Virus record (IMG/VR): IMGVR_UViG_3300021430_000613
Span: 7,767 to 71,766 of that record
Direction: 5' to 3' (one strand)
DNA length: 64,000 nucleotides
Source of the DNA: a virus
Lineage: Duplodnaviria; Caudoviricetes
The position numbers and the translations under genes were made by a program. Positions 1 to 64,000 of this stretch are shown piece after piece. Below the pieces are notes generated by a model. It was not told the DNA's origin. It saw nothing but the letters and a program-made list of their open reading frames with translations, and did no database searches. The stretch's first letter is position 1. The number at the start of each line of letters is the position of its first letter.

Positions 1-351
1 ATATGGTGGAATTATTAAATCTTTATTTTCCTTTTGTATTGGTTTAACAATATCGATATATAATGCTGTTTTATGTTTATTTTTATAATTAAAAATTTCT
101 TTTGTTGTTATTGTTTGATTTTTCTTAGTCCAAAAACCAGAGGTTATATTCCATAAATGATCAGCATCGGCGATAATTGATTCCCCATTGTCAAACGTAA
201 CCTCATAACATTTATGATTATACATTATTTCTGTAGCAAATGTTACAGTTGTTTCTTTCCCGTCTGCACCTAATATTTTATCTCCAATTTTAATATCTCC
301 CATTGTTGTCCATCCAGTTGGTGTAGCAATAGGAGTTCGTATATCTAATGC
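1..351 (-). mobile_element. Intein (Ala1, class 3-like) inserted in the TerL Walker A motif, partial
   Basis: After PRQSGK the frame reads ALDIRTPIATPTGWTTMGDIKIGD (block A), then FDNGESIIADADHLW (block B with Trp), and ends IIPPY, which typically precedes a LAGLIDADG motif. Confidence 0.88.
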
Positions 352-603
352 CTTACCACTTTGTCGCGGAATCATAGCTATAACATTACGATATGTCCAA
401 TAATTTTTGATAAGATCTTTTTGAAACCCGTATGCTTCAAATTTAATTTTACCTCTAGTTGGATGCTGTACATAAAGGTAATTTTCCATAAAATATAAAG
501 GATCTCTTGCACATGCAAAAAATTCTTTCATTTGCGGAGGAGTGAAACTCGTAGGAAGATTAGGCGGTTTAAGTTTTACGAAATCGTGATTTTTTCTTGG
601 CAT
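1..603 (-). CDS. terL: Large terminase subunit (T4 gp17-like), N-terminal part, intein-containing; runs off window edge
   Basis: Absent from the ORF track. Manual translation from ATG at 603 gives MPRKNHDF...CARDPLYFMENYLYVQHPTRGKIKFEAYGFQKDLIKNYWTYRNVIAMIPRQSGK (T4-like TerL N-terminus and Walker A); frame open to position 1. Confidence 0.92.
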   Translation of the reverse strand, partial: MPRKNHDFVKLKPPNLPTSFTPPQMKEFFACARDPLYFMENYLYVQHPTRGKIKFEAYGFQKDLIKNYWTYRNVIAMIPRQSGKALDIRTPIATPTGWTTMGDIKIGDKILGADGKETTVTFATEIMYNHKCYEVTFDNGESIIADADHLWNITSGFWTKKNQTITTKEIFNYKNKHKTALYIDIVKPIQKENKDLIIPPY

Positions 604-604
604 T

Positions 605-850
605 TTAATTTACTTTTGTATAATATTCAATAGGCCGCCAATTATGTTGGGCGCTATCAGCTATACTTATCAAAGCTTCTGCTATTACTGCATTAATATT
701 TTTATGCCAATGATTTAAAAATTTATGTGTCTTTACAAGTTCTGGAACAAAATCGTCATATCCCCAGGTAAATTCTTGTAACAACGACGGAAAATCATTT
801 CTATAATAGATAATTTGCAAAATAACAGGTTTAGTAGATATTAATCGCAT
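605..850 (-). CDS. usg: Usg-like family protein
   Basis: ILQIIYYRNDFPSLLQEFTWGYDDFVPELVKTHKFLNHW matches the Usg pattern (I.Y..PD.P.LLQ...W...D..P......FL..W); stop is 1 nt from the terL ATG. Confidence 0.7.
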   Translation of the reverse strand: MRLISTKPVILQIIYYRNDFPSLLQEFTWGYDDFVPELVKTHKFLNHWHKNINAVIAEALISIADSAQHNWRPIEYYTKVN

Positions 851-910
851 ACTGCCTCCTTTTTACTATTGATAAAAGTATAGCCGTATTGCAAAAAAGA
901 TAATAGCATT

Positions 911-1462
911 TTATTTAAGCGCAGGCTGCCTTTCTATTGTGCTCATTGGACTGTGGCTACCATCATCTACTGGAGTTTCGTCACTGAGCGGGTCTTTATC
1001 AAATTCTGGTTTTGTTGGATCGCTTAGCGGGCTATAATTACCTGCTTCGTTTTCCCGTTCTTCTGCTAAAAATTCAGAATACTTATCTATTAAGTTTGCA
1101 TGAATTTCTGAAATTAAAGGGTTATCACCTAATGATCCTTTTACAATACGTTGTGGCAGCTTGCTACCATTCCATATATATGTTGATGGATCAACTTCGT
1201 GACCTTCTTCATCATTTTCCTGCTTACTGTAATCATATTCTGCTTGTTCTTCGTCTAGGTTTGCAGAGTATGGACAATCATCTTGAGCGTGGTTGTCTGC
1301 TCCACACGACTCACAATCAGTTACAGTAGAGTTCATTGACTGAATTTCACCATCAGAAGATGATGGATTCTTAACACCTGCAAGTGTAAAAATTCGAACA
1401 ACATCGTCTGGCATTTCATTTAAATCAGAATGAACAACATTTAATTTTTCATTTATTGCCAT
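911..1462 (-). CDS. Acidic hypothetical protein with CCHC zinc knuckle; possible head-internal protein
   Basis: 183-aa ORF in the structural operon; CESCGADNHAQDDC = C-x2-C-x4-H-x4-C; very D/E rich. Confidence 0.6.
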   Translation of the reverse strand: MAINEKLNVVHSDLNEMPDDVVRIFTLAGVKNPSSSDGEIQSMNSTVTDCESCGADNHAQDDCPYSANLDEEQAEYDYSKQENDEEGHEVDPSTYIWNGSKLPQRIVKGSLGDNPLISEIHANLIDKYSEFLAEERENEAGNYSPLSDPTKPEFDKDPLSDETPVDDGSHSPMSTIERQPALK

Positions 1463-1466
1463 AATT

Positions 1467-2252
1467 TTAGTCCTTCCTTACAGGCATTGTTGTTTGTTTT
1501 AATTTTCCTGTTTTATTATTTTTGGTAAATTTTACAACTGGTACTGAGCTATTTGCTAGTTGACCGTGACTATCGACATACATTGAATTAACCGGTGTTG
1601 TATCAGATCCAGCTGTTGTTGGTTTTGGTGTATCAATATGCTTGTTAAAATCGCTAGTGTCTTGGTGAGGTTCTTGCGGTGGTACTTCTTCTTTTATCCA
1701 ACTGAACAACGCACTTGGCGGTTCAACAATTTGTGACGGACGAGATTCCTCTACACTTGATAGGTAGGCTAAGAAATTTTTATTGTACTCATTACCAAAT
1801 AAATTAGTTATAGGTGGTTGTTCAGCATCTGTATATAAGCGGTCGGTGCTTAATCTAGCAGCATTAGAAAATCCTTGTTTTTTTGCTTCTGCATTCTGAG
1901 AACGCTTCCATGAGTCAACTTCTGCATAAATTTGTATTGGTTCGTCGCTGCTGCGTACAACCATATGGTCTTCACTTATATTGGCAGCAGTCTTTAAATC
2001 TTGTAAAAGTATGTATTGACTTACAGGTGTACCTAACGTAATTTCTATGACATATATACTACGATTAGGAACATCAATAAAATCTTTAGTGTCGTTTTTA
2101 ATTTCAGCTAGCTTACTTGATGATTTTAGATCAAATCTAGTTAACCAGTTTTCAATAACCTCTACTTGCTCTTCAGTAGGTTTCATTGCAAACTTAATAA
2201 TATAAACATGATTTTTAGCACCTTCTGCTAGATATTTTTGAAAATTTTTCAT
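1467..2252 (-). CDS. Hypothetical virion-associated protein
   Basis: ORF track 1467..2273; the ATG at 2252 is preferred because AGGAG lies 10 nt upstream and a GATAAATA late promoter is at 2275-2282. Confidence 0.65.
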   Translation of the reverse strand: MKNFQKYLAEGAKNHVYIIKFAMKPTEEQVEVIENWLTRFDLKSSSKLAEIKNDTKDFIDVPNRSIYVIEITLGTPVSQYILLQDLKTAANISEDHMVVRSSDEPIQIYAEVDSWKRSQNAEAKKQGFSNAARLSTDRLYTDAEQPPITNLFGNEYNKNFLAYLSSVEESRPSQIVEPPSALFSWIKEEVPPQEPHQDTSDFNKHIDTPKPTTAGSDTTPVNSMYVDSHGQLANSSVPVVKFTKNNKTGKLKQTTMPVRKD

Positions 2253-2273
2253 TTCGTGCATGCTCCTGTGCAT

Positions 2274-2759
2274 TTATTTATCACTAGAAGGCAAATCTTT
2301 GAGCATTTTTAACAGTTCAGTTCTGTCAATTCTAGTGACCTGTCCGGTTATGGTATTATCAGAATCATCTTTTGACATTCTATCGATACGCATCTTATCT
2401 AATTGCAATCTCATTAATCTCAATTTTTTTTCAACTTTTAAATTTTTTGCATCAACTGCAATTTTTAACATCTGACTAGAGCTGCTAAAAATTTCACCAG
2501 CATGACGAATCTCAACATTCATTCCAAGCTCTTGTAGATCTTTATGTGCTTGTATGGCCATTTGAGCCAGATCATCCATTTCTTCATCATGTTGATCATA
2601 GCCGTCAATCTTGTCTAGCTGATTTTCAAGATCTTGTGCTTTTTGTAATGCTTCTTTAACTTCTTCTTCGGATGGTTCAGAAACTGTTTCAGTATTTTCA
2701 GCAAGTGCTAATTTTGGTAATTCAAGCACTTCTTCAAGTTTATCAAATTGTTTGCTCAT
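2274..2759 (-). CDS. Helical protein, candidate small terminase subunit
   Basis: 161 aa, acidic N-terminus, helical core; overlaps the gp4 stop (ATGA); lies between gp4 and terL. The TerS call is positional inference. Confidence 0.45.
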   Translation of the reverse strand: MSKQFDKLEEVLELPKLALAENTETVSEPSEEEVKEALQKAQDLENQLDKIDGYDQHDEEMDDLAQMAIQAHKDLQELGMNVEIRHAGEIFSSSSQMLKIAVDAKNLKVEKKLRLMRLQLDKMRIDRMSKDDSDNTITGQVTRIDRTELLKMLKDLPSSDK

Positions 2760-3208
2760 TTTTTCTTCTTCTTTAATTGTTTGCCGTTTGTAATGTAAAT
2801 ATCTTTTTCTGTGAGAACTCTAAAAGTAACACCATGTTTTTTGCACCATGTTAGTGCAGCAGCCCATTTAGCTGTATTTAATAGTAGAGCACTTTTATCT
2901 TTTTTACTTTTTGCATTTTCTGCAATAGCCTCTTTTGATGGTTTTACTTCAACTAATTCAACTCGTTGTTTATTATTTTTATCTTTGTACATAATTAAAA
3001 AATCTGGAATATAAACAGTTCGTTTACCTGTTAGAGGATTTACATACGGAATAGAAACACTTTCACTGGCCCATTGAAGTATATTTGGATGTTTATCTAG
3101 CAGTGTCATCACAGTTAATTCCCATGATGACCTATACATCGGAGTAGGATTACCAATTAATTTTTGTGGATTTTGAGGTATAAACTGTCCTTGACTATAT
3201 TTGCTCAT
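2756..3208 (-). CDS. gp4: Head completion nuclease (T4 gp4, TnsA-like PD-(D/E)XK)
   Basis: MSKYSQGQFIPQNPQK..YRSSWEL..WASES..IPY..Y.PDF..LVEVKP. Confidence 0.9.
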   Translation of the reverse strand: MSKYSQGQFIPQNPQKLIGNPTPMYRSSWELTVMTLLDKHPNILQWASESVSIPYVNPLTGKRTVYIPDFLIMYKDKNNKQRVELVEVKPSKEAIAENAKSKKDKSALLLNTAKWAAALTWCKKHGVTFRVLTEKDIYITNGKQLKKKKK

Positions 3209-3681
3209 GGTTGATTTGTGATTGCCGCAGCAATACTTCCTCTTAATGTTGGATTGTTAACCCATGCTGGATTTCCGTCACCTACAAAAACTCCAACCTG
3301 CGAACTTTTTGGCTTGAAAGTATTGTAAGCAGATATTAAATTCATACTAATAGTCTGATTAGCAAATAATTGCTCCACTGGTATACCGTTTGTTACAGAA
3401 ACATATGCAGCGACACTGGCTATCGCTTCAATAAATTCAGATGGTGTAGCAGGATCTGTAAAATAACTACGTGCAATTGTCAATGCTCGGTTAGTTAACT
3501 TTGGATCGTTAGGACGTTGAGGGTTAGCTAACAAATTTGCATCAACTTGCTGAGTTGGTAGTATTTGACCGGTAATAGTGTTAACAAATTGATATGTACC
3601 GTTATTAGCTGTAATACCAATTTGTCCGCTTCTAGTAGCTAGTTGTTTTTTAATTATACCTTGTGTGAAATTTTCAGCCAT
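3205..3681 (-). CDS. Hypothetical protein in the tail/head operon
   Basis: 158-aa ORF, ATGA overlap with gp4, same strand as neighbours. Confidence 0.65.
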   Translation of the reverse strand: MAENFTQGIIKKQLATRSGQIGITANNGTYQFVNTITGQILPTQQVDANLLANPQRPNDPKLTNRALTIARSYFTDPATPSEFIEAIASVAAYVSVTNGIPVEQLFANQTISMNLISAYNTFKPKSSQVGVFVGDGNPAWVNNPTLRGSIAAAITNQP

Positions 3682-3694
3682 AATACCTCGCTAA

Positions 3695-4597
3695 TTAAAA
3701 CATGGGAATTCGTCCGTTATTACCAGGAAATGGTGCCGTTCTCCCAAATGCAAGTCTAGATGGCGGATTAACTGGTAGAAATTCATCTCTACGAACTGCT
3801 GTTTGAGATATATAATCTTGTTTAGTCTGAGTGGTAGTTAACCTTGGTTGGTCAGCTAATAAACTCACTTGTGTAGCAGTAGGTTGATCAACGTCTAAAG
3901 CATCGATAGGTAAAAATCCAGTATCGTCATCAAACGAAAAGAACGCTCCAAATTTTTCATATTCTATGTATTCATATTTAAATGTTATATTTGCATCCTC
4001 AAGATCGCTTGATGAGTAATCTTTTTGTTGCCAGTCGATACCGGTTATTTTAGGATTTATATAACTAAATTTAGTAACAGTACGTGCAAAATATGCTGAA
4101 ATTGAGATCTTATTAAAAAAGTTAGTTTCTTCGGTGAGAGGTCTTAATCCCCATCCTGTTGAATCAACAAACTTAGCATCTGTTGGATTTAATGCACTAG
4201 CAGTTGATGGTTTAAGTCTGCTATCACCAAAATAATAGGTAAAATAGTTTACCCAAAAATTCAAAACACTGTTATCAACTGTGTCATATATCCTTAATTG
4301 TGCATCGGCGTAATCAAGTTTTGTATAAACAATTCTTTTCTTATTATAATTATTCAGCTCTTGTGCAGTTAATGTTATTCGTGGTTTGTCTATCGTTTTA
4401 ACTTTAAATGCAATTGACCTCATATCAGTTGATGAGTTTAAATTAAGGTTGTTTAACATGTTTTGTGCAGCAGGATTTAGATAAAACTCTGCTTTAAACA
4501 TAAATTTAGTGCGCGGAACAGACCTAAATAGCTGACCAGGCGAATCAAGTCCAAATACTCGGGCTGCTATTTTTGGTGATCGAACATAAGTAACCAT
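3695..4597 (-). CDS. Tail-tube-fold protein (tube initiator / gp54- or gp19-like)
   Basis: VKTIDKPRITL....N.YNKKR.VYTK.DY....L..YDT and ANITFKYEY, a tube-fold signature; adjacent to the tail tube gene. Confidence 0.7.
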   Translation of the reverse strand: MVTYVRSPKIAARVFGLDSPGQLFRSVPRTKFMFKAEFYLNPAAQNMLNNLNLNSSTDMRSIAFKVKTIDKPRITLTAQELNNYNKKRIVYTKLDYADAQLRIYDTVDNSVLNFWVNYFTYYFGDSRLKPSTASALNPTDAKFVDSTGWGLRPLTEETNFFNKISISAYFARTVTKFSYINPKITGIDWQQKDYSSSDLEDANITFKYEYIEYEKFGAFFSFDDDTGFLPIDALDVDQPTATQVSLLADQPRLTTTQTKQDYISQTAVRRDEFLPVNPPSRLAFGRTAPFPGNNGRIPMF

Positions 4598-4611
4598 AAG
4601 TTTATTTATTT

Positions 4612-4640
4612 AAAAAAAAAGGCAGTATAATAACTGCCTT
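4612..4640 (-). terminator. Rho-independent terminator after the tail tube gene
   Basis: AAGGCAGT-ataata-ACTGCCTT stem followed on the minus strand by a T9 run. Confidence 0.85.
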
Positions 4641-4660
4641 ATTAGAAAATTTTAATAGTT

Positions 4661-5281
4661 TTATGCTAATGATCCGCCAGATTTTGGATATGCAAGTGGG
4701 TTATTTTCATTTCCTTGTGTTGCATTATCATAGCGAATAGTCATTGAGATCATAGTTGAGTCTGAGCTCTTATAATCAAATTGATCGTATTCTACCTGTT
4801 GAATATAGCATCCTTCAAGCCACCATATTTCAAGTATGCCAGGAGTCATTGAACCGTCAAGAGTTTCAATAGTCATATTAAACTTATAATTTCTTCCGGC
4901 TGTAGCTGCACTCTGTGTATAATGATTCATTTGTTTATTAACTTGCAGACTAACCAAACTTGTTAATTGATTTGAAACATCATCACGTAATGTCATCTGT
5001 ATTTCTGACCAAACTGGCTTCTGTGCAACATATGCAATATTATTATAACTATGTATTTCAGTGGCACTATAGTTTAGTGTTGGTCGTCCAACTGTTTCAA
5101 CTTGTCTTGTTAAGTTTATTGCAGCTCCGATAGCAGCATTTCCGCCAAAGCCATAAACTGAAACACGAAATCTATGCTTAAGTTTAGGCATTAATATGCC
5201 GTTACCCGAACCGAGCTCTATAGGAACACCAAACTTATCTAGAGTACCTTGAAAACCTCTATTTTCTGAAACTACTGCCAT
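4661..5281 (-). CDS. gp19: Tail tube protein (gp19-like)
   Basis: MPKLKHRFRV..LTRQVETVGRP..AQKPVWSEI..TLRDD..W.LEGCYI....Y...DY..SD...I..TIRYDNA; directly downstream of the sheath region. Confidence 0.85.
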   Translation of the reverse strand: MAVVSENRGFQGTLDKFGVPIELGSGNGILMPKLKHRFRVSVYGFGGNAAIGAAINLTRQVETVGRPTLNYSATEIHSYNNIAYVAQKPVWSEIQMTLRDDVSNQLTSLVSLQVNKQMNHYTQSAATAGRNYKFNMTIETLDGSMTPGILEIWWLEGCYIQQVEYDQFDYKSSDSTMISMTIRYDNATQGNENNPLAYPKSGGSLA

Positions 5282-5307
5282 TTTATAAATACCTCCATGC
5301 TGTGAAG

Positions 5308-5315
5308 TATTTATG
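5308..5315 (-). promoter_or_regulatory. T4-like late promoter (CATAAATA) for the tail tube gene
   Basis: Variant of the gp55 consensus TATAAATA just upstream of a GGAGG SD and ATG 5281. Confidence 0.65.
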
Positions 5316-5360
5316 ACAGATCAATTTTTTTTGAATATACCTATAAATTTATAGGTTATT

Positions 5361-5645
5361 TTAAGCATGGCCTATTTGGCCGTAGTTAGATTCGTCTGAT
5401 ATTTTAATATGAGTATTGCAACTTTGATCTATGATAGATTTACATATCTTACCGTATCGTTCCCTATTATTATCTGAAGTCTGAGCTAATAGGATACCTA
5501 TATTTGTAGACAATGCAGATAAAAGTAAATGATACGATTGTTCGTCGTCTACTACCTTACGCATGTTTACCAAATAACGGTAAATGTCCGCATATAATAA
5601 TTGATTTAGTGCTATTTGTAATTCTGGTAAACTTAATTCATCCAT
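5361..5645 (-). CDS. Hypothetical protein
   Basis: 94-aa ORF inserted between the sheath and tube genes. Confidence 0.55.
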   Translation of the reverse strand: MDELSLPELQIALNQLLYADIYRYLVNMRKVVDDEQSYHLLLSALSTNIGILLAQTSDNNRERYGKICKSIIDQSCNTHIKISDESNYGQIGHA

Positions 5646-5647
5646 TA

Positions 5648-5848
5648 TTAGTCTTTTGCTTTTTTTGTATTACTAATTAGTATGTTTACTATTGAACCAT
5701 CATCAGTGTTTTCGGAGTAATTTATAGACAACCATTCTTCAACTTCTAAACATGTACGCTTATTCTCTGCAACCAATCGTAACATTTGAATAGCATCTTC
5801 TAACTGCAATTGTAATGCATTAACCTGATTTTCTCGTTTAGTCGTCAT
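5648..5848 (-). CDS. Hypothetical protein
   Basis: 66-aa ORF with TTGACA upstream (5877-5882, minus strand). Confidence 0.55.
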   Translation of the reverse strand: MTTKRENQVNALQLQLEDAIQMLRLVAENKRTCLEVEEWLSINYSENTDDGSIVNILISNTKKAKD

Positions 5849-5965
5849 GGATAAATATTTACTTCTTTTATGTTAATTGTCAATAGTTTATTTAGTAGTA
5901 TGATACTGTTATCAAACAAAATTATTATAACAATGAAATATTATATAATATTGTGAAGATGTAAT

Positions 5966-5993
5966 AAAAAAGGGAGCTAAATGCTCCCTTTTT
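5966..5993. terminator. Bidirectional terminator after the tail sheath gene
   Basis: AAAAAAGGGAGC-taaat-GCTCCCTTTTT. Confidence 0.85.
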
Positions 5994-5994
5994 A

Positions 5995-8900
5995 TTAAGC
6001 TGCTACTCCTGACGGTAGAGGATCGCCGGTATTTAATATACGTATTGGTATATAAACAAATTCGATGGCCTTTTCTGGTTTAATAGCTACGTCAATCCAT
6101 AGTTCATTTCGATCAATTCTATCAGGTGTATTGTTTGATGTATCACATACAACCGCAAAATCATATACAGCTCTAGTAGAAATCATAGTATTCATAAATG
6201 ATATGAATGATTGTGTCACATTTTGTCTAGTTTGAGAATCATTTGGTTCAAACAAGAAAGGATTTGCAAGTTGATCAAATTGATATTTTAAGTAATTAAT
6301 TAGACGTGCTACATTAATTCTATCAAGTGCACTTGAAACTGGACTTAGTGTTTTTTGTCCATAGACCACAAGTCCTCTATTTGGAATGTTAGCAATTGGA
6401 TTTATTTTATTTCTATATAAAATATCTCGTTGTCCTTGATTTAACGAAACTGGTATATAATCACCTTCGTTGTTTACATAACCAACACTGGTTACACCAG
6501 TTACTAATCCGCGATTATATCCTGCTGGTGCAAACCATGGATATGCAACTTGGTCATTGAATGCTATGGTACGTAGTGCCATCATACTTGGTGGTACAAC
6601 AACACTGCTACCATCGAGATTAGTACCAAGTCCCCATGGATAATATAGTCCAACATATGGACTTGATACTGTTAATCCATCGACACCCATTTCTGCAGCA
6701 TTATTAGCATTAGTTGCCCAGTTCTGCAGATCGGTTGCAGTGCTTGGAAGTGTGTTTGGTGTATCACCAACAATAAATGCTACTTCTTTCTTATCTGTGT
6801 TTAGAGCTATCATTTCATCTATACATTCTGGATAACCAGGTACGGCAATAAGATTGAAGAAATTTTCTTCTGCACGAGCTTCATCGCTAGCAGCTAGCGC
6901 ACCTTGAAGACCGTTTATTATGACCTTACGTTGTGCAGCTGATCCCATGTACGGACTGCCATCTGTACGGTTTCCGCTAGCAGTAACCCAACGTGCTGTC
7001 CAATCAAGTTCTGGGAAATAATCTGGACGATATACTTTAACATTGTTAGTGCTATAGCGTGTGTTAAACAGCAGCATACCGGCAGGATATAATAATGCAT
7101 TAGGTGCATCTGGATCTAATCCGTCGTCGCTAAGAACCATTACACTAGGAACAACACTACCTGTAGGAGTTCCCGTTGCATTGGCTCTTGCATCAGCGAA
7201 AACAATACCTTGAGAAGTTGTTTGGTCTGTGTTGTCAATTAAAACCCAGCGTTGGGTTATTGCATTGTAGCGATAAATTTGTGGATATGGTGTAACAGCA
7301 GTATCTACCCATAAATCATAATCTACAAGAGGTGCACCTGTACTTTGTGTAATTGGTGCAATACTGCTTAACAATGGACCGTTTGGATCAGTAGCTGGGT
7401 AATAATTTCTATAACCTAGCCATTGAGTACCGTTGTTAACCATTATATCAACACGAAGGTTTGTATTATACCAAAGTGTGCCGTCCGCTGGTGTGCCGCG
7501 CGGAACAGATGCACTTGGAGTATATTCAAGCGGTATCCATGCTGCACTACCAGACCCAAGAATTTGCCACTGATAAACTTCTTGAGTAGCTTCGGCTGGT
7601 GTAATACCGTCTGTATTGTACCTTACGTAAGTACTACCTAGCTGTTTTAATCCTCCAAATCCAGCATCTGCTGCTGAATTTGAATCGTACATTGGCAATG
7701 TTCCTGTACTTGGACGAGTATTCAATTGTTGCCAAGTGCTTCCGTTATAAGTCTTAACAACATAATTTGCTCCTTGATTGGTAGCAGTTGTGTTAATCCA
7801 AATATTATCACTTGCAATATCACTTACAGTCGATGGAGGTGTTAAGCTTGGAGCCCATCCTTGATAGACTAGTTTACGTCCAAAGGTTATTCCTGCAGAT
7901 ATTCCTGCATCTTCAAGAGGTAGCCCGGATAAATCTTCTAAGCTAAATGCTGTATTATTATTATTAACAATCTTTAAATAATTGTCAGATCCAGATGTTA
8001 CAATAGATGCTTCTATTGGACCACCATTATCAATACCAATTGAGCTAGCATTAATTGCATTTTTTACACCTGTAATTGTATTACCAGGTGAAACTGGAAT
8101 TTCAATTGTAACTGGGACCCCAGTGCCTGGATCAATTGTAAATTCGCTTCCTATAAGTTCTCCAGTGACGTTAACGGTACATCCTGTACCACCACCAGCG
8201 CTTGAAGTAGCTACGTTGGTAATAGGAGAAACATATGCCGAGTATTCACCGCTATTAAGTATAGAAAGTGTGCTTACACCTAGTGTTATAACAATTTCTG
8301 CACCTGCTGCTGCTGGATTTGCAACGTCTTGTGCGTCTGCTGTATTTGTTACTGCACTGGTGCTATTATATACACCAGCATTGGTAATTGATATTGAATC
8401 AATGATACCCCCTGGTAATACACTATCAACTGTAATGATAGCCGGTGTTGTCCATCCTAACCCACCAGAAACGGCATTCCATGTTAGAGTATCACCAGCT
8501 GTATAATTTGTACCGCCGTCTGAAATGCTAACAGATACACATCTTGCACTAGTTACTTTAAATGTACTAGCTGATACAGATGTTCCACCTGTTAAAGTAA
8601 GAGTATCATCAACTTCATATCCTGTACCAGGGTTATTAACTGCTACAGTCTGAGTTCTTGTCTGGCTTGCAGTAAATGATGGATTTGAAACAGATCCTGT
8701 TACACTTGCCCAGTACGTATTTGTAACTGGCATGCCACAATCTCTAAATGGATGACCAGCTGTGTCAGCTTGGTTACCGATGTCATTAATTTTAATATCA
8801 GTGCCATCAAAGTTAGTTATTCTTAAATAATTTTTGCTTCCAACAGTGTATACACTTGCATATGCATTAGTACCAGCACCTGAATTTGAAGCATCTAGTG

Positions 8901-10122
8901 CTGTATTAATATCATTGGCAAATGTTGTAACACTTGTGCCAGTTAATGTAACAGTTAGTTCAGTATCACTGCCTATTTTTATTTTACAAGAATCGCCAGA
9001 ATTTAAAACAGGGCTTGGTATATTTCCAGTAATTACACGAGCAGATGCTTCTCTCCATCCCCACCCAGCTAAGGTTGCATCTGTAGAACCAACTTTAAAC
9101 CAACGAGCAACTGTGCTTCCACCGGCTACTATATTTATTTTTTCCCATATTTCATTTTTAAATTTGCCATCGACACTTGCTAACGTGTTTACAGCTAGAT
9201 CGTTAACATCGCCAAATGTCTGTGATGGTAATATTACGTTTGCATCTGGATCAGCGTCTAATCCTAATTTTGTTAGAATGTTTGCACCAACCCCAGACAC
9301 TGCAAGTTCAATTCCAACTGAAATATCGCTTGAAACTAGTCTTAGATTATAAATTGATCCAACTGTTGTGCTATCAGCATAGTCAGCTTTGCCAATTCTT
9401 GAAACAATTTCTGCTCTAATTCCGTTTAAAGAAACAGCAGCATTACTGTTAATTTTACTAGCAATAGTGCTAAGGCTATCAGATGCTGTATATGCTATAG
9501 ATACTCCGTTGATTAATAATGTACCTGCTACTAACCCAGAGATTGCAGTTGTAGCATTTGTAATAACAGGATCAATACTATATCCTTGAGAAATTCTTTC
9601 AAGATTTGCTGAACTACTTATTATTGATGGAACTCTTGATTGCCAGCTAAAGGCTGGATTTGAATTACCGTTTGAACGAAATAATCCAAATGTAGTCTTA
9701 CTGAGATCGAGCCAGCTTTGTCCTGAAATTGGGTCGCCAGATGGTTCTGTAGTACTAGGAATTAATGCAGCTAAATCTAAATCAGCTCTAAGAACATATG
9801 CTTGGTTAGCAATTCCTAGGTATTCATATAGAGTAAATAATCCAATTTCATTTAATTCGTTATCATATTCAACTGTTCCGCCGCTGCTATAAAATACTGG
9901 AGCACCAAACTGTGTTAGAGCATCGCGTTGACTGGTGATTAGCCATAATTTACCTGCATTTGACTGTGTTGTACCAGATGCAACTTGAGTTGTGCTGCCA
10001 GACTGATATTTGTTAGTTTTTGTGGCAATTACTATAAGCGGTATAGTGCCCGGACCAGATGTACCATATTGACTTTCGTCGGTTACTGTAACTGAAACTC
10101 CAGGTGATTCAAGAATGGCCAT
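5995..10122 (-). CDS. gp18: Tail sheath protein (gp18-like) with a large internal insertion
   Basis: N-terminal ESPGVSVTVTDES; C-terminal WFAPAGYNRG, RDILYRNKINPI, YGQKTL, ALDRINVARL, LFEPND, NTPDRIDRNEL..D..IKPEKAIEFVYI. Confidence 0.95.
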   Translation of the reverse strand: MAILESPGVSVTVTDESQYGTSGPGTIPLIVIATKTNKYQSGSTTQVASGTTQSNAGKLWLITSQRDALTQFGAPVFYSSGGTVEYDNELNEIGLFTLYEYLGIANQAYVLRADLDLAALIPSTTEPSGDPISGQSWLDLSKTTFGLFRSNGNSNPAFSWQSRVPSIISSSANLERISQGYSIDPVITNATTAISGLVAGTLLINGVSIAYTASDSLSTIASKINSNAAVSLNGIRAEIVSRIGKADYADSTTVGSIYNLRLVSSDISVGIELAVSGVGANILTKLGLDADPDANVILPSQTFGDVNDLAVNTLASVDGKFKNEIWEKINIVAGGSTVARWFKVGSTDATLAGWGWREASARVITGNIPSPVLNSGDSCKIKIGSDTELTVTLTGTSVTTFANDINTALDASNSGAGTNAYASVYTVGSKNYLRITNFDGTDIKINDIGNQADTAGHPFRDCGMPVTNTYWASVTGSVSNPSFTASQTRTQTVAVNNPGTGYEVDDTLTLTGGTSVSASTFKVTSARCVSVSISDGGTNYTAGDTLTWNAVSGGLGWTTPAIITVDSVLPGGIIDSISITNAGVYNSTSAVTNTADAQDVANPAAAGAEIVITLGVSTLSILNSGEYSAYVSPITNVATSSAGGGTGCTVNVTGELIGSEFTIDPGTGVPVTIEIPVSPGNTITGVKNAINASSIGIDNGGPIEASIVTSGSDNYLKIVNNNNTAFSLEDLSGLPLEDAGISAGITFGRKLVYQGWAPSLTPPSTVSDIASDNIWINTTATNQGANYVVKTYNGSTWQQLNTRPSTGTLPMYDSNSAADAGFGGLKQLGSTYVRYNTDGITPAEATQEVYQWQILGSGSAAWIPLEYTPSASVPRGTPADGTLWYNTNLRVDIMVNNGTQWLGYRNYYPATDPNGPLLSSIAPITQSTGAPLVDYDLWVDTAVTPYPQIYRYNAITQRWVLIDNTDQTTSQGIVFADARANATGTPTGSVVPSVMVLSDDGLDPDAPNALLYPAGMLLFNTRYSTNNVKVYRPDYFPELDWTARWVTASGNRTDGSPYMGSAAQRKVIINGLQGALAASDEARAEENFFNLIAVPGYPECIDEMIALNTDKKEVAFIVGDTPNTLPSTATDLQNWATNANNAAEMGVDGLTVSSPYVGLYYPWGLGTNLDGSSVVVPPSMMALRTIAFNDQVAYPWFAPAGYNRGLVTGVTSVGYVNNEGDYIPVSLNQGQRDILYRNKINPIANIPNRGLVVYGQKTLSPVSSALDRINVARLINYLKYQFDQLANPFLFEPNDSQTRQNVTQSFISFMNTMISTRAVYDFAVVCDTSNNTPDRIDRNELWIDVAIKPEKAIEFVYIPIRILNTGDPLPSGVAA

Positions 10123-10162
10123 ATATTACCTCACTTTTTAATTAAATATTGTTAAGCATGTT

Positions 10163-10170
10163 TATTTATC
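10163..10170 (-). promoter_or_regulatory. Late promoter (GATAAATA) for the tail sheath
   Basis: Motif upstream of the GAGGT SD and ATG 10122. Confidence 0.7.
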
Positions 10171-10236
10171 AACTTATGGTAAAAAATAGCTTGATTTGGA
10201 CTTGATAAACCAGGTCGCCATCTATTAATATTAATT

Positions 10237-10848
10237 ATGAAAAAAACAATAGTCGGGTTAGTTGGTTTTATAGGAAGCGGAAAAGGAACTGTTTCAAGTT
10301 ATCTAAAAGACACTTACAATTTTCAAAATTTAAGTTTTGCTAAAACTCTAAAAGATGCTGTGGCAAATATTTTTCATTGGCCGAGAAATTTATTAGAAGG
10401 TGATACATCAGAGAGCCGTCAATGGAGAGAAGAAATTGACATATGGTGGGCTAACAGACTTGATATTCCTCATCTTACTCCGCGATGGGTTTTACAAAAT
10501 CTAGGAACAAATGTAATACGTAAGGAGTTCCACGACGACATGTGGATTGCCAGTTTAGAACGTTCATTGTTAGACTTAGAAGGAAATTATGTTATTAGTG
10601 ATTTAAGATTTCCTAATGAAATAAAAATGTTAAAAAATCAGAATAGTAAGATTTGGTGGATTCAACGAGGAGATTTACCAGTTTGGTATAATACCGCGTA
10701 CTATGATAAAAATCAGATGTCTTTAAAGTTTCCAACGGTTCACGAATCTGAATATGCGTGGATCAATCAAGCTAGATACACTGTTATTATTAACAACGGA
10801 ACATTAGAAGATTTACATGCTCAAGTTGACACATGTCTGAAATTATGA
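10237..10848 (+). CDS. Deoxynucleoside monophosphate kinase (T4 gp1-like)
   Basis: GLVGFIGSGKGT P-loop, SFAKTLKDAV, TPRWVLQNLGT, VISDLRFPNE, HESE. Confidence 0.92.
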   Translation: MKKTIVGLVGFIGSGKGTVSSYLKDTYNFQNLSFAKTLKDAVANIFHWPRNLLEGDTSESRQWREEIDIWWANRLDIPHLTPRWVLQNLGTNVIRKEFHDDMWIASLERSLLDLEGNYVISDLRFPNEIKMLKNQNSKIWWIQRGDLPVWYNTAYYDKNQMSLKFPTVHESEYAWINQARYTVIINNGTLEDLHAQVDTCLKL

Positions 10849-11405
10849 ATATGTGTTTAAGCGGAGGAGCGGAAGGTGCCGATACCGTCTGGGCAAATTT
10901 AGCAAGAGAACACAAACATCAAGTAGTTCATTGGTCATTTAAAAAACATGATGTATTTGATCAGAAAGATGTTTCTATACTCGACGACGAAAAGCTATTA
11001 ACAGCTGACTCGTATATTGTGTTAGCAAATAAAAATATAAACAGAAAATGGCCAACTAAAAGTTGGTACGTAAATAATTTAATTAGAAGAAATTTTTACC
11101 AAGTAAACTGGGCTGATAGTGTTTATGCGATATCTACTCTGATAAAAGACTCAAGTCTTCTTAGAGTAAAAGGAGGTACTGCATGGGCATGTCAAATGTA
11201 TATTGACCGTTGGTTGCATACGAACACAAATCTTAATTCGTGTTATTTGTATCTATTTGATCAAAATCAATTGAAATGGTTCTCATGGAAAGGGAGTTGG
11301 ACAGAAATTGTTAAACCACCAACTCCACAAGGAGTTTATGCAGGTATCGGTACACGAGAAATTAACAATGAAGGTATCAAAGCTATAATAGACGTTTATA
11401 GATGA
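10845..11405 (+). CDS. SLOG-superfamily (DprA/YspA-like) nucleotide-binding protein
   Basis: CLSGGAEGAD motif, RRNFYQV..ADSVYA, GGTAWA; ATG 10845 overlaps the kinase stop (track start 10833). Confidence 0.55.
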   Translation: MNMCLSGGAEGADTVWANLAREHKHQVVHWSFKKHDVFDQKDVSILDDEKLLTADSYIVLANKNINRKWPTKSWYVNNLIRRNFYQVNWADSVYAISTLIKDSSLLRVKGGTAWACQMYIDRWLHTNTNLNSCYLYLFDQNQLKWFSWKGSWTEIVKPPTPQGVYAGIGTREINNEGIKAIIDVYR

Positions 11406-11881
11406 AGTGATAAACCGTCAAACAAGGTTCTAAATTCAAAATGGTTCCTGTCTCCTAAAAACCAAGCACAGGTTAGTTCTTCTCTAGTCAATAATACTCG
11501 ACCGTCATCCATAGTCTTAACAATCTGAGTTTTTGCATTAGGTGGTATCAAACCAGCAACTTCCATATTTTCAACAAAAAATGGATAACTAGGATCAGTT
11601 ATACTATTGAATAAAACTATAGATTCATCAAGCTGTGAAGCATTTCGAAGACGGTAAGTAATATCAAGTATAGAAGCGCCGAGCACAATAGTGGTATTAA
11701 AATAAACAGCACCTTGTGCTTTACCATCTTTTATATATTCCTGCACCATTCGATGCCGATTATATATTCCCATCATTTGCACACCGGCATGATGACACTG
11801 ACTCATTGCCTTCCCTGGATTCATACTAGGAAGGTCGGTACGAACCAAGAGGTAACAAATCAAATCTCGTTCATCAGCCAT
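11396..11881 (-). CDS. Peptidyl-tRNA hydrolase II (PTH2)-like protein
   Basis: YLLVRTDLPSMNPGKAMSQCHHA matches the PTH2 N-terminal signature (lvvR.DL.M..GK.aaQ..HA); ATG 11881 with GAAGGGA SD. Confidence 0.7.
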   Translation of the reverse strand: MADERDLICYLLVRTDLPSMNPGKAMSQCHHAGVQMMGIYNRHRMVQEYIKDGKAQGAVYFNTTIVLGASILDITYRLRNASQLDESIVLFNSITDPSYPFFVENMEVAGLIPPNAKTQIVKTMDDGRVLLTREELTCAWFLGDRNHFEFRTLFDGLSLHL

Positions 11882-11973
11882 ATGATGATCCCTTCTCAAT
11901 TACCCTTCATATTTACACGATTAATGTGGTATTGTCAACCGTCTGAACGCCATCGTGATGCTAAATAAATAAA

Positions 11974-13017
11974 ATGAAATCGATAATGAAAACACACTTT
12001 GCGCATCCAATATTTCTTCAAAATGAATATATGGATCAATACATTAAATTAGTCTACAAGGATACCGTATATGACCAAAAGGTCTATACTGAGAGACACC
12101 ATATTGTCCCCGAAAGCCTGTTCAAGAAAAGAACTCGAAATGGACCATCAGGTTGGTTAGATGGTAATCCAAATTCAAAAGATAACATTGTTAGGTTGAG
12201 TCCCAAAGATCATTACCTAGCACATAAACTACTCACTCTGTTCACTGTTGATGACGCCAAAAAGAAAATGGTGTACGCCTTGTCGGCATTCATCAGAAAT
12301 AGCAGAAAAAGGCAATTAACCGATGCTCAAATTCAAGAGGCACGACAGGCTAGCTCAATAGCCAATCTAGGAAATACAAACAATAAAAATAAACATTACT
12401 ACACAGATGGGAAAACGCAGATGCTGTTGTATGAATCCCCGGGGCCAGGATGGAAAATGGGAAAATTATCAAAAATTAGAGATTGGTGGAACAATGGCCA
12501 AGATGAGCGTATGGGAGAATATCCCGGAGACGGTTGGGTAAGTGGTAGACTAAAAAGAAAATGGTGGACAAATGGCACATCAGATGTCATGTCTATGACC
12601 TGTCCGGGAGAGGGATGGATATCAGGAAGAACCAACCGGAAAAATAAACTATGGTATAACAATGGTCTTGTTATGAAACAATCATCTATCAGTCCTGGCT
12701 CAGGTTGGGTTAGGGGAAAATTACCTACTGACCAAAAATGGTGGCACTATCAAGGACAACGCACTCTATCAGAGAACCGTCCGGGCCTGGAATGGGAATT
12801 AGGATTTGGGGATAGTTGGGCAAAAAATACAAGAGTTTGGCATAAGGACGGCATCACAAAAAGATCCACAAACTGTCCGGGAGATGGGTGGGTACAAGGT
12901 ACATTAGGACCTGGTAATCAATTGAATAAATCTTGGTATAACAATGGTGTTAAAAATACACTTTCGCATGAACCACCTAGTGCAGATTGGGTCCTAGGAC
13001 GTCTTAAACGTAATTGA
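11974..13017 (+). CDS. Free-standing HNH homing endonuclease with seven tandem C-terminal repeats
   Basis: YTERHHIVP...NIVRLSPKDHYLAHKLL HNH motif; 7 x W(Y/W)xN/DG-x9-PGxGWxxGR/KL; late-type TAAATA immediately upstream. Confidence 0.85.
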   Translation: MKSIMKTHFAHPIFLQNEYMDQYIKLVYKDTVYDQKVYTERHHIVPESLFKKRTRNGPSGWLDGNPNSKDNIVRLSPKDHYLAHKLLTLFTVDDAKKKMVYALSAFIRNSRKRQLTDAQIQEARQASSIANLGNTNNKNKHYYTDGKTQMLLYESPGPGWKMGKLSKIRDWWNNGQDERMGEYPGDGWVSGRLKRKWWTNGTSDVMSMTCPGEGWISGRTNRKNKLWYNNGLVMKQSSISPGSGWVRGKLPTDQKWWHYQGQRTLSENRPGLEWELGFGDSWAKNTRVWHKDGITKRSTNCPGDGWVQGTLGPGNQLNKSWYNNGVKNTLSHEPPSADWVLGRLKRN

Positions 13018-13021
13018 TCAA

Positions 13022-13100
13022 GTGGCTTGCCCAGATTCATGCTGGGCATATCAGTGCGGGCCAGGATGTAGACCGCAAGGTCCATAGTATTTTCTTCCAT
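13022..13100 (-). pseudogene. Truncated 5' fragment of a second PTH2-like gene
   Basis: GGAGA SD, then MEENTMDLAVYILARTDMPSMNLGK (13/20 identical to the full copy); the frame then runs antisense into the HNH gene. Confidence 0.7.
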
Positions 13101-13143
13101 GGTTATCTCCTATGAAAGATAATAGCACAGTATGTATGATAAA

Positions 13144-13896
13144 TCAACCAATAACAATCATCGGCGGGCTAGAACTGTCAATATACAGATCAATTTCTCG
13201 TTCTAATTGCTCGCGCATTTCTTTAGATTCATTTTTTAAGGCGTCACCTTTTAATGTAGTACCACCTTGTGGTCCAATAATAGTAGACATTTTACTGTAA
13301 GCTTCGCCTAACATTTGCTTAGACCAAGCTAGCGCATAATTTCTAATCCAAGGTCTAATATATGGATCTTGCAGTAACTGGTCGTCACTTTTATCTTTCA
13401 TTACCCATAATACAACAGATTCTGGACCAATTGGTTTACGAATAAGCTGCAATTTTTTAGTAACTGGGTCGTATGTAAAATTCATATATGCACCAAACAT
13501 ACGTCCAGCTTGTTTTAAATATTGATTAAACAATTCGTATGTTAACAAACCAGCTGTGTATCCGCCACCGGCACCGGCCTGTAACAAATATAAATTAGTA
13601 TAAGCCAAACTAAACGGATCAAGTTGTGTTCCGCCGCCGGTTTCCCCTAATCCTCTTCTAAATATTTGACGTACTTGTACTATTTCATCTGGCAGCGTAT
13701 AAAGATTAGTATCTGGTAAAATTTTAAGAAACATATATGCTTCTTCCATGCTATTACCAGCACGTTGACGATATCTATCAAATGCAAGTCTCATTGCCAT
13801 ATCATAATGAGACGGATTAAGCTCAACGTCTATCATTTCATCGCCTAACATAAGGCGTATATCGTCGATTATTTTCTGTTTTGTTGTGATTGCCAT
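13144..13896 (-). CDS. gp13: Neck protein (gp13-like, head-tail adaptor)
   Basis: IDDIRLMLGDEMIDVEL, YTLPDEIVQVRQIFR, WIRNYALA..KQMLGEAYSK, GGTTL.G..L..E. Confidence 0.88.
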   Translation of the reverse strand: MAITTKQKIIDDIRLMLGDEMIDVELNPSHYDMAMRLAFDRYRQRAGNSMEEAYMFLKILPDTNLYTLPDEIVQVRQIFRRGLGETGGGTQLDPFSLAYTNLYLLQAGAGGGYTAGLLTYELFNQYLKQAGRMFGAYMNFTYDPVTKKLQLIRKPIGPESVVLWVMKDKSDDQLLQDPYIRPWIRNYALAWSKQMLGEAYSKMSTIIGPQGGTTLKGDALKNESKEMREQLEREIDLYIDSSSPPMIVIG

Positions 13897-13903
13897 GGTC
13901 CTT

Positions 13904-13928
13904 TATTTATCCAATTTATTGATAAATA
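13904..13928. promoter_or_regulatory. Back-to-back late promoters (GATAAATA on both strands)
   Basis: Minus copy 13904-13911 faces gp13; plus copy 13921-13928 faces gp14. Confidence 0.7.
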
Positions 13929-13949
13929 TCAAAAATAGGATATTTTATA

Positions 13950-15074
13950 ATGACAAGATTAAGTTTATGGCGAGGGGCATCGGTTCGTACCAATGATTAC
14001 AAATTTATAGACAGAATTGTTGCTGAACAATATGAAATTGGCGGAACAGAGTTTTATATACATAAATTAAATGGTGTAAGCCCGCAAAGCGGAGCTCCTG
14101 ACCCATTAACAGTGGATTTAAATGCATTTGGGTCAGATGATCCAAGTATGGTTATTCAAGATTCACTGAATATGGAAGTTCGTGATAGAAAATATGATCC
14201 AGATGTTTACAGTCTACGAGGACACTATCAAATATCAGACACTGAATTTGATCTAAGACAATTTGGATTATTCTTATCAAATGATACTATTTTCATTACA
14301 TTCCATATGAATAAAATGGTTGATCAACTAGGTCGTCGTCTAATGAGCGGTGATGTTATTGAAATAGTGCATCAACGCGACGATTTGGTACAAGGACAAA
14401 ACATTGCCATAAGCAAATATTATGTCGTACAGGAAGGTACACGACCTGCTGAAGGTTATAGTCCTACATGGTGGCCGCATTTATGGCGTGTTAAATGTAA
14501 TCCAATGACAGATAGTCAAGAATTTAGAGACATTTTACAGTTACCTGCACTAGATGTTAACGGTGATCCAATTCCAAATCCAAGTGGTTGTGGTGGATAT
14601 TCTACACTTCAAGATATTCTCAGTACAAACGATAACGAACTTAAAATCAACGATGCAATTCTTAAAGAAGCAGAAATTCAAGTGCCTTTTAGATATTTTC
14701 AAAGTCAGCATTATTATATTCTGCCAAATCAAAATCCAAATGTAGTTAACGGAATGGATATTTGGACTGGTGATGGAATTCCACCTAATGAAAGCAATCC
14801 TGTACCAAACGGTGTATCATGGCCAGATAATCCATTAATTGGTGACTATTTTCTGCGTACTGATTATAATCCACCTGTATTATACCAACGGCTTGATAAT
14901 AAATGGGTAAGAATTGAAACTGCATGGAGAAATCCGTGGAAACCAGCTAATCAAGGATTGGTCAGTTTTATTAATAATGATAATATTACTACACTAACCG
15001 ACGGCACCAAGGTACCACAAAAACAGTCTCTTCGTACAGCTACTAAAGCTAAGCCAGACCCAGACATAATATAA
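13950..15074 (+). CDS. gp14: Neck protein (gp14-like, head closure)
   Basis: DYKFIDR...E....GGT...IHK, IQD...E.RDRKYD.D.Y.LRG.Y...D..FDL.QFGLFL.ND, GDVIE. Confidence 0.82.
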   Translation: MTRLSLWRGASVRTNDYKFIDRIVAEQYEIGGTEFYIHKLNGVSPQSGAPDPLTVDLNAFGSDDPSMVIQDSLNMEVRDRKYDPDVYSLRGHYQISDTEFDLRQFGLFLSNDTIFITFHMNKMVDQLGRRLMSGDVIEIVHQRDDLVQGQNIAISKYYVVQEGTRPAEGYSPTWWPHLWRVKCNPMTDSQEFRDILQLPALDVNGDPIPNPSGCGGYSTLQDILSTNDNELKINDAILKEAEIQVPFRYFQSQHYYILPNQNPNVVNGMDIWTGDGIPPNESNPVPNGVSWPDNPLIGDYFLRTDYNPPVLYQRLDNKWVRIETAWRNPWKPANQGLVSFINNDNITTLTDGTKVPQKQSLRTATKAKPDPDII

Positions 15075-15084
15075 AGGAATTATA

Positions 15085-15705
15085 ATGTATAACTTTGATT
15101 TTACCGAAGATAAATTTTCACAATGTATTCCAAATAAAAACTCACATGAATGGTTTTTAGCAGTATATCCAATTCTGGATCAATGGCAAATTAATAATAA
15201 AAACCGTGTTGCTGCTTGGTTAGCACAAACAGGACACGAAAGTGGTAATTTTAAATATCTTGTGGAAAATTTAAATTATTCCGCAAAAAGATTAACGGAA
15301 GTTTGGCCTAGACTATTTCCTACAATTGAAATAGCAAACCAGTATGCTGAAAATCCAGAAAAATTAGCTAATTATGTATATGCTAATAGAAACGGGAATG
15401 GAAATACTGAATCCGGAGACGGTTATAAATATCGAGGTCGAGGAATTATTCAATTGACAGGTAAAGCAAATTACAGAGATTGTAGTATCGGTATTTTTGG
15501 TGATGATACTTTACTAATAAATCCTGACAAATTAATTGAATATAATACTGCAGTACAATCAGCATGTTGGTTTTGGAATAATAAAAATCTAAATCAATAT
15601 GCCGATGATGGAGATATGGAAACTATTACTATACGAATAAATGGTGGAACTAACGGTCTTAATGACAGATTAGATAGATACTTTGCTGCATTATCAATAT
15701 TATAA
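15085..15705 (+). CDS. Glycoside hydrolase family 19 endolysin
   Basis: RVAAWLAQTGHESG, ENLNYS, DGYKYRGRGIIQLTGKANY, SACWFW, INGGTNGL.DR. Confidence 0.93.
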   Translation: MYNFDFTEDKFSQCIPNKNSHEWFLAVYPILDQWQINNKNRVAAWLAQTGHESGNFKYLVENLNYSAKRLTEVWPRLFPTIEIANQYAENPEKLANYVYANRNGNGNTESGDGYKYRGRGIIQLTGKANYRDCSIGIFGDDTLLINPDKLIEYNTAVQSACWFWNNKNLNQYADDGDMETITIRINGGTNGLNDRLDRYFAALSIL

Positions 15706-15721
15706 TATTGTTAATTATTGC

Positions 15722-15729
15722 TATAAATA
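15722..15729 (+). promoter_or_regulatory. Late promoter TATAAATA upstream of gp15 and the start of the glycosylation island
   Basis: Perfect T4 late consensus upstream of the GAGGA SD and ATG 15751. Confidence 0.75.
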
Positions 15730-15750
15730 ATCCACTACAGAGGAAATTTT

Positions 15751-17406
15751 ATGGATTATTGGTACAGTGCCCAGTTAAGGCAATATAGGTTACAAATTAT
15801 AAGAGCATTTAGTAATTTTAAAGTTGCTACAGGTCAAGGTGGGCCAAATAATACAGTTGAACTAATACGAGTACCTTGCAGATACGGAGACCCTTCTAGG
15901 GTAGCAGAACTAATTGTTAGAGGAAACAGTGAAAACAAAATACTGTCAACACCTTTTATTACCTGTACTATAAGTAGTCTTAACTTAGCACCAGAAAGAA
16001 GACAAGATCCTAGCTTAGTGCAACCTGCTTATGTTAACGAACGAGTCTACGATAACGAAACTCAACGATATACAAATAAAATTGGCAATAGATACACTAT
16101 TGATAGGTATATGGGTGTTCCTTACAACTTAGGGGTTCAAGTTGATATCTGGACCAATAATTTAAGTATCAAGGAACAATTATTGGAACAAATATTAGTG
16201 TTATTTAATCCTGCTATTGATATTCAGACCTCGGTTAACCCAGTAGACTGGACAGTTCTTACATATATTGAGATGCAGGATAGCATAACATGGTCAAGCC
16301 GTAGTATACCAATTGGAACTGAAAATCCCATTGATGTAGCAACTATAAATTTTAAAGTACCAATTTGGATAAATCCTCCTGCTAAGGTAAAGAAACAATC
16401 ACTTATACATCAAATAGTAACAAATATTGTTCAAGGATACAAAGATGAAAATGCTGTAGAATGGACTGAATATGAATTTATGGCAAGAACAACAACTACA
16501 CCAGGCGACGCTGTTATTCGTGTCAGACAGATACAAGGATACGATTATCAATTATCACTGTGTAATGCCAACGGATCTACCGAAGATAAGAATCAAAATC
16601 CAACTATAACATTAAGTAGTATAAATCCTGTGATATTACCGGGAATACAGTTTAAATGGAATAATATTACTTGTATGATCAATAGTACAACATTAGCAGG
16701 AGCAGTTGATGATATAAGATCATCATTAACAGGGTCTAAATTAAACTGTGTGTTGTTTAACGGAAATAGTATTCAATTTATCAATACCGATGCAGGAGAT
16801 AATACTTTTGAAGATATAATACCCGGATCATTAAACAAGCTTGGATTACTTGCAACCACATATCCAGGTGGAAATCTAGCATGGTGGCGACTTCTAGAAC
16901 TTTACGGAACACTAAAGCCATTTTCGTTATATGGTAATAATGCCAGTCAAATTAGACTTAAAACAGTCGATGATATTGAAAAAACCAACACTGATATTAT
17001 TGGATGGATCGACTTAGATCCAATAGATCAAAATAAAATAATTTTACATATCGATACAGAAAGTTTTCCAGTTACTACTATAGAACCAATTGATGCTATT
17101 ATCAATCCTGTGGAAAGTGGTCCAGGCATTAATTTACCTCAAGCTACTATAGGACAACGTTATCTAATCATTGAATCGCCAGCAGAACAAAGCGTAGCAT
17201 GGGGAATGATAAATGCAAAAGAAAATGATATTATTGAGTTTAATGGTTCAAACTGGGTATCAGCATGGACACCTAGTAATGAAAATAATTCAATCGAATA
17301 TGTAAAAAATAATCGAAGTTTAAAGATTTTTAGATATCATAGTGATATGTGGGAAGATTTGATATATCCAAAATATGTACCAGGTTACTGGCGCATTGCT
17401 TTATAG
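15751..17406 (+). CDS. gp15: Tail sheath stabiliser / tail terminator (gp15-like) with C-terminal extension
   Basis: QIIRAFSNF, VPCRYGD, VPYNL...VDIWT......QLLEQILVLFNP. Confidence 0.8.
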   Translation: MDYWYSAQLRQYRLQIIRAFSNFKVATGQGGPNNTVELIRVPCRYGDPSRVAELIVRGNSENKILSTPFITCTISSLNLAPERRQDPSLVQPAYVNERVYDNETQRYTNKIGNRYTIDRYMGVPYNLGVQVDIWTNNLSIKEQLLEQILVLFNPAIDIQTSVNPVDWTVLTYIEMQDSITWSSRSIPIGTENPIDVATINFKVPIWINPPAKVKKQSLIHQIVTNIVQGYKDENAVEWTEYEFMARTTTTPGDAVIRVRQIQGYDYQLSLCNANGSTEDKNQNPTITLSSINPVILPGIQFKWNNITCMINSTTLAGAVDDIRSSLTGSKLNCVLFNGNSIQFINTDAGDNTFEDIIPGSLNKLGLLATTYPGGNLAWWRLLELYGTLKPFSLYGNNASQIRLKTVDDIEKTNTDIIGWIDLDPIDQNKIILHIDTESFPVTTIEPIDAIINPVESGPGINLPQATIGQRYLIIESPAEQSVAWGMINAKENDIIEFNGSNWVSAWTPSNENNSIEYVKNNRSLKIFRYHSDMWEDLIYPKYVPGYWRIAL

Positions 17407-17451
17407 ACATAAAATATTGTTTTATAATAAAAGTTCAATTTATAATGCAAT

Positions 17452-18297
17452 ATGAAAAAAGATCTAATAATTGGAGCGTATACCAATTATAACTGGGATA
17501 CAATTAAATATTGGGTTAACAGTCTTGATAATAGCGGGTTTACAGGAGATAAAGTTGTAATAACTTACAACAGTCACAGTTCTACTGTAAACGAACTTAT
17601 CAACCGAGGGTATACTGTACAGGCGTTTGCACGTGATGATCATGGTAATTTTGTTTATCCAAATAATTTTGTTATTGTGGTAACTAGATTTATCCATTTA
17701 TGGAACTATTTGGACAATTTGCCAAATATAAATGAGTATAGGTATGTAATTACTACTGATATGAAAGATGTAATATTTCAAAGCAATCCTAGCACATGGT
17801 TAGAAAATAATATAGCTGAGAAAAAAATTTGTGCAAGTTCAGAAAGTTTAAAATATGAAAATGAAGCATGGGGAGCAGATAATTTTCAAGGTAGTTATCC
17901 AGAGCTATGGAATTTTATAAAAAATAAAACAATTTGGAACTGCGGTGTACAAGCCGGTGATATACATACTATGAAAGATTTGTGGTTACAGATATATCTT
18001 ACATGTAGCGCTGGTAAAAGACATAACCCAGATCAAGCTGCATACAATTTATTGTTAAATCTTGAACCATGGAAATCTATAACAAGGTATACACCTAGCG
18101 AGGATGGTTGGGCTGCTCAATTAGGTACAACAATGGATCAAACTAAGATCGATAATTTTAAACCTTTTTTATTAGAGTCTGTTCCTAAAATTATAAGTGA
18201 TTGTGTTACAACATCAGATGATAAATTATATCCCATAGTACATCAATGGGACAGAGTTGATAATTTAAAAAATATTATTATGAATAAATTTAAATAA
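17452..18297 (+). CDS. GT-A fold glycosyltransferase-like protein
   Basis: VITTDMKDVIFQSNP (DxxD), NCGVQAG, DQAAYN. Confidence 0.65.
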   Translation: MKKDLIIGAYTNYNWDTIKYWVNSLDNSGFTGDKVVITYNSHSSTVNELINRGYTVQAFARDDHGNFVYPNNFVIVVTRFIHLWNYLDNLPNINEYRYVITTDMKDVIFQSNPSTWLENNIAEKKICASSESLKYENEAWGADNFQGSYPELWNFIKNKTIWNCGVQAGDIHTMKDLWLQIYLTCSAGKRHNPDQAAYNLLLNLEPWKSITRYTPSEDGWAAQLGTTMDQTKIDNFKPFLLESVPKIISDCVTTSDDKLYPIVHQWDRVDNLKNIIMNKFK

Positions 18298-18309
18298 AGG
18301 TAAGGAAGT

Positions 18310-19290
18310 ATGGAAATAACAATAGAGCAACTACACAAAGATCAAGAAATTGCACTAAATTCTAGTAGCATTAGGAATGAATATAAACCTGGTCAAAGTA
18401 TTGTTACCAGTTGTTATCGAAATGAAATTCCAGGTACATATATTTTATTATCAGAATTAAAAAGACTAGATATAAACGTTCCTATTGAAGTTTTTTATCG
18501 TGAAGGCGAACTCAATCAAGACGAGATAACAGAGTTATCTAGTATTCATCCGCCATTTATAAAATTTAAATGTTTAAACACAAAATTTACTAATTTTAAG
18601 GACCGATGGGGAAACGAAAAAGGATGGGCAACAAAAGTATATGCTATTATTGAAAGTGAATATCAAGAGAATCTTTGGATTGATTGCGATAATATACCAA
18701 TAAAAAACTGCTTGTTTTTATTTAATGATGAAGAATATCAATCAAAAGGTAGTTTGTTTTGGAGGGACGTTTATAGTATAGACCGATCTGATCAATATTG
18801 GACCGGATCAAATATGTGGAAAGTTTTTAATGTACCATATAACGATGGCGAACCATTTGAAAGCGGTCAGTTTTTAATTAACAAATCTAAAGTTTTGAAG
18901 CAATTAGAAATTGTAAAATACTATGCAGATAATTCACAGGTGTATTATCAATTTGGTGGCGATGCAGAATGCTGGAGAATGGCATGGCATTATGTTTCGT
19001 TAAAGAATAACGGATATCATCAGCCATATAACTATCTTGCATCACCAGATGTTCCTTATGGGTTTATGCCATATGGTCCATTTCATAAAGGTGTACAAAA
19101 CCCATGGCACAAATACGGTGGTGGTACAGTAATGGTACAACGTGACAGAAACGGAATTGAGTTATTTAATCATAGAAACATTATGAAATTTCAATGGTCA
19201 GATAAAAATCCATTTAATAACGATGTAGCTAATGAAACTACATACCATATGATTATTAATCATCTTCTACACAAATATAAACCTCGGTAA
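18310..19290 (+). CDS. Alpha-mannosyltransferase-like protein (GT71, MNN2/MNN1 family)
   Basis: PIEVFY, KVYAIIESEYQENLWIDCDN.P, LF...EY...GSLFW.D, ESGQFLINKS, GDAECWRMAW. Confidence 0.75.
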   Translation: MEITIEQLHKDQEIALNSSSIRNEYKPGQSIVTSCYRNEIPGTYILLSELKRLDINVPIEVFYREGELNQDEITELSSIHPPFIKFKCLNTKFTNFKDRWGNEKGWATKVYAIIESEYQENLWIDCDNIPIKNCLFLFNDEEYQSKGSLFWRDVYSIDRSDQYWTGSNMWKVFNVPYNDGEPFESGQFLINKSKVLKQLEIVKYYADNSQVYYQFGGDAECWRMAWHYVSLKNNGYHQPYNYLASPDVPYGFMPYGPFHKGVQNPWHKYGGGTVMVQRDRNGIELFNHRNIMKFQWSDKNPFNNDVANETTYHMIINHLLHKYKPR

Positions 19291-19295
19291 AATAA

Positions 19296-20471
19296 ATGGC
19301 TATAGATATACCTTATAAATTTGAATTCCCTCTAGAATGGAATTTATTAAGAACTCCAGTTAGACCTGTAGAATTACAAGTTTGTAATTTTGAAAATAGG
19401 TTTGATTATAAAACTGTATGGAACGATGCTGTTCAAGTAAAACACGATAATGTTTTTCTTATAGGGCCACCATTGTATCAGTCATTAAACTGGTTTAAAG
19501 ATAATTGTTACTTTGAAGATCAAAATCATCGAAGGCTTCAATGGATACACAATGACTATGATAGAATGGGAATAACAGTAGTTAACACTAATAATTGGAT
19601 TAACTATATTTGGTTAGTAAGTCCACACGGAAGATATAAAATTCTAGTAAACCCTATAAGCACCGAATTTGCTGGAAAAAATGTTTTAATGTCTATAAGT
19701 CAAAATAATCCATATACTTGGATAAGGCAGTGGATAGATTATCATTATACTGTGCACGGTATAGATGCTGTTTTAATTTATGATAACGGAAGTTCTATGT
19801 ATACAGTTGAAGAACTGTATGCAGCAATTAAAAGAGACGATATTATCATTAAGGTAGTTGACTATAATGTTCCGGGAGGACCAATGGGGTCCGGACCATG
19901 GGAATGGAACGGTAAAAAAGGAGAAAGCTTGCCTTGGGATTCGGACTTTCCTGCATATGTTCTGTTTGAACATGCTAAAAGAAAATATCTACATTGTGCA
20001 CGAACTGTAATAAATTCAGCACCAGATGAACTACTTGTAATTAATAATAAAATTACATTTCAGGATGTAGCTGCGCATGTTGAGACTTCTCAATATTCGT
20101 CGCTGTTATATGACGGTCCGTGGGTAGAACCTATCGACAGTATTAGTCATGTAGTTGCAAAAAATATACCGTTTGATGATAGAAAATTTGCAAACTACTG
20201 GCATACAACTACTAATATTCACGCAGGAGTTGGTACTAAATGGTTACTATGCCCTTATCGAAATATGAATTATCAATGGCATTTACACAGAACAGATACT
20301 ATGATAAAAACAAATTCAGTTACATACGGACATTATCTTGCAATGAATAATAATTGGTATTGGGTAAGAGATGACTTTAAAGGTCAAATAGCCGATTTAC
20401 AAGAAATTCCAAACCTAAAAAAATCATTAGATATTTGGATTGCTAATAGTTCTATGTATAATTCATTATAG
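19296..20471 (+). CDS. Glycosyltransferase-like protein (GT92/GT2-like domain)
   Basis: NNPYTWIRQWIDYHYTVHGIDAVLIYDNGS; DELL. Confidence 0.6.
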   Translation: MAIDIPYKFEFPLEWNLLRTPVRPVELQVCNFENRFDYKTVWNDAVQVKHDNVFLIGPPLYQSLNWFKDNCYFEDQNHRRLQWIHNDYDRMGITVVNTNNWINYIWLVSPHGRYKILVNPISTEFAGKNVLMSISQNNPYTWIRQWIDYHYTVHGIDAVLIYDNGSSMYTVEELYAAIKRDDIIIKVVDYNVPGGPMGSGPWEWNGKKGESLPWDSDFPAYVLFEHAKRKYLHCARTVINSAPDELLVINNKITFQDVAAHVETSQYSSLLYDGPWVEPIDSISHVVAKNIPFDDRKFANYWHTTTNIHAGVGTKWLLCPYRNMNYQWHLHRTDTMIKTNSVTYGHYLAMNNNWYWVRDDFKGQIADLQEIPNLKKSLDIWIANSSMYNSL

Positions 20472-20487
20472 AGAATATAATATTAAC

Positions 20488-21528
20488 ATGACAAAAACTG
20501 CACTTATATCAGGAATAACCGGACAAGATGGCGCATATCTAACAAAGCATTTGTTAGAGGTTGGAGGATATAAAATTGTTGGATTAGTTAGACGATCAAG
20601 TCTGGTTAATTTATCAAGATTAGAAAGACTGGGTGTTAATTTATCGTCGATAGAAATAGAAACATTTGATTTAGCTGAACCATTTATGATTCAGAACCTA
20701 ATCAAAAAATACCAACCTAGAGAAATTTATAACCTGGCAGCTATGAGCTTTGTTGCTGCGAGTTTCGACGTTCCGTTGTATACTATGGATACAAATGCAA
20801 GTTCTGTATTTCGATTTGTTACAAGTATTATGAATACAGATCCAAGTATTAAATTCTATCAAGCAGGTACTAGCGAAATGTTTGGTAAAGTGCAAGAAGT
20901 TCCACAAAAAGAAACTACGGCATTTTATCCTCGCAGTCCATACGGCGTTGCAAAATTAGCTGCGTACTGGTATGTAAAAAACTACAGAGAAAGTTATAAC
21001 TTTTTTGGATGTAATGGAATATTGTTTAATCATGAAAGTCCGTTAAGAGGACCAGAATTTGTAACTAGAAAAATTACAATGGGTCTTGCAAATATATTTG
21101 TAAACGACGGACCTCCTATACTATTAGGAAACTTAGATGCCGTACGAGACTGGGGTCATGCAGCAGACTATGTAAATGCTATACATTTAATGATGCAACA
21201 AGATCATCCTGACGATTATGTAATTAGTACCAATGAAGCACATACTGTTAGTGAATTTTGTGAAATTGCAGCAAGCTATATAGGATATAATCTAGAATGG
21301 CACGGTGAAGGATTAGATCGCATAGGTATAGATAAAAAATCTGGAAAGATATTAATTAAAATTGATCAAAAGCTATTAAGGCCTGCTGAAGTTGATTTAT
21401 TGTTAGGTGACAATACCAAGGCTAAAAATCAACTAGGATGGCAGCAAAAATATAATTTTATCGAGTTAGTACAAGAAATGATGAACAGCGATATCGAACT
21501 AGCACGAGCACGAAAGGATTTAAAATGA
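20488..21528 (+). CDS. gmd: GDP-mannose 4,6-dehydratase
   Basis: ALISGITGQDGAYL, YNLAAMSFV, FYQAGTSEMFG, FYPRSPYGVAK, LFNHESPLRG.EFVTRKI, RDWGHA, RPAEVD.LLGD. Confidence 0.97.
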   Translation: MTKTALISGITGQDGAYLTKHLLEVGGYKIVGLVRRSSLVNLSRLERLGVNLSSIEIETFDLAEPFMIQNLIKKYQPREIYNLAAMSFVAASFDVPLYTMDTNASSVFRFVTSIMNTDPSIKFYQAGTSEMFGKVQEVPQKETTAFYPRSPYGVAKLAAYWYVKNYRESYNFFGCNGILFNHESPLRGPEFVTRKITMGLANIFVNDGPPILLGNLDAVRDWGHAADYVNAIHLMMQQDHPDDYVISTNEAHTVSEFCEIAASYIGYNLEWHGEGLDRIGIDKKSGKILIKIDQKLLRPAEVDLLLGDNTKAKNQLGWQQKYNFIELVQEMMNSDIELARARKDLK

Positions 21529-22700
21529 ACTACAAATGGCCGCTTATGCATAATATAATCACAGAAGAAGACAAACAGTCTATGATAGATTTTATTAAAA
21601 ATACAGATAGATTTACTAACGGTCCAAAGGTAAGAGAATTTGAAACTAACTGGAATAGATGGCTAGGAAGTAAGCATAGTTTGTTTGTTAGTAGCGGTAG
21701 CACTGCTAATCTTCTTTTAATTAATGCTTTAAAAGAAATTTATAATTTAAAAGATGGTGATAAAGTACTGGTTCCAGCATGTACCTGGGTTACAAATATA
21801 TCTCCTGTGTTCCAATGCGGATTAAAACCAATATTTTGTGATATCAATCTCAATAATTATAGCTTTGACATTGATCATGCTAAGAAAATTTCAAAAACTC
21901 ATCCAGATATTAAGGTAATATTTTTTACACATCTTCTTGGATTTAGTGCCGATGTTGAAGCTATTAGAGATATATGGCCAAATGCATTGTCCATTGAAGA
22001 TATTTGTGAAAGCCATGGGTGTTGTTCACCAACCGGCTCAAAACGTGGATCAGATTCTATAGGTGCTACGTTTAGTTTTTATTTTGGTCATCATATGACT
22101 ACTGTAGAAGGTGGCATGGTTAGTACAAATAACAACGATCTATATAACATAATGAAAATAAAGAGAAGCCACGGATTAGCAAGAGAGCTTCCCCCTGACC
22201 TATATGCAAAGGCCAGTGCAGAACATTCTAATATTGATCCAAACTTTTTATTCTTAACAGATGGTTATAATTTTAGAAACAATGAAATTGCAGCCGTGTT
22301 AGGTATTAGCCAGTTAGCTAAGTTAGATGATACCATTTCTGTTCGTAAAAATAATTTTAAAAAATTTATGGAAATTATAAAGAAATATGATAGTCGTTTT
22401 CATTTACCAAATGATGATCTTTCTACAAATAGCAATTATGCATTTCCATTGATATTTAAGAATCAAGAAGATTTTTACCAGCTAAAAGAGAAATTTATTA
22501 CAGAAAAGGTAGAATATAGGCCAATAGTCGGAGGAAACCTTTTACTACAGCCGTTCCTTAAAAATTATCAATTAGAACCAGATAGTAATCTTAATGTCCA
22601 AATATTACACAACAATGGAGTATATGTTGGTAACAACCAATACGTTGGTTCAACTGAGTTAAATATTTTAGAGAAAATATTAAATGGAATGTTTAAATGA
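21525..22700 (+). CDS. colD: GDP-4-keto-6-deoxymannose 3-dehydratase (ColD-like, PLP-dependent)
   Basis: DegT/DnrJ fold (SSGSTANLL, EDICESHG); SFYFGHHMTTVEGG has His in place of the catalytic Lys, as in ColD; follows gmd. Confidence 0.8.
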   Translation: MNYKWPLMHNIITEEDKQSMIDFIKNTDRFTNGPKVREFETNWNRWLGSKHSLFVSSGSTANLLLINALKEIYNLKDGDKVLVPACTWVTNISPVFQCGLKPIFCDINLNNYSFDIDHAKKISKTHPDIKVIFFTHLLGFSADVEAIRDIWPNALSIEDICESHGCCSPTGSKRGSDSIGATFSFYFGHHMTTVEGGMVSTNNNDLYNIMKIKRSHGLARELPPDLYAKASAEHSNIDPNFLFLTDGYNFRNNEIAAVLGISQLAKLDDTISVRKNNFKKFMEIIKKYDSRFHLPNDDLSTNSNYAFPLIFKNQEDFYQLKEKFITEKVEYRPIVGGNLLLQPFLKNYQLEPDSNLNVQILHNNGVYVGNNQYVGSTELNILEKILNGMFK

Positions 22701-23473
22701 AAATATTAATTTGTACTATAATGAGAGACAATGAGAAATTTTTACCTCGTTATTTCTCTCAACTAAAATCATTTGTTACAAAACTATCTGACAAACATAC
22801 ATTTTATTTGAGCATTTACGAAAATGACAGTAAAGACAATACTGCTAGGATGCTGAGAGAAGAAAATTATTCATTATTTCCTCGTTATAGTGTTATATCC
22901 GGTTTAAAAAACACTAAAAAATTTGGTAGTGTGGTTGCAGAAGAAAGAGTTAAAAATCTTGCACACGCAAGAAATAATGCAATGTTAGTTGATGATATGT
23001 ATAAAGATGTCGATTATATCATGTTTATCGACAGCGACATAGAATATCAAGACGAATTTATCTATCAGTTATTAAATTGGAAAGAAGCTGGGATTCCAGA
23101 TCCCGATGTATATAGCGGATTGAATGTCGTACCACAACAACCGCATGAAAATAATACATTTCCAAGCTATACATATAATAATGTAGTTTATCGTGTATAT
23201 GATACGTGGGCTACCAGACGTAATAGCAACGAAGAATGGGGATCATGGCATCCAGATGCTCTAAAAAAACCAATTGATAAATTCTATGCAACATATAATG
23301 GTGTTTGTCTTTTTAAAGCTGAGCATATTAGAAGTGGTATAAGATTTGATCATAGAAATCAAAGGTTAGGAAAATTTGACCTGGAAATTGCATGCCTTTG
23401 TGAGCAATTGCATGCTGCTGGTCATCATAATATATACATTAATCAATTCTTATGGTGTCACCACAATGAATAA
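22697..23473 (+). CDS. Glycosyltransferase (CAP59/GT69-like or Anp1-like GT-A)
   Basis: LSIYENDSKDNT, RVKNLAHARN, MFIDSDI, YDTWATR, NGVC. Confidence 0.6.
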   Translation: MKILICTIMRDNEKFLPRYFSQLKSFVTKLSDKHTFYLSIYENDSKDNTARMLREENYSLFPRYSVISGLKNTKKFGSVVAEERVKNLAHARNNAMLVDDMYKDVDYIMFIDSDIEYQDEFIYQLLNWKEAGIPDPDVYSGLNVVPQQPHENNTFPSYTYNNVVYRVYDTWATRRNSNEEWGSWHPDALKKPIDKFYATYNGVCLFKAEHIRSGIRFDHRNQRLGKFDLEIACLCEQLHAAGHHNIYINQFLWCHHNE

Positions 23474-23524
23474 TTTAACGTATTAGCTGTTAACAGAAAT
23501 ATAGATAAAGAATATATTGTTGTA

Positions 23525-23554
23525 TTGACAATCTAACTCTAACATAACTAAACT
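23525..23554 (+). promoter_or_regulatory. Sigma70-type promoter upstream of rfbH
   Basis: TTGACA-18 nt-TAAACT in the 100-nt gap before ATG 23573. Confidence 0.5.
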
Positions 23555-23572
23555 TAGTTTAGGAATATTTTT

Positions 23573-24901
23573 ATGACCAAATTAGATTCAATATTAACTG
23601 CTATTACTGAATACATTAAAGAAAAAAATCAAAATAAAAAATGGAGACCCGGTATTGATACTGTTCAATATTCAGGTCCTTATTTTGATGATGATGAATA
23701 TATTCGAGCAGCCACAAGCTTATTAAACGGTTGGTTAGTTCTTGGCAAAGATGCGCAGTCTTTTGAATATAAATTTCCAAAATTATTTGGTAAGGATTGG
23801 GGTATACTAACAAATAGCGGTAGTAGTTCTAATCTTATACAGATGAATTCTCTGCGTAGTAGACGTTTATGGAATTTACCTAAAGGTTCAAAAGTACTTA
23901 CACCTATTGCAGGGTTTCCAACAACCGTAAATCCAATATTTCAATGCGGATTTACGCCGATATTTGTAGATATTGAAATTACATCATTAAATCTAAATTT
24001 GCAACAAGTTGAGCAAGCATTGGAATCAAATCCAGACTGTAAAGTTATTACATTTGCTCATGTATTAGGTAATCCACCAAACATGAATCAACTAATGGAA
24101 TTGGTTAAAAAATACAATCTAATACTGCTTGAAGATTGCTGTGATGCTCTTGGCAGTACATATGATGGTAACCCACTTGGCAGTTTTGGCGAAATGGCCA
24201 GCTGCAGCTTTTATCCAGCACATCATATGACCATGGGCGAAGGCGGATTTGTTGCTTGTAAAACACAAGAACAAGAGCGAGTAATCAGAAGTTTTAGAGA
24301 ATGGGGTCGAGGTTGTTATTGTGTCGGCCAAGAAGCTAATCTTCTTAAAAACGGTACTTGCAAATGTAGATTTAGTAATTGGATTTCTGCATTTCCAGAA
24401 GAAACATTTGATCACAAATATGTGTATGATGAAATTGGCTATAATCTAAAACCAATTGAACTGCAAGCAAGTATGGGTCTAGCACAATTAGATAAGCTTA
24501 ATATTATACATGCTAAGAGAAAAGCTAATCATAAAATGCTATTGGAAAAGTTTAAACTGTACGAAGATTTCTTTTATTTGCCAACTGCAACAGAACTAAG
24601 TGATCCAAGTTGGTTTGCATTTGCGATTACTATCAAAGATAGATCAAAGTTTACAAGATCGCAAATAACCGATCATTTAGAATCAGCAAAGATACAAACT
24701 CGACCATACTTCGCAGGTAATATTATGTTACAACCTGCATATAGTTATATGATTGATGTTAATCGTTGCAAAGAGCTTTATCCAGTTGCAACAAAAGTAA
24801 TGACTGATACATTTTTCCTAGGTACAAGTCCAGTTATAACACCCGAACAAATTGATTATATTGGAGAGCAGTTAGATATCTTTATGAAAGACATGGTATG
24901 A
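23573..24901 (+). CDS. rfbH: NDP-4-keto-6-deoxyglucose 3-dehydrase (RfbH/DdhC/E1 family)
   Basis: TNSGSSSNL, FPTTVNPI, LLEDCCDALG, SFYPAHHMTMGEGG, WGRGCYC..C (Fe-S ligands), DHKYVY.EIGYNLKP, TRPYFAGN. Confidence 0.92.
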   Translation: MTKLDSILTAITEYIKEKNQNKKWRPGIDTVQYSGPYFDDDEYIRAATSLLNGWLVLGKDAQSFEYKFPKLFGKDWGILTNSGSSSNLIQMNSLRSRRLWNLPKGSKVLTPIAGFPTTVNPIFQCGFTPIFVDIEITSLNLNLQQVEQALESNPDCKVITFAHVLGNPPNMNQLMELVKKYNLILLEDCCDALGSTYDGNPLGSFGEMASCSFYPAHHMTMGEGGFVACKTQEQERVIRSFREWGRGCYCVGQEANLLKNGTCKCRFSNWISAFPEETFDHKYVYDEIGYNLKPIELQASMGLAQLDKLNIIHAKRKANHKMLLEKFKLYEDFFYLPTATELSDPSWFAFAITIKDRSKFTRSQITDHLESAKIQTRPYFAGNIMLQPAYSYMIDVNRCKELYPVATKVMTDTFFLGTSPVITPEQIDYIGEQLDIFMKDMV

Positions 24902-25956
24902 GAGTTTGTGATTACATAGCTGAATATTTTTGGCAACAGGGTTGTAAACACGTTTATGGTCTGATGGGTGGCGGCGCAAGCGGTCTCAACGATGGATTTA
25001 TTAAACATGGCAAAATGCAATACGTTTGTTTTCATAATGAGCAAGGTGCTGCGCATGCTGCTGTTGCCGAATCAAAACTCACAGGTAATATAAGTCTGGT
25101 AAATCCCACAACTGGATGTGGTGGTACAAACTGTATTACAAGTTTATTAGCTGCATGGCAAGACAGTGTACCTGTGATATTCATTAGCGGTAATGTAGGA
25201 TTAGAGCAATGTTCAAGGTTCCTTAAAAAGAATACCAATGCAGGTAGTCTAAGAAAGTTTGGCATTCAAGAACACGACATTATTGAAACTGTAAAAAGTA
25301 TTACCAAATGTGCTAGATTTATTAGTGATCCAAAAGATGTTAAAATAACATTGCACGAAGCAGTTTGTCTTGCACAATCAGGACGGCCTGGTCCAGTATG
25401 GATTGATATACCAGCAAACATACAAACAGCTGAGATGCCAGACTTAGACGATCCTGCATATAATTTTACAGATTATGTGTTAACATACAAACAAAATGCA
25501 CATCAACAACTTCCAAATATATTAAAAGATAAAAAACGTCCAATTATATTAGCAGGACAAGGTATTAAACAATCTAAAACTCAAGATCAATTTAAACAAT
25601 TTATAGAACAGTATAACATACCATATGTTTACACGTATGGTGCTAGTGATTTATTACCACACAATCATCCATTATCTGTTGGTGCAATTGGAATTAAAGG
25701 ATCTCGTGCTGGTAACTTTGCTATGCAAGCTGCAGATTTATTAATAATACTTGGATGCAGTGTGAATAATAGTCATACTGGATATGATATAAAAACGTGG
25801 TCGCCACATAGTACCAAATTTTTTATAACTATAGATGATAATGAATATAACAAATATATACATAATTTTACCGACAGAGAGATTATACCAATAGATTGGC
25901 GTCTGTGCTGTGATTTATCAACTTTTTTTAAGGATATGTTACACAATGATAAATGA
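24898..25956 (+). CDS. ThDP-dependent carboligase (YerE/acetolactate synthase-like), N-terminal and middle domains
   Basis: GGG....ND, HNEQGA.HAA.A, TTGCGGTN.IT....AWQDS.P, GRPGPVW.DIP.N.Q, G..G.RAGN. Confidence 0.88.
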   Translation: MRVCDYIAEYFWQQGCKHVYGLMGGGASGLNDGFIKHGKMQYVCFHNEQGAAHAAVAESKLTGNISLVNPTTGCGGTNCITSLLAAWQDSVPVIFISGNVGLEQCSRFLKKNTNAGSLRKFGIQEHDIIETVKSITKCARFISDPKDVKITLHEAVCLAQSGRPGPVWIDIPANIQTAEMPDLDDPAYNFTDYVLTYKQNAHQQLPNILKDKKRPIILAGQGIKQSKTQDQFKQFIEQYNIPYVYTYGASDLLPHNHPLSVGAIGIKGSRAGNFAMQAADLLIILGCSVNNSHTGYDIKTWSPHSTKFFITIDDNEYNKYIHNFTDREIIPIDWRLCCDLSTFFKDMLHNDK

Positions 25957-26704
25957 TGAATGGGTATCTAAGTGCCAACAATGGAAAAAACAATGGCCAG
26001 TGTATCAAACTGAACATGCTAATGATTCTCATGGTCTTGATATCTATGAAGTATTAGAATCTGTTAATGAGATATTAACAGATAATAATCTAGTTGTTGC
26101 AGATGCGGGTAGTCCAAGTTATGCATGTCCTACTGCATTAAAAGCAACATGTTCAAATCAATTTATCTTTAATCCCAGTCAAGCAGACATGGGATGGGCA
26201 GTTCCTGCCAGTGTAGGTGTTGCATTAAATGCAAAAGATAAGCTTACATTAGCCATTATAGGTGATGGTAGCTTTTATTCTAACATGCAAGAAATAGCAG
26301 TAATCAAATATTTAGATTTACCTGTTAAGCTGATTGTTCTTAACAATGGCGGTTATTTAAGTATTAAGAACACACAGACAAAATATTTTGAAGGTAGAGT
26401 ATATGGTGTTGATCAATCAAGCGGTTTATTTTTTCCATCACTTAATAAAGTGGCTGAAGCGTTTGAGATTAAATATCAAAAGATTAGCAACAGAAATGAG
26501 CTAAAAGGATCATTTAGTCAATTGAATGATCTAGACCATAGATACCCAGAGATTATAGAAGTAATATGTAAGATAGATCAGGAAATACTGCCTGCACAAT
26601 CTTTTAAAGTATTACCAGATGGTACACGAGTTCAAGCACCATTACATGATATGGCACCGTTTTTATCTCAAGAGGAGTTAGATCGAGAATGGCCAATAAA
26701 GTAG
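25946..26704 (+). CDS. ThDP-dependent carboligase, C-terminal ThDP-binding domain (split gene)
   Basis: MGWAVPASVG, GDGSF..NMQE, NNGGYLSI..TQ; ATG 25946 with an AAGGA SD overlaps the upstream stop. Confidence 0.85.
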   Translation: MINDEWVSKCQQWKKQWPVYQTEHANDSHGLDIYEVLESVNEILTDNNLVVADAGSPSYACPTALKATCSNQFIFNPSQADMGWAVPASVGVALNAKDKLTLAIIGDGSFYSNMQEIAVIKYLDLPVKLIVLNNGGYLSIKNTQTKYFEGRVYGVDQSSGLFFPSLNKVAEAFEIKYQKISNRNELKGSFSQLNDLDHRYPEIIEVICKIDQEILPAQSFKVLPDGTRVQAPLHDMAPFLSQEELDREWPIK

Positions 26705-27498
26705 CTGTACTTGGCAGTAATGGAGTAATTGGTAATTTTTTATCTCAAAGATTAGAAGGTTATCAAATTACATCAATAAATCGTCAAATATTAGATTTAT
26801 CAAATACTTATCAAGTAAAAGATTACTTTAAAAATCACTACTATGATATAGTCATAAATTGTGCTGCAAATATTAACAGCGATTTTAATGCACCTATTTC
26901 GGTTGCCACAGATAATTTTGTTATGTTTTCAAATTTATATCAAGCAAGGAACAATTTTGGTCGATATATAAACTTTTGTTCCGGTGCAGCATTTGATAGA
27001 AACCGTAGCATAGATAATGCTGATGAAGAAGTTATCTTGACAAGAAAACCAAATGACCCATACGGTATGAGCAAAAATATAATTTCTCGTATTTGTTTAT
27101 ATACTGAAAATTTTTATACCATACGAATATTTGGAACATTTTATTATCAAGAAAATTCAAAAAGATTATTGCCAAAGATTTTAAATAAGGAAAATATTGT
27201 AATACAAGACAGATATTTTGATTATTTCTATTTAGAAGATTTGTTACCATTAGTTAATTACCTTATTAAGGATAATAGTCCACAGTTTAAAGATATAAAT
27301 GCAGTATACCAAAATAAATTATTATTAAGTGAATTTGTCACAGGTTTTTGCAACATACATAGTATAGACATGTCTCACATTACTATAAATTCAACAGAAA
27401 TTAATAATATGATTAACTATACTGGTTCTGCAAAAAGATATAGTAGTTTAAATCTATCTGCAATTGGCATAGAAAATGGAATGAAAAAATACAAATGA
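26689..27498 (+). CDS. NAD-dependent epimerase/reductase (extended SDR)
   Basis: VLGSNGVIG Rossmann motif, YGMSK (YxxxK), IRIFG. Confidence 0.85.
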   Translation: MANKVAVLGSNGVIGNFLSQRLEGYQITSINRQILDLSNTYQVKDYFKNHYYDIVINCAANINSDFNAPISVATDNFVMFSNLYQARNNFGRYINFCSGAAFDRNRSIDNADEEVILTRKPNDPYGMSKNIISRICLYTENFYTIRIFGTFYYQENSKRLLPKILNKENIVIQDRYFDYFYLEDLLPLVNYLIKDNSPQFKDINAVYQNKLLLSEFVTGFCNIHSIDMSHITINSTEINNMINYTGSAKRYSSLNLSAIGIENGMKKYK

Positions 27499-28442
27499 AA
27501 AAAGTTGTTTATGTAACTGGATGTTTAGGATTTATAGGAGGTTACGTTACACGCACCTGTTTACAAAAAGGATGGCATGTAATGGGCATTGACTGTGAAA
27601 CATATGCAGCAAATATAAATTTGCTAGATGAGTTTCGTACATACAATAATTTCTCTTATCAAAAAATAAATCTCAATAATTTAGATTTATTATATGACTG
27701 CGACTATATTATTAACACAGCAGCCGAAACTCATGTTGATAGAAGCATAGTTAACAGTAATGAATTTATAAAAAGTAATATTGATGGTGTTCATAATTTA
27801 TTAAGATTAATATTAACTAAAAATAGATTCAAAATGCCTGTGTTATTTCAGTTTAGCACAGATGAAGTGTACGGAGATACAGTTACAGGAAGTTTTAACG
27901 AATTGTCGCCGTGTCGTCCTAGTAATCCATATAGTGCTACAAAAGCCAGTGCCGATATGTTAATACAATCATGGAATAGAACATTTAATGTTCCATATGT
28001 TATATTAAGACCAAGTAATAATTATGGTATAGGACAATATGTAGAAAAATTTATACCAAAAGCATGCAAGTATTTGCAACTAGGAAAACCTGTACCAATG
28101 CATGAAAACGGAGATCCTATTCGAACTTGGCTACATGCACAAGATACTGCAGATGCAGTAATAACATTAATTGAAAAAGAAATAATTAACGAAACTTTTA
28201 ATGTATCTGGTAACTATTCTGATACTAATTTGAACATTTTTAAACAGATTTTATCATGTTATAATTTTGATCCAGAAGAATATAGTTTATATGCCGACTT
28301 TAATGTAAACCGAGTTGGACAAGATGTGAGATACTCCATTGACGATTCAAAATTAAGAAAATTAGGATGGTCAAATCGTAAAAATTTTACAGAAGAATTA
28401 CCAGCTATTGCTTCTTATTATAAATGGAATTTTATTTGGTAA
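27495..28442 (+). CDS. rfbB: dTDP-glucose 4,6-dehydratase-like
   Basis: VTGCLGFIG, AAETHVDRSI, STDEVYG, PSNPYSATKA, R.SNNYG..QY.EKFIP, WLH..D, R.GQD.RY.ID. Confidence 0.9.
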   Translation: MKKVVYVTGCLGFIGGYVTRTCLQKGWHVMGIDCETYAANINLLDEFRTYNNFSYQKINLNNLDLLYDCDYIINTAAETHVDRSIVNSNEFIKSNIDGVHNLLRLILTKNRFKMPVLFQFSTDEVYGDTVTGSFNELSPCRPSNPYSATKASADMLIQSWNRTFNVPYVILRPSNNYGIGQYVEKFIPKACKYLQLGKPVPMHENGDPIRTWLHAQDTADAVITLIEKEIINETFNVSGNYSDTNLNIFKQILSCYNFDPEEYSLYADFNVNRVGQDVRYSIDDSKLRKLGWSNRKNFTEELPAIASYYKWNFIW

Positions 28443-28448
28443 CGTCTC

Positions 28449-28907
28449 ATGACTAATATTGTTTTTAAATTTATAGCAAAATCAGATATGGAAAGTATTA
28501 GATGGCTACGTTGGCTAGATGCCGAAATTTTTCCCAACGATACGCCAGCAGTAATAGGAACTGCTAATTGGTTTTTAGCATGGAATAATGATCAAGCTGT
28601 TGCATTTTGTGGGTGGAAGCCGTATCTTCTTGATCTAGACATAGTTGGATTTCATTATAGAGCAGGTGTATTATCTAGTCATCGAGGTCAAGGATTGCAA
28701 AGAAAAATGATAGAACTTCGAGAATCAGAAATGATTCGTTCAAATATAAAAGTTGCAGTAACTTATACAGAAGTATATAGTGCTGCTAGTATGACTAGTT
28801 TTATAAACATGGGATATAGACCATACGAAGCAACAGAAAAGACTGCACTTTGCGACCTTAATAAATTTCGCAGAATGGTACATTGGAAAAAGAATTTAAA
28901 TGTCTAA
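28449..28907 (+). CDS. GNAT-family acetyltransferase
   Basis: RAGVLSSHRGQGLQRKMI (motif A), SMTSFINMGY. Confidence 0.8.
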   Translation: MTNIVFKFIAKSDMESIRWLRWLDAEIFPNDTPAVIGTANWFLAWNNDQAVAFCGWKPYLLDLDIVGFHYRAGVLSSHRGQGLQRKMIELRESEMIRSNIKVAVTYTEVYSAASMTSFINMGYRPYEATEKTALCDLNKFRRMVHWKKNLNV

Positions 28908-29244
28908 CAAAAAACAAGATCTAATACAACAAGTTGAAAATGCACAACGACAGCTTTTGACAAGATGGTCTATTTCTCCAGAGGATATAAACAACATGCC
29001 AATTCATATATCAGAAAATTTATCAGACATATTAAAGGAAGAAATTGAAGCTGAGCAGAGTATTGAGCTCTTAAAAAGCGTAGGTTGGTATTCTATTAAA
29101 ACACCAGACAATGAAATTTGGTCGGTGAATACACTAACAGAATGGTGTAAATCTAATTGTAATAGAAAATACAAAGTATTTTACCATACTTGCTTATTTG
29201 AAGATAAAGAGGATGCAACTAAATTTAACTTGGTGTGGGGATAA
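28900..29244 (+). CDS. Hypothetical protein (C-terminal FEDxxDAxxFxLxW motif)
   Basis: 114-aa ORF overlapping both neighbours. Confidence 0.6.
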   Translation: MSNKKQDLIQQVENAQRQLLTRWSISPEDINNMPIHISENLSDILKEEIEAEQSIELLKSVGWYSIKTPDNEIWSVNTLTEWCKSNCNRKYKVFYHTCLFEDKEDATKFNLVWG

Positions 29245-30218
29245 TGAAGCTTCTTTTTTGTGTGCACCGCTATGCTCCTTTCCCGGGCGGAAGTGAAATC
29301 TATGTGCAAAATATGGCAGAGGAAAGTCTACGTCGCGGTAATACTGTAGCTGTATTTGCAGGTGAACACCAAGGTGACTATAACGGTGTTACTGTTACTA
29401 ATGATACAAATATTTTGCTGAAACACTGGGATTTAATCATAGTGCATGGCGGAGATGTTAATGTACAAAATTTTGTTCTTTCCAATGCTACTAGGATTCC
29501 TAGTCCTATACTTTATATGCTTGTTCTTCCTAGCTCTAGCCATGTTTGCCTGCAAGCTCTTAGAGACTGCACTTATCTTGGCTGCAGTACTAATCAAGAC
29601 TGGGATCATTGTAAGAAATATGGTGTCGAACCCAAAGCCGTGAGAGTTAGACATGGTATTACATTAGATCACTCAATTGGAGTTAACGGATTTAAAGAAA
29701 AATATAATATTCAAGGCACTATGTTTTTAAGCTGTGGCGGATATTGGCCAAACAAAGCTATGCGTGAACTTGCGGATGTGTTTAAGCGCGCAAATATTAA
29801 AAATACAACACTTGTTACAACTGGCTATGATAATAGAATGAATCTAATGCCAGAAAATACAGATAATGTAAAGAATATTATTCTCAACAATAGAGCAGAT
29901 GTTCTCAGTGCTATTAAAGATGCAGACTGTTATATAATGCATAGCTATCAAGAAGGGTTTGGTCTTGTGTTGCTAGAAGCTATGGTTAACAAGACTCCGT
30001 GGGTATCAAGGAGAATAGCAGGTGCAGACCTTATGAAAGAGTATGGTCATACATATACTAGCGATATTGAACTAGTTCATGAATTACTAACATTTAATAA
30101 GAACGATTTTAATATCGATGTTGCATACGAGTACGCAATAAACAATCATCTTATTCAACACACAGTAGATGACATCGAATCTGTTGCTAAAAAGTTACTT
30201 AAACCACCCAACCTTTAA
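29244..30218 (+). CDS. Glycosyltransferase family 4 (GT-B)
   Basis: HRYAPFPGGSEIYV, ADCYIMHSYQEGFGLVLLEAM. Confidence 0.88.
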   Translation: MKLLFCVHRYAPFPGGSEIYVQNMAEESLRRGNTVAVFAGEHQGDYNGVTVTNDTNILLKHWDLIIVHGGDVNVQNFVLSNATRIPSPILYMLVLPSSSHVCLQALRDCTYLGCSTNQDWDHCKKYGVEPKAVRVRHGITLDHSIGVNGFKEKYNIQGTMFLSCGGYWPNKAMRELADVFKRANIKNTTLVTTGYDNRMNLMPENTDNVKNIILNNRADVLSAIKDADCYIMHSYQEGFGLVLLEAMVNKTPWVSRRIAGADLMKEYGHTYTSDIELVHELLTFNKNDFNIDVAYEYAINNHLIQHTVDDIESVAKKLLKPPNL

Positions 30219-30614
30219 TTTATTATCTGTTCTATGTTGCCATTCTTCTACGCTGCTTGGATATCTCCATGCCCATACAGCAACTAATAACATCACTAAT
30301 CCTACACCCAATGTGTACCAAATATTTTGAGTAGTAATCCAAATAACTATTAAACTAACATCCATAGTTATAACCATTGCCCATTTTCCTGCAGTTGGAA
30401 ATACTCGTTTTTCACTCCAGTTTCTTAAAAAAGGCCCAAATAGTCGATGATTCATTATCCAGTTGTGCATTCGATCGCTGCTTTTGCTAAAGCAAAATGC
30501 TGCACAAACTGTTGGAGTGCTCCATGGTATACCTGGCGTAACAATCCCAATATATGCTATACCCACAAAGATAATTCCCAGGGTAAACCAGAACGCTTTT
30601 TTAATTTTCTTCAT
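30195..30614 (-). CDS. ybaN: YbaN / DUF454 family membrane protein
   Basis: LGIIFVGIAYIGIVTPGIPWSTPTVCAAFCFSKSSDRMHNWIMNHRLFGPFLRNW. Confidence 0.88.
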   Translation of the reverse strand: MKKIKKAFWFTLGIIFVGIAYIGIVTPGIPWSTPTVCAAFCFSKSSDRMHNWIMNHRLFGPFLRNWSEKRVFPTAGKWAMVITMDVSLIVIWITTQNIWYTLGVGLVMLLVAVWAWRYPSSVEEWQHRTDNKLKVGWFK

Positions 30615-30707
30615 TTATATCTCCAAAAATAATAAATTTTTAATTTAATAATCAAACTTATACAGTATTTAATTGATTATATAATCAGTATATAATAATA
30701 TTATTGT

Positions 30708-31436
30708 ATGAAAGTTGCTCTTCAGCTAAGTGGTAGATTAAAATTTTCAAACGAATCTCTAGGATCACTAATACAGTCAATAGTTAATACTACAAAACCA
30801 GATATTTTTTGTAGTTTTTGGAGTCCTAAAAAATCACAAACTGCACAAATTATTGACCATCATTTAAAGCCAAAATTATGTGAATATGAGGATCATGATT
30901 TAGTAAGACCATATCTTGATAGATTGTTTAACGGTAAAAAAATATATCCAAATTTACCTGTAATGGCGTACAAATTTCATAGAGTTAGCATGGTCCGACA
31001 AATGTACGAGCGTTCAGCAAACATAAAATATGATTGTGTTATTCAGGCAAGAACTGATTGCATATTTTTTGAAATATTTGACTCTTCTCGTTGTCAAGAA
31101 TCCTTAGATAAAAATTCTATCCTGTGTACTAATTTTATGCAACCGTACATTGATACATTTATTCAACCAACAATAAGAGATAATTTTTATCTTGGTCCTG
31201 CTCAATTAGTCGATCGAGCAAATAGCGAATTTTGGCATTTATTAAATCAAATTGAAGATTACGAAGAACGAAAATTAAATTATCATAATTTATGTACCGA
31301 AATTATACAAAGTAAAGTATGGAAAAATCTTGGTATACCTGTACAACCGCTGTATGGGTTAGGTCAATCTGGAACATATTTCCAAGGACATTTTGCATAT
31401 GATGTAGATAGAAGAAAAGTAGAATTTTTCGATTAA
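30708..31436 (+). CDS. Hypothetical glycosyltransferase-like protein
   Basis: MKVALQLSGR N-terminus, YDCVIQARTD, DNFYLG; this pattern is seen in viral sugar islands. Confidence 0.5.
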   Translation: MKVALQLSGRLKFSNESLGSLIQSIVNTTKPDIFCSFWSPKKSQTAQIIDHHLKPKLCEYEDHDLVRPYLDRLFNGKKIYPNLPVMAYKFHRVSMVRQMYERSANIKYDCVIQARTDCIFFEIFDSSRCQESLDKNSILCTNFMQPYIDTFIQPTIRDNFYLGPAQLVDRANSEFWHLLNQIEDYEERKLNYHNLCTEIIQSKVWKNLGIPVQPLYGLGQSGTYFQGHFAYDVDRRKVEFFD

Positions 31437-31693
31437 GCTTGCGCCTTGATAATACGCTGAACTACTTGTTGCAGTATTTTAAAATCATAATTTATTTCAG
31501 CAGAAAATGCTTTTCTAAATTTTTGATAATCAAACAAACTATCATGCAGTTTTGCTAGTTCTTCTTCTTCAACTGAAGTATAAGGCTCATCTTGTGTATA
31601 AAGTTTAGATAAATTCGCGTTGATTTCAGCTATAATTTCATCTGTAGTTGACAACAATATTGCTTTTACATTGGTCTGCGGAGTTCTACTCAT
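31433..31693 (-). CDS. Hypothetical protein
   Basis: 86-aa helical ORF. Confidence 0.5.
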   Translation of the reverse strand: MSRTPQTNVKAILLSTTDEIIAEINANLSKLYTQDEPYTSVEEEELAKLHDSLFDYQKFRKAFSAEINYDFKILQQVVQRIIKAQA

Positions 31694-31733
31694 GCCACAA
31701 GTTTATCTTATATATTATACAATGTCTATAATA

Positions 31734-32303
31734 TCAGTTTAGAAAACTCGTTGGATAGTATTCCCCAACTTTTCTGATTTCAAGTATTTTAAATCCAGAC
31801 TTTAGATATAAAGGCATAGCAGCAGGGTGATCAAAACTGTTTGTATATAAAAATAATTCTGAAATTTTTGAACGTGCATGAGCAAGACATGCATTTAAAA
31901 ATGATTTACTAAAACTTTTACCAGTAAAATGTTCAAATAATCCAAAATATTCAATATAGCAATTTTCAAAATTTATAATTGAAAATCCAGCAGGTTGACC
32001 ATCAATAATAAATGTAATGTATGATTTATTACCAGATAAAAATTTGTCAACGTCGATGCTATCTAAATAATGCATATACCACCAGTTGTATTTTTTTCCA
32101 ACAGAGTTATATAGATAGAAAAAATAATCTTTAGTCCAACTATTACTTATTATTATCTTATTCTCTGGCACGTTGTCTAACGATAATTCGGAGAGATTAA
32201 TATGTAATTTATAAGATCGATAAAAAGTCCATTCTTCAATTATATCTTGACCAAACATAGCCAATCTATAAGGACCTTGATAATGTGCATTTTGATAAAT
32301 CAT
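31734..32303 (-). CDS. GNAT-family acetyltransferase
   Basis: LYNSVG..YNWW, GQPAGF, IEYFGL...FTGK, YTNSFDHPAA..LY.K.GF. Confidence 0.8.
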   Translation of the reverse strand: MIYQNAHYQGPYRLAMFGQDIIEEWTFYRSYKLHINLSELSLDNVPENKIIISNSWTKDYFFYLYNSVGKKYNWWYMHYLDSIDVDKFLSGNKSYITFIIDGQPAGFSIINFENCYIEYFGLFEHFTGKSFSKSFLNACLAHARSKISELFLYTNSFDHPAAMPLYLKSGFKILEIRKVGEYYPTSFLN

Positions 32304-32373
32304 GTTTATATCTAATTCACTTAAAAAATAAAATCATTTGACATTGTTATGCATATATATAATATATAGTGTT

Positions 32374-33801
32374 ATGAGAGACATCATATTAAATTTAATT
32401 AAAACAAAACCAAAACATTACGCAATAATAATAAAATCTTCTCCTGAAATGTTAAATTGGGTGAAAAAAAATTCTATTATAACAAGCGATTATATTCCAG
32501 AGTTAGTATATTCTGCATTATACGGCGAAACTAATATTTGTGTAAACAAAAATCAAAAAAAATTTGTTAACATTACACAAGGATTTTCCGGATGCGGTCC
32601 TGCAAAAATATGCAAATGTACATACGATAGTATACAACAATCTGTTATTAAAACAAAATCTAAGTTTACAGATGACAAACGTAAAGAAATAAATGAAAAA
32701 CGTAATATCACTATGATAGAAAAATATGGTGTTGCATATAATAGTCAGCGAGATGACATACATCATATTTGGAAAAAACCAAAAATAAATACAGATGTAT
32801 TTGAAAAATTATCTGATTACAATTGGTTAAATCAAGAATATAATATCAATAAAAGAACTGCGGTTGATATTGCCAATGAGCTTAATGTTTATTATGGCAC
32901 AGTTATCGATTATTGTATTAATCATAATTTTACAATAAGACAACGTACTAATTATAGCGTAGTTGAATTAAGTATTATGAAATTTCTTGATGCGCATAAT
33001 ATTCAATACGAGCATGGAAATTGGAAAACAGTTGGTAAAGAATTAGATATCTACATTCCATCAAAAAATATAGCTATAGAGGTTAATGGTTTATATTGGC
33101 ACAGTTATCATCCAGATACTAATAAGCCTGAAAATAAAACAAGACATTTAGAAAAAACTAAACTTGCAGGCGAGCACGGTATTGATTTAATTCATATTAC
33201 TGATTTTGAATGGAATAATAAGACAGAAATAGTACAAGCTATGCTGTTAAGCAAGTTAGGAAAAAATACACGTATAGGTGCTAGACAATGTACAATAAAA
33301 GAGTTGTCGTTGTTTGAAGAAAAAGAATTTATTAATCAGTATCATATACAAGGATACATTCCTAGTAATTTTTCAATAGGATTATTTTATAAAAACGAAC
33401 TAATATCATTAATGTCTGTTGGCAAGAGTAGGTTTAATAAAGAAGCAGAGTATGAACTTTTACGATATTGCACTAAAGCAGGTTTAACAGTAGTAGGCGG
33501 AGGTAGCAAATTAATATCTACAATTAAAAATCGCTGTTCATCCATAATAACATACTGTGATTTATCAAAAAGTACAGGAAAAAGTTATATGTCTATTGGT
33601 TTTAAGTTTTTAAGAGATACAGGACCTGGATATTTTTGGACAGATGGTAATGTTGTTATATCAAGATTTAAAGCACAACGATCACAGCTAAAACGTTGGT
33701 TAAAAACATATGATCCAAATCTCAGTGAGTCTGAAAACATGTTTCTAGCAAAATTTAGAAGATTTCATGATTGCGGTAATAGAGTTTTTATTTTAAATTA
33801 A
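32374..33801 (+). CDS. Hef-like free-standing PD-(D/E)XK endonuclease with C-terminal GNAT/Mom-like domain
   Basis: KELDIYIPSKNIAIEVNGLYWHS, HLEKT....GI.LIHI...EW; C-terminal YELLRYC..VVGGGSKL..ITYCD. Confidence 0.75.
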   Translation: MRDIILNLIKTKPKHYAIIIKSSPEMLNWVKKNSIITSDYIPELVYSALYGETNICVNKNQKKFVNITQGFSGCGPAKICKCTYDSIQQSVIKTKSKFTDDKRKEINEKRNITMIEKYGVAYNSQRDDIHHIWKKPKINTDVFEKLSDYNWLNQEYNINKRTAVDIANELNVYYGTVIDYCINHNFTIRQRTNYSVVELSIMKFLDAHNIQYEHGNWKTVGKELDIYIPSKNIAIEVNGLYWHSYHPDTNKPENKTRHLEKTKLAGEHGIDLIHITDFEWNNKTEIVQAMLLSKLGKNTRIGARQCTIKELSLFEEKEFINQYHIQGYIPSNFSIGLFYKNELISLMSVGKSRFNKEAEYELLRYCTKAGLTVVGGGSKLISTIKNRCSSIITYCDLSKSTGKSYMSIGFKFLRDTGPGYFWTDGNVVISRFKAQRSQLKRWLKTYDPNLSESENMFLAKFRRFHDCGNRVFILN

Positions 33802-33830
33802 TTTTATATCACAATAAAAATTTATCAAAA

Positions 33831-33858
33831 AATAAGCCCGGAATAATCCGGGCTTATT
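33831..33858. terminator. Shared terminator between the endonuclease and major capsid genes
   Basis: AATAAGCCCGGA-ataa-TCCGGGCTTATT perfect 12-bp stem between convergent genes. Confidence 0.88.
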
Positions 33859-33896
33859 ACTTTCAAAAAAGTTATTGACTTTTTCGTTTGAAGATC

Positions 33897-35099
33897 TTAG
33901 AGAAACTTCAAATGTGCAGTATTGATACCAACACCTGCAAGGTAGTCAGCTGCGTTACCTAAGCTGCTTGCTGTGTTGCTGAGTTCTAGGTAGCCATAAC
34001 GTGTCATGAAGCTAACTACTGGCTCAAATGTATTTGGATCAATGATAACACCACTGCTTGTTAGTGGAACATATGGACAGTAATAGGCTGCCGCGTCGAT
34101 CTCGCCCGGGCCTTTATAACCAACTAGTACGTTGGTGTCATCAGCAGCATACTGGTCAACGTAGACTCTCATGCTGTTGTTTAGTGTTCCAACAAACTTG
34201 GTGTTAGTTGGAGCTTCGAAAGTACCTTCTGTAGTACGTGCAAATGCTGAAGTTGTAGCACTCTGTAGGATGGTTAGTGCAGTTGGGGAAACAACTACCC
34301 AGTTACCAGCACCACGACGTGTACGTGCAGCAATCAAGTTAGCACCACGGTTGATGAGTACTGCTAGAGCAGCGTGTTCGTCACCGACGTATGTTGCTGT
34401 ACCACTTACTGAACCTTGATCGTACATTAGGGTTGTGCCAGCTAGTGTACGTAGGCTGACTAGGATTTCCTGGTCAATTTCAGCTGTGATTTCTTGTGCA
34501 AGAGCTGCCATAATTTCAGCTTCGATGTCAATACCCTGTTGAGCCTGTGCATCCTGTGCAGCTTCAAAAGTCCAACGAGCGCTTAGCTTACGAACTTTAG
34601 CTTCTACAGTTTCCTTTAGGATCTGGATGTTTAGGCGCTTACCAGCTGTACCTTCAAGTACGCTTGTTGGAGCAGCTTTTGGTGTTGTAACATCGCCGTT
34701 ACCTGAATAGAAACGTGCAATGTCAAATGGGCTGAGAGCTTCAGCACCGGCAATTACGCCTGAACCATCTGTTGGGAAAGTGTCAGCATAACGAACACGT
34801 AGCGTGTGGATCTGTCCAACTGGACCGCTCATTGGCTGTACGCCGATGATTTCGTTAGCGATAACTGTTGGCATAACACGACGGATAACAGGTAAAATTA
34901 CCTTGTTAAGTGTTGCTACGCTACCAGCACTTGTGCTGCCTGGTGTAGCATGCTCGAATAGTACTCCACTCTTGCTTTGTAGGTCTTTGCGTGTGTTTTC
35001 TAGGATGACTTCCATAACCTTCTTGCGATTGCCTGTTAGACCGTCGCAGAGGGCGGATTTTGTAGCCGTCCAATGTGTTTCGAAAAGATTCTTACTCAT
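33897..35099 (-). CDS. gp23: Major capsid protein (gp23-like)
   Basis: VILPVIRRVMPTVIANEIIGVQPMSGPVGQIHTLRVRY, RKLSARWTFEAAQD, EIMAALAQEITAEIDQEI, YCPYVPL, FMTRYG. Confidence 0.97.
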   Translation of the reverse strand: MSKNLFETHWTATKSALCDGLTGNRKKVMEVILENTRKDLQSKSGVLFEHATPGSTSAGSVATLNKVILPVIRRVMPTVIANEIIGVQPMSGPVGQIHTLRVRYADTFPTDGSGVIAGAEALSPFDIARFYSGNGDVTTPKAAPTSVLEGTAGKRLNIQILKETVEAKVRKLSARWTFEAAQDAQAQQGIDIEAEIMAALAQEITAEIDQEILVSLRTLAGTTLMYDQGSVSGTATYVGDEHAALAVLINRGANLIAARTRRGAGNWVVVSPTALTILQSATTSAFARTTEGTFEAPTNTKFVGTLNNSMRVYVDQYAADDTNVLVGYKGPGEIDAAAYYCPYVPLTSSGVIIDPNTFEPVVSFMTRYGYLELSNTASSLGNAADYLAGVGINTAHLKFL

Positions 35100-35109
35100 T
35101 ATAATCTCC

Positions 35110-36324
35110 TTAATTTTTGATACCTGCGAGGTGTAGAATCACACCAAGGTCATCTGGTTGCTTGGATTCTTCTATCACTGCTTGGGCTAATTTGTTGTTA
35201 TTTCTATCACCAGTTACGGCAACAGAAGTTGTTTTATTGCTTTCGGCAAGTGTTTGCCTATTTGTGTCAACTTGTTTTCCATTGACGACTGCTGGTAGAT
35301 AGCGGCTAAAAGCTTCTTTCAAATTTTGAGTTTTGACATCTTTTAACATTTCTTCCATAACAGTTTTCTTGTCGCGACTGAGAGGAGCAAGAAGTTCGTT
35401 TAAAACTTCGATTCTCTTAGCACGATCTGCAGCAACACGAGCCTGGGCATTAGCTGTTTCAACTAACATAGTTTTTTCTTGTAGTTGAGCTTTTGCTTCT
35501 GCTAGTGCAGCATCTTTATCCTGAATATGTTTAGTTAATTTCTTAACTTCGCTACCTTCTGATAGATAGCTAGCCATATATTCAGCTGCAACAGCTTCGA
35601 AAATACGTCGACCAAAATTATTCTCACGAGCAACTTTGATGTCTTCTCTCCACTGTACTAGTTCTTTTCTAATTACTTCATTTAGAGTTTTATTAACTGC
35701 TGATCCAGCTCGTTCAATAAATTTAGCCTGTGTTTCTTCAAGTTTCTTCTTGCCTTCTTTTGCAAGTTTAACACGTTGTTCAACAAGGGCTTTTTTATCA
35801 GCTTGAAATTCTGCAATTTCTTCGCTGAGTTGTTTAAGAACAAATGATTCAAGTTTATTCACACGAGCTTTTAGTGCATCTGCACTGCTTTCGCGAATAG
35901 ACTGCAGTTCTTTTGCCATTTCTTGACGCTGTGCGTTGAGAGTCTTACGATCTTCAACGAATTCCACAAGTTCAGCTCTAAGTTGACGATTTACGTATTC
36001 GTTAATGAGTTTGATGTGCTCCTTTAACTTTGCTTCGTAAACAGCCTTAGCATTTGTTGTTTCTTTACTCAATTTTGCACGTTGCTTGATTAAAGCTGCA
36101 CGATCTTCGGCAAACTCAGTTAGCTCTGTACGAATAGAGTCACTTAGCATCTTGTCCATGGCTTCAACAAGTACCGCTTTATCATTTGCATAACGAGCGG
36201 CGTAGTCTTCCTGGAGCTTTTGCTCCGTTGCTTTTATTTTATTTAGAAAAGCTTCCTGAAGTGCAGTTTTGACATCTGTGCCAATAACTTCATTTTCAAG
36301 TAGCTCTTTTATTTCTTTATCCAT
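35110..36324 (-). CDS. gp22: Prohead core scaffold protein (gp22-like)
   Basis: Long coiled coil between protease and capsid genes; RENNFGRRIFEA. Confidence 0.85.
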   Translation of the reverse strand: MDKEIKELLENEVIGTDVKTALQEAFLNKIKATEQKLQEDYAARYANDKAVLVEAMDKMLSDSIRTELTEFAEDRAALIKQRAKLSKETTNAKAVYEAKLKEHIKLINEYVNRQLRAELVEFVEDRKTLNAQRQEMAKELQSIRESSADALKARVNKLESFVLKQLSEEIAEFQADKKALVEQRVKLAKEGKKKLEETQAKFIERAGSAVNKTLNEVIRKELVQWREDIKVARENNFGRRIFEAVAAEYMASYLSEGSEVKKLTKHIQDKDAALAEAKAQLQEKTMLVETANAQARVAADRAKRIEVLNELLAPLSRDKKTVMEEMLKDVKTQNLKEAFSRYLPAVVNGKQVDTNRQTLAESNKTTSVAVTGDRNNNKLAQAVIEESKQPDDLGVILHLAGIKN

Positions 36325-36340
36325 AGGACACTACTCCTTT

Positions 36341-36979
36341 TTATAGTTTCAACTCGTCAACCCATCCAAGCAGAATCTTTTTCAGATGCTTTTGTGCAAC
36401 TGGATCGTGTTTCATGCTTTCAGCTAGGTCTAAAGTTTTATATCCATGCCTGCGGTTCATGATATGTTCGTACATAGGTACTGGATATGCATTTGGCGCA
36501 GAAGGTTTTGCCACAATATCAACAGTTAACATGTCAAAATCTGACACATAACCGTTATCGTCTACATTGCCAGAACCTCGAGAGCTAACTCCCAATTTGA
36601 CTTTGCAGTCTAACAATGTCTTTACAATGTTACCACAAGGTGTAGGTAATATTTCTAATTTACCCATACCATTAGTTCCATCCATCCACATCTCGGTAAT
36701 TTTGTGGCTAACTCTATCGAGATGTATTTGCAGTTCTTGCGGGTGGTCGCATTCTCCAAGTACACCACTATCATCTTTGATAGCAGAACTCATTTGCTCC
36801 ACTGCTTTTTTAATTTCGTTTAAACGATAAACACGACCGTTATGATTGCGTTGCTCGCCTTGTATGAAGATACCCTTCATATACATTTTCTTAGGTGATC
36901 CATTACTGTCGTCACCTTCCAATACTACTTCTGCCTTGGCAGCGTCGTACGTCATATGTTCTGTTAAAAATATTGCCAT
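36341..36979 (-). CDS. gp21: Prohead protease (gp21-like)
   Basis: GIFIQ...NHNGRVY, GECDHP, LDRVSH.I, LGVSSRGSG, VDIVA.PSAP.A. Confidence 0.95.
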   Translation of the reverse strand: MAIFLTEHMTYDAAKAEVVLEGDDSNGSPKKMYMKGIFIQGEQRNHNGRVYRLNEIKKAVEQMSSAIKDDSGVLGECDHPQELQIHLDRVSHKITEMWMDGTNGMGKLEILPTPCGNIVKTLLDCKVKLGVSSRGSGNVDDNGYVSDFDMLTVDIVAKPSAPNAYPVPMYEHIMNRRHGYKTLDLAESMKHDPVAQKHLKKILLGWVDELKL

Positions 36980-37083
36980 GTTTTTTCTATTTTTATTTAA
37001 CAATTTCCATTAAAAAGTTATAAAATCAGTGTTTTTTTGATATGAAAATACAAAATTCACTGATTTATTTATCTTAGAAATCC

Positions 37084-37118
37084 AAAAAAAAACCAGCACG
37101 TTTATATGCTGGTTTTTT
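37084..37118. terminator. Terminator after the acidic core-protein gene
   Basis: A9-CCAGCA-cgtttata-TGCTGG-T6. Confidence 0.82.
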
Positions 37119-37136
37119 AAAACTATTTAATAAGTC

Positions 37137-38177
37137 TTACTTGAGGTTTTGACCACCTTTGCTAAGTGGACTCATCTTGTTTGCATCAGCATGGAATTCG
37201 CTAGCTGTTGTTTCTAGCTTGCTACCTGATACAGTCTTAGCACCGTATTTGCCACTAGACATGTTTGATGTGCCTTGTGTACTCTTCTTACGACGGTTGT
37301 CTTCAGTTCCAGTTAGCTTAGCGCTCTTTGGAGCTGTTTCGAGGTTGTAACCTGTATGACCACCTGCTCCGCGTTCAACTGGCTTTGCTCCCATACGTGA
37401 GGTTTGACTCTTTGGAAGTGGGCTTTTGGCATTAGCACCTGTGCTCATACCGCTGCTTGCAGCACCAACATCTTTAGCTGTCTTTTGGGCTTTTTCCATA
37501 TCCTTTTCAACAACTTCAAGGTCGAGGCTTTCTGCTAGGTCGTCAAAGTCTTCATCAAGACTCCAACTTTCGTCCATTTCTTCCTCTTCTTTTTCCTCTT
37601 CTTCACCTTCGGCTTCTTCACCTTCGACTTCTTCCTCGCCGTCGACTTCTTCTTCGTCTTCAACATCAGCTTCTTCGCTGTCTGAATCCATTTCTAGATC
37701 TTCTACTTCTTCATCGCCTTCTTCGCTGGCACCTTGTTCGAGCTTATCAAACTCAGCACGTAGAGCAGATAAAGCGGCTTCAAGTTCTTCCATTTTATCT
37801 TCAACTTCGTCCATACCATGCTCACCAGAATCAATAGAAACAGGAGATTCCATGTCATCAGCTGGCATATCTACTGGTACATCGGTTGCCATTGGTTCAT
37901 CACCTGGCATCATCTCATCTTCCATGGTTTCTTCAAAATCAATTTCGTCTTCCATGGCTTCAATTTCATTGGTTAGATCTTCGCCCATGTCGCCGCTTCC
38001 ATGCACCATTTCGTCCATTGAATCGTTATCGTGCATTTCTTCATCAGCATTCATTAGTTCTTCGTGAATGGCACGAGCTTTTTCGATAAATACTGTATGA
38101 AGAAGATCGCGTGCAATATCATCTTCGCCACGTGTTAGATGTTCTAACACCTTAGTTAGCTTGCTGTTATTAGTCAT
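37137..38177 (-). CDS. Acidic prohead core / internal protein (gp67-like)
   Basis: Extremely D/E-rich 346-aa ORF between the portal and protease genes. Confidence 0.7.
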   Translation of the reverse strand: MTNNSKLTKVLEHLTRGEDDIARDLLHTVFIEKARAIHEELMNADEEMHDNDSMDEMVHGSGDMGEDLTNEIEAMEDEIDFEETMEDEMMPGDEPMATDVPVDMPADDMESPVSIDSGEHGMDEVEDKMEELEAALSALRAEFDKLEQGASEEGDEEVEDLEMDSDSEEADVEDEEEVDGEEEVEGEEAEGEEEEKEEEEMDESWSLDEDFDDLAESLDLEVVEKDMEKAQKTAKDVGAASSGMSTGANAKSPLPKSQTSRMGAKPVERGAGGHTGYNLETAPKSAKLTGTEDNRRKKSTQGTSNMSSGKYGAKTVSGSKLETTASEFHADANKMSPLSKGGQNLK

Positions 38178-38276
38178 TTATATAGCTCCTTTATAATCAA
38201 AAGTTTAAAACAGACTCAAATTTATTTAACATCTTACCATTAAAACAAGGTTAATTAACTAAAAAAATATAAAATT

Positions 38277-39380
38277 TTAGTACGAAACTTTCATAATGTA
38301 GTTTATATTTGATGAAATTGACCGTAAAGTGGTTAACGCAGGTAACAAATTTGGAGTATTTATTTGTAAATTTCCTACACTAACACTCTGTCCATTACAA
38401 ATGGCCCAACCATCAGGAATAGCAATATCATCAATTAAAATTATACCTTTAATAGGCACAGGAGTATCGTTATATCCAGTTGTAACACGCCCATCTGATG
38501 CAACAACCACGCGGTTATAATCACCAGGTGTTACTGTTGTGTTTGACAAGGTTACGTTTACATTAAAAACTGTTCCAAATGCTGCTGCATTACCATTAGC
38601 ATCTCCGCTAATAACAATGGTACTAGGCGGAGTATATCCCAGAGAAGCAAATATATCAGTGTCACTAATTGTTGTTGCATTAGTAACTAAACCGTTTGAC
38701 GACACTTGGAATTTAGTCCACATTTGACTTGTATCAACATTACTGTTTACAACGGTAATTAGATTTCCTTGTAATGTAACATTACTACTTCCGTCAAAAA
38801 TAACATTACCAGAAATACTTCCTGTTAATTCAATTGTCCTTCCTTGTGCTAGTGCATTTGCTGTTGTACTTGTTCCTTGAAATTTATATCCGTTAGAATC
38901 AGTTGCTAGAGTTATTCCTGCTGCAATACCGTTGGGAAATCTAATTTTTAAATCATAGGATTTATCACCTATAATAGCAGAATTAGGCAATAAACTTGGA
39001 GCAATATTTGTATGACTTGTGGCAGCAATTATAAGACTGTTGCTTAGTAATACAACAATTTCAATTGTTGGTGATATTACTACAGTGGCAGTACCAGCAT
39101 TTCCATCAAATGGAGGAGAAATAACCAGCCATCGATTGCCTTGCCATACTTTTAAACTAGATGTACTAGTATCAAACCATGTTTGACCTTGTATAGGATT
39201 TGGAGGGGAATTAATACCAGCAAAATTTTGCATTATTGCAATGAAATTTTCATTCATTGGTAATCCAAAATTTACAGCATTACGACCTATTAGTGCAATA
39301 CTAGTTGTGGTACTGTCAATTTGACTATCAGGTACACTGGCAATTACATTGCCGCCATATTTTCTTATATTATAAACCAT
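38277..39380 (-). CDS. Virion fibre/structural protein with a collar-like C-terminus
   Basis: N-terminal LIGRN..NFG...NENF......FA....P.NP..GQ.W.DT...LKV; fibre repeat VTPGDY..V.V..DGRVT.G; IPDGWAICNGQ. Confidence 0.7.
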   Translation of the reverse strand: MVYNIRKYGGNVIASVPDSQIDSTTTSIALIGRNAVNFGLPMNENFIAIMQNFAGINSPPNPIQGQTWFDTSTSSLKVWQGNRWLVISPPFDGNAGTATVVISPTIEIVVLLSNSLIIAATSHTNIAPSLLPNSAIIGDKSYDLKIRFPNGIAAGITLATDSNGYKFQGTSTTANALAQGRTIELTGSISGNVIFDGSSNVTLQGNLITVVNSNVDTSQMWTKFQVSSNGLVTNATTISDTDIFASLGYTPPSTIVISGDANGNAAAFGTVFNVNVTLSNTTVTPGDYNRVVVASDGRVTTGYNDTPVPIKGIILIDDIAIPDGWAICNGQSVSVGNLQINTPNLLPALTTLRSISSNINYIMKVSY

Positions 39381-39595
39381 TATAGCCCACCTGTATCTTC
39401 AGTTGGAATACCGTATATAGTTTGTAAGAAACTATTTCTAGTCATATTTTCTAAATCTTTTGCTGCGCGCATTTTTTTTAATTTATTTAACTCTCTTAAT
39501 GTGATCACAGGCTTTCTACTGTTGTGTATACGACGTTGCATAAAATGATCTTTATCATTATTACGAAAATTTGGATCTAATTCTTCAGCTCTCAT
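39380..39595 (-). CDS. Small conserved-looking hypothetical protein
   Basis: 71 aa, RKPVITLRELNKLKKMR; late promoter CATAAATA at 39619-39626. Confidence 0.65.
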   Translation of the reverse strand: MRAEELDPNFRNNDKDHFMQRRIHNSRKPVITLRELNKLKKMRAAKDLENMTRNSFLQTIYGIPTEDTGGL

Positions 39596-39621
39596 TTTAT
39601 TAACCTATAATTACATTATAT

Positions 39622-41409
39622 TTATGGTGTAGTTGGGGCTTCAGGTGAGGCTTCAGGCGGAGCTGTTGCGCCGCTTGCTGCTGCAGATCCTGCTTCTCCG
39701 CCAGTTTCAACATTAGGTTCTGTAGGTGTTTCACCAGGAAGTGGTTCTCCAATAAGAGCACCTCCTGCTTCCGGTCGAATACCCACCGCGCTAAGACCTG
39801 GTTGCATACCATCGGTTGGTGCTTCACCAGTAGTAGTTTTAACCTTATTTGGATTTTCTTGTTTCCACATTTCTTCATTTCGAAGTACATCTTCTTCAGT
39901 CCAACCAAGGTACCTCATTAATCCAAATCTCTTACTAATGTACTTTGATGCTTCTGTAGACATAAGAGAAGAAAATACATTAATTTGTTCACTATCTAGA
40001 GCCATTTGTTTATAACGAGAGAAACTTTGAGGTGGCCATAGCTGTAATTCAAATAAACTACTTTCTATTTCAATGCCTCTATTTTTAACAAATAGCTTAA
40101 ATTCTCTATCCAAAACTGGACTCATTAAATTTTGTAATCGTTGACAATATTTGCTAAACCTAAATTCTTGAACATATGCAGTTCCAACTTTACCATCTGT
40201 ATATACAGTAGTGCCATCGTCTGGACCGGTTGGCAAATAGCTACTTGGAATACCAAGTCCTCTAACCATTTTATTATTAAAGTATTTTAAATCATCAATT
40301 TCACCAAGGTTAGCGCCGCCTTGTAACTGTTCAATTTTAGTTCCTTTTCCTTCGCTGTTTGTTGCTAAGAAATAGTCTTCATTAATTGCAATTGGACTAT
40401 ACGCAGCATCTAGAATGCTTTGTCCGCCACCAGTTCTTGAAGGAATACGTCGTTGATATATTTCGTTTTTCATACGTTCTACTACAGCTTGTGCTCTAGG
40501 ACCGCTTAGGCTACCAGTATCAATATAAAAAACACGACGTTCCGGAGCACGAACAATACGATAAATCAAAATAGCATCTTCAAGAAGATCTTTTTGTTTA
40601 TAAACTTTATAAATGCTTTCTAACAAACTAGTACCAAATGGCCACTGGCTATCCATGCCTTCGCTAAGGCTTAGGTGTAGTACATGAGCAGCATCAATTG
40701 CTGTTTGATTTTCAGGCATATTAAATCGACTTGTTCGACTTCCAGGACTGGTAGGAACGCCATAATTAATTGTTCCTGCTCCTGCAGCTGGATTAGAACT
40801 TCGTGGATATCCACCTGGAAAACTATATTGATCATGAACCAACATGTTAGTTCCAACTAAACTTGATAGATTAATATCTAGGTCTTTAATAACATATTGT
40901 TCAATTTCTTTGCCTTTGGCTTCGTTGACAATAATTTTTTCAACCTTGCTAGGATCAATCCATATTAATTTAAAAGTTTCTGGATCTCGTATATAAATTT
41001 GATCACCATATTTTATGGTATTACGAAATGCTCTCCATAATCTCTGTTGCCATTTATTAAGGCTGCACCATTGTATTAAAAGTTCTCTTAATAATTTAAT
41101 TTCGGTTTCGCTCATTTTACCTTTATAGATAATATTAAACGCTTCGTTTGATCCTTCGTAATTCTGTGTGCTATAGTCAGCTAATATATCTAACGCTTTA
41201 TTAATTTCACTGTCCAGATCCATTTGTTCGTATTGAATATATCTTTCAACACGATTAGGTGCTCCGCTGTAAACTTCAGGAAGATAACTAGAATATTTTG
41301 CACCAGACCCAGCGCTTCTAGATTCTCCGTGGGTTGAACTTATTTCATGTTTTCTAGACAAGCTGTATTGTGTCGGTACAGCACTAAAATATTTTTTCCA
41401 AGACGCCAT
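39622..41409 (-). CDS. gp20: Portal protein (gp20-like)
   Basis: YEQMDLDSEINKALDI, LEDAILIYRIVRAPERRVFYIDTG, EDYFL.....G.GTKIE.L.GG.NLGEIDDLKYF. Confidence 0.96.
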   Translation of the reverse strand: MASWKKYFSAVPTQYSLSRKHEISSTHGESRSAGSGAKYSSYLPEVYSGAPNRVERYIQYEQMDLDSEINKALDILADYSTQNYEGSNEAFNIIYKGKMSETEIKLLRELLIQWCSLNKWQQRLWRAFRNTIKYGDQIYIRDPETFKLIWIDPSKVEKIIVNEAKGKEIEQYVIKDLDINLSSLVGTNMLVHDQYSFPGGYPRSSNPAAGAGTINYGVPTSPGSRTSRFNMPENQTAIDAAHVLHLSLSEGMDSQWPFGTSLLESIYKVYKQKDLLEDAILIYRIVRAPERRVFYIDTGSLSGPRAQAVVERMKNEIYQRRIPSRTGGGQSILDAAYSPIAINEDYFLATNSEGKGTKIEQLQGGANLGEIDDLKYFNNKMVRGLGIPSSYLPTGPDDGTTVYTDGKVGTAYVQEFRFSKYCQRLQNLMSPVLDREFKLFVKNRGIEIESSLFELQLWPPQSFSRYKQMALDSEQINVFSSLMSTEASKYISKRFGLMRYLGWTEEDVLRNEEMWKQENPNKVKTTTGEAPTDGMQPGLSAVGIRPEAGGALIGEPLPGETPTEPNVETGGEAGSAAASGATAPPEASPEAPTTP

Positions 41410-41470
41410 TGATTAATCCATATAGAAATGTAATATATTTAGTCTTGTTATATTAAACTTAAATTAAATA

Positions 41471-44400
41471 TTAACGAACTACCGAGCTACGGCTTTCTAT
41501 TGCATTAACAATACGATAAGAATTTTCAGTATTTGATGATTTTAATTGATCAATTAGTATGTTTGTTTTTTCAATTTTATCATTTAATTCTTCAAACTTT
41601 TTAATGCTGTTCTCATAATAGGCAATTGTTTTAACATTTAATTCGTTTAATGTTATCACAGGACTGGCTGTTCTTTCTTGTGACACAACTCCTGCAGATT
41701 GAGCAGTTGTAAAATTATTCATAGCCAATCTTAGTCGATTGATGTTCTCCACCGCATTTCCAATATCGTTAGGTTTTGACATTGTTGATAACAATTCAGA
41801 AAATGCTGTTTGTAATCTACTAATACTGTCAGCAGTAGTTACAATATCACCGGCAATTGATGCTAGTTCTCTAAACCTAGCTGCAGGATTTTGAGCAAAA
41901 AATGTATTCATCCACTGATTAAAACTGGTTGCCATTTGGGGTGTTAGCATGCCAATTACATTTCTAATTGAAGTTACCGAGTCTAATATATTACCTATGT
42001 TACTTAGATTTTGTAATGCATCAGTGGCATTTGTTATCATATCTCTATTATCTGCAAATTTTTTCAAAATCAAAAATATACCTTGATTTAAACTTGCTTC
42101 ATTAATACGTGATCCGGAACTAAATGCTTGTTTTATTTGATTAATTACGTTAATAGCTCGATCAACATTACTCAATGAGTCAAATGCTGTTATTGCTACA
42201 GGTAAAGTATCTGCAAATAGTTTAAGTGCATCTGCTGCAACTTTTAGTGGTTCTCCTATTTCAGCAAATCTTTTTAATTTTGTAATAGGATCTTCACTAA
42301 AGATTTTAAGAAAATTTGTAACAAAACTTCCAAGTGATTCAACAAGTTTTGCACCAGTTAATGCTAATAGTCCTTTACTCAATTCAAACATACCATCGCC
42401 GGTTGCTTTTAATGCATTTCCATCTAAATTTGCAAATTTTCCAATTCCTTCAACAAGAGTTGGTAAAGTATTACCCATTAGCCATGAAGCAGCAGCTATT
42501 CCAGCACCAATTGCTGCAAGTGCTACACCAATTGCGGCACCTCCTGCTATAATTGGAACTGCCAATGGACCTGCTACTGCTGCGGCAACTGCTATTGCAC
42601 CAATAGCAACACCGGCTTTAACAAATGTTGCCGGTTCAATGCTTTGAAATTTTAGTAGCCCATCTGCTACCATGCTCATTGTATATCCAATTGCACCAAG
42701 CAGTGCGCTCAATGCTGCACCACCTGTTAATAATTTTGCAATTGGTAAGTTTGTAACTACTAATGTTAATGCACCAATAGCAACACCAGCTTTGCCTATA
42801 GACGTCCAATCAACTTTGTTAAACTCTCCAAGAGATTTGGCTAAACCATATAAAGCACCAGAAAACAATGCTAGTCCTAGAGCTCCTTTAAGTACCTTGC
42901 CGCTGCCAAATAATCCAATCATACGAGTTAAACCCTTTAGCATTCCGCCGCCTAGTAGTCCGCCAGTTGCTGCTGCTCCTGCAAGTTTAGGTAATGCTGG
43001 AGCTATTAATTTGGCTAGACCTGTGGCACCTAGACTGCTTAAACCTGCTGCGGCTAAACTGCTTATACCTCTAGCCATCATTCCTGCACCGGCACCTATC
43101 AAAAATCCTAGTACTTTTTTAACCATTATTGCTAATAACGGGCCGCCTACTAAAACACCTGCAAGCACAGCTAAATTAGCTGGACCTCTTGATTCAGCCG
43201 GATCATCAGACCCTCCTAAAAACTTATGTATCCAATCCCTAACAGGTTTAAGAGCCTCTTTCATTTTGTTTATTACCCATAAAGTCCCTGTTGCTAGACT
43301 TTCTAATGCAGTGGTTAATGTTGGTGTTAAGGCATCGACGACTAGATAAATTGAATTAGATAGGGTTGTTAATAGCTGTTGTGTTTTATTAATAGCACTT
43401 GACATTTTTTGTGCATCTGCTTCTGCTCGGGCTCTTTCTTTTTTTTCTTGTTCTCGCTGCTCCTCAGTCATGTTTGCCAAGCGTCGCAGGTTGTTTATAT
43501 ATGTCGTACTAGTATCTTTCAACCCAACAATTTTTGATTGAAGTGCTTTCATTTTCTCACTTGCTGCCCATTGTGTTGTATCAATATTGTGAATACTGGC
43601 GGTCATTTTATCTAATGCGGTTTTAACATCGCCGCCGCTTTCCGCAATAGTTATAAGTTCATTCCAATATGTACCAAAATCGCCTCCCACCTCTGTCATC
43701 AATTTTTTGAAATCTTCGCTCATTGCAGCAGGACCATAGAGCATTGCTTTGGCAAATTCTTCAAACATTTCTGTTCCTTGCTTGCCAAACACTCCTTGCA
43801 TCTGTGCCATAATTTTTTCTAAACGTTCTTTAACTTCCGATGGAGCTTTATTAAGCAGCGCAAACGCATCAGGTGTTTTAGAGGCTTCTTTCACACCTGC
43901 TAGTATTTCTTTTCTATTTTTGCCAGTAGCTTCGCTTAATTTATTAATTTGGACTATGAGATCTTCGGCTGCACCTGACATCTGCAATTCACTCATGGTT
44001 CGTAATCTGCCAGTTGTTTGCATAATACTCATAGATTCCATTAATGCTTCTTGTGCTTCTTCATTGGTCATTATAAATTTTGACCCAAGGTTAGTGCTAT
44101 CTGCAAACATTTTGCTTAATTTCATCAAGCGAGAATAACCCATGCCAACTGCAACATTTGAATATTTTGTCAATAATTCAGCAAATTTACGAACTGGTAA
44201 CCCAACATCACTTGCCGATGTAGCTAAACCAGCTAGTCCATTTTGAGCCAATATACCATTACTGTATAAACCAGTAATCATAGTAGTTGCTTCTTCAAAT
44301 TTAGCTATTAAAAACCCTAAAACTCCAGAAGCCATTGATAAATTACCAATTAGTTTAGACCAAATTGGATGTGAAGTTTTTATCAACTGCCCAGTCCATT

Positions 44401-44710
44401 TTAAATCACTAGATAAGCTTGTTAAATTTGATGCAATGCTAGTAGTATCAACTTTTGTTAATTCATCAAGTGTTTTAACAACGGATGTTGTTGTTAATTT
44501 CAATTCCTCACCTAGCGAAATCTTAACTTTTTTGGCTCCATCACCAATGTTATAAACGCTATCATCGATAGCCTCAGCAAGTTTTTCGTTATCTTTTAAC
44601 GAAGATCCCATTTTGGCAGCCAATGATGCAAGGGTTGCTTCTGTTGCCCATCCACCAGTTGGAATCTTTAATTGTTTTAGTAATTGGTCTAATAAATTCT
44701 GATCTGCCAT
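41471..44710 (-). CDS. Tape measure protein
   Basis: 1079 aa, helical, Ala/Gly-rich with central hydrophobic segments; divergent from the gp26-like gene. Confidence 0.75.
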   Translation of the reverse strand: MADQNLLDQLLKQLKIPTGGWATEATLASLAAKMGSSLKDNEKLAEAIDDSVYNIGDGAKKVKISLGEELKLTTTSVVKTLDELTKVDTTSIASNLTSLSSDLKWTGQLIKTSHPIWSKLIGNLSMASGVLGFLIAKFEEATTMITGLYSNGILAQNGLAGLATSASDVGLPVRKFAELLTKYSNVAVGMGYSRLMKLSKMFADSTNLGSKFIMTNEEAQEALMESMSIMQTTGRLRTMSELQMSGAAEDLIVQINKLSEATGKNRKEILAGVKEASKTPDAFALLNKAPSEVKERLEKIMAQMQGVFGKQGTEMFEEFAKAMLYGPAAMSEDFKKLMTEVGGDFGTYWNELITIAESGGDVKTALDKMTASIHNIDTTQWAASEKMKALQSKIVGLKDTSTTYINNLRRLANMTEEQREQEKKERARAEADAQKMSSAINKTQQLLTTLSNSIYLVVDALTPTLTTALESLATGTLWVINKMKEALKPVRDWIHKFLGGSDDPAESRGPANLAVLAGVLVGGPLLAIMVKKVLGFLIGAGAGMMARGISSLAAAGLSSLGATGLAKLIAPALPKLAGAAATGGLLGGGMLKGLTRMIGLFGSGKVLKGALGLALFSGALYGLAKSLGEFNKVDWTSIGKAGVAIGALTLVVTNLPIAKLLTGGAALSALLGAIGYTMSMVADGLLKFQSIEPATFVKAGVAIGAIAVAAAVAGPLAVPIIAGGAAIGVALAAIGAGIAAASWLMGNTLPTLVEGIGKFANLDGNALKATGDGMFELSKGLLALTGAKLVESLGSFVTNFLKIFSEDPITKLKRFAEIGEPLKVAADALKLFADTLPVAITAFDSLSNVDRAINVINQIKQAFSSGSRINEASLNQGIFLILKKFADNRDMITNATDALQNLSNIGNILDSVTSIRNVIGMLTPQMATSFNQWMNTFFAQNPAARFRELASIAGDIVTTADSISRLQTAFSELLSTMSKPNDIGNAVENINRLRLAMNNFTTAQSAGVVSQERTASPVITLNELNVKTIAYYENSIKKFEELNDKIEKTNILIDQLKSSNTENSYRIVNAIESRSSVVR

Positions 44711-44739
44711 ATTTTTTTATAATCTATGTGGATAATGGT

Positions 44740-44770
44740 AATAAATACATTTGTTCAAAACTTATTTATC
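44740..44770. promoter_or_regulatory. Overlapping divergent late promoters for gp26 and tape measure
   Basis: AATAAATA on plus (44740-44747) and GATAAATA on minus (44763-44770). Confidence 0.6.
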
Positions 44771-44778
44771 GGAAAAAA

Positions 44779-45633
44779 ATGAGCAATAATCCACTAAAGC
44801 AGTATTTTAGACAACCAAACGTTTATGTAAAATTACCAACACAAGGAAGATGGTATAATGACCAAACTGTATCATTTAACAGCGAAGGTGAAGTAGCTGT
44901 ATATCCTTTAAGTGCACTAGACGATATCCTGTTAAACACACCCGATGCTATGTTAAATGGACAAGCACTAGAAAAAGTTGTTAAAAATTGTGTTCCGGAT
45001 GTTCACAATATTAAAAAACTATTAATACCAGATTTAGAAGCAATTTTTGTTGGTATTAAATCTGCAACTAACAATGGAAAAGCAGAATATTCAAAAGAAT
45101 GTCCCGGCTGTAAATTTGAAAACACATACGACCTTAACTGTAATAGCCTATTATCGCAGATTACATTTGTCGATGCTAATGACTGCGTTTTAAATTTCAA
45201 CAGTGAATTGGAAATACACATACGACCATATGACTTTTCAATGAGGCAGTTGTTTATTAAAAAAGAATTTGATGAAGAAAGATTATTAAGAAATATTGAT
45301 GATAAAAACAAAGACCTAGATGAATTATCTAAAGCAAGGATTCTTGGTGAAAGCGTTGACAGACTAAGTTCTATGACGTTTCAAATGGTTTCTAATAGCA
45401 TTGAAAAAATTATATTGCTAAAAGAAAACATGGAAGTCACTGACAGAGAACACATCAACGAATGGTTAATTAGCATTAGTAAAACAGAAGCTGACACTGT
45501 TATCGAAGGCGTTAATAAATTAAATAATTGTGGAGTTTCAAAAGAGCTGCCAGTTACTTGCTCAAATTGTTCAGTTCAATGGACTGAAACTCTATCGTTT
45601 GACCCATCAAGTTTTTTCGGCAAACGCTCTTAA
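44779..45633 (+). CDS. gp26: Baseplate hub assembly chaperone (gp26-like)
   Basis: MSNNPLKQYFRQP..Y.KLPTQG.WY, two CxxC (CPGC, CSNC), ends FDPSSFFG; true start ATG 44779. Confidence 0.8.
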   Translation: MSNNPLKQYFRQPNVYVKLPTQGRWYNDQTVSFNSEGEVAVYPLSALDDILLNTPDAMLNGQALEKVVKNCVPDVHNIKKLLIPDLEAIFVGIKSATNNGKAEYSKECPGCKFENTYDLNCNSLLSQITFVDANDCVLNFNSELEIHIRPYDFSMRQLFIKKEFDEERLLRNIDDKNKDLDELSKARILGESVDRLSSMTFQMVSNSIEKIILLKENMEVTDREHINEWLISISKTEADTVIEGVNKLNNCGVSKELPVTCSNCSVQWTETLSFDPSSFFGKRS

Positions 45634-45639
45634 CGGGCG
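45612..45639 (+). promoter_or_regulatory. Predicted -1 programmed ribosomal frameshift signal
   Basis: In-frame T TTT TTC heptamer, 6-nt spacer, hairpin CGCTC-ttaac-GGGCG; the -1 frame is open from 45603 into the next ORF. Confidence 0.65.
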
Positions 45640-45659
45640 ATCCATCTCTAATTTCCAAA

Positions 45660-45854
45660 ATGATATCCGACATGGATAGAAATCGTGCTGAAATCACGCA
45701 AGATTTAGCCACTTTAACTTTTTACATGAAAGGCGGCATTGATTTCAGTGACGCTCATTTATTGAGCTCTGAACAACGTCAAATATTTGCCAAAGTCATT
45801 AAGAAACATTATGATGCAATGTCTGGTAATAAGGGAGGAAATATCATTGGGTAA
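45660..45854 (+). CDS. gp51-like small baseplate assembly protein; probably also or only expressed as a frameshift fusion
   Basis: 64 aa; LTFYMKGGIDFSDAHLLSSEQRQIF; no SD before the ATG. Confidence 0.6.
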   Translation: MISDMDRNRAEITQDLATLTFYMKGGIDFSDAHLLSSEQRQIFAKVIKKHYDAMSGNKGGNIIG

Positions 45855-45900
45855 TTCATTATGATTTTTCATTGTGATTTATTGAATGATTTTTATGAGA

Positions 45901-45967
45901 CGAGCTTACGCTCATCTGTTTATGTTTTTGTTTGATCGCTTACGCTCACAGTACAAAAACATAAACA
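45901..45967. repeat. 15-bp perfect inverted repeat plus an 11-nt direct repeat
   Basis: TGTTTATGTTTTTGT (45917-45931) / ACAAAAACATAAACA (45953-45967); GCTTACGCTCA at 45904 and 45938. Confidence 0.85.
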
Positions 45968-45999
45968 ATAATTAATATTAATTGATATTCTGATAGGAA

Positions 46000-46380
46000 T
46001 TGAGGCCATACTACCCCCTGCTCGGGGGATAGTATTGAAAATGGATTGATTTTCTGATTAGGTGATAATCCATATAGACATTCATCCTTGGTTGTATACC
46101 GGCTGGCGGAGAACCTATTTCCAGCATTAAGATGATCTACCCGAAACTTTCGTTTCATTCTCGGTTATAGTTTTAACTAAGCCACATTTATACCATGTCT
46201 AAGGTATTAAATGCGTCGCAGTCGTGTTGTCACACGGGCTGTGATCCTTTTTGCGATTTGTCTGACCAAGGCTTTTCGCTGTATTCCTCGATTGGAGTGA
46301 GTTTGATAACCTGTTCGTTACCCTTTCACTGCGGTGGCAACACCACCATCATGCGTGTCAGTATGTTACAGAATATTAGG
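46000..46380. ncRNA. Candidate structured non-coding RNA (or structured origin)
   Basis: GC-richer gene-free stretch with at least 5 hairpins (46008-46035, 46102-46125, 46143-46156, 46217-46243, 46333-46347). Confidence 0.45.
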
Positions 46381-46389
46381 GAATTTTTA

Positions 46390-46432
46390 AATGTGCCTAT
46401 AAATGAGAATAATTAATGTGCCTATAAATGAG
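46390..46432. repeat. Two 18-nt direct repeats (period 25)
   Basis: AATGTGCCTATAAATGAG at 46390-46407 and 46415-46432. Confidence 0.9.
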
Positions 46433-46633
46433 TTTTTGATATTAGTATAATGTTACTTCTTAGTAACATACTTTTTATAAGTATTATGTTGGTATAAAAT
46501 CAATTTCTTCTTTAAGATTTTTCAATTTTTTTTATAAAAAAATTTATAATAATTGACCTAAAGATTTATTCTATATATAATAGAAATGTGAACGATGCCT
46601 ACGTTCACTTATAAAAAAGCCAGTATGAGAACT

Positions 46634-46662
46634 AACCAGGGTAAGTTTAACTTACCCTGGTT
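46634..46662. terminator. Perfect 14-bp inverted repeat after the 265-aa ORF (terminator or cruciform)
   Basis: AACCAGGGTAAGTT-t-AACTTACCCTGGTT. Confidence 0.7.
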
Positions 46663-46667
46663 TTGTT

Positions 46668-47465
46668 TTATCTGCGTGGTTTTCTTGGAAAAGAATCAGT
46701 TAGATTAATTAAATATCCAGATTTGTTATCTTTAAACTCAACTGCCCACGATAATTTTTCACTGTGGTACCGAGGCATTGATGATTTAATTACCAAAATT
46801 GTAAAAGGTAGATCTGATAGATCGTAGTCTTTTACATGTAAAGGTTCTTTATTATATGGAGTGTATATATCTGATCCTCCTGTTGTTTCGTTAAATTGGA
46901 TCTTAACTAATCCTTTTGTTAATTGTATATGTCTTTTACTTGCCAGAGTATGATTCTGCAACATTTGCAATGGTGCTCGTAATGTTTCAGTTTTTTGTCC
47001 AGCTAGCACGATACCTGCTTGATTATACACATAATTAAATGTTTCACTTACAATGTTTCGTCGAATAACATTATGAATGTTGCCTGGGATGGTTCCAATT
47101 TGCATTACTCCAATTGTTTTACTATCAAGACGAGGTGATCCATCGCTGTTGTATAGTACACCACTATATGATTTAAAATGATCGGGCCATTCATTAACTT
47201 GTGTTTTTGTTAATGTTTCTGGATCAGTAGCAAACTGGGCACATGTTTCGAGTAATTTAATATCTCGATCTTTGATTGCAAGAATGTCCTGAGGAAATGC
47301 TTTTGTTCTAGCATTAAAATGATAAACAACACTGTTATAATATTTGAGCTCTTCTAGCATAAAATATTTTAAATTTCTCTCAGTTTTAAGTGATACGTTA
47401 AGTTCAAAAATTTTCTTATTATATGGTTTCTTTTTACGATTTAATTCAGTCATGTAGTTCTCCAA
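46668..47465 (-). CDS. Hypothetical protein resembling the TnpB/Cas12f WED-REC lobes without RuvC
   Basis: The ORF itself is clear. The fold call rests on L-x9-L-x10-YN spacing and the C-terminal beta-strand pattern only. Confidence 0.4.
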   Translation of the reverse strand: MENYMTELNRKKKPYNKKIFELNVSLKTERNLKYFMLEELKYYNSVVYHFNARTKAFPQDILAIKDRDIKLLETCAQFATDPETLTKTQVNEWPDHFKSYSGVLYNSDGSPRLDSKTIGVMQIGTIPGNIHNVIRRNIVSETFNYVYNQAGIVLAGQKTETLRAPLQMLQNHTLASKRHIQLTKGLVKIQFNETTGGSDIYTPYNKEPLHVKDYDLSDLPFTILVIKSSMPRYHSEKLSWAVEFKDNKSGYLINLTDSFPRKPRR

Positions 47466-47544
47466 TTATAGAAATTGTATTAATGTAATAATAATATATT
47501 AAAAAGCATTTTGCACTTGTTCAATAGATTACATAAATATTTTT

Positions 47545-48003
47545 ATGGACACAGGTCATTGGCAATGTAAGTTTCAGTTTAATCCAATTGATTGGTTTGG
47601 ATTCATTTATAGAATCACAGAAATTGATACTGGACGAGAATATATCGGTAAAAAACAATTTACCAACTTGAAACGTAAGAAGATTAAAGGACGAAAAAAC
47701 AGAAAACATATTAGAAGTGATTCTAATTGGATGGAATATACTGGCAGCTCAAATGAACTTAATGAAGCTATTGAAAAGAATGGAAAAGATAAGTATCAAT
47801 TTGAAATTATATCTTTACATAAAACAAAAGGCTCATTGGCATACGCAGAAGTACGTCGTCAAATTTTAGAAAATGTTTTATGTAAAAGATTAGATGACGG
47901 CATAACTAGAAAATACTATAACAAATATATTAATGCCGTTAAATTTCTTCCACCAAACGAAACACTTGAGGAAAGCCAACATCGCAGTTACGATGATATT
48001 TGA
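47545..48003 (+). CDS. GIY-YIG endonuclease (Seg-like)
   Basis: FGFIYRITEIDTGREYIGKKQF, W.EYTGS, E..Q; CATAAATA at 47532-47539. Confidence 0.85.
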   Translation: MDTGHWQCKFQFNPIDWFGFIYRITEIDTGREYIGKKQFTNLKRKKIKGRKNRKHIRSDSNWMEYTGSSNELNEAIEKNGKDKYQFEIISLHKTKGSLAYAEVRRQILENVLCKRLDDGITRKYYNKYINAVKFLPPNETLEESQHRSYDDI

Positions 48004-49766
48004 TAGTCCTGATTAAAAGATGTAAAGCCGTTTTCTTTAGTTACAAGCAGTACATTATGTACTCTTGTTATTAGCTCCTCTCTGTGACTGATAATAAAAA
48101 TGTTTTTTCCGCGATCTCTGTCCATTTTCTTTAATACTTGTACAGATCCTTCGAGCCCTTGTGGATCCATACCGCTATCAAGTAGTTCATCGACAAATAC
48201 AAGATTAATATTATGATTTATATTTTCAAATATATCTCTGAATGCCCAGCTAAGACCAAGTATCAATCTGGTTCGTTCACCTCTTGAAAGATTATCAAAG
48301 TCTAAATCTTGCCCTAATAGGGTAATCTCAACTGATAGGTCATTTAAGAATTTAATCTGATGAGGTAGTCCTAGTTTTTCAAGATATTCGTTTAATCTGC
48401 TATTAAGATATGCTAGATTTTGATCAATAATCTTTTTTCTGATAAAGCTATCTTTGTTTGTTAATAGTTTCAACAAGAATTCTTGATGTTCCTTGTCTTT
48501 GGCAAGGGTATTAAGTGTATCATATGAAATTTCTTGTATGCTATCACTTATGCTGTTTTTTTGATCAACATATGGATTTGTTGATTCTTGTTCTTTTTCT
48601 AAATCTTTTTTTAATTGATCTAATGTATTTCGATGATTCAACGCTTGTTCAAGTATAGTGTACACAGTGCTCGATAATGGTACAGTTTCTAAAGATACAT
48701 TTAATGATTTTATATCTTCTAGCAATTTATCAATTTCAGCTTTCTCTTGAGATATTTGGCTATCTAAGTTGAGTATTTTTGATTCAAGATCTTGCTTAAT
48801 ATTGTCATGTTTATCATCATGCAGGTCTTGTCCGCAGGTCGGACATGAATGATTTTTAGCACTTTCATAACTAGATAGAGTTGTATTAAACTGAGATGTT
48901 ATTAAATTTAAATGCCTACGTTTAGAACTAACATCTCTTTCAAGTTGATTCTTTGCTTGTGCTAGTTCTTTATGTATCTCATTGTTTTTGTGGAACTGTA
49001 TTTCTTTTTCAATTTCAAGATTATTTAATTGAGATATAGCTGCATTAATATCGGTTAAATTTTGTGTATGGTTTGATTCCCATGCAGTTAGCTTCTTAAC
49101 AATGTCGTTAAGGGTATTTTGAATTCTTTCATTGCTTTGTTTAACAGTTTTAATCTGAAACTCTTCTTGATCCATTGAAACTTTTGTATTTTTGATTTTT
49201 TCTTTTAAGCTCTCTGCTTTTTGACTAAGCAATGTAATTCCTAAAAGTTCTTCAATGATCTCTCGCTGCTTGGCAGCACCTAGACTTAAAAACGGTTCAG
49301 TATATGTATTAAGAGCAATAATATGTTTAAACATAGTATGACTCATTCCAAGAAGTTCATTAATTTCTTTTTGTGTGTCTTTGTTTTCGCCCTGTGCTTC
49401 ATCGGTCTCTTCGTCAGATATATTTTTGTTATCAACAATATATCTAAAGAAATTTGGCTTACGACCTCTCTCAATTCTATACTGATGCCCATTAACTTCA
49501 AACTCGATGCTAACAAACATGTTCTTACCGTTGATTTTGTTTACTAGGTTTTCTTTTTTAATATTGGTAAGGCTTTGACCATATAGTCCATAGGAAATTG
49601 CTTGCAGTAAGCTAGTTTTACCTGTTCCGTTTCTACTACCATTGCCACCTAGATCAAGATTCTCTCCTAGTACTAGGTTTATTCCTGATTTACTAAGATT
49701 TATCGTTTGAGTAACATTTCCTATACTTAGGAAATTTTTCATAGTAACATTTTTAATAGTTATCAT
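47988..49766 (-). CDS. gp46: Recombination endonuclease ATPase subunit (gp46, Rad50/SbcC-like)
   Basis: MKNFLSIG, NGTGKTS Walker A, CPTC zinc hook, LSRGE signature, VFVDELLD, IISHR. Confidence 0.96.
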   Translation of the reverse strand: MITIKNVTMKNFLSIGNVTQTINLSKSGINLVLGENLDLGGNGSRNGTGKTSLLQAISYGLYGQSLTNIKKENLVNKINGKNMFVSIEFEVNGHQYRIERGRKPNFFRYIVDNKNISDEETDEAQGENKDTQKEINELLGMSHTMFKHIIALNTYTEPFLSLGAAKQREIIEELLGITLLSQKAESLKEKIKNTKVSMDQEEFQIKTVKQSNERIQNTLNDIVKKLTAWESNHTQNLTDINAAISQLNNLEIEKEIQFHKNNEIHKELAQAKNQLERDVSSKRRHLNLITSQFNTTLSSYESAKNHSCPTCGQDLHDDKHDNIKQDLESKILNLDSQISQEKAEIDKLLEDIKSLNVSLETVPLSSTVYTILEQALNHRNTLDQLKKDLEKEQESTNPYVDQKNSISDSIQEISYDTLNTLAKDKEHQEFLLKLLTNKDSFIRKKIIDQNLAYLNSRLNEYLEKLGLPHQIKFLNDLSVEITLLGQDLDFDNLSRGERTRLILGLSWAFRDIFENINHNINLVFVDELLDSGMDPQGLEGSVQVLKKMDRDRGKNIFIISHREELITRVHNVLLVTKENGFTSFNQDYQISS

Positions 49767-49769
49767 TGA

Positions 49770-50789
49770 TTAAATCTCCTGATACAACTGTATAAGACGA
49801 TTTTTATCAATAGTATTGCTGTCAATTGTTTCTAGGTGCTTAATAACAATTGAATCAACACTTTCAAAAGAAATTTCTACATTTCCATTGAATTCAATAT
49901 CTTCGGCTCTCTGCGTAACCATTTGTATTTCTCTAGCATTAAGTTCATTTTCTAATAATCCTCTAATGAAATTAATATCTTCATAGGTTGCAGGCACATC
50001 AATTGTTATTTTAGCAAATGTTTTGTTGTCGATGTGGGTAAAAGGATCTGCAAGAACTTGGCTTAGAGTTAGAGTTCTGTACTTTGGTGAATCAGGCCAT
50101 GATAAGAATGCAGGATCTTTATCTTTTTCCCAAATCATAATTCCACGTTCGTCATCCCACGTGTCGCTGTAGTTATGAGGAAAACAATTTCCTATATACC
50201 AGATTTTACCTTTATTTTGACGTTTGTGAAAATGACCAGAAAACACTTGTTTTTGATGTTTAAAATGTTCTTTGTTAAGTGTTCCGTGATCTGGCATCTC
50301 TACCATTGCATTCATTTTAAATGACGGTAGTTCAAAATGACCAAACATATATTCTTCTTTTACATTAGCGATTTTTTTCCATTCGTCAGAAATTAGCCAA
50401 GGGATCAATGCAACATTATCTACTTTTATTATTCTGTCAATTGCTGTGATATTTTCAAATTGATTAATATAAGGAAGACTATGAATTTGATATTTGTCTC
50501 TATAAAATAAATCGTGATTGCCTATTATAAAGTAAACATTATCAAAATAGTCATTAAGTAATTTAAGACCGTTAACTGAATAATTCAGTGTGGAGATATT
50601 AATAGCAGAACGTATGTGATGCCAATCACCAAGAAATATACAGGTCTTAATGTTCTGTATTTTAGCTTGTTCAATCATCCATTTTATAAAGTTTATACAA
50701 TCTTCATTATGCTCACGACTGTTATTTTTAAGTCCTAGATGTATATCTGTAAAACATACTAGTTTAGAAAGATCGGGTTTTTTTGCCAT
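49770..50789 (-). CDS. gp47: Recombination endonuclease nuclease subunit (gp47, Mre11/SbcD-like)
   Basis: FTDIHLG, FLGDWHH, IGNHD, FGHFE, FSGHFH. Confidence 0.96.
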   Translation of the reverse strand: MAKKPDLSKLVCFTDIHLGLKNNSREHNEDCINFIKWMIEQAKIQNIKTCIFLGDWHHIRSAINISTLNYSVNGLKLLNDYFDNVYFIIGNHDLFYRDKYQIHSLPYINQFENITAIDRIIKVDNVALIPWLISDEWKKIANVKEEYMFGHFELPSFKMNAMVEMPDHGTLNKEHFKHQKQVFSGHFHKRQNKGKIWYIGNCFPHNYSDTWDDERGIMIWEKDKDPAFLSWPDSPKYRTLTLSQVLADPFTHIDNKTFAKITIDVPATYEDINFIRGLLENELNAREIQMVTQRAEDIEFNGNVEISFESVDSIVIKHLETIDSNTIDKNRLIQLYQEI

Positions 50790-50851
50790 AAGAACATCTC
50801 TATAAGTTGTACTATATACAATACCAAATAACGTTGCGGATAAGCAAATAT

Positions 50852-51730
50852 CTAATTCTTTTTAGAAGTTTTATCTTTTACTTTTTTAGCAAAAGGGTTC
50901 CTTTTCTTTTCAACTGCAGGAGGTTTATAGTTTTCATTATTTGATAATTCGTGTTCTACTAACCTAGTATAGCTTGGAGTTGCACCATGCATTATAAGTA
51001 TGTCATCCCTAATGTTTTGATTCTTTTTTTCAATATTTAGAATACGCATAAATGAGTTTGTAATAACTTGTGTTAAGTAAGAAAATGGATTTGGCGTTTC
51101 ACTACGACTTTCGTCAAATTGCAATCCTACTTGACTTAACTGTAGAAGTGCCTGACATTTCATTTCTTCAAGATATGTATAATTTCTCCAGTTACCTCTA
51201 TGTCCGTATCTGTCAACTAATTTCATAAACATAAGTGCTAGACTATTAGTCATTTTACCATGATCTTTACAAAAATTACCATTTGACAAACCGTCTTTCC
51301 AGTGACTTTTTAACACACATTCTAATTTACCTTTTTTTAAAATAAAATGTTGGAACGGGGGAAAATTTACTCGAATATGCTTTTCAGCTTCTGTTTTGCC
51401 AGTTTCAAATTTTTCTTCATTGATAGGTATATGATCGTAAGTCATTACTCTTATAACAATACTTTCAACTGGAACGTCAGCTAAAACAGGTGGTTTTGGT
51501 TTTTTACTATCACCGTACAGCTTTTTATGCTGTAATTTTAATTCAGCAAGTTTCTTTTTTCTTGCTTCGTTGATTTTTTTTTGAGTTATTTTTTTAATAT
51601 TTGGAACAATAAAATTGTAAGTTGTATATTTTTCGTCAAGATATGCGCAATAAGTATTTTTACTTTTGTGTATCTCTTTTAACAATTCTTTGTTTGTAAG
51701 ATATTTAACTTTAGTAGGTGCTGTTCCCAT
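50852..51730 (-). CDS. gp55: Late-transcription sigma factor (gp55-like)
   Basis: RYGHRGNWRNYTYLEEM..QALLQL......FDES...NPFSYLTQVI.NSF.R...IEKK...IRD; T4-like position next to gp47. Confidence 0.88.
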   Translation of the reverse strand: MGTAPTKVKYLTNKELLKEIHKSKNTYCAYLDEKYTTYNFIVPNIKKITQKKINEARKKKLAELKLQHKKLYGDSKKPKPPVLADVPVESIVIRVMTYDHIPINEEKFETGKTEAEKHIRVNFPPFQHFILKKGKLECVLKSHWKDGLSNGNFCKDHGKMTNSLALMFMKLVDRYGHRGNWRNYTYLEEMKCQALLQLSQVGLQFDESRSETPNPFSYLTQVITNSFMRILNIEKKNQNIRDDILIMHGATPSYTRLVEHELSNNENYKPPAVEKKRNPFAKKVKDKTSKKN

Positions 51731-51807
51731 TTTATTCCTTTAAAGACAGTAAATTATAAAGAAAAAGAATCAATTTAGTCAAAACTAAATTAATCGTAAA
51801 AATAGCT

Positions 51808-51832
51808 GATAAATATTGTAACTATATTTATA
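51808..51832. promoter_or_regulatory. Face-to-face late promoters between gp55 and the baseplate operon
   Basis: GATAAATA on plus (51808-51815) and TATAAATA on minus (51825-51832). Confidence 0.6.
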
Positions 51833-51845
51833 GAAAGTTACTCCT

Positions 51846-52670
51846 GTGGTTGATACAAATTTTATACCAATTATCAATAACCCGTTGAACAATGTTGCTC
51901 CAACTCCTTATAATCAAACTGATCTTAACCCAGGTACTGTGGAGACTCAGCAACAAGTTGCAACAGATACTACAAATACCAGTGATGCAGCTGGTAGACG
52001 TGTTAGATTAAGTCCAAAACCTGGTGGATCTAATCGAGTATATGGTGATAGCGAATTATTACATCCAGTTAAAAATACCAACGGTATAGTTTGGCCCTAC
52101 CAACCTGTAATTAGCTATCAAGGCGAAGTTGATTATAAATCAATGGAAATGACACATTCAATACAGGACATGTATGCGTATCATAGGACTCAATCGGTTA
52201 AACTAACAGTCGACGGTGAGTTTTCTGTTCAGAATCAAAAAGAAGGTCTCTATGCGTTATCTTGCATACATTTTTTACGCACTGTAACTAAAATGCATTT
52301 TGGCGAAACTGACCCTAATAAAGGTACACCGCCGCCAGTTTTAAATTTTCATGCATATGGCAGTTATATGTTTAATGCATTGCCTGTAATCGTAAATCAA
52401 TTTTCTATTACGTTGCCAAAAGATATAGATTATCTACCTGTAGATGTGTCTACTACACTGCTAAGTGATTTCCGACCAAATAATTATCAATGGGTAAAGT
52501 TAACACAAAATTATCTTAATGAATCCAACAGTAGTAACTACGTATGGTTACCAGCTGTGTTTAATATTACTGTTTCATTAATTGTTCAACAATCCCCAAC
52601 AAAATTAAGATCATTTAATCTAGAGAAATTTAGATCTGGTAGCCTGGTTAAAAGTGGGGGTTGGATATGA
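51846..52670 (+). CDS. Baseplate tail-tube cap protein (gp48/gp54-like)
   Basis: GIVWPYQP.I, FLRTVTKMHFG, G.PPPVL.F.AYG.YMF..LPVIV..F...LP.DIDY. Confidence 0.78.
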   Translation: MVDTNFIPIINNPLNNVAPTPYNQTDLNPGTVETQQQVATDTTNTSDAAGRRVRLSPKPGGSNRVYGDSELLHPVKNTNGIVWPYQPVISYQGEVDYKSMEMTHSIQDMYAYHRTQSVKLTVDGEFSVQNQKEGLYALSCIHFLRTVTKMHFGETDPNKGTPPPVLNFHAYGSYMFNALPVIVNQFSITLPKDIDYLPVDVSTTLLSDFRPNNYQWVKLTQNYLNESNSSNYVWLPAVFNITVSLIVQQSPTKLRSFNLEKFRSGSLVKSGGWI

Positions 52671-52981
52671 GTTCTACTTATCAAAATAATAGTTTATATG
52701 CAGCTACGCCTCAGGTTACATTTTTAGTAAATTACTTAGATATATGGAATTTACCGATAGTTCCGTCGTCTATAAATGATGAAAAAATTATATTAGCAAC
52801 CAAATATCAACAACGACCTGATATTTTAAGCTACGATCTATATAACACTCATAACTATTGGTGGGTTTTTATGATTCGTAATCCAGATGTTATTAAAGAT
52901 CCAATTTGGGATTTTAAATCTGGAATTGAAATATATATTCCATCAAAAAATAACTTGCCTAGGAGCACTCAAATATCATGA
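52667..52981 (+). CDS. gp53: Baseplate wedge protein (gp53-like, LysM-type)
   Basis: RPDILSYDLY.....WWVF..RNPD.IKDP..DF..G..IYIP. Confidence 0.85.
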   Translation: MSSTYQNNSLYAATPQVTFLVNYLDIWNLPIVPSSINDEKIILATKYQQRPDILSYDLYNTHNYWWVFMIRNPDVIKDPIWDFKSGIEIYIPSKNNLPRSTQIS

Positions 52982-55410
52982 GCGATATACGGTCGATATC
53001 TATACCTTCAAATCCGTTACCCGATCCGTACACAACATACGATCAAATAGTGATTACACCTAATATATTAAATGATCCTAATATAGATGAAACACTGAAG
53101 ACTCAAGCCCAACGAATTGAAGAAAGATTAAAAAATCCCAATTTATCTAGAATACCAATTAATCAACTACGAACAAACATAGAAATGTCGTTAAAGGCTA
53201 GAGGTATTACATTAGCACACAAACCAAATTTACTTGATGAATATCCAACTAGCTCTTACAAATTAAAATTTTGTGTAGTTTCTGATCGTGTAGCTGATAT
53301 GATAACAACGCATGAACAGTGGGATCAAACTCCTAAAGAAGTTATAGCAGAAAGCGGAGTAACTGTTGGATTTAATATTCGTAGTTTTGAGATAGAAAAT
53401 CTATGCGGACCAAGTTATAGAATTGGCTTGGCACTACAAACGAATTGGAAAATGACATTAGCAGAACCATATGGATTAAGTTTTATTGATAGATTATATA
53501 CTTTGACTAAAAGTATGGGAATTTCTAATCACATAAAATGCAAATATTTTATGGAATTAAAGTTTACCGGTGAACAGGAAGATGGCGCAATAGCCGATAT
53601 CTCTTCTAGGCAGTTATATAGATTAATAATCACTGACATAACAGCTACTAGTAACGAGGGCGGAACTACTTATGAACTTGAAGGGTTGTTTGACAATTCT
53701 GGCCCGTCTGCTAATCAAATATCAATGCCAACTGGCCAAGTCAAAATTGAAAATGTATCTACCATGGGAGAATTTTTTGACAAATTAGCAACTACATTAA
53801 ATGAACACAATAAAAATTTAGATTATAATGTAAACGGCCGAAGAATCGAGTATTTTTTCAAAATGCCAGAATCGTGGAGAAATTGGAAACTTATTAGAAC
53901 GAGCCGAGATCCAGCTCGAAGTACAGGGTTTGATGTCGAATATAATGACACTGCAACTATATCTTTTAATAGAACATCTATTAGTGAAATTTTAGTCTCA
54001 GTTATGAGTATAACAGAAGAAGGAATTAGATTTGTTCTTGGACAAACAGGTACAACGCAAAATGGTCAAAGCAGGTCACAAGCGCAAGGTATTAATCTAG
54101 CTCCAATTATTGATGCTACTCTCGATTTTGTTGCGTATGACACTTACACTAAAACATATTCAATGCGTGTAACATATTATTTTTCAGAATACCCAACAAC
54201 ACAAGGCTATTCTACACCCGAATCAATTGCGTATTCTCAGCAGGAAAATGTTCAAGCACAACGACTTCAGTCTATGATACAAGAAGGTAGGGTAAACAAA
54301 ATCTATAATTTTATATTCACAGGTCTTAATACAGATATTATAAATTTTGAACTATCGTTAAGTAATTATTGGGCAGCATTACAGCCGAAGAATCTAGGTG
54401 AAAACACCATAGCTAATTTTAGCTTGCCTCCGCAGGTTGGAAATCAAAGTGTTGCGATAGACATTAATAATGAATATAGAAAAGCTAGACAGAATAGAGA
54501 AAACGCTCGAGTAAAATTAGATGAATTAGTTAATAGAGCAAAAAATGATAAGAGTGCAGAATTGCAGAAATTAATAAATGATGCTAATGCTGCATTAACA
54601 ACAGCTACAGCAACATTTAGATTATTTCAAAACTTTGACAGAACTACATTTGAAATTCAATTCCCAACTCAGAGTGCAGGACAACAAGCAGAGTCTGGCA
54701 TTATAATAAACAATCGTAATGTATTAAATAACAAAGATATAAGAGAACAAGTGTTAACTGCTGCAATTTATGATAAAATACGTAAGCAGACTGCAAATAA
54801 AGACAGATACTTAGAAGATGTTGTACCAACATCTCCGGTTTCAACTCCGTTGCCTATATCTTCGTATACTACTAACGCTCCTTTAATACAAAATGTAAGT
54901 ATGGGTGCAGAAGCACGTACAGATGAATCAATAGGACCAAACGGTGAAAGAAAACCTCGTTCGAGAGGACTGTTAGCAACAACACTAGACAATGTTGTTG
55001 CAGGCGATTTTTTAAATATTAATTTAGAAATTAGAGGCGACCCTTACTGGCTTGGGATAGATAATGTTATTAGTTCTGGATTAAAAAGAGTATTGAAACC
55101 AGCCCCTCCTAAGCTACGTTCTGTAAGTGCAGCGTTTGGTAATGGAGAAATTGGATTTGTGTTGTTTTTTGTAACAGGTGATGAACCAAATTCTGAAACT
55201 GGATATGTTGATTTTGCTAAAACAAGTTGGGCGTTTAATGGATTGTATGTTGCACGTGAAGTACGGTCTACATTTAGAGAAGGTAAATTTACTCAAGTAA
55301 TCACTGCAGCAAAAGATGCAGCTATGTTTTCAGTTTTCAATGATTTAGCACCAATTAATCAACCACCTCCACCGGTTACCAGCGACGAAGTTCGACGAAC
55401 TACTAGATAA
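52978..55410 (+). CDS. Baseplate hub protein (gp27-like)
   Basis: 810 aa between gp53 and gp5; C-terminal LEIRGDPYWL and FNGLY....V.S.F..G.FTQ. Confidence 0.72.
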   Translation: MSDIRSISIPSNPLPDPYTTYDQIVITPNILNDPNIDETLKTQAQRIEERLKNPNLSRIPINQLRTNIEMSLKARGITLAHKPNLLDEYPTSSYKLKFCVVSDRVADMITTHEQWDQTPKEVIAESGVTVGFNIRSFEIENLCGPSYRIGLALQTNWKMTLAEPYGLSFIDRLYTLTKSMGISNHIKCKYFMELKFTGEQEDGAIADISSRQLYRLIITDITATSNEGGTTYELEGLFDNSGPSANQISMPTGQVKIENVSTMGEFFDKLATTLNEHNKNLDYNVNGRRIEYFFKMPESWRNWKLIRTSRDPARSTGFDVEYNDTATISFNRTSISEILVSVMSITEEGIRFVLGQTGTTQNGQSRSQAQGINLAPIIDATLDFVAYDTYTKTYSMRVTYYFSEYPTTQGYSTPESIAYSQQENVQAQRLQSMIQEGRVNKIYNFIFTGLNTDIINFELSLSNYWAALQPKNLGENTIANFSLPPQVGNQSVAIDINNEYRKARQNRENARVKLDELVNRAKNDKSAELQKLINDANAALTTATATFRLFQNFDRTTFEIQFPTQSAGQQAESGIIINNRNVLNNKDIREQVLTAAIYDKIRKQTANKDRYLEDVVPTSPVSTPLPISSYTTNAPLIQNVSMGAEARTDESIGPNGERKPRSRGLLATTLDNVVAGDFLNINLEIRGDPYWLGIDNVISSGLKRVLKPAPPKLRSVSAAFGNGEIGFVLFFVTGDEPNSETGYVDFAKTSWAFNGLYVAREVRSTFREGKFTQVITAAKDAAMFSVFNDLAPINQPPPPVTSDEVRRTTR

Positions 55411-55428
55411 TACAATAAAGGTTAGATA

Positions 55429-58400
55429 ATGAGTATATTCACTCGTACAGTTAATGCAACCGATGCTTACAAAGGAGAAGGCCGCGGCCGTATGGCACTT
55501 CTTGATAAAATCTATATTGGATTTGTTAAAGAAGTTGGCGATAGACAGCACATGGGTCGTTTAAAAGTTTGGATACCAGAACTTAGTGATGATCCAACCG
55601 ACCCAACTACCTGGACAGTGGTTAATTATTGTGCGCCGTTTGCTGGTGCTACAAGTTTCTATAACAATAATAACGGTACTTCATGGACCGACAGTCAACG
55701 TAGTTATGGTATGTGGTTTGTACCACCTGATCTTGAGAATGAAGTGGTAGTTGCATTTATCAATGGTGATAGTAGCAGAGGTGTATGGTTAGGTTGTTTA
55801 TATCAACAAAATATGAATCATATGGTACCTGGTATACCAGGACAAAATTCAACTGCAGATTTACCTGTAGCTGAATACAATAAAAAATTAAACAATGTTA
55901 ATATTAATAGACCAGAAAGACCAATTTATTCACCTCTAGCTGAACAACTAATAAAACAGGGATTAAGCAAGGATGTGATAAGAGGTGTTACCGACAGTGG
56001 TGCACGTCGTAACGATCCTGATAATATGGTATATGGTATTCTAACACCTGGCGGCAGTCAGTTTGTATTTGATGATAGTCCGTCTAATTCTTTTATTAGA
56101 TTACGAACTCAAAGCGGTGCACAAGTATTAATTAATGATTCAGTTGGATGTATTTACATAAACTCAGTTGATGGTAAAAATTGGATAAGTCTTGACGCTA
56201 CTGGAAAGATAGATATCTATGCATATGATGATATTAGTATAAGAAGTCAAGGTAGCTTAAATTTACGAGCAGACCTTGATGTAAATATTGAGGCCGGCCG
56301 TGACATCAACATGCGAGCAGTTGGTAGAGAGATAATTGCGTCTCAAGTTCCTAATCCTGGTTCCGCTGAAGTTCCAGAATTACCAGCAAAAGGACAAATT
56401 GTTGTAATAGGCGATAGTATTGCTGTAGGAACTGCTAGTAAAATTCAAAATGCGTTGTCGTCGGCTAGCGTAGGTGATAATAGTACAACAATTTATAAAA
56501 AAATTAGTACACAGCTAGATATTAAAAATATAACAAATACAGTGTTAAGTGTTGGTACTAATGATGATGACCAACTTATTTTAGCATCAAATTTAGATAA
56601 AATTAGAACCTTTTTAGGTGATAGCAATTTTATATGGATAGTTCCGTATGAACCAGAAGCTGCTGCTACAGTTTCAACATTTGCCGCTGCACGGGGTGAT
56701 ACGACAGTTTTACTAAGTCAATATCCTAGTTCTGATAAAATATATCCACGCGATTATAACCTTGTTGCAAATGATGTTCAATCACTGTGTATCGATGATC
56801 CAACTAACAGTAAAACGGTTATTCCTAGTAAAGCTGTTGCTGGTACAGCCACAACTATTGGAAGAGATGGAAAACCAGTTACATATAGAACAGGTGCGTG
56901 GAAAACGCTTGAAGAAGCTAGAGCAGCAGAGCAACGGTATACAAGTATGGCTGATAATGCGCAAGCCAACCCGCAGAATTATATAAAACCTGGCGAACTA
57001 AGCGCAGTTTATGGGTTCGAAGCCGCAGCTAAAGCAGAAGTAAAAAGATTAGAAGGTGGTAATACTACACCGGACCAAGAAACAGTTTCTGCAGTTAAAT
57101 CCTCTCAATCAATTACGCCGTCTACTACCAGTACAACTTCAACTATAACTGGCGAAGGTAACTGGCTGACAATTGCTAGCTCGTTTATTAAGAAAGAAGA
57201 GGCTGGCGCAGGTAAAAAAGCATCATTAAAAGCATATCCTGATCCACCCGGAAAAACTTCTGCATATAGTATAGGATATGGACACTGGATTGGAAATGAA
57301 ATACGAGCTGGTCGAACGTTAATTAATTGTGGTGCCGGTGTGCCACCAGTGAAAATACAAGGTCCATTTGGAAAAGACACTACTTGTACACAAGAACAAG
57401 CCGATGGAATGTTTAACGTCGACATTATTACACTTGGTGCACGTCCGGCTCAATCACAGTTAGGCGGAACTTGGGATTTACTTACACCGTCTCAAAAAGC
57501 AGCAGTAGTTAGTTATACATATAATGTAGGTAATGTTTTTGAACCGCGTGGAAAAGGGTTTAACGATTATGTCTACAGGAAAAACATTGAAGCAGCCGCA
57601 AATGCTATTCGAACCAGCGCCCTTACATGGCAAGGTGGTCCTCCTAATGCGTTAGCGGGTCGTCGCCGCCGAGAAGCTGAATTATTTAAAAGTAACGGTG
57701 CTGAAGCAGCAGCCGGACCAAATACAGACTTACCTGATGGATATCCACAGACTGCTGACGAAGTTAATGCCACTGCTGTTGGAGCACCAACTAGTCAGTC
57801 TGATGGTAATATAGAAGGTGGATATATTAAAATTCAAAGTAAGAATAATATGCACTTCTTATCTGGGCAGCATTTGTTTATGACAAGTACCGGTGATTAT
57901 CATAGACTTGCAGGCAATAATATATATGATAGTTCTATTTCTGATATTAGTATTGTCGCTGGTAAAAGTGTATACACTTCTGTTAGTGCACAATATCATG
58001 TCGGTGCCGGTGCTACTATTAACTTAAATGGTAGTAGAATTGATCTGAACGGTGTTGCACCATCACCAGGAGCTCCGGCTGCACAAGCAGTAGGACCTGC
58101 AAGTCAAAAACAAACTGATGCAGTAATTAATTCAGTTGGTAATGTGACTGCTATATTAACAGACACAATCTTGCCTCATTTACCGTTCCATGAACCATAC
58201 GATAACCACGGCGGTCGGTATTTTGAGAACATACGAGATGCTACTAGCATTAATGAAAATAATGATTTACGTGACGGCGAAATTGTTGTAAACAGTGAAT
58301 TGCCTCTTGATGTCTACGGTAAACCTCGATCTGATATGGGTGTTGGTATATATAACGGAGTTGGTTATAATATTAAAAATGATCCATTATATAGATATGC

Positions 58401-58965
58401 TGGTGTTCTAGATGAGATTGTTTTCTCAAATTCTACAAACTTGCAATTAAGCGCAGAAGGTCGACAATTTATTATTGCAAGAGAAAATGGAAGTTACCGT
58501 ACTATACAAGTTGGAAATCCTCCAAAATCTGAAATAGGATACGGTCATACATTAACACCGGAAGAAATTAGTAGCGACTCGATTATTATTAATGGCGAAA
58601 CTAAAACATTAACCCGACCATTGACACAACAAGAGATAAACGAATTATTTGATCAAGATATAGAAAAAGTTTTAAAATGGATGAGACCTTTGATAAAAGT
58701 TGGTGTTAGTCAGACACAGTTTGATATGCTAACAAGCCTAGCATTTAACATTGGAGAATCAAATTTCACTTCAAGTCCTGCATTAAAAGCAATAAATTCT
58801 AATAATTTCCAAAAGGTACCAAACAATTGGATGAAGCATGTTAAAAATGCTAGTGGTCAAATTCTACCTGGTCTAATTTTTAGACGTAGGGCAGAAATTG
58901 TTCTATTCATGCAAGGACCGTCAAACGATAAACCAACTGGTGAATCTGTTCAAATACCAACCTAG
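55429..58965 (+). CDS. gp5: Baseplate hub/spike protein gp5-like: OB-fold, SGNH-like domain and two GH24 lysozyme domains
   Basis: GRLKVWIP, SYGMWFVPPD....V.V.F..GD...G.W.G; VIGDS..VGTND; FIKKEE..AYPD..IGYGH..RRRREAELF; second IGYGH..QFDML.S.AFN.G..GLIFRRRAE. Confidence 0.88.
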   Translation: MSIFTRTVNATDAYKGEGRGRMALLDKIYIGFVKEVGDRQHMGRLKVWIPELSDDPTDPTTWTVVNYCAPFAGATSFYNNNNGTSWTDSQRSYGMWFVPPDLENEVVVAFINGDSSRGVWLGCLYQQNMNHMVPGIPGQNSTADLPVAEYNKKLNNVNINRPERPIYSPLAEQLIKQGLSKDVIRGVTDSGARRNDPDNMVYGILTPGGSQFVFDDSPSNSFIRLRTQSGAQVLINDSVGCIYINSVDGKNWISLDATGKIDIYAYDDISIRSQGSLNLRADLDVNIEAGRDINMRAVGREIIASQVPNPGSAEVPELPAKGQIVVIGDSIAVGTASKIQNALSSASVGDNSTTIYKKISTQLDIKNITNTVLSVGTNDDDQLILASNLDKIRTFLGDSNFIWIVPYEPEAAATVSTFAAARGDTTVLLSQYPSSDKIYPRDYNLVANDVQSLCIDDPTNSKTVIPSKAVAGTATTIGRDGKPVTYRTGAWKTLEEARAAEQRYTSMADNAQANPQNYIKPGELSAVYGFEAAAKAEVKRLEGGNTTPDQETVSAVKSSQSITPSTTSTTSTITGEGNWLTIASSFIKKEEAGAGKKASLKAYPDPPGKTSAYSIGYGHWIGNEIRAGRTLINCGAGVPPVKIQGPFGKDTTCTQEQADGMFNVDIITLGARPAQSQLGGTWDLLTPSQKAAVVSYTYNVGNVFEPRGKGFNDYVYRKNIEAAANAIRTSALTWQGGPPNALAGRRRREAELFKSNGAEAAAGPNTDLPDGYPQTADEVNATAVGAPTSQSDGNIEGGYIKIQSKNNMHFLSGQHLFMTSTGDYHRLAGNNIYDSSISDISIVAGKSVYTSVSAQYHVGAGATINLNGSRIDLNGVAPSPGAPAAQAVGPASQKQTDAVINSVGNVTAILTDTILPHLPFHEPYDNHGGRYFENIRDATSINENNDLRDGEIVVNSELPLDVYGKPRSDMGVGIYNGVGYNIKNDPLYRYAGVLDEIVFSNSTNLQLSAEGRQFIIARENGSYRTIQVGNPPKSEIGYGHTLTPEEISSDSIIINGETKTLTRPLTQQEINELFDQDIEKVLKWMRPLIKVGVSQTQFDMLTSLAFNIGESNFTSSPALKAINSNNFQKVPNNWMKHVKNASGQILPGLIFRRRAEIVLFMQGPSNDKPTGESVQIPT

Positions 58966-59283
58966 TTATTTTTGGAATTTTCTCACACATACATTGTACT
59001 TGTAACAACGATGGTAATCATCAAGTTCTTGACTTGTGTAATCAGATCCTAATGTATTAAGTAACCGATGTCGTTCCTCTTTAGTAGGTGTATAATGTTC
59101 CATTCTAGGTTGGTTAGCGGGCCAATTATTATTAGGATCTAACCAAACAACCCATGCATAGAATATTAGCATCATACCTACGCTGCTAAAAAACCATAGA
59201 AAGTTATTCCACGAAAAGGTGAAACAACCGACCACAATTGATAGAGTAATTGCGCTTACAATTAATTCACCAGGTGTTGGCAT
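58966..59283 (-). CDS. Hypothetical membrane protein
   Basis: 105 aa with two N-terminal hydrophobic segments; AAGGA SD. Confidence 0.6.
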   Translation of the reverse strand: MPTPGELIVSAITLSIVVGCFTFSWNNFLWFFSSVGMMLIFYAWVVWLDPNNNWPANQPRMEHYTPTKEERHRLLNTLGSDYTSQELDDYHRCYKYNVCVRKFQK

Positions 59284-59295
59284 AATAAAATTTCC

Positions 59296-59433
59296 TTATA
59301 TTATTGTGAATAATTTCCAGATTAGTGCACCAAGAAACATTATAATCCAAAAAGGTACAACTACTCTCCATCCTGCTGTTGCAACTAAGAACATTGGAAT
59401 TATTGTTAAAGCTAAGAAAAAAACTATTAGCAT
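59296..59433 (-). CDS. Small hydrophobic membrane peptide (45 aa)
   Basis: Below the track cutoff; MLIVFFLALTIIPMFLVATAGWRVVVPFWIIMFLGALIWKLFTII with AAGGG SD. Confidence 0.55.
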   Translation of the reverse strand: MLIVFFLALTIIPMFLVATAGWRVVVPFWIIMFLGALIWKLFTII

Positions 59434-59450
59434 TTTAACCCTTTAGTGAT

Positions 59451-59696
59451 TCAGAGTAATTCTGAATTTTCTATGTCGTCTGTGTCAAAAATCAAATTTC
59501 TTATTTCTTCTTCGTATTCTAGCCAAAGGCTAGTGCAACTTGGACATGTTTTATGTTGCCATTCGTCATTATAGTTAAATGGTAATGTTTTTACTGGTTT
59601 TTGACAACAAATACACCATCGTCTATGATCATCAAATATTTGTCCGTGATTAATACCATAATCTTGGTTGTTATCAATCGTTACGCCTACGCTCAT
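59451..59696 (-). CDS. Small Cys-rich (zinc-binding) hypothetical protein
   Basis: WCICCQ...CPSC. Confidence 0.6.
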   Translation of the reverse strand: MSVGVTIDNNQDYGINHGQIFDDHRRWCICCQKPVKTLPFNYNDEWQHKTCPSCTSLWLEYEEEIRNLIFDTDDIENSELL

Positions 59697-59761
59697 TAAA
59701 ATTTCTTTCTAAAAATACAAAATTTTTATGTCTTTTAGAGTATAATAATTTGTATGCTAAC

Positions 59762-59789
59762 AGCATAGCATGTTTTTGCATAAGGTCAA
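59762..59789 (-). promoter_or_regulatory. Sigma70-type early promoter
   Basis: TTGACC-16 nt-TATGCT with extended -10 TG. Confidence 0.6.
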
Positions 59790-59847
59790 CATTTAAATAG
59801 AAAAAACGTACTGTAATTTGATAGTTATTATTTTATTGCGTAAAAAT

Positions 59848-60342
59848 CTAAAAAACGTTCAAATACCAATTTTCTTTTCGTAAATTCTTACTGTCGCAGT
59901 ATTGATATACTAGTCCTTTTTCTCGCCCGTGCGCTTCAATTTCGTACGGTAAGTCCCAATAGTTATATTGATCGTGGTTGATTATTTTACCTTTCCACTT
60001 TTCTCTGCCTGTGTTAGGACAATAATATAATTCTCCTAATGCAAATTGTTTTACATGCACTAGTTCGTGTGCAAGTATTACCATACTACGCATTAATGCA
60101 AAATTTTCAGTCATTGTAATAGTAAATTTGCGAGGAAATTTATTGTAACTGCATTCGTCATAGTCAACATACGCATATAACATGCTTTTTTTGTATAGGT
60201 TAGGATGAGTTGTTTGTATTTTTAAATTTATATGTCGGCTTAGGCGTCCGCCCATTAATTTGTAACTAACCCATTTTGTCAAATCAATTAAACGATTTTT
60301 TTCTGCTTTAGAAAAATGTTTACTTTTAACACAAACTTTCAT
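59848..60342 (-). CDS. Phage HExxH metallopeptidase-like protein
   Basis: ILAHELVHVKQF.LGEL, W.G, Y.DLPYEIEA. Confidence 0.8.
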   Translation of the reverse strand: MKVCVKSKHFSKAEKNRLIDLTKWVSYKLMGGRLSRHINLKIQTTHPNLYKKSMLYAYVDYDECSYNKFPRKFTITMTENFALMRSMVILAHELVHVKQFALGELYYCPNTGREKWKGKIINHDQYNYWDLPYEIEAHGREKGLVYQYCDSKNLRKENWYLNVF

Positions 60343-60390
60343 TGTACAGCCTATATTACAAATGGTTGTATATAGACTTATTTACTTGAT

Positions 60391-60570
60391 TTATTTTAGA
60401 AAATTATGCAGTTTTAACAGATTAAAAACAGCGTTTGCTTGTCCCCTACAAAATTCTCGTTGTGTTTCACTAGTTTTTTTCCATGATACTGTATCGCAGG
60501 TACCATATTGTCTGAAGCTATCAGTATAAATCGTCTGAGCAATTAGCTCAATAATTTGTTCATTGTGCAT
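60391..60570 (-). CDS. Small hypothetical protein (59 aa)
   Basis: Manual translation MHNEQIIELIAQTIY...FCRGQANAVFNLLKLHNFLK; below the track cutoff. Confidence 0.5.
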   Translation of the reverse strand: MHNEQIIELIAQTIYTDSFRQYGTCDTVSWKKTSETQREFCRGQANAVFNLLKLHNFLK

Positions 60571-60699
60571 TTTGTGTTTAATAGTACTATGTTAATATTT
60601 AATATTATTATTATTTGCTACATTTTTGCAATAATAACTATAGATTATTAAAAAAAATCTTTTGTTTTCGTTGGACAAAAAAATTGACTTAAAAAGTCT

Positions 60700-60707
60700 G
60701 ATAAATA
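60700..60707 (+). promoter_or_regulatory. Late promoter GATAAATA for gp25-gp6
   Basis: 8 nt upstream of ATG 60716. Confidence 0.65.
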
Positions 60708-60715
60708 TCTTTAGT

Positions 60716-61102
60716 ATGGCTACATTAACTAGTAAAAATTTATTTGTAGGATTCTCAACAGTATTGGGAGCGAAAACCCAACAATTAGTTGATTTAAAAT
60801 TGGTTGAGCAAGATTTGCTTAATCATTTTTACACAAGAAAAGGCGAACGAGTTATGATGTCAACGTATGGCTGCGGAATTTGGGATTTACTCTTTGAACC
60901 GTTTGATCAATCAACTAAAGATGAAGTAGTGTATGAGGCACAAAAAGTAATAGAATCTGACCCTCGTGTACAATTGAAAAATATCAATGTAGTTGAATTT
61001 GATCATGGACTTAGAATTGAAATGTATCTTTATTATGTCCCTTTACGAGCATTTTCTAATTTTGCAGTGAATTTTGATAGACGCAGTGCAAATCTAGTCT
61101 AA
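60716..61102 (+). CDS. gp25: Baseplate wedge subunit (gp25-like)
   Basis: QDLLNHFYTRKGERVM...YGCGIWDLLFEP, DPRV. Confidence 0.92.
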   Translation: MATLTSKNLFVGFSTVLGAKTQQLVDLKLVEQDLLNHFYTRKGERVMMSTYGCGIWDLLFEPFDQSTKDEVVYEAQKVIESDPRVQLKNINVVEFDHGLRIEMYLYYVPLRAFSNFAVNFDRRSANLV

Positions 61103-61112
61103 GGAATAAGGT

Positions 61113-64000
61113 ATGGCAACAACACAACAAACAAGACAGAGTCAACTTTTTGCTGCTGAAGACTGGAGAGTAATTTATACAGCATTTACTCAGATTAATT
61201 TTAGTGCATATGACTTCACTACGATTCGTTCAGCAATGATAGATTACATAAGGCTTAATTATCCAGAAGATTTTAACGACTGGATAGAGAGCAGCGAATT
61301 TGTGGCTATAATTGAGCTTCTAGCATATCTAGGTCAAAGCTTAGCTTTTCGCATGGACTTAAACACTCGCGAAAATTTCATGGATACTGCTACACGACGT
61401 GAAAGTATATTTAGATTAGCGCGTATGCTAAGTTATCAACCTAGACGTTGTTATCCTGCTAATGGGTTGATTAAGATAACAAGTGTAGTTGCTAACCAGC
61501 CAATATATGATAGTTATGGAAAAAATTTACAAAATTTGCCAATTGTTTGGAACGATCAAAATAATCCAGATTGGTTTGAACAGTTTATATTGGTAATAAA
61601 TGCAACACTTAATTCAACAAATGTATTTGGAAATCCAGTTAAATCCGGTACTGTAAATAATATTTATACTGAGCTGTATTCTTTGAATAATACATCTGTA
61701 CCTACAAGTGTAGTGCCATTTACAGCTACAGTATCTGGTAATACCGTAGAATTCGAATTAGCTAATGTTGATTTTAATCCTGGTGTCACTGATAATATTG
61801 CAGCAAGTGGCAACTTTTATGAAGTTGCTCCAGATCCTTTAAATAGCTGGAATATACTATATCGTAACGATGGAAATGGATATGGTAGTCCTAATACAGG
61901 CTTTTTCTTTTATTTTAAACAAGGAACATTAGGATTTTCTGACTATCAATGCGATGTTGCAGTTGCAAACAGAGTTATAGATGTTGATGCTGATAATGTC
62001 AACGAAACTGATGTGTGGGTACAAACAATTGATACAAATGGTATACCAACAACTAAATGGGATAAGGTGCCAAGTGTTAATGGATTTAACATAATTTATA
62101 ACAGCCTTGAAAAAAATCAACGTGATATTTTCACTGTATTAACACGTGATAATAATAATGCAGATCAAATTAGTATAAGATTTGCTGATGGCAAGTTTGG
62201 AAACATTCCTTCTGGAATAATACGAGTTTGGTACCGTACAAGTAATAATTTAACATATCAAATACGTCCAGCAGATATTGAAAATAAAGTGTTTGCATTT
62301 AACTATGTTGACGGATTAAACAACGTATGGCCCGTAAGTTTTACAACAAACCTTCAATACACTGTTAAAAACGCACAAGGTAACGAATCAAATACAAGAA
62401 TAGCAAGAAATGCACCTCAAGTTTATTACACTCAAGACAGAATGGTAAATGGTGAGGATTATAATCTATTCCCTCTTCAAAACGGACAAGCATTAAAAGT
62501 AAAAGCTGTAAATAGATTTTATAGCGGACAAAGTCGTTATTTAGATGTTGTTGATCCAACTGGCAATTACAGTGATCTTAACGTCTTTGGTACTGACGGT
62601 ATTTTATATAGTGAAAATGATTTAAATCTACGAGAGATTGTTTATAACCAGAGTGTAAGCACAACATCTATTGTAAACACGCAAATACAACCTTTAGTTA
62701 ACGGTAGTTTAAATAGTCAAACTCAGGCTATGGAATTGAAAAATTTCTACTATTATAATTTTCCATCTTTTTCAATGCCTTCTGATTACACATGGAAATC
62801 ATACACTACATTAGCTAAGTCATGCACTGGTGCATTTATGCAAGGAGCTAAAGCTGTTCCAATTGGATCAGCTGCATCATCTAATAATTCATTAAGTTAC
62901 CTTGTACAAGGTGCATTAGTTACTTTTTCTTCATCGAAACAAGCGTCTATTATTGGTGTTATTGAAAACGGAACAGGCAACGACCAAACTGGACAATTGA
63001 GTTCAGGTGCTGGTGCAGTAACACTATCAAATTTAATTAGTACTGGTGATACTCCGGTGTCTGTTATTCCTGCTTTTAAGACAACGTTTACAAATGATGA
63101 AGTCTTGTTAATCGCAACAGCTTTAAATACACATCAATCTTTTGGTATCAGATACGACACTGATTCAATGTCGTGGAGAATTATCAACAGTGCAAATTTA
63201 AGCGTTTCTAATACTTTTAGCCTAGAATATGCTGGAAATAATTCTAATTTGAATAAAGATTCAAGTTGGCTAATAAAAGTTTTATGGATAGGAACTGGAT
63301 GGAGAGTTTATGCTCGGTCTTTACGTTATATTTTTGAAAGTGTAAAACAAAACAGATTTTATGTGAATAACACCTACAAAATATTTGATCCGTCTACTAA
63401 CACTGCAAAATTAGATTATATTAGCGTGTTAGGAATTAATTCTACTCCTGATGTTTCACCTATACAAACAACCGCAACCTCCCTTACAACAGGTGAATAT
63501 ACTTTTACTGTTACTGACAGTACAGGTATAGAGATTAGACAAGTTGTTATAGGAACTGGGCTAGCGGTGAACAGCGTTGTTACTTCGATAAACAATAATG
63601 TTGTTGAAATTAATCAACCTATTGTAAATAACGGTTCAAACGTTCCTTTAACTTTTTATCCAGCACCATCGCTTGGAAATGATAGGTTATGGCAGATTAC
63701 AGGTCAACAAATATATCCTGACGGTTATACAGATCCACGGTCTGTTAGGCTAACTATGTGGGAAGGATTAAATTATGGAATTCCTGATAATCCGAACGAA
63801 TATAATGAAATAGTAGATCCACAAATTATTCCATCAAGAATGTTATTTTGGAAATTAATAACTAGTTCTGAAGGGTATGAATACTGGGATCCATACAATA
63901 TAAGCACAACAAGAATTTATGATAATCCGAGTATGTTACCGCCTGCATCGGATCCAAATTGGATACAAAATGAAGTGATTTATATTATAAGTAATAATAC
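61113..64000 (+). CDS. gp6: Baseplate wedge subunit (gp6-like), partial; runs off window edge
   Basis: Absent from the track. Manual translation MATTQQTRQSQLFAAEDW..AYDF.TIR..MIDY...YPEDFNDWIESSEF...IELLAY..TA.RRES..RLA; the same frame is still open at 63960-64000. Confidence 0.92.
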   Translation, partial: MATTQQTRQSQLFAAEDWRVIYTAFTQINFSAYDFTTIRSAMIDYIRLNYPEDFNDWIESSEFVAIIELLAYLGQSLAFRMDLNTRENFMDTATRRESIFRLARMLSYQPRRCYPANGLIKITSVVANQPIYDSYGKNLQNLPIVWNDQNNPDWFEQFILVINATLNSTNVFGNPVKSGTVNNIYTELYSLNNTSVPTSVVPFTATVSGNTVEFELANVDFNPGVTDNIAASGNFYEVAPDPLNSWNILYRNDGNGYGSPNTGFFFYFKQGTLGFSDYQCDVAVANRVIDVDADNVNETDVWVQTIDTNGIPTTKWDKVPSVNGFNIIYNSLEKNQRDIFTVLTRDNNNADQISIRFADGKFGNIPSGIIRVWYRTSNNLTYQIRPADIENKVFAFNYVDGLNNVWPVSFTTNLQYTVKNAQGNESNTRIARNAPQVYYTQDRMVNGEDYNLFPLQNGQALKVKAVNRFYSGQSRYLDVVDPTGNYSDLNVFGTDGILYSENDLNLREIVYNQSVSTTSIVNTQIQPLVNGSLNSQTQAMELKNFYYYNFPSFSMPSDYTWKSYTTLAKSCTGAFMQGAKAVPIGSAASSNNSLSYLVQGALVTFSSSKQASIIGVIENGTGNDQTGQLSSGAGAVTLSNLISTGDTPVSVIPAFKTTFTNDEVLLIATALNTHQSFGIRYDTDSMSWRIINSANLSVSNTFSLEYAGNNSNLNKDSSWLIKVLWIGTGWRVYARSLRYIFESVKQNRFYVNNTYKIFDPSTNTAKLDYISVLGINSTPDVSPIQTTATSLTTGEYTFTVTDSTGIEIRQVVIGTGLAVNSVVTSINNNVVEINQPIVNNGSNVPLTFYPAPSLGNDRLWQITGQQIYPDGYTDPRSVRLTMWEGLNYGIPDNPNEYNEIVDPQIIPSRMLFWKLITSSEGYEYWDPYNISTTRIYDNPSMLPPASDPNWIQNEVIYIISNN

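Follow-up and report, generated by a model that had tools for sequence, protein, structure and literature searches.

A predicted pseudoknotted RNA of about 380 nt, conserved in uncultivated jumbo phages beside the gene for a protein with a TnpB/Cas12f-like fold

What does a phage keep in an 813-nt gap between convergent genes? The gap lies in the window analyzed here, a 64,000-nt stretch of a 71.8-kb IMG/VR contig that we estimate to cover ~18% of a genome. The phage's portal and baseplate-hub proteins are 30-50% identical to those of the T4-like jumbo phages Rak2, PA5oct, Atu_ph07 and XaC1. A sequence-only reading had marked positions 46000-46380 as a hairpin-dense non-coding region, and had suggested a novel phage ncRNA, possibly the scaffold or guide of an adjacent TnpB-like protein, or alternatively a structured replication origin. 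The region is real, though its conserved core sits slightly further left, at 45988-46365. The locus is laid out as follows.

ends 45633, plus strand: gene for the gp26-like baseplate-hub protein, real length 284 aa
ends 45854, plus strand: orf64, a 64-aa ORF downstream of the gp26-like gene
45899-45916, plus strand: hairpin A (GACGAGC/GCTCATC), after orf64, with a stem sequence conserved among relatives
45919-45968, plus strand: hairpin B, after orf64, with a U-run next to it in relatives
45988-46365, minus strand (probable sense): conserved core of the structured RNA (type 1), ~380 nt, delimited by conservation in alignments of 17-28 unique homologues
46365-46370 and 45988, minus strand: approximate 5' end (CAUACUGAC...) and 3' end of the RNA, respectively
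46391-46432, minus strand: two copies of a 17-nt motif (plus strand ATGTGCCTATAAATGAG; minus strand ...TAGGCAC...), just upstream of the RNA in the minus sense
46668-47465, minus strand: p265, a 265-aa ORF; beyond it lie a SegE-like GIY-YIG gene and gp46/gp47

The composition of the region and its lack of coding potential are as had been described. GC content at 46000-46400 is 0.40-0.44 against 0.19-0.33 in the flanks, and the region's only ORFs (70 aa on the minus strand and 73 aa on the plus strand) have no Pfam or PHROG match. The sequence-only reading had also failed to recognize RNase P, tmRNA, tRNA or group I motifs, and dedicated searches agree. The Rfam 15 covariance models, which include RNase P, tmRNA, group I and II introns, HEARO, GOLLD, ROOL, OLE and riboswitches, gave no match at the gathering threshold, whether across the entire window or in any of 12 homologous loci, and ARAGORN found 0 tRNA or tmRNA genes in the 64 kb. 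Permissive Rfam matches to mir-1246, RT-14 and a group II D5 fragment were at chance level (all E > 1). We rejected a group I intron on the grounds that the flanks are neither conserved nor coding exons and that RF00028 does not match, and a group I core on the grounds that the pseudoknot described below is of a simple loop-to-downstream type with 1-2 nt between its strands. The four published ncRNAs of PA5oct (PMC7318152) are located elsewhere. The region has no DNA match among GenBank phages, none of 185,579 prokaryote species genomes (GTDB) contains its RNA motif, and we found no description of this RNA in the literature. The absence of matches across Rfam 15, ARAGORN, GenBank phages and the prokaryote genomes argues that this predicted RNA is a new, previously undescribed family.

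Single-sequence folding of the window is only modestly better than that of shuffled sequences (z -2.3 for the plus strand and -3.1 for the minus strand), so it is comparison across relatives that makes the case for an RNA. Many metagenomic relatives were recovered with gp26 as the protein query; in their contigs the gap is again present, showing blocks of identity and hairpins with visible compensation. A search with one conserved motif retrieved 28 viral contigs, and a relaxed-motif search added 19 metagenome loci. Scans of viral contigs with p265 or gp26 as single proteins gave no matches, but a gp26 profile did succeed, yielding 36 loci picked irrespective of whether the RNA was present; 23 of them have it. 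Overall, over 40 related loci on viral or metagenome contigs contain the RNA, in every case between the gp26-like baseplate-hub operon and the gp46/47 block, and always downstream of gp26-orf64 in a constant relative orientation.

Alignment of these loci supports a fold of at least 13 predicted helices and one H-type pseudoknot, listed below together with the single-stranded element at the RNA's 3' side.

45988-45997, minus strand: rep1, copy 1 of a 10-nt lineage-specific motif (TTCTGATAGG in plus sense); part of the single-stranded 3' tail when the RNA is read in minus sense
46008-46035, minus strand: H1, hairpin ATACTACCCCC/GGGGGATAGTAT, which folds in all 27 homologues with differing stem sequences
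46041-46073, minus strand: H2, hairpin (ATGGATT/AATCCAT) displaying rep2 (46052-46062) in a large loop
46083-46134, minus strand: H3 (CATC/GATG), enclosing H4 and H5; 3/4 H3 pairs covary
46089-46101, minus strand: H4, hairpin; 3/3 pairs covary
46102-46106 with 46121-46125, minus strand: H5 (GCTGG/CCAGC), 98% paired; 2 pairs covary
46109-46164, minus strand: pseudoknot of GAGAA (46109-46113, in the H5 loop) with TTCTC (46160-46164)
46143-46156, minus strand: H6, hairpin (GAAAC/GTTTC) with a GAAA loop on this strand
46165-46185, minus strand: H7
46187-46215, minus strand: H8
46215-46245, minus strand: H9 (CGCAGTCG.../...GGGCTGTG), whose outer 7 bp include 4 covarying pairs
in the H8-H9 section 46187-46252, minus strand: conserved junction ATCCTTTTT (minus sense AAAAAGGAU)
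46262-46361, minus strand: H10 (CTGAC at 46262-46266 with GTCAG at 46357-46361), closing the H11-H13 junction; 93% paired, 4/5 pairs covary
inside the H10 junction, minus strand: H11, 94% paired
46296-46330, minus strand: H12
46333-46347, minus strand: H13 (GGTGG/CCACC)

RNAalifold, run on 17 sequences, predicted 39 pairs, 25 of which show double compensatory changes. Explicit structures were then scored by the percentage of paired cells against slid partners and against 500 shuffles. In the core domain (46077-46186; H3-H7 and the pseudoknot), 93.6% of cells are paired, compared with 36-45% for slid partners; 19/27 pairs have changed on both sides, a level that none of the 500 shuffles reached. 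The 3' domain in the plus sense (46243-46369; H10-H13) is 84% paired against 34-54%, with 17/25 pairs compensated and again 0/500 shuffles as good. The pseudoknot GAGAA/UUCUC is paired in 100% of sequences, and 4/5 of its pairs have changed on both sides. Its UUCUC strand precedes a near-invariant CGGUUAU (CGGTTAT) segment that accompanies H6 and H7. Covariation among the homologous loci thus favors a novel phage ncRNA, and the five hairpins originally listed are H1, H5, H6, H9 and H13, all of them helices kept by compensatory change. These comparisons confirm that positions 45988-46365 of the window are, as far as alignments can tell, a conserved structured RNA, and neither coding sequence nor chance hairpins.

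The sense of this RNA is less immediate. The G-U pairs initially led us to infer the plus strand, and the counts of G-U versus A-C do lean that way (78 vs 32). On inspection pair by pair, the plus-leaning G-U pairs come mostly from one 3-bp helix without true covariation, or from register shifts, and the plus strand was dropped after this inspection and tests of loops, composition, energy and context. Among minimum-free-energy hairpin loops there are 23 GNRA tetraloops on the minus strand vs 2 on the plus strand; GCAA, GUAA, GCGA and GAAA loops recur on three different hairpins with covarying stems on the minus strand, and the H1 loop there is a GNRA-type tetraloop (GCAA, GUAA or GCGA) in most homologues. 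Unpaired columns on the minus strand are 39% A and 16% C, a composition typical of structured RNAs. The alifold consensus energy is -113 kcal/mol for the minus strand vs -106 for the plus strand, and the minimum free energy is lower on the minus strand in 20/28 sequences. Finally, the paralogous RNAs introduced below are co-directional with both of their flanking genes only in the minus sense. Promoter-like signals, described below, lie ahead of the RNA in this sense as well. The RNA is thus most likely read from the minus strand, which would make it co-directional with, and downstream of, p265.

Were the RNA on the plus strand, it would instead form a structured 3' extension of the late gp26-orf64 transcript, either released from that transcript by processing or controlling its stability or termination in cis. 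Beyond the wobble counts, what speaks for such an extension is that the RNA lies immediately downstream of gp26-orf64 in an unvarying relative orientation, and that one lineage (L013) has no terminator between orf64 and the RNA. In most relatives, however, a hairpin and U-run terminator separates the two, the paralogues are far from gp26, and loops, unpaired-base composition, energies and paralogue context favor the minus strand; we consider this extension unlikely. Given the U-run after hairpin B in relatives, hairpins A and B are probably the terminators of the plus-strand hub operon. The stem of hairpin A is preserved as GATGAGC/GCTCATC in different lineages, an unusual trait in a plain terminator.

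The region could instead act as DNA, be it as an origin of replication or as a site for packaging, with iterons and an AT-rich stretch for unwinding. In favor of this are its surroundings in the window, where a stretch of 19% GC and the two 17-nt direct repeats adjoin it. In the lineages L007 and L060, however, the AT-rich, repeat-bearing stretch is missing and the RNA lies ~30 nt from p265, and the conserved part carries the helix-preserving double substitutions and pseudoknot that are signatures of RNA. The origin proposed by the sequence-only reading finds no support in this comparison, and we regard a DNA-level element as very improbable. In the closest relative, whose gp26 is 85% identical, the 158-kb Logan contig (L002:6077-6631) terminates among the repeats a little beyond the RNA; the 17-nt direct repeats may have broken the assembly there.

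The sequences at and beyond the ends of the RNA hint at how it might be expressed and what it might recognize. Relatives have 1-3 copies of AGGCAC/AGGCTC upstream of the RNA in the minus sense, and 3-10 nt ahead of its start is a -10-like hexamer, with a mean of 4.1/6 matches, compared with 2.9 for a control window. No RNA run was listed among the sequencing runs that contain the sequence, and two metatranscriptomes from the project behind the best DNA run had no coverage of the stretch; neither result speaks for or against expression. At the other end, the 3' tail beyond the conserved end is variable among relatives. The motif copies rep1 and rep2 lie on either side of H1, and their sequences change in step from one lineage to the next (CUGAU, CUGGU, UUCGU, CAUGU). 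No complementary partner for them was found in cis, and pairing of rep1 with rep2 was rejected for lack of stacked covarying pairs. A hammerhead reading of CUGAUGAG in rep2 was rejected because the motif is not conserved and neither GAAA nor a stem III follows.

The RNA also has paralogues. A search with the core model revealed a second full-length type-1 copy in one genome (G010; L115:1314-1696), 2 kb from the contig start and between a holin-like ORF and a 375-aa ORF. The two type-1 copies in this genome have differing versions of the repeated 10-nt motif, which argues that the motif is specific to each RNA rather than a site for one common protein. A larger RNA of ~560 nt (type 2) occurs in related jumbo-phage contigs (L121:1380-1960, L124, L127-L133). 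It shares with type 1 the helices H1 and H3-H5, the compensated pseudoknot and the AUCC-U-run junction; two copies are present in the complete 453-kb genome G008, and others in five further contigs, in varied gene contexts. Matches to the H5-motif pattern within Gly/Ala-rich coding repeats of complete genomes were discarded.

A tree of gp26 shows how the type-1 RNA at its usual locus is distributed. It contains 33 distinct rows with the RNA, with RNA-less rows nested inside (the L044/L047/L051 clade and L054), while the cultured outgroups XaC1, Phosso and PA5oct are without it; the core model found nothing credible in those three phages. One locus, L071, branches near the base of the clade. 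Loci without the RNA have only a terminator hairpin between orf64 and p265. This nesting points to the RNA being old within this jumbo-phage clade, vertically inherited, and lost several times. In another locus (L055:3733-4100), the 5' domain in the plus sense (rep1, H1, rep2) is retained, and the core has diverged past detection by the model; this RNA may be a decaying copy.

The neighbor p265 was placed in no family by sequence methods, and tblastn against GenBank phages gave no match. An AlphaFold2 model built from 20 homologues (pLDDT 88) was more informative: nearly all of its top 30 Foldseek matches are Cas12 proteins (Cas12f, Cas12n, Cas12k) or TnpB, with weak E-values, and VIA-align superimposes 160 residues on Cas12f residues 3-209 (Z 9.8, 3.5 Å). 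Structural alignments to TnpB residues 3-173 and to dCas12f give similar values (Z 9.3 for the dCas12f-gRNA complex 9n9c). The model thus suggests that p265 has the fold of the WED-REC half of TnpB/Cas12f, the half that binds guide RNA, and lends support at the level of predicted fold to the earlier description of p265 as TnpB-like. The protein ends at the point where RuvC would start, with neither an active nor an inactivated RuvC remnant and no TNB zinc domain, and the TNB domain (PF07282) is absent from five related genomes. This size is typical of the family, which has 193 clusters at 50% identity; the 150 members listed are all at most 345 aa, and most are 240-345 aa. In every examined locus p265 lies between the gp46/nuclease genes and the gp26 operon. 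In lineages without it, a diverged p265 was rejected as an explanation for the ORFs at this place, which encode a PDDEXK_15 nuclease and an unrelated 115-118-aa protein (G3 clade).

Could the RNA, then, be an omegaRNA-like partner of p265? Here p265 and the RNA would be an exapted TnpB/Cas12f-type module, in which a nuclease-free, WED-REC-only protein binds this RNA; we see this partnership as possible, and are equally tentative that the RNA directs p265 to a nucleic-acid target for regulation or interference. Several features are consistent with a partnership. p265 is predicted to have the guide-RNA-binding half of TnpB/Cas12f; a gene followed by the RNA on one strand is the TnpB-omegaRNA layout, provided the minus strand is correct; and in the L007 and L060 lineages the RNA begins ~30 nt after the p265 stop. 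Both RNA and p265 are restricted to one phage clade, and the RNA combines a pseudoknotted scaffold with a variable 3' tail. Next to the gene for a distant p265 homologue of marine origin, and downstream of it, comes a 909-nt gap that is highly structured (z -6.8); this gap contains a weak match to the RNA core, co-directional and with a compensated H5.

Against this, each is found without the other. The complete genome G006 (518 kb, with terminal repeats) has one RNA and no p265, and at least two lineages (the L044 clade and L054) have an intact p265 and a terminator hairpin in place of the RNA, on contigs that are 4-13% complete. The type-2 and second-copy RNAs have unrelated proteins and no p265-like protein as neighbors, so that, together, these cases make an obligate pairing of RNA and p265 untenable. 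Known omegaRNA and Cas12f sgRNA scaffolds are ~100-250 nt, and the present RNA is 2-3x larger than known omegaRNAs. The first 20 nt of the 3' tail after the conserved end, where a guide would be expected to lie, match only themselves in the complete genome G008. Furthermore, the association of RNA and p265 is inseparable from the conserved synteny of the locus. The suggestion of a scaffold or guide for a TnpB-like protein is therefore borne out in the fold of p265 and, if the minus strand is right, in the position of the RNA downstream on the same strand, but not in the RNA's occurrence. Weighing both sides, we rank an independent trans-acting RNA first and a p265 partnership second.

The locus can also be compared with characterized systems. 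Like a TnpB omegaRNA or Cas12f sgRNA, the present RNA would, if minus-sense, lie just 3' of, and co-directional with, a protein of WED-REC fold; its predicted scaffold has several helices and a pseudoknot, and the 3' tail after it is not conserved. Unlike them, it is ~380 nt long and its candidate partner lacks RuvC and TNB; and in contrast to TnpB systems, the locus has no transposon ends or tnpA, and no target was found for the 3' tail. The RNA-guided transcription factors TldR and dCas12f (10.1101/2023.11.30.569447; PMC13472631) are domesticated relatives of TnpB/Cas12f whose nuclease is inactive, and the gene for a guide RNA lies downstream of them. These proteins keep an inactivated RuvC, whereas p265 stops before it, and their setting is bacterial, whereas p265 belongs to phages and no guide-target pair was identified. 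It is conceivable, if doubtful, that jumbo phages have likewise domesticated a TnpB/Cas12f module, in which p265 and a large omegaRNA-like RNA make up a nuclease-free, RNA-directed binding complex. Were that so, the co-varying 10-nt motifs or the 3' tail might supply target specificity and the paralogous RNAs further specificities, a suggestion we make with similar reserve. The locus in any case raises a testable question: can descendants of TnpB do without any nuclease domain, leaving more of the work to the RNA?

The reading we favor, and hold to be about evenly balanced between right and wrong, is that of an independent, trans-acting scaffold RNA on the minus strand. The locus would be a free-standing gene for a ~380-nt structured RNA with at least 13 helices and one H-type pseudoknot, passed on vertically within a clade of uncultivated jumbo myoviruses that has Rak2, PA5oct and Atu_ph07 as distant relatives. 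Minus-strand transcription would start just after the repeated AGGCAC motif and the -10-like element, downstream of p265, and the transcript would end before the convergent baseplate-hub operon. By virtue of its fold, the RNA would work in trans as a component of a ribonucleoprotein, and would expose the lineage-specific 10-nt motif in two single-stranded copies, the first in the H2 loop and the second in the 3' tail. Judging from this anatomy, the two copies may be specificity elements, recognized by a dimeric protein or used in base pairing. Where p265 and the RNA are both present, the protein may bind the RNA, though the RNA does not depend on it.

RNAs that are both large and intricately folded are rare, and the majority of those known turned out to be ribozymes or the cores of ribonucleoproteins. 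To our knowledge, very few RNA genes have been described from phages of 300-520 kb. The RNA described here and its larger paralogue are a new, well-supported candidate for this class from such phages, and the alignment and structure suffice for an Rfam-type family, cryo-EM and binding assays even if p265 proves unrelated. The closest counterparts in kind are GOLLD, ROOL and OLE, which are likewise large, multi-helix RNAs with intricate folds and pseudoknots that came out of comparative metagenome analysis; GOLLD and ROOL are also phage-borne and, like the present RNA, of unknown function (PMC12286853). The present RNA differs from all three in having no Rfam match to any of them, in its smaller size, in its phage group, and in not lying beside tRNA genes, none of which occur in the window.

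Two further features of the neighborhood deserve mention. The plus strand at 46553-46662 has a near-consensus sigma-70 promoter (TTGACC, 17 nt, TATAAT) and, downstream of it, a hairpin of 7 bp and then a strong terminator; this unit would yield a plus-strand transcript of ~75 nt, and is not conserved in the relatives checked. Beside gp46, at 47545-48003 on the plus strand, the window encodes a SegE-like GIY-YIG homing endonuclease at a place where most relatives have a PDDEXK_15 nuclease gene, which, judged from sequence, looks like an exchange of mobile nuclease genes.
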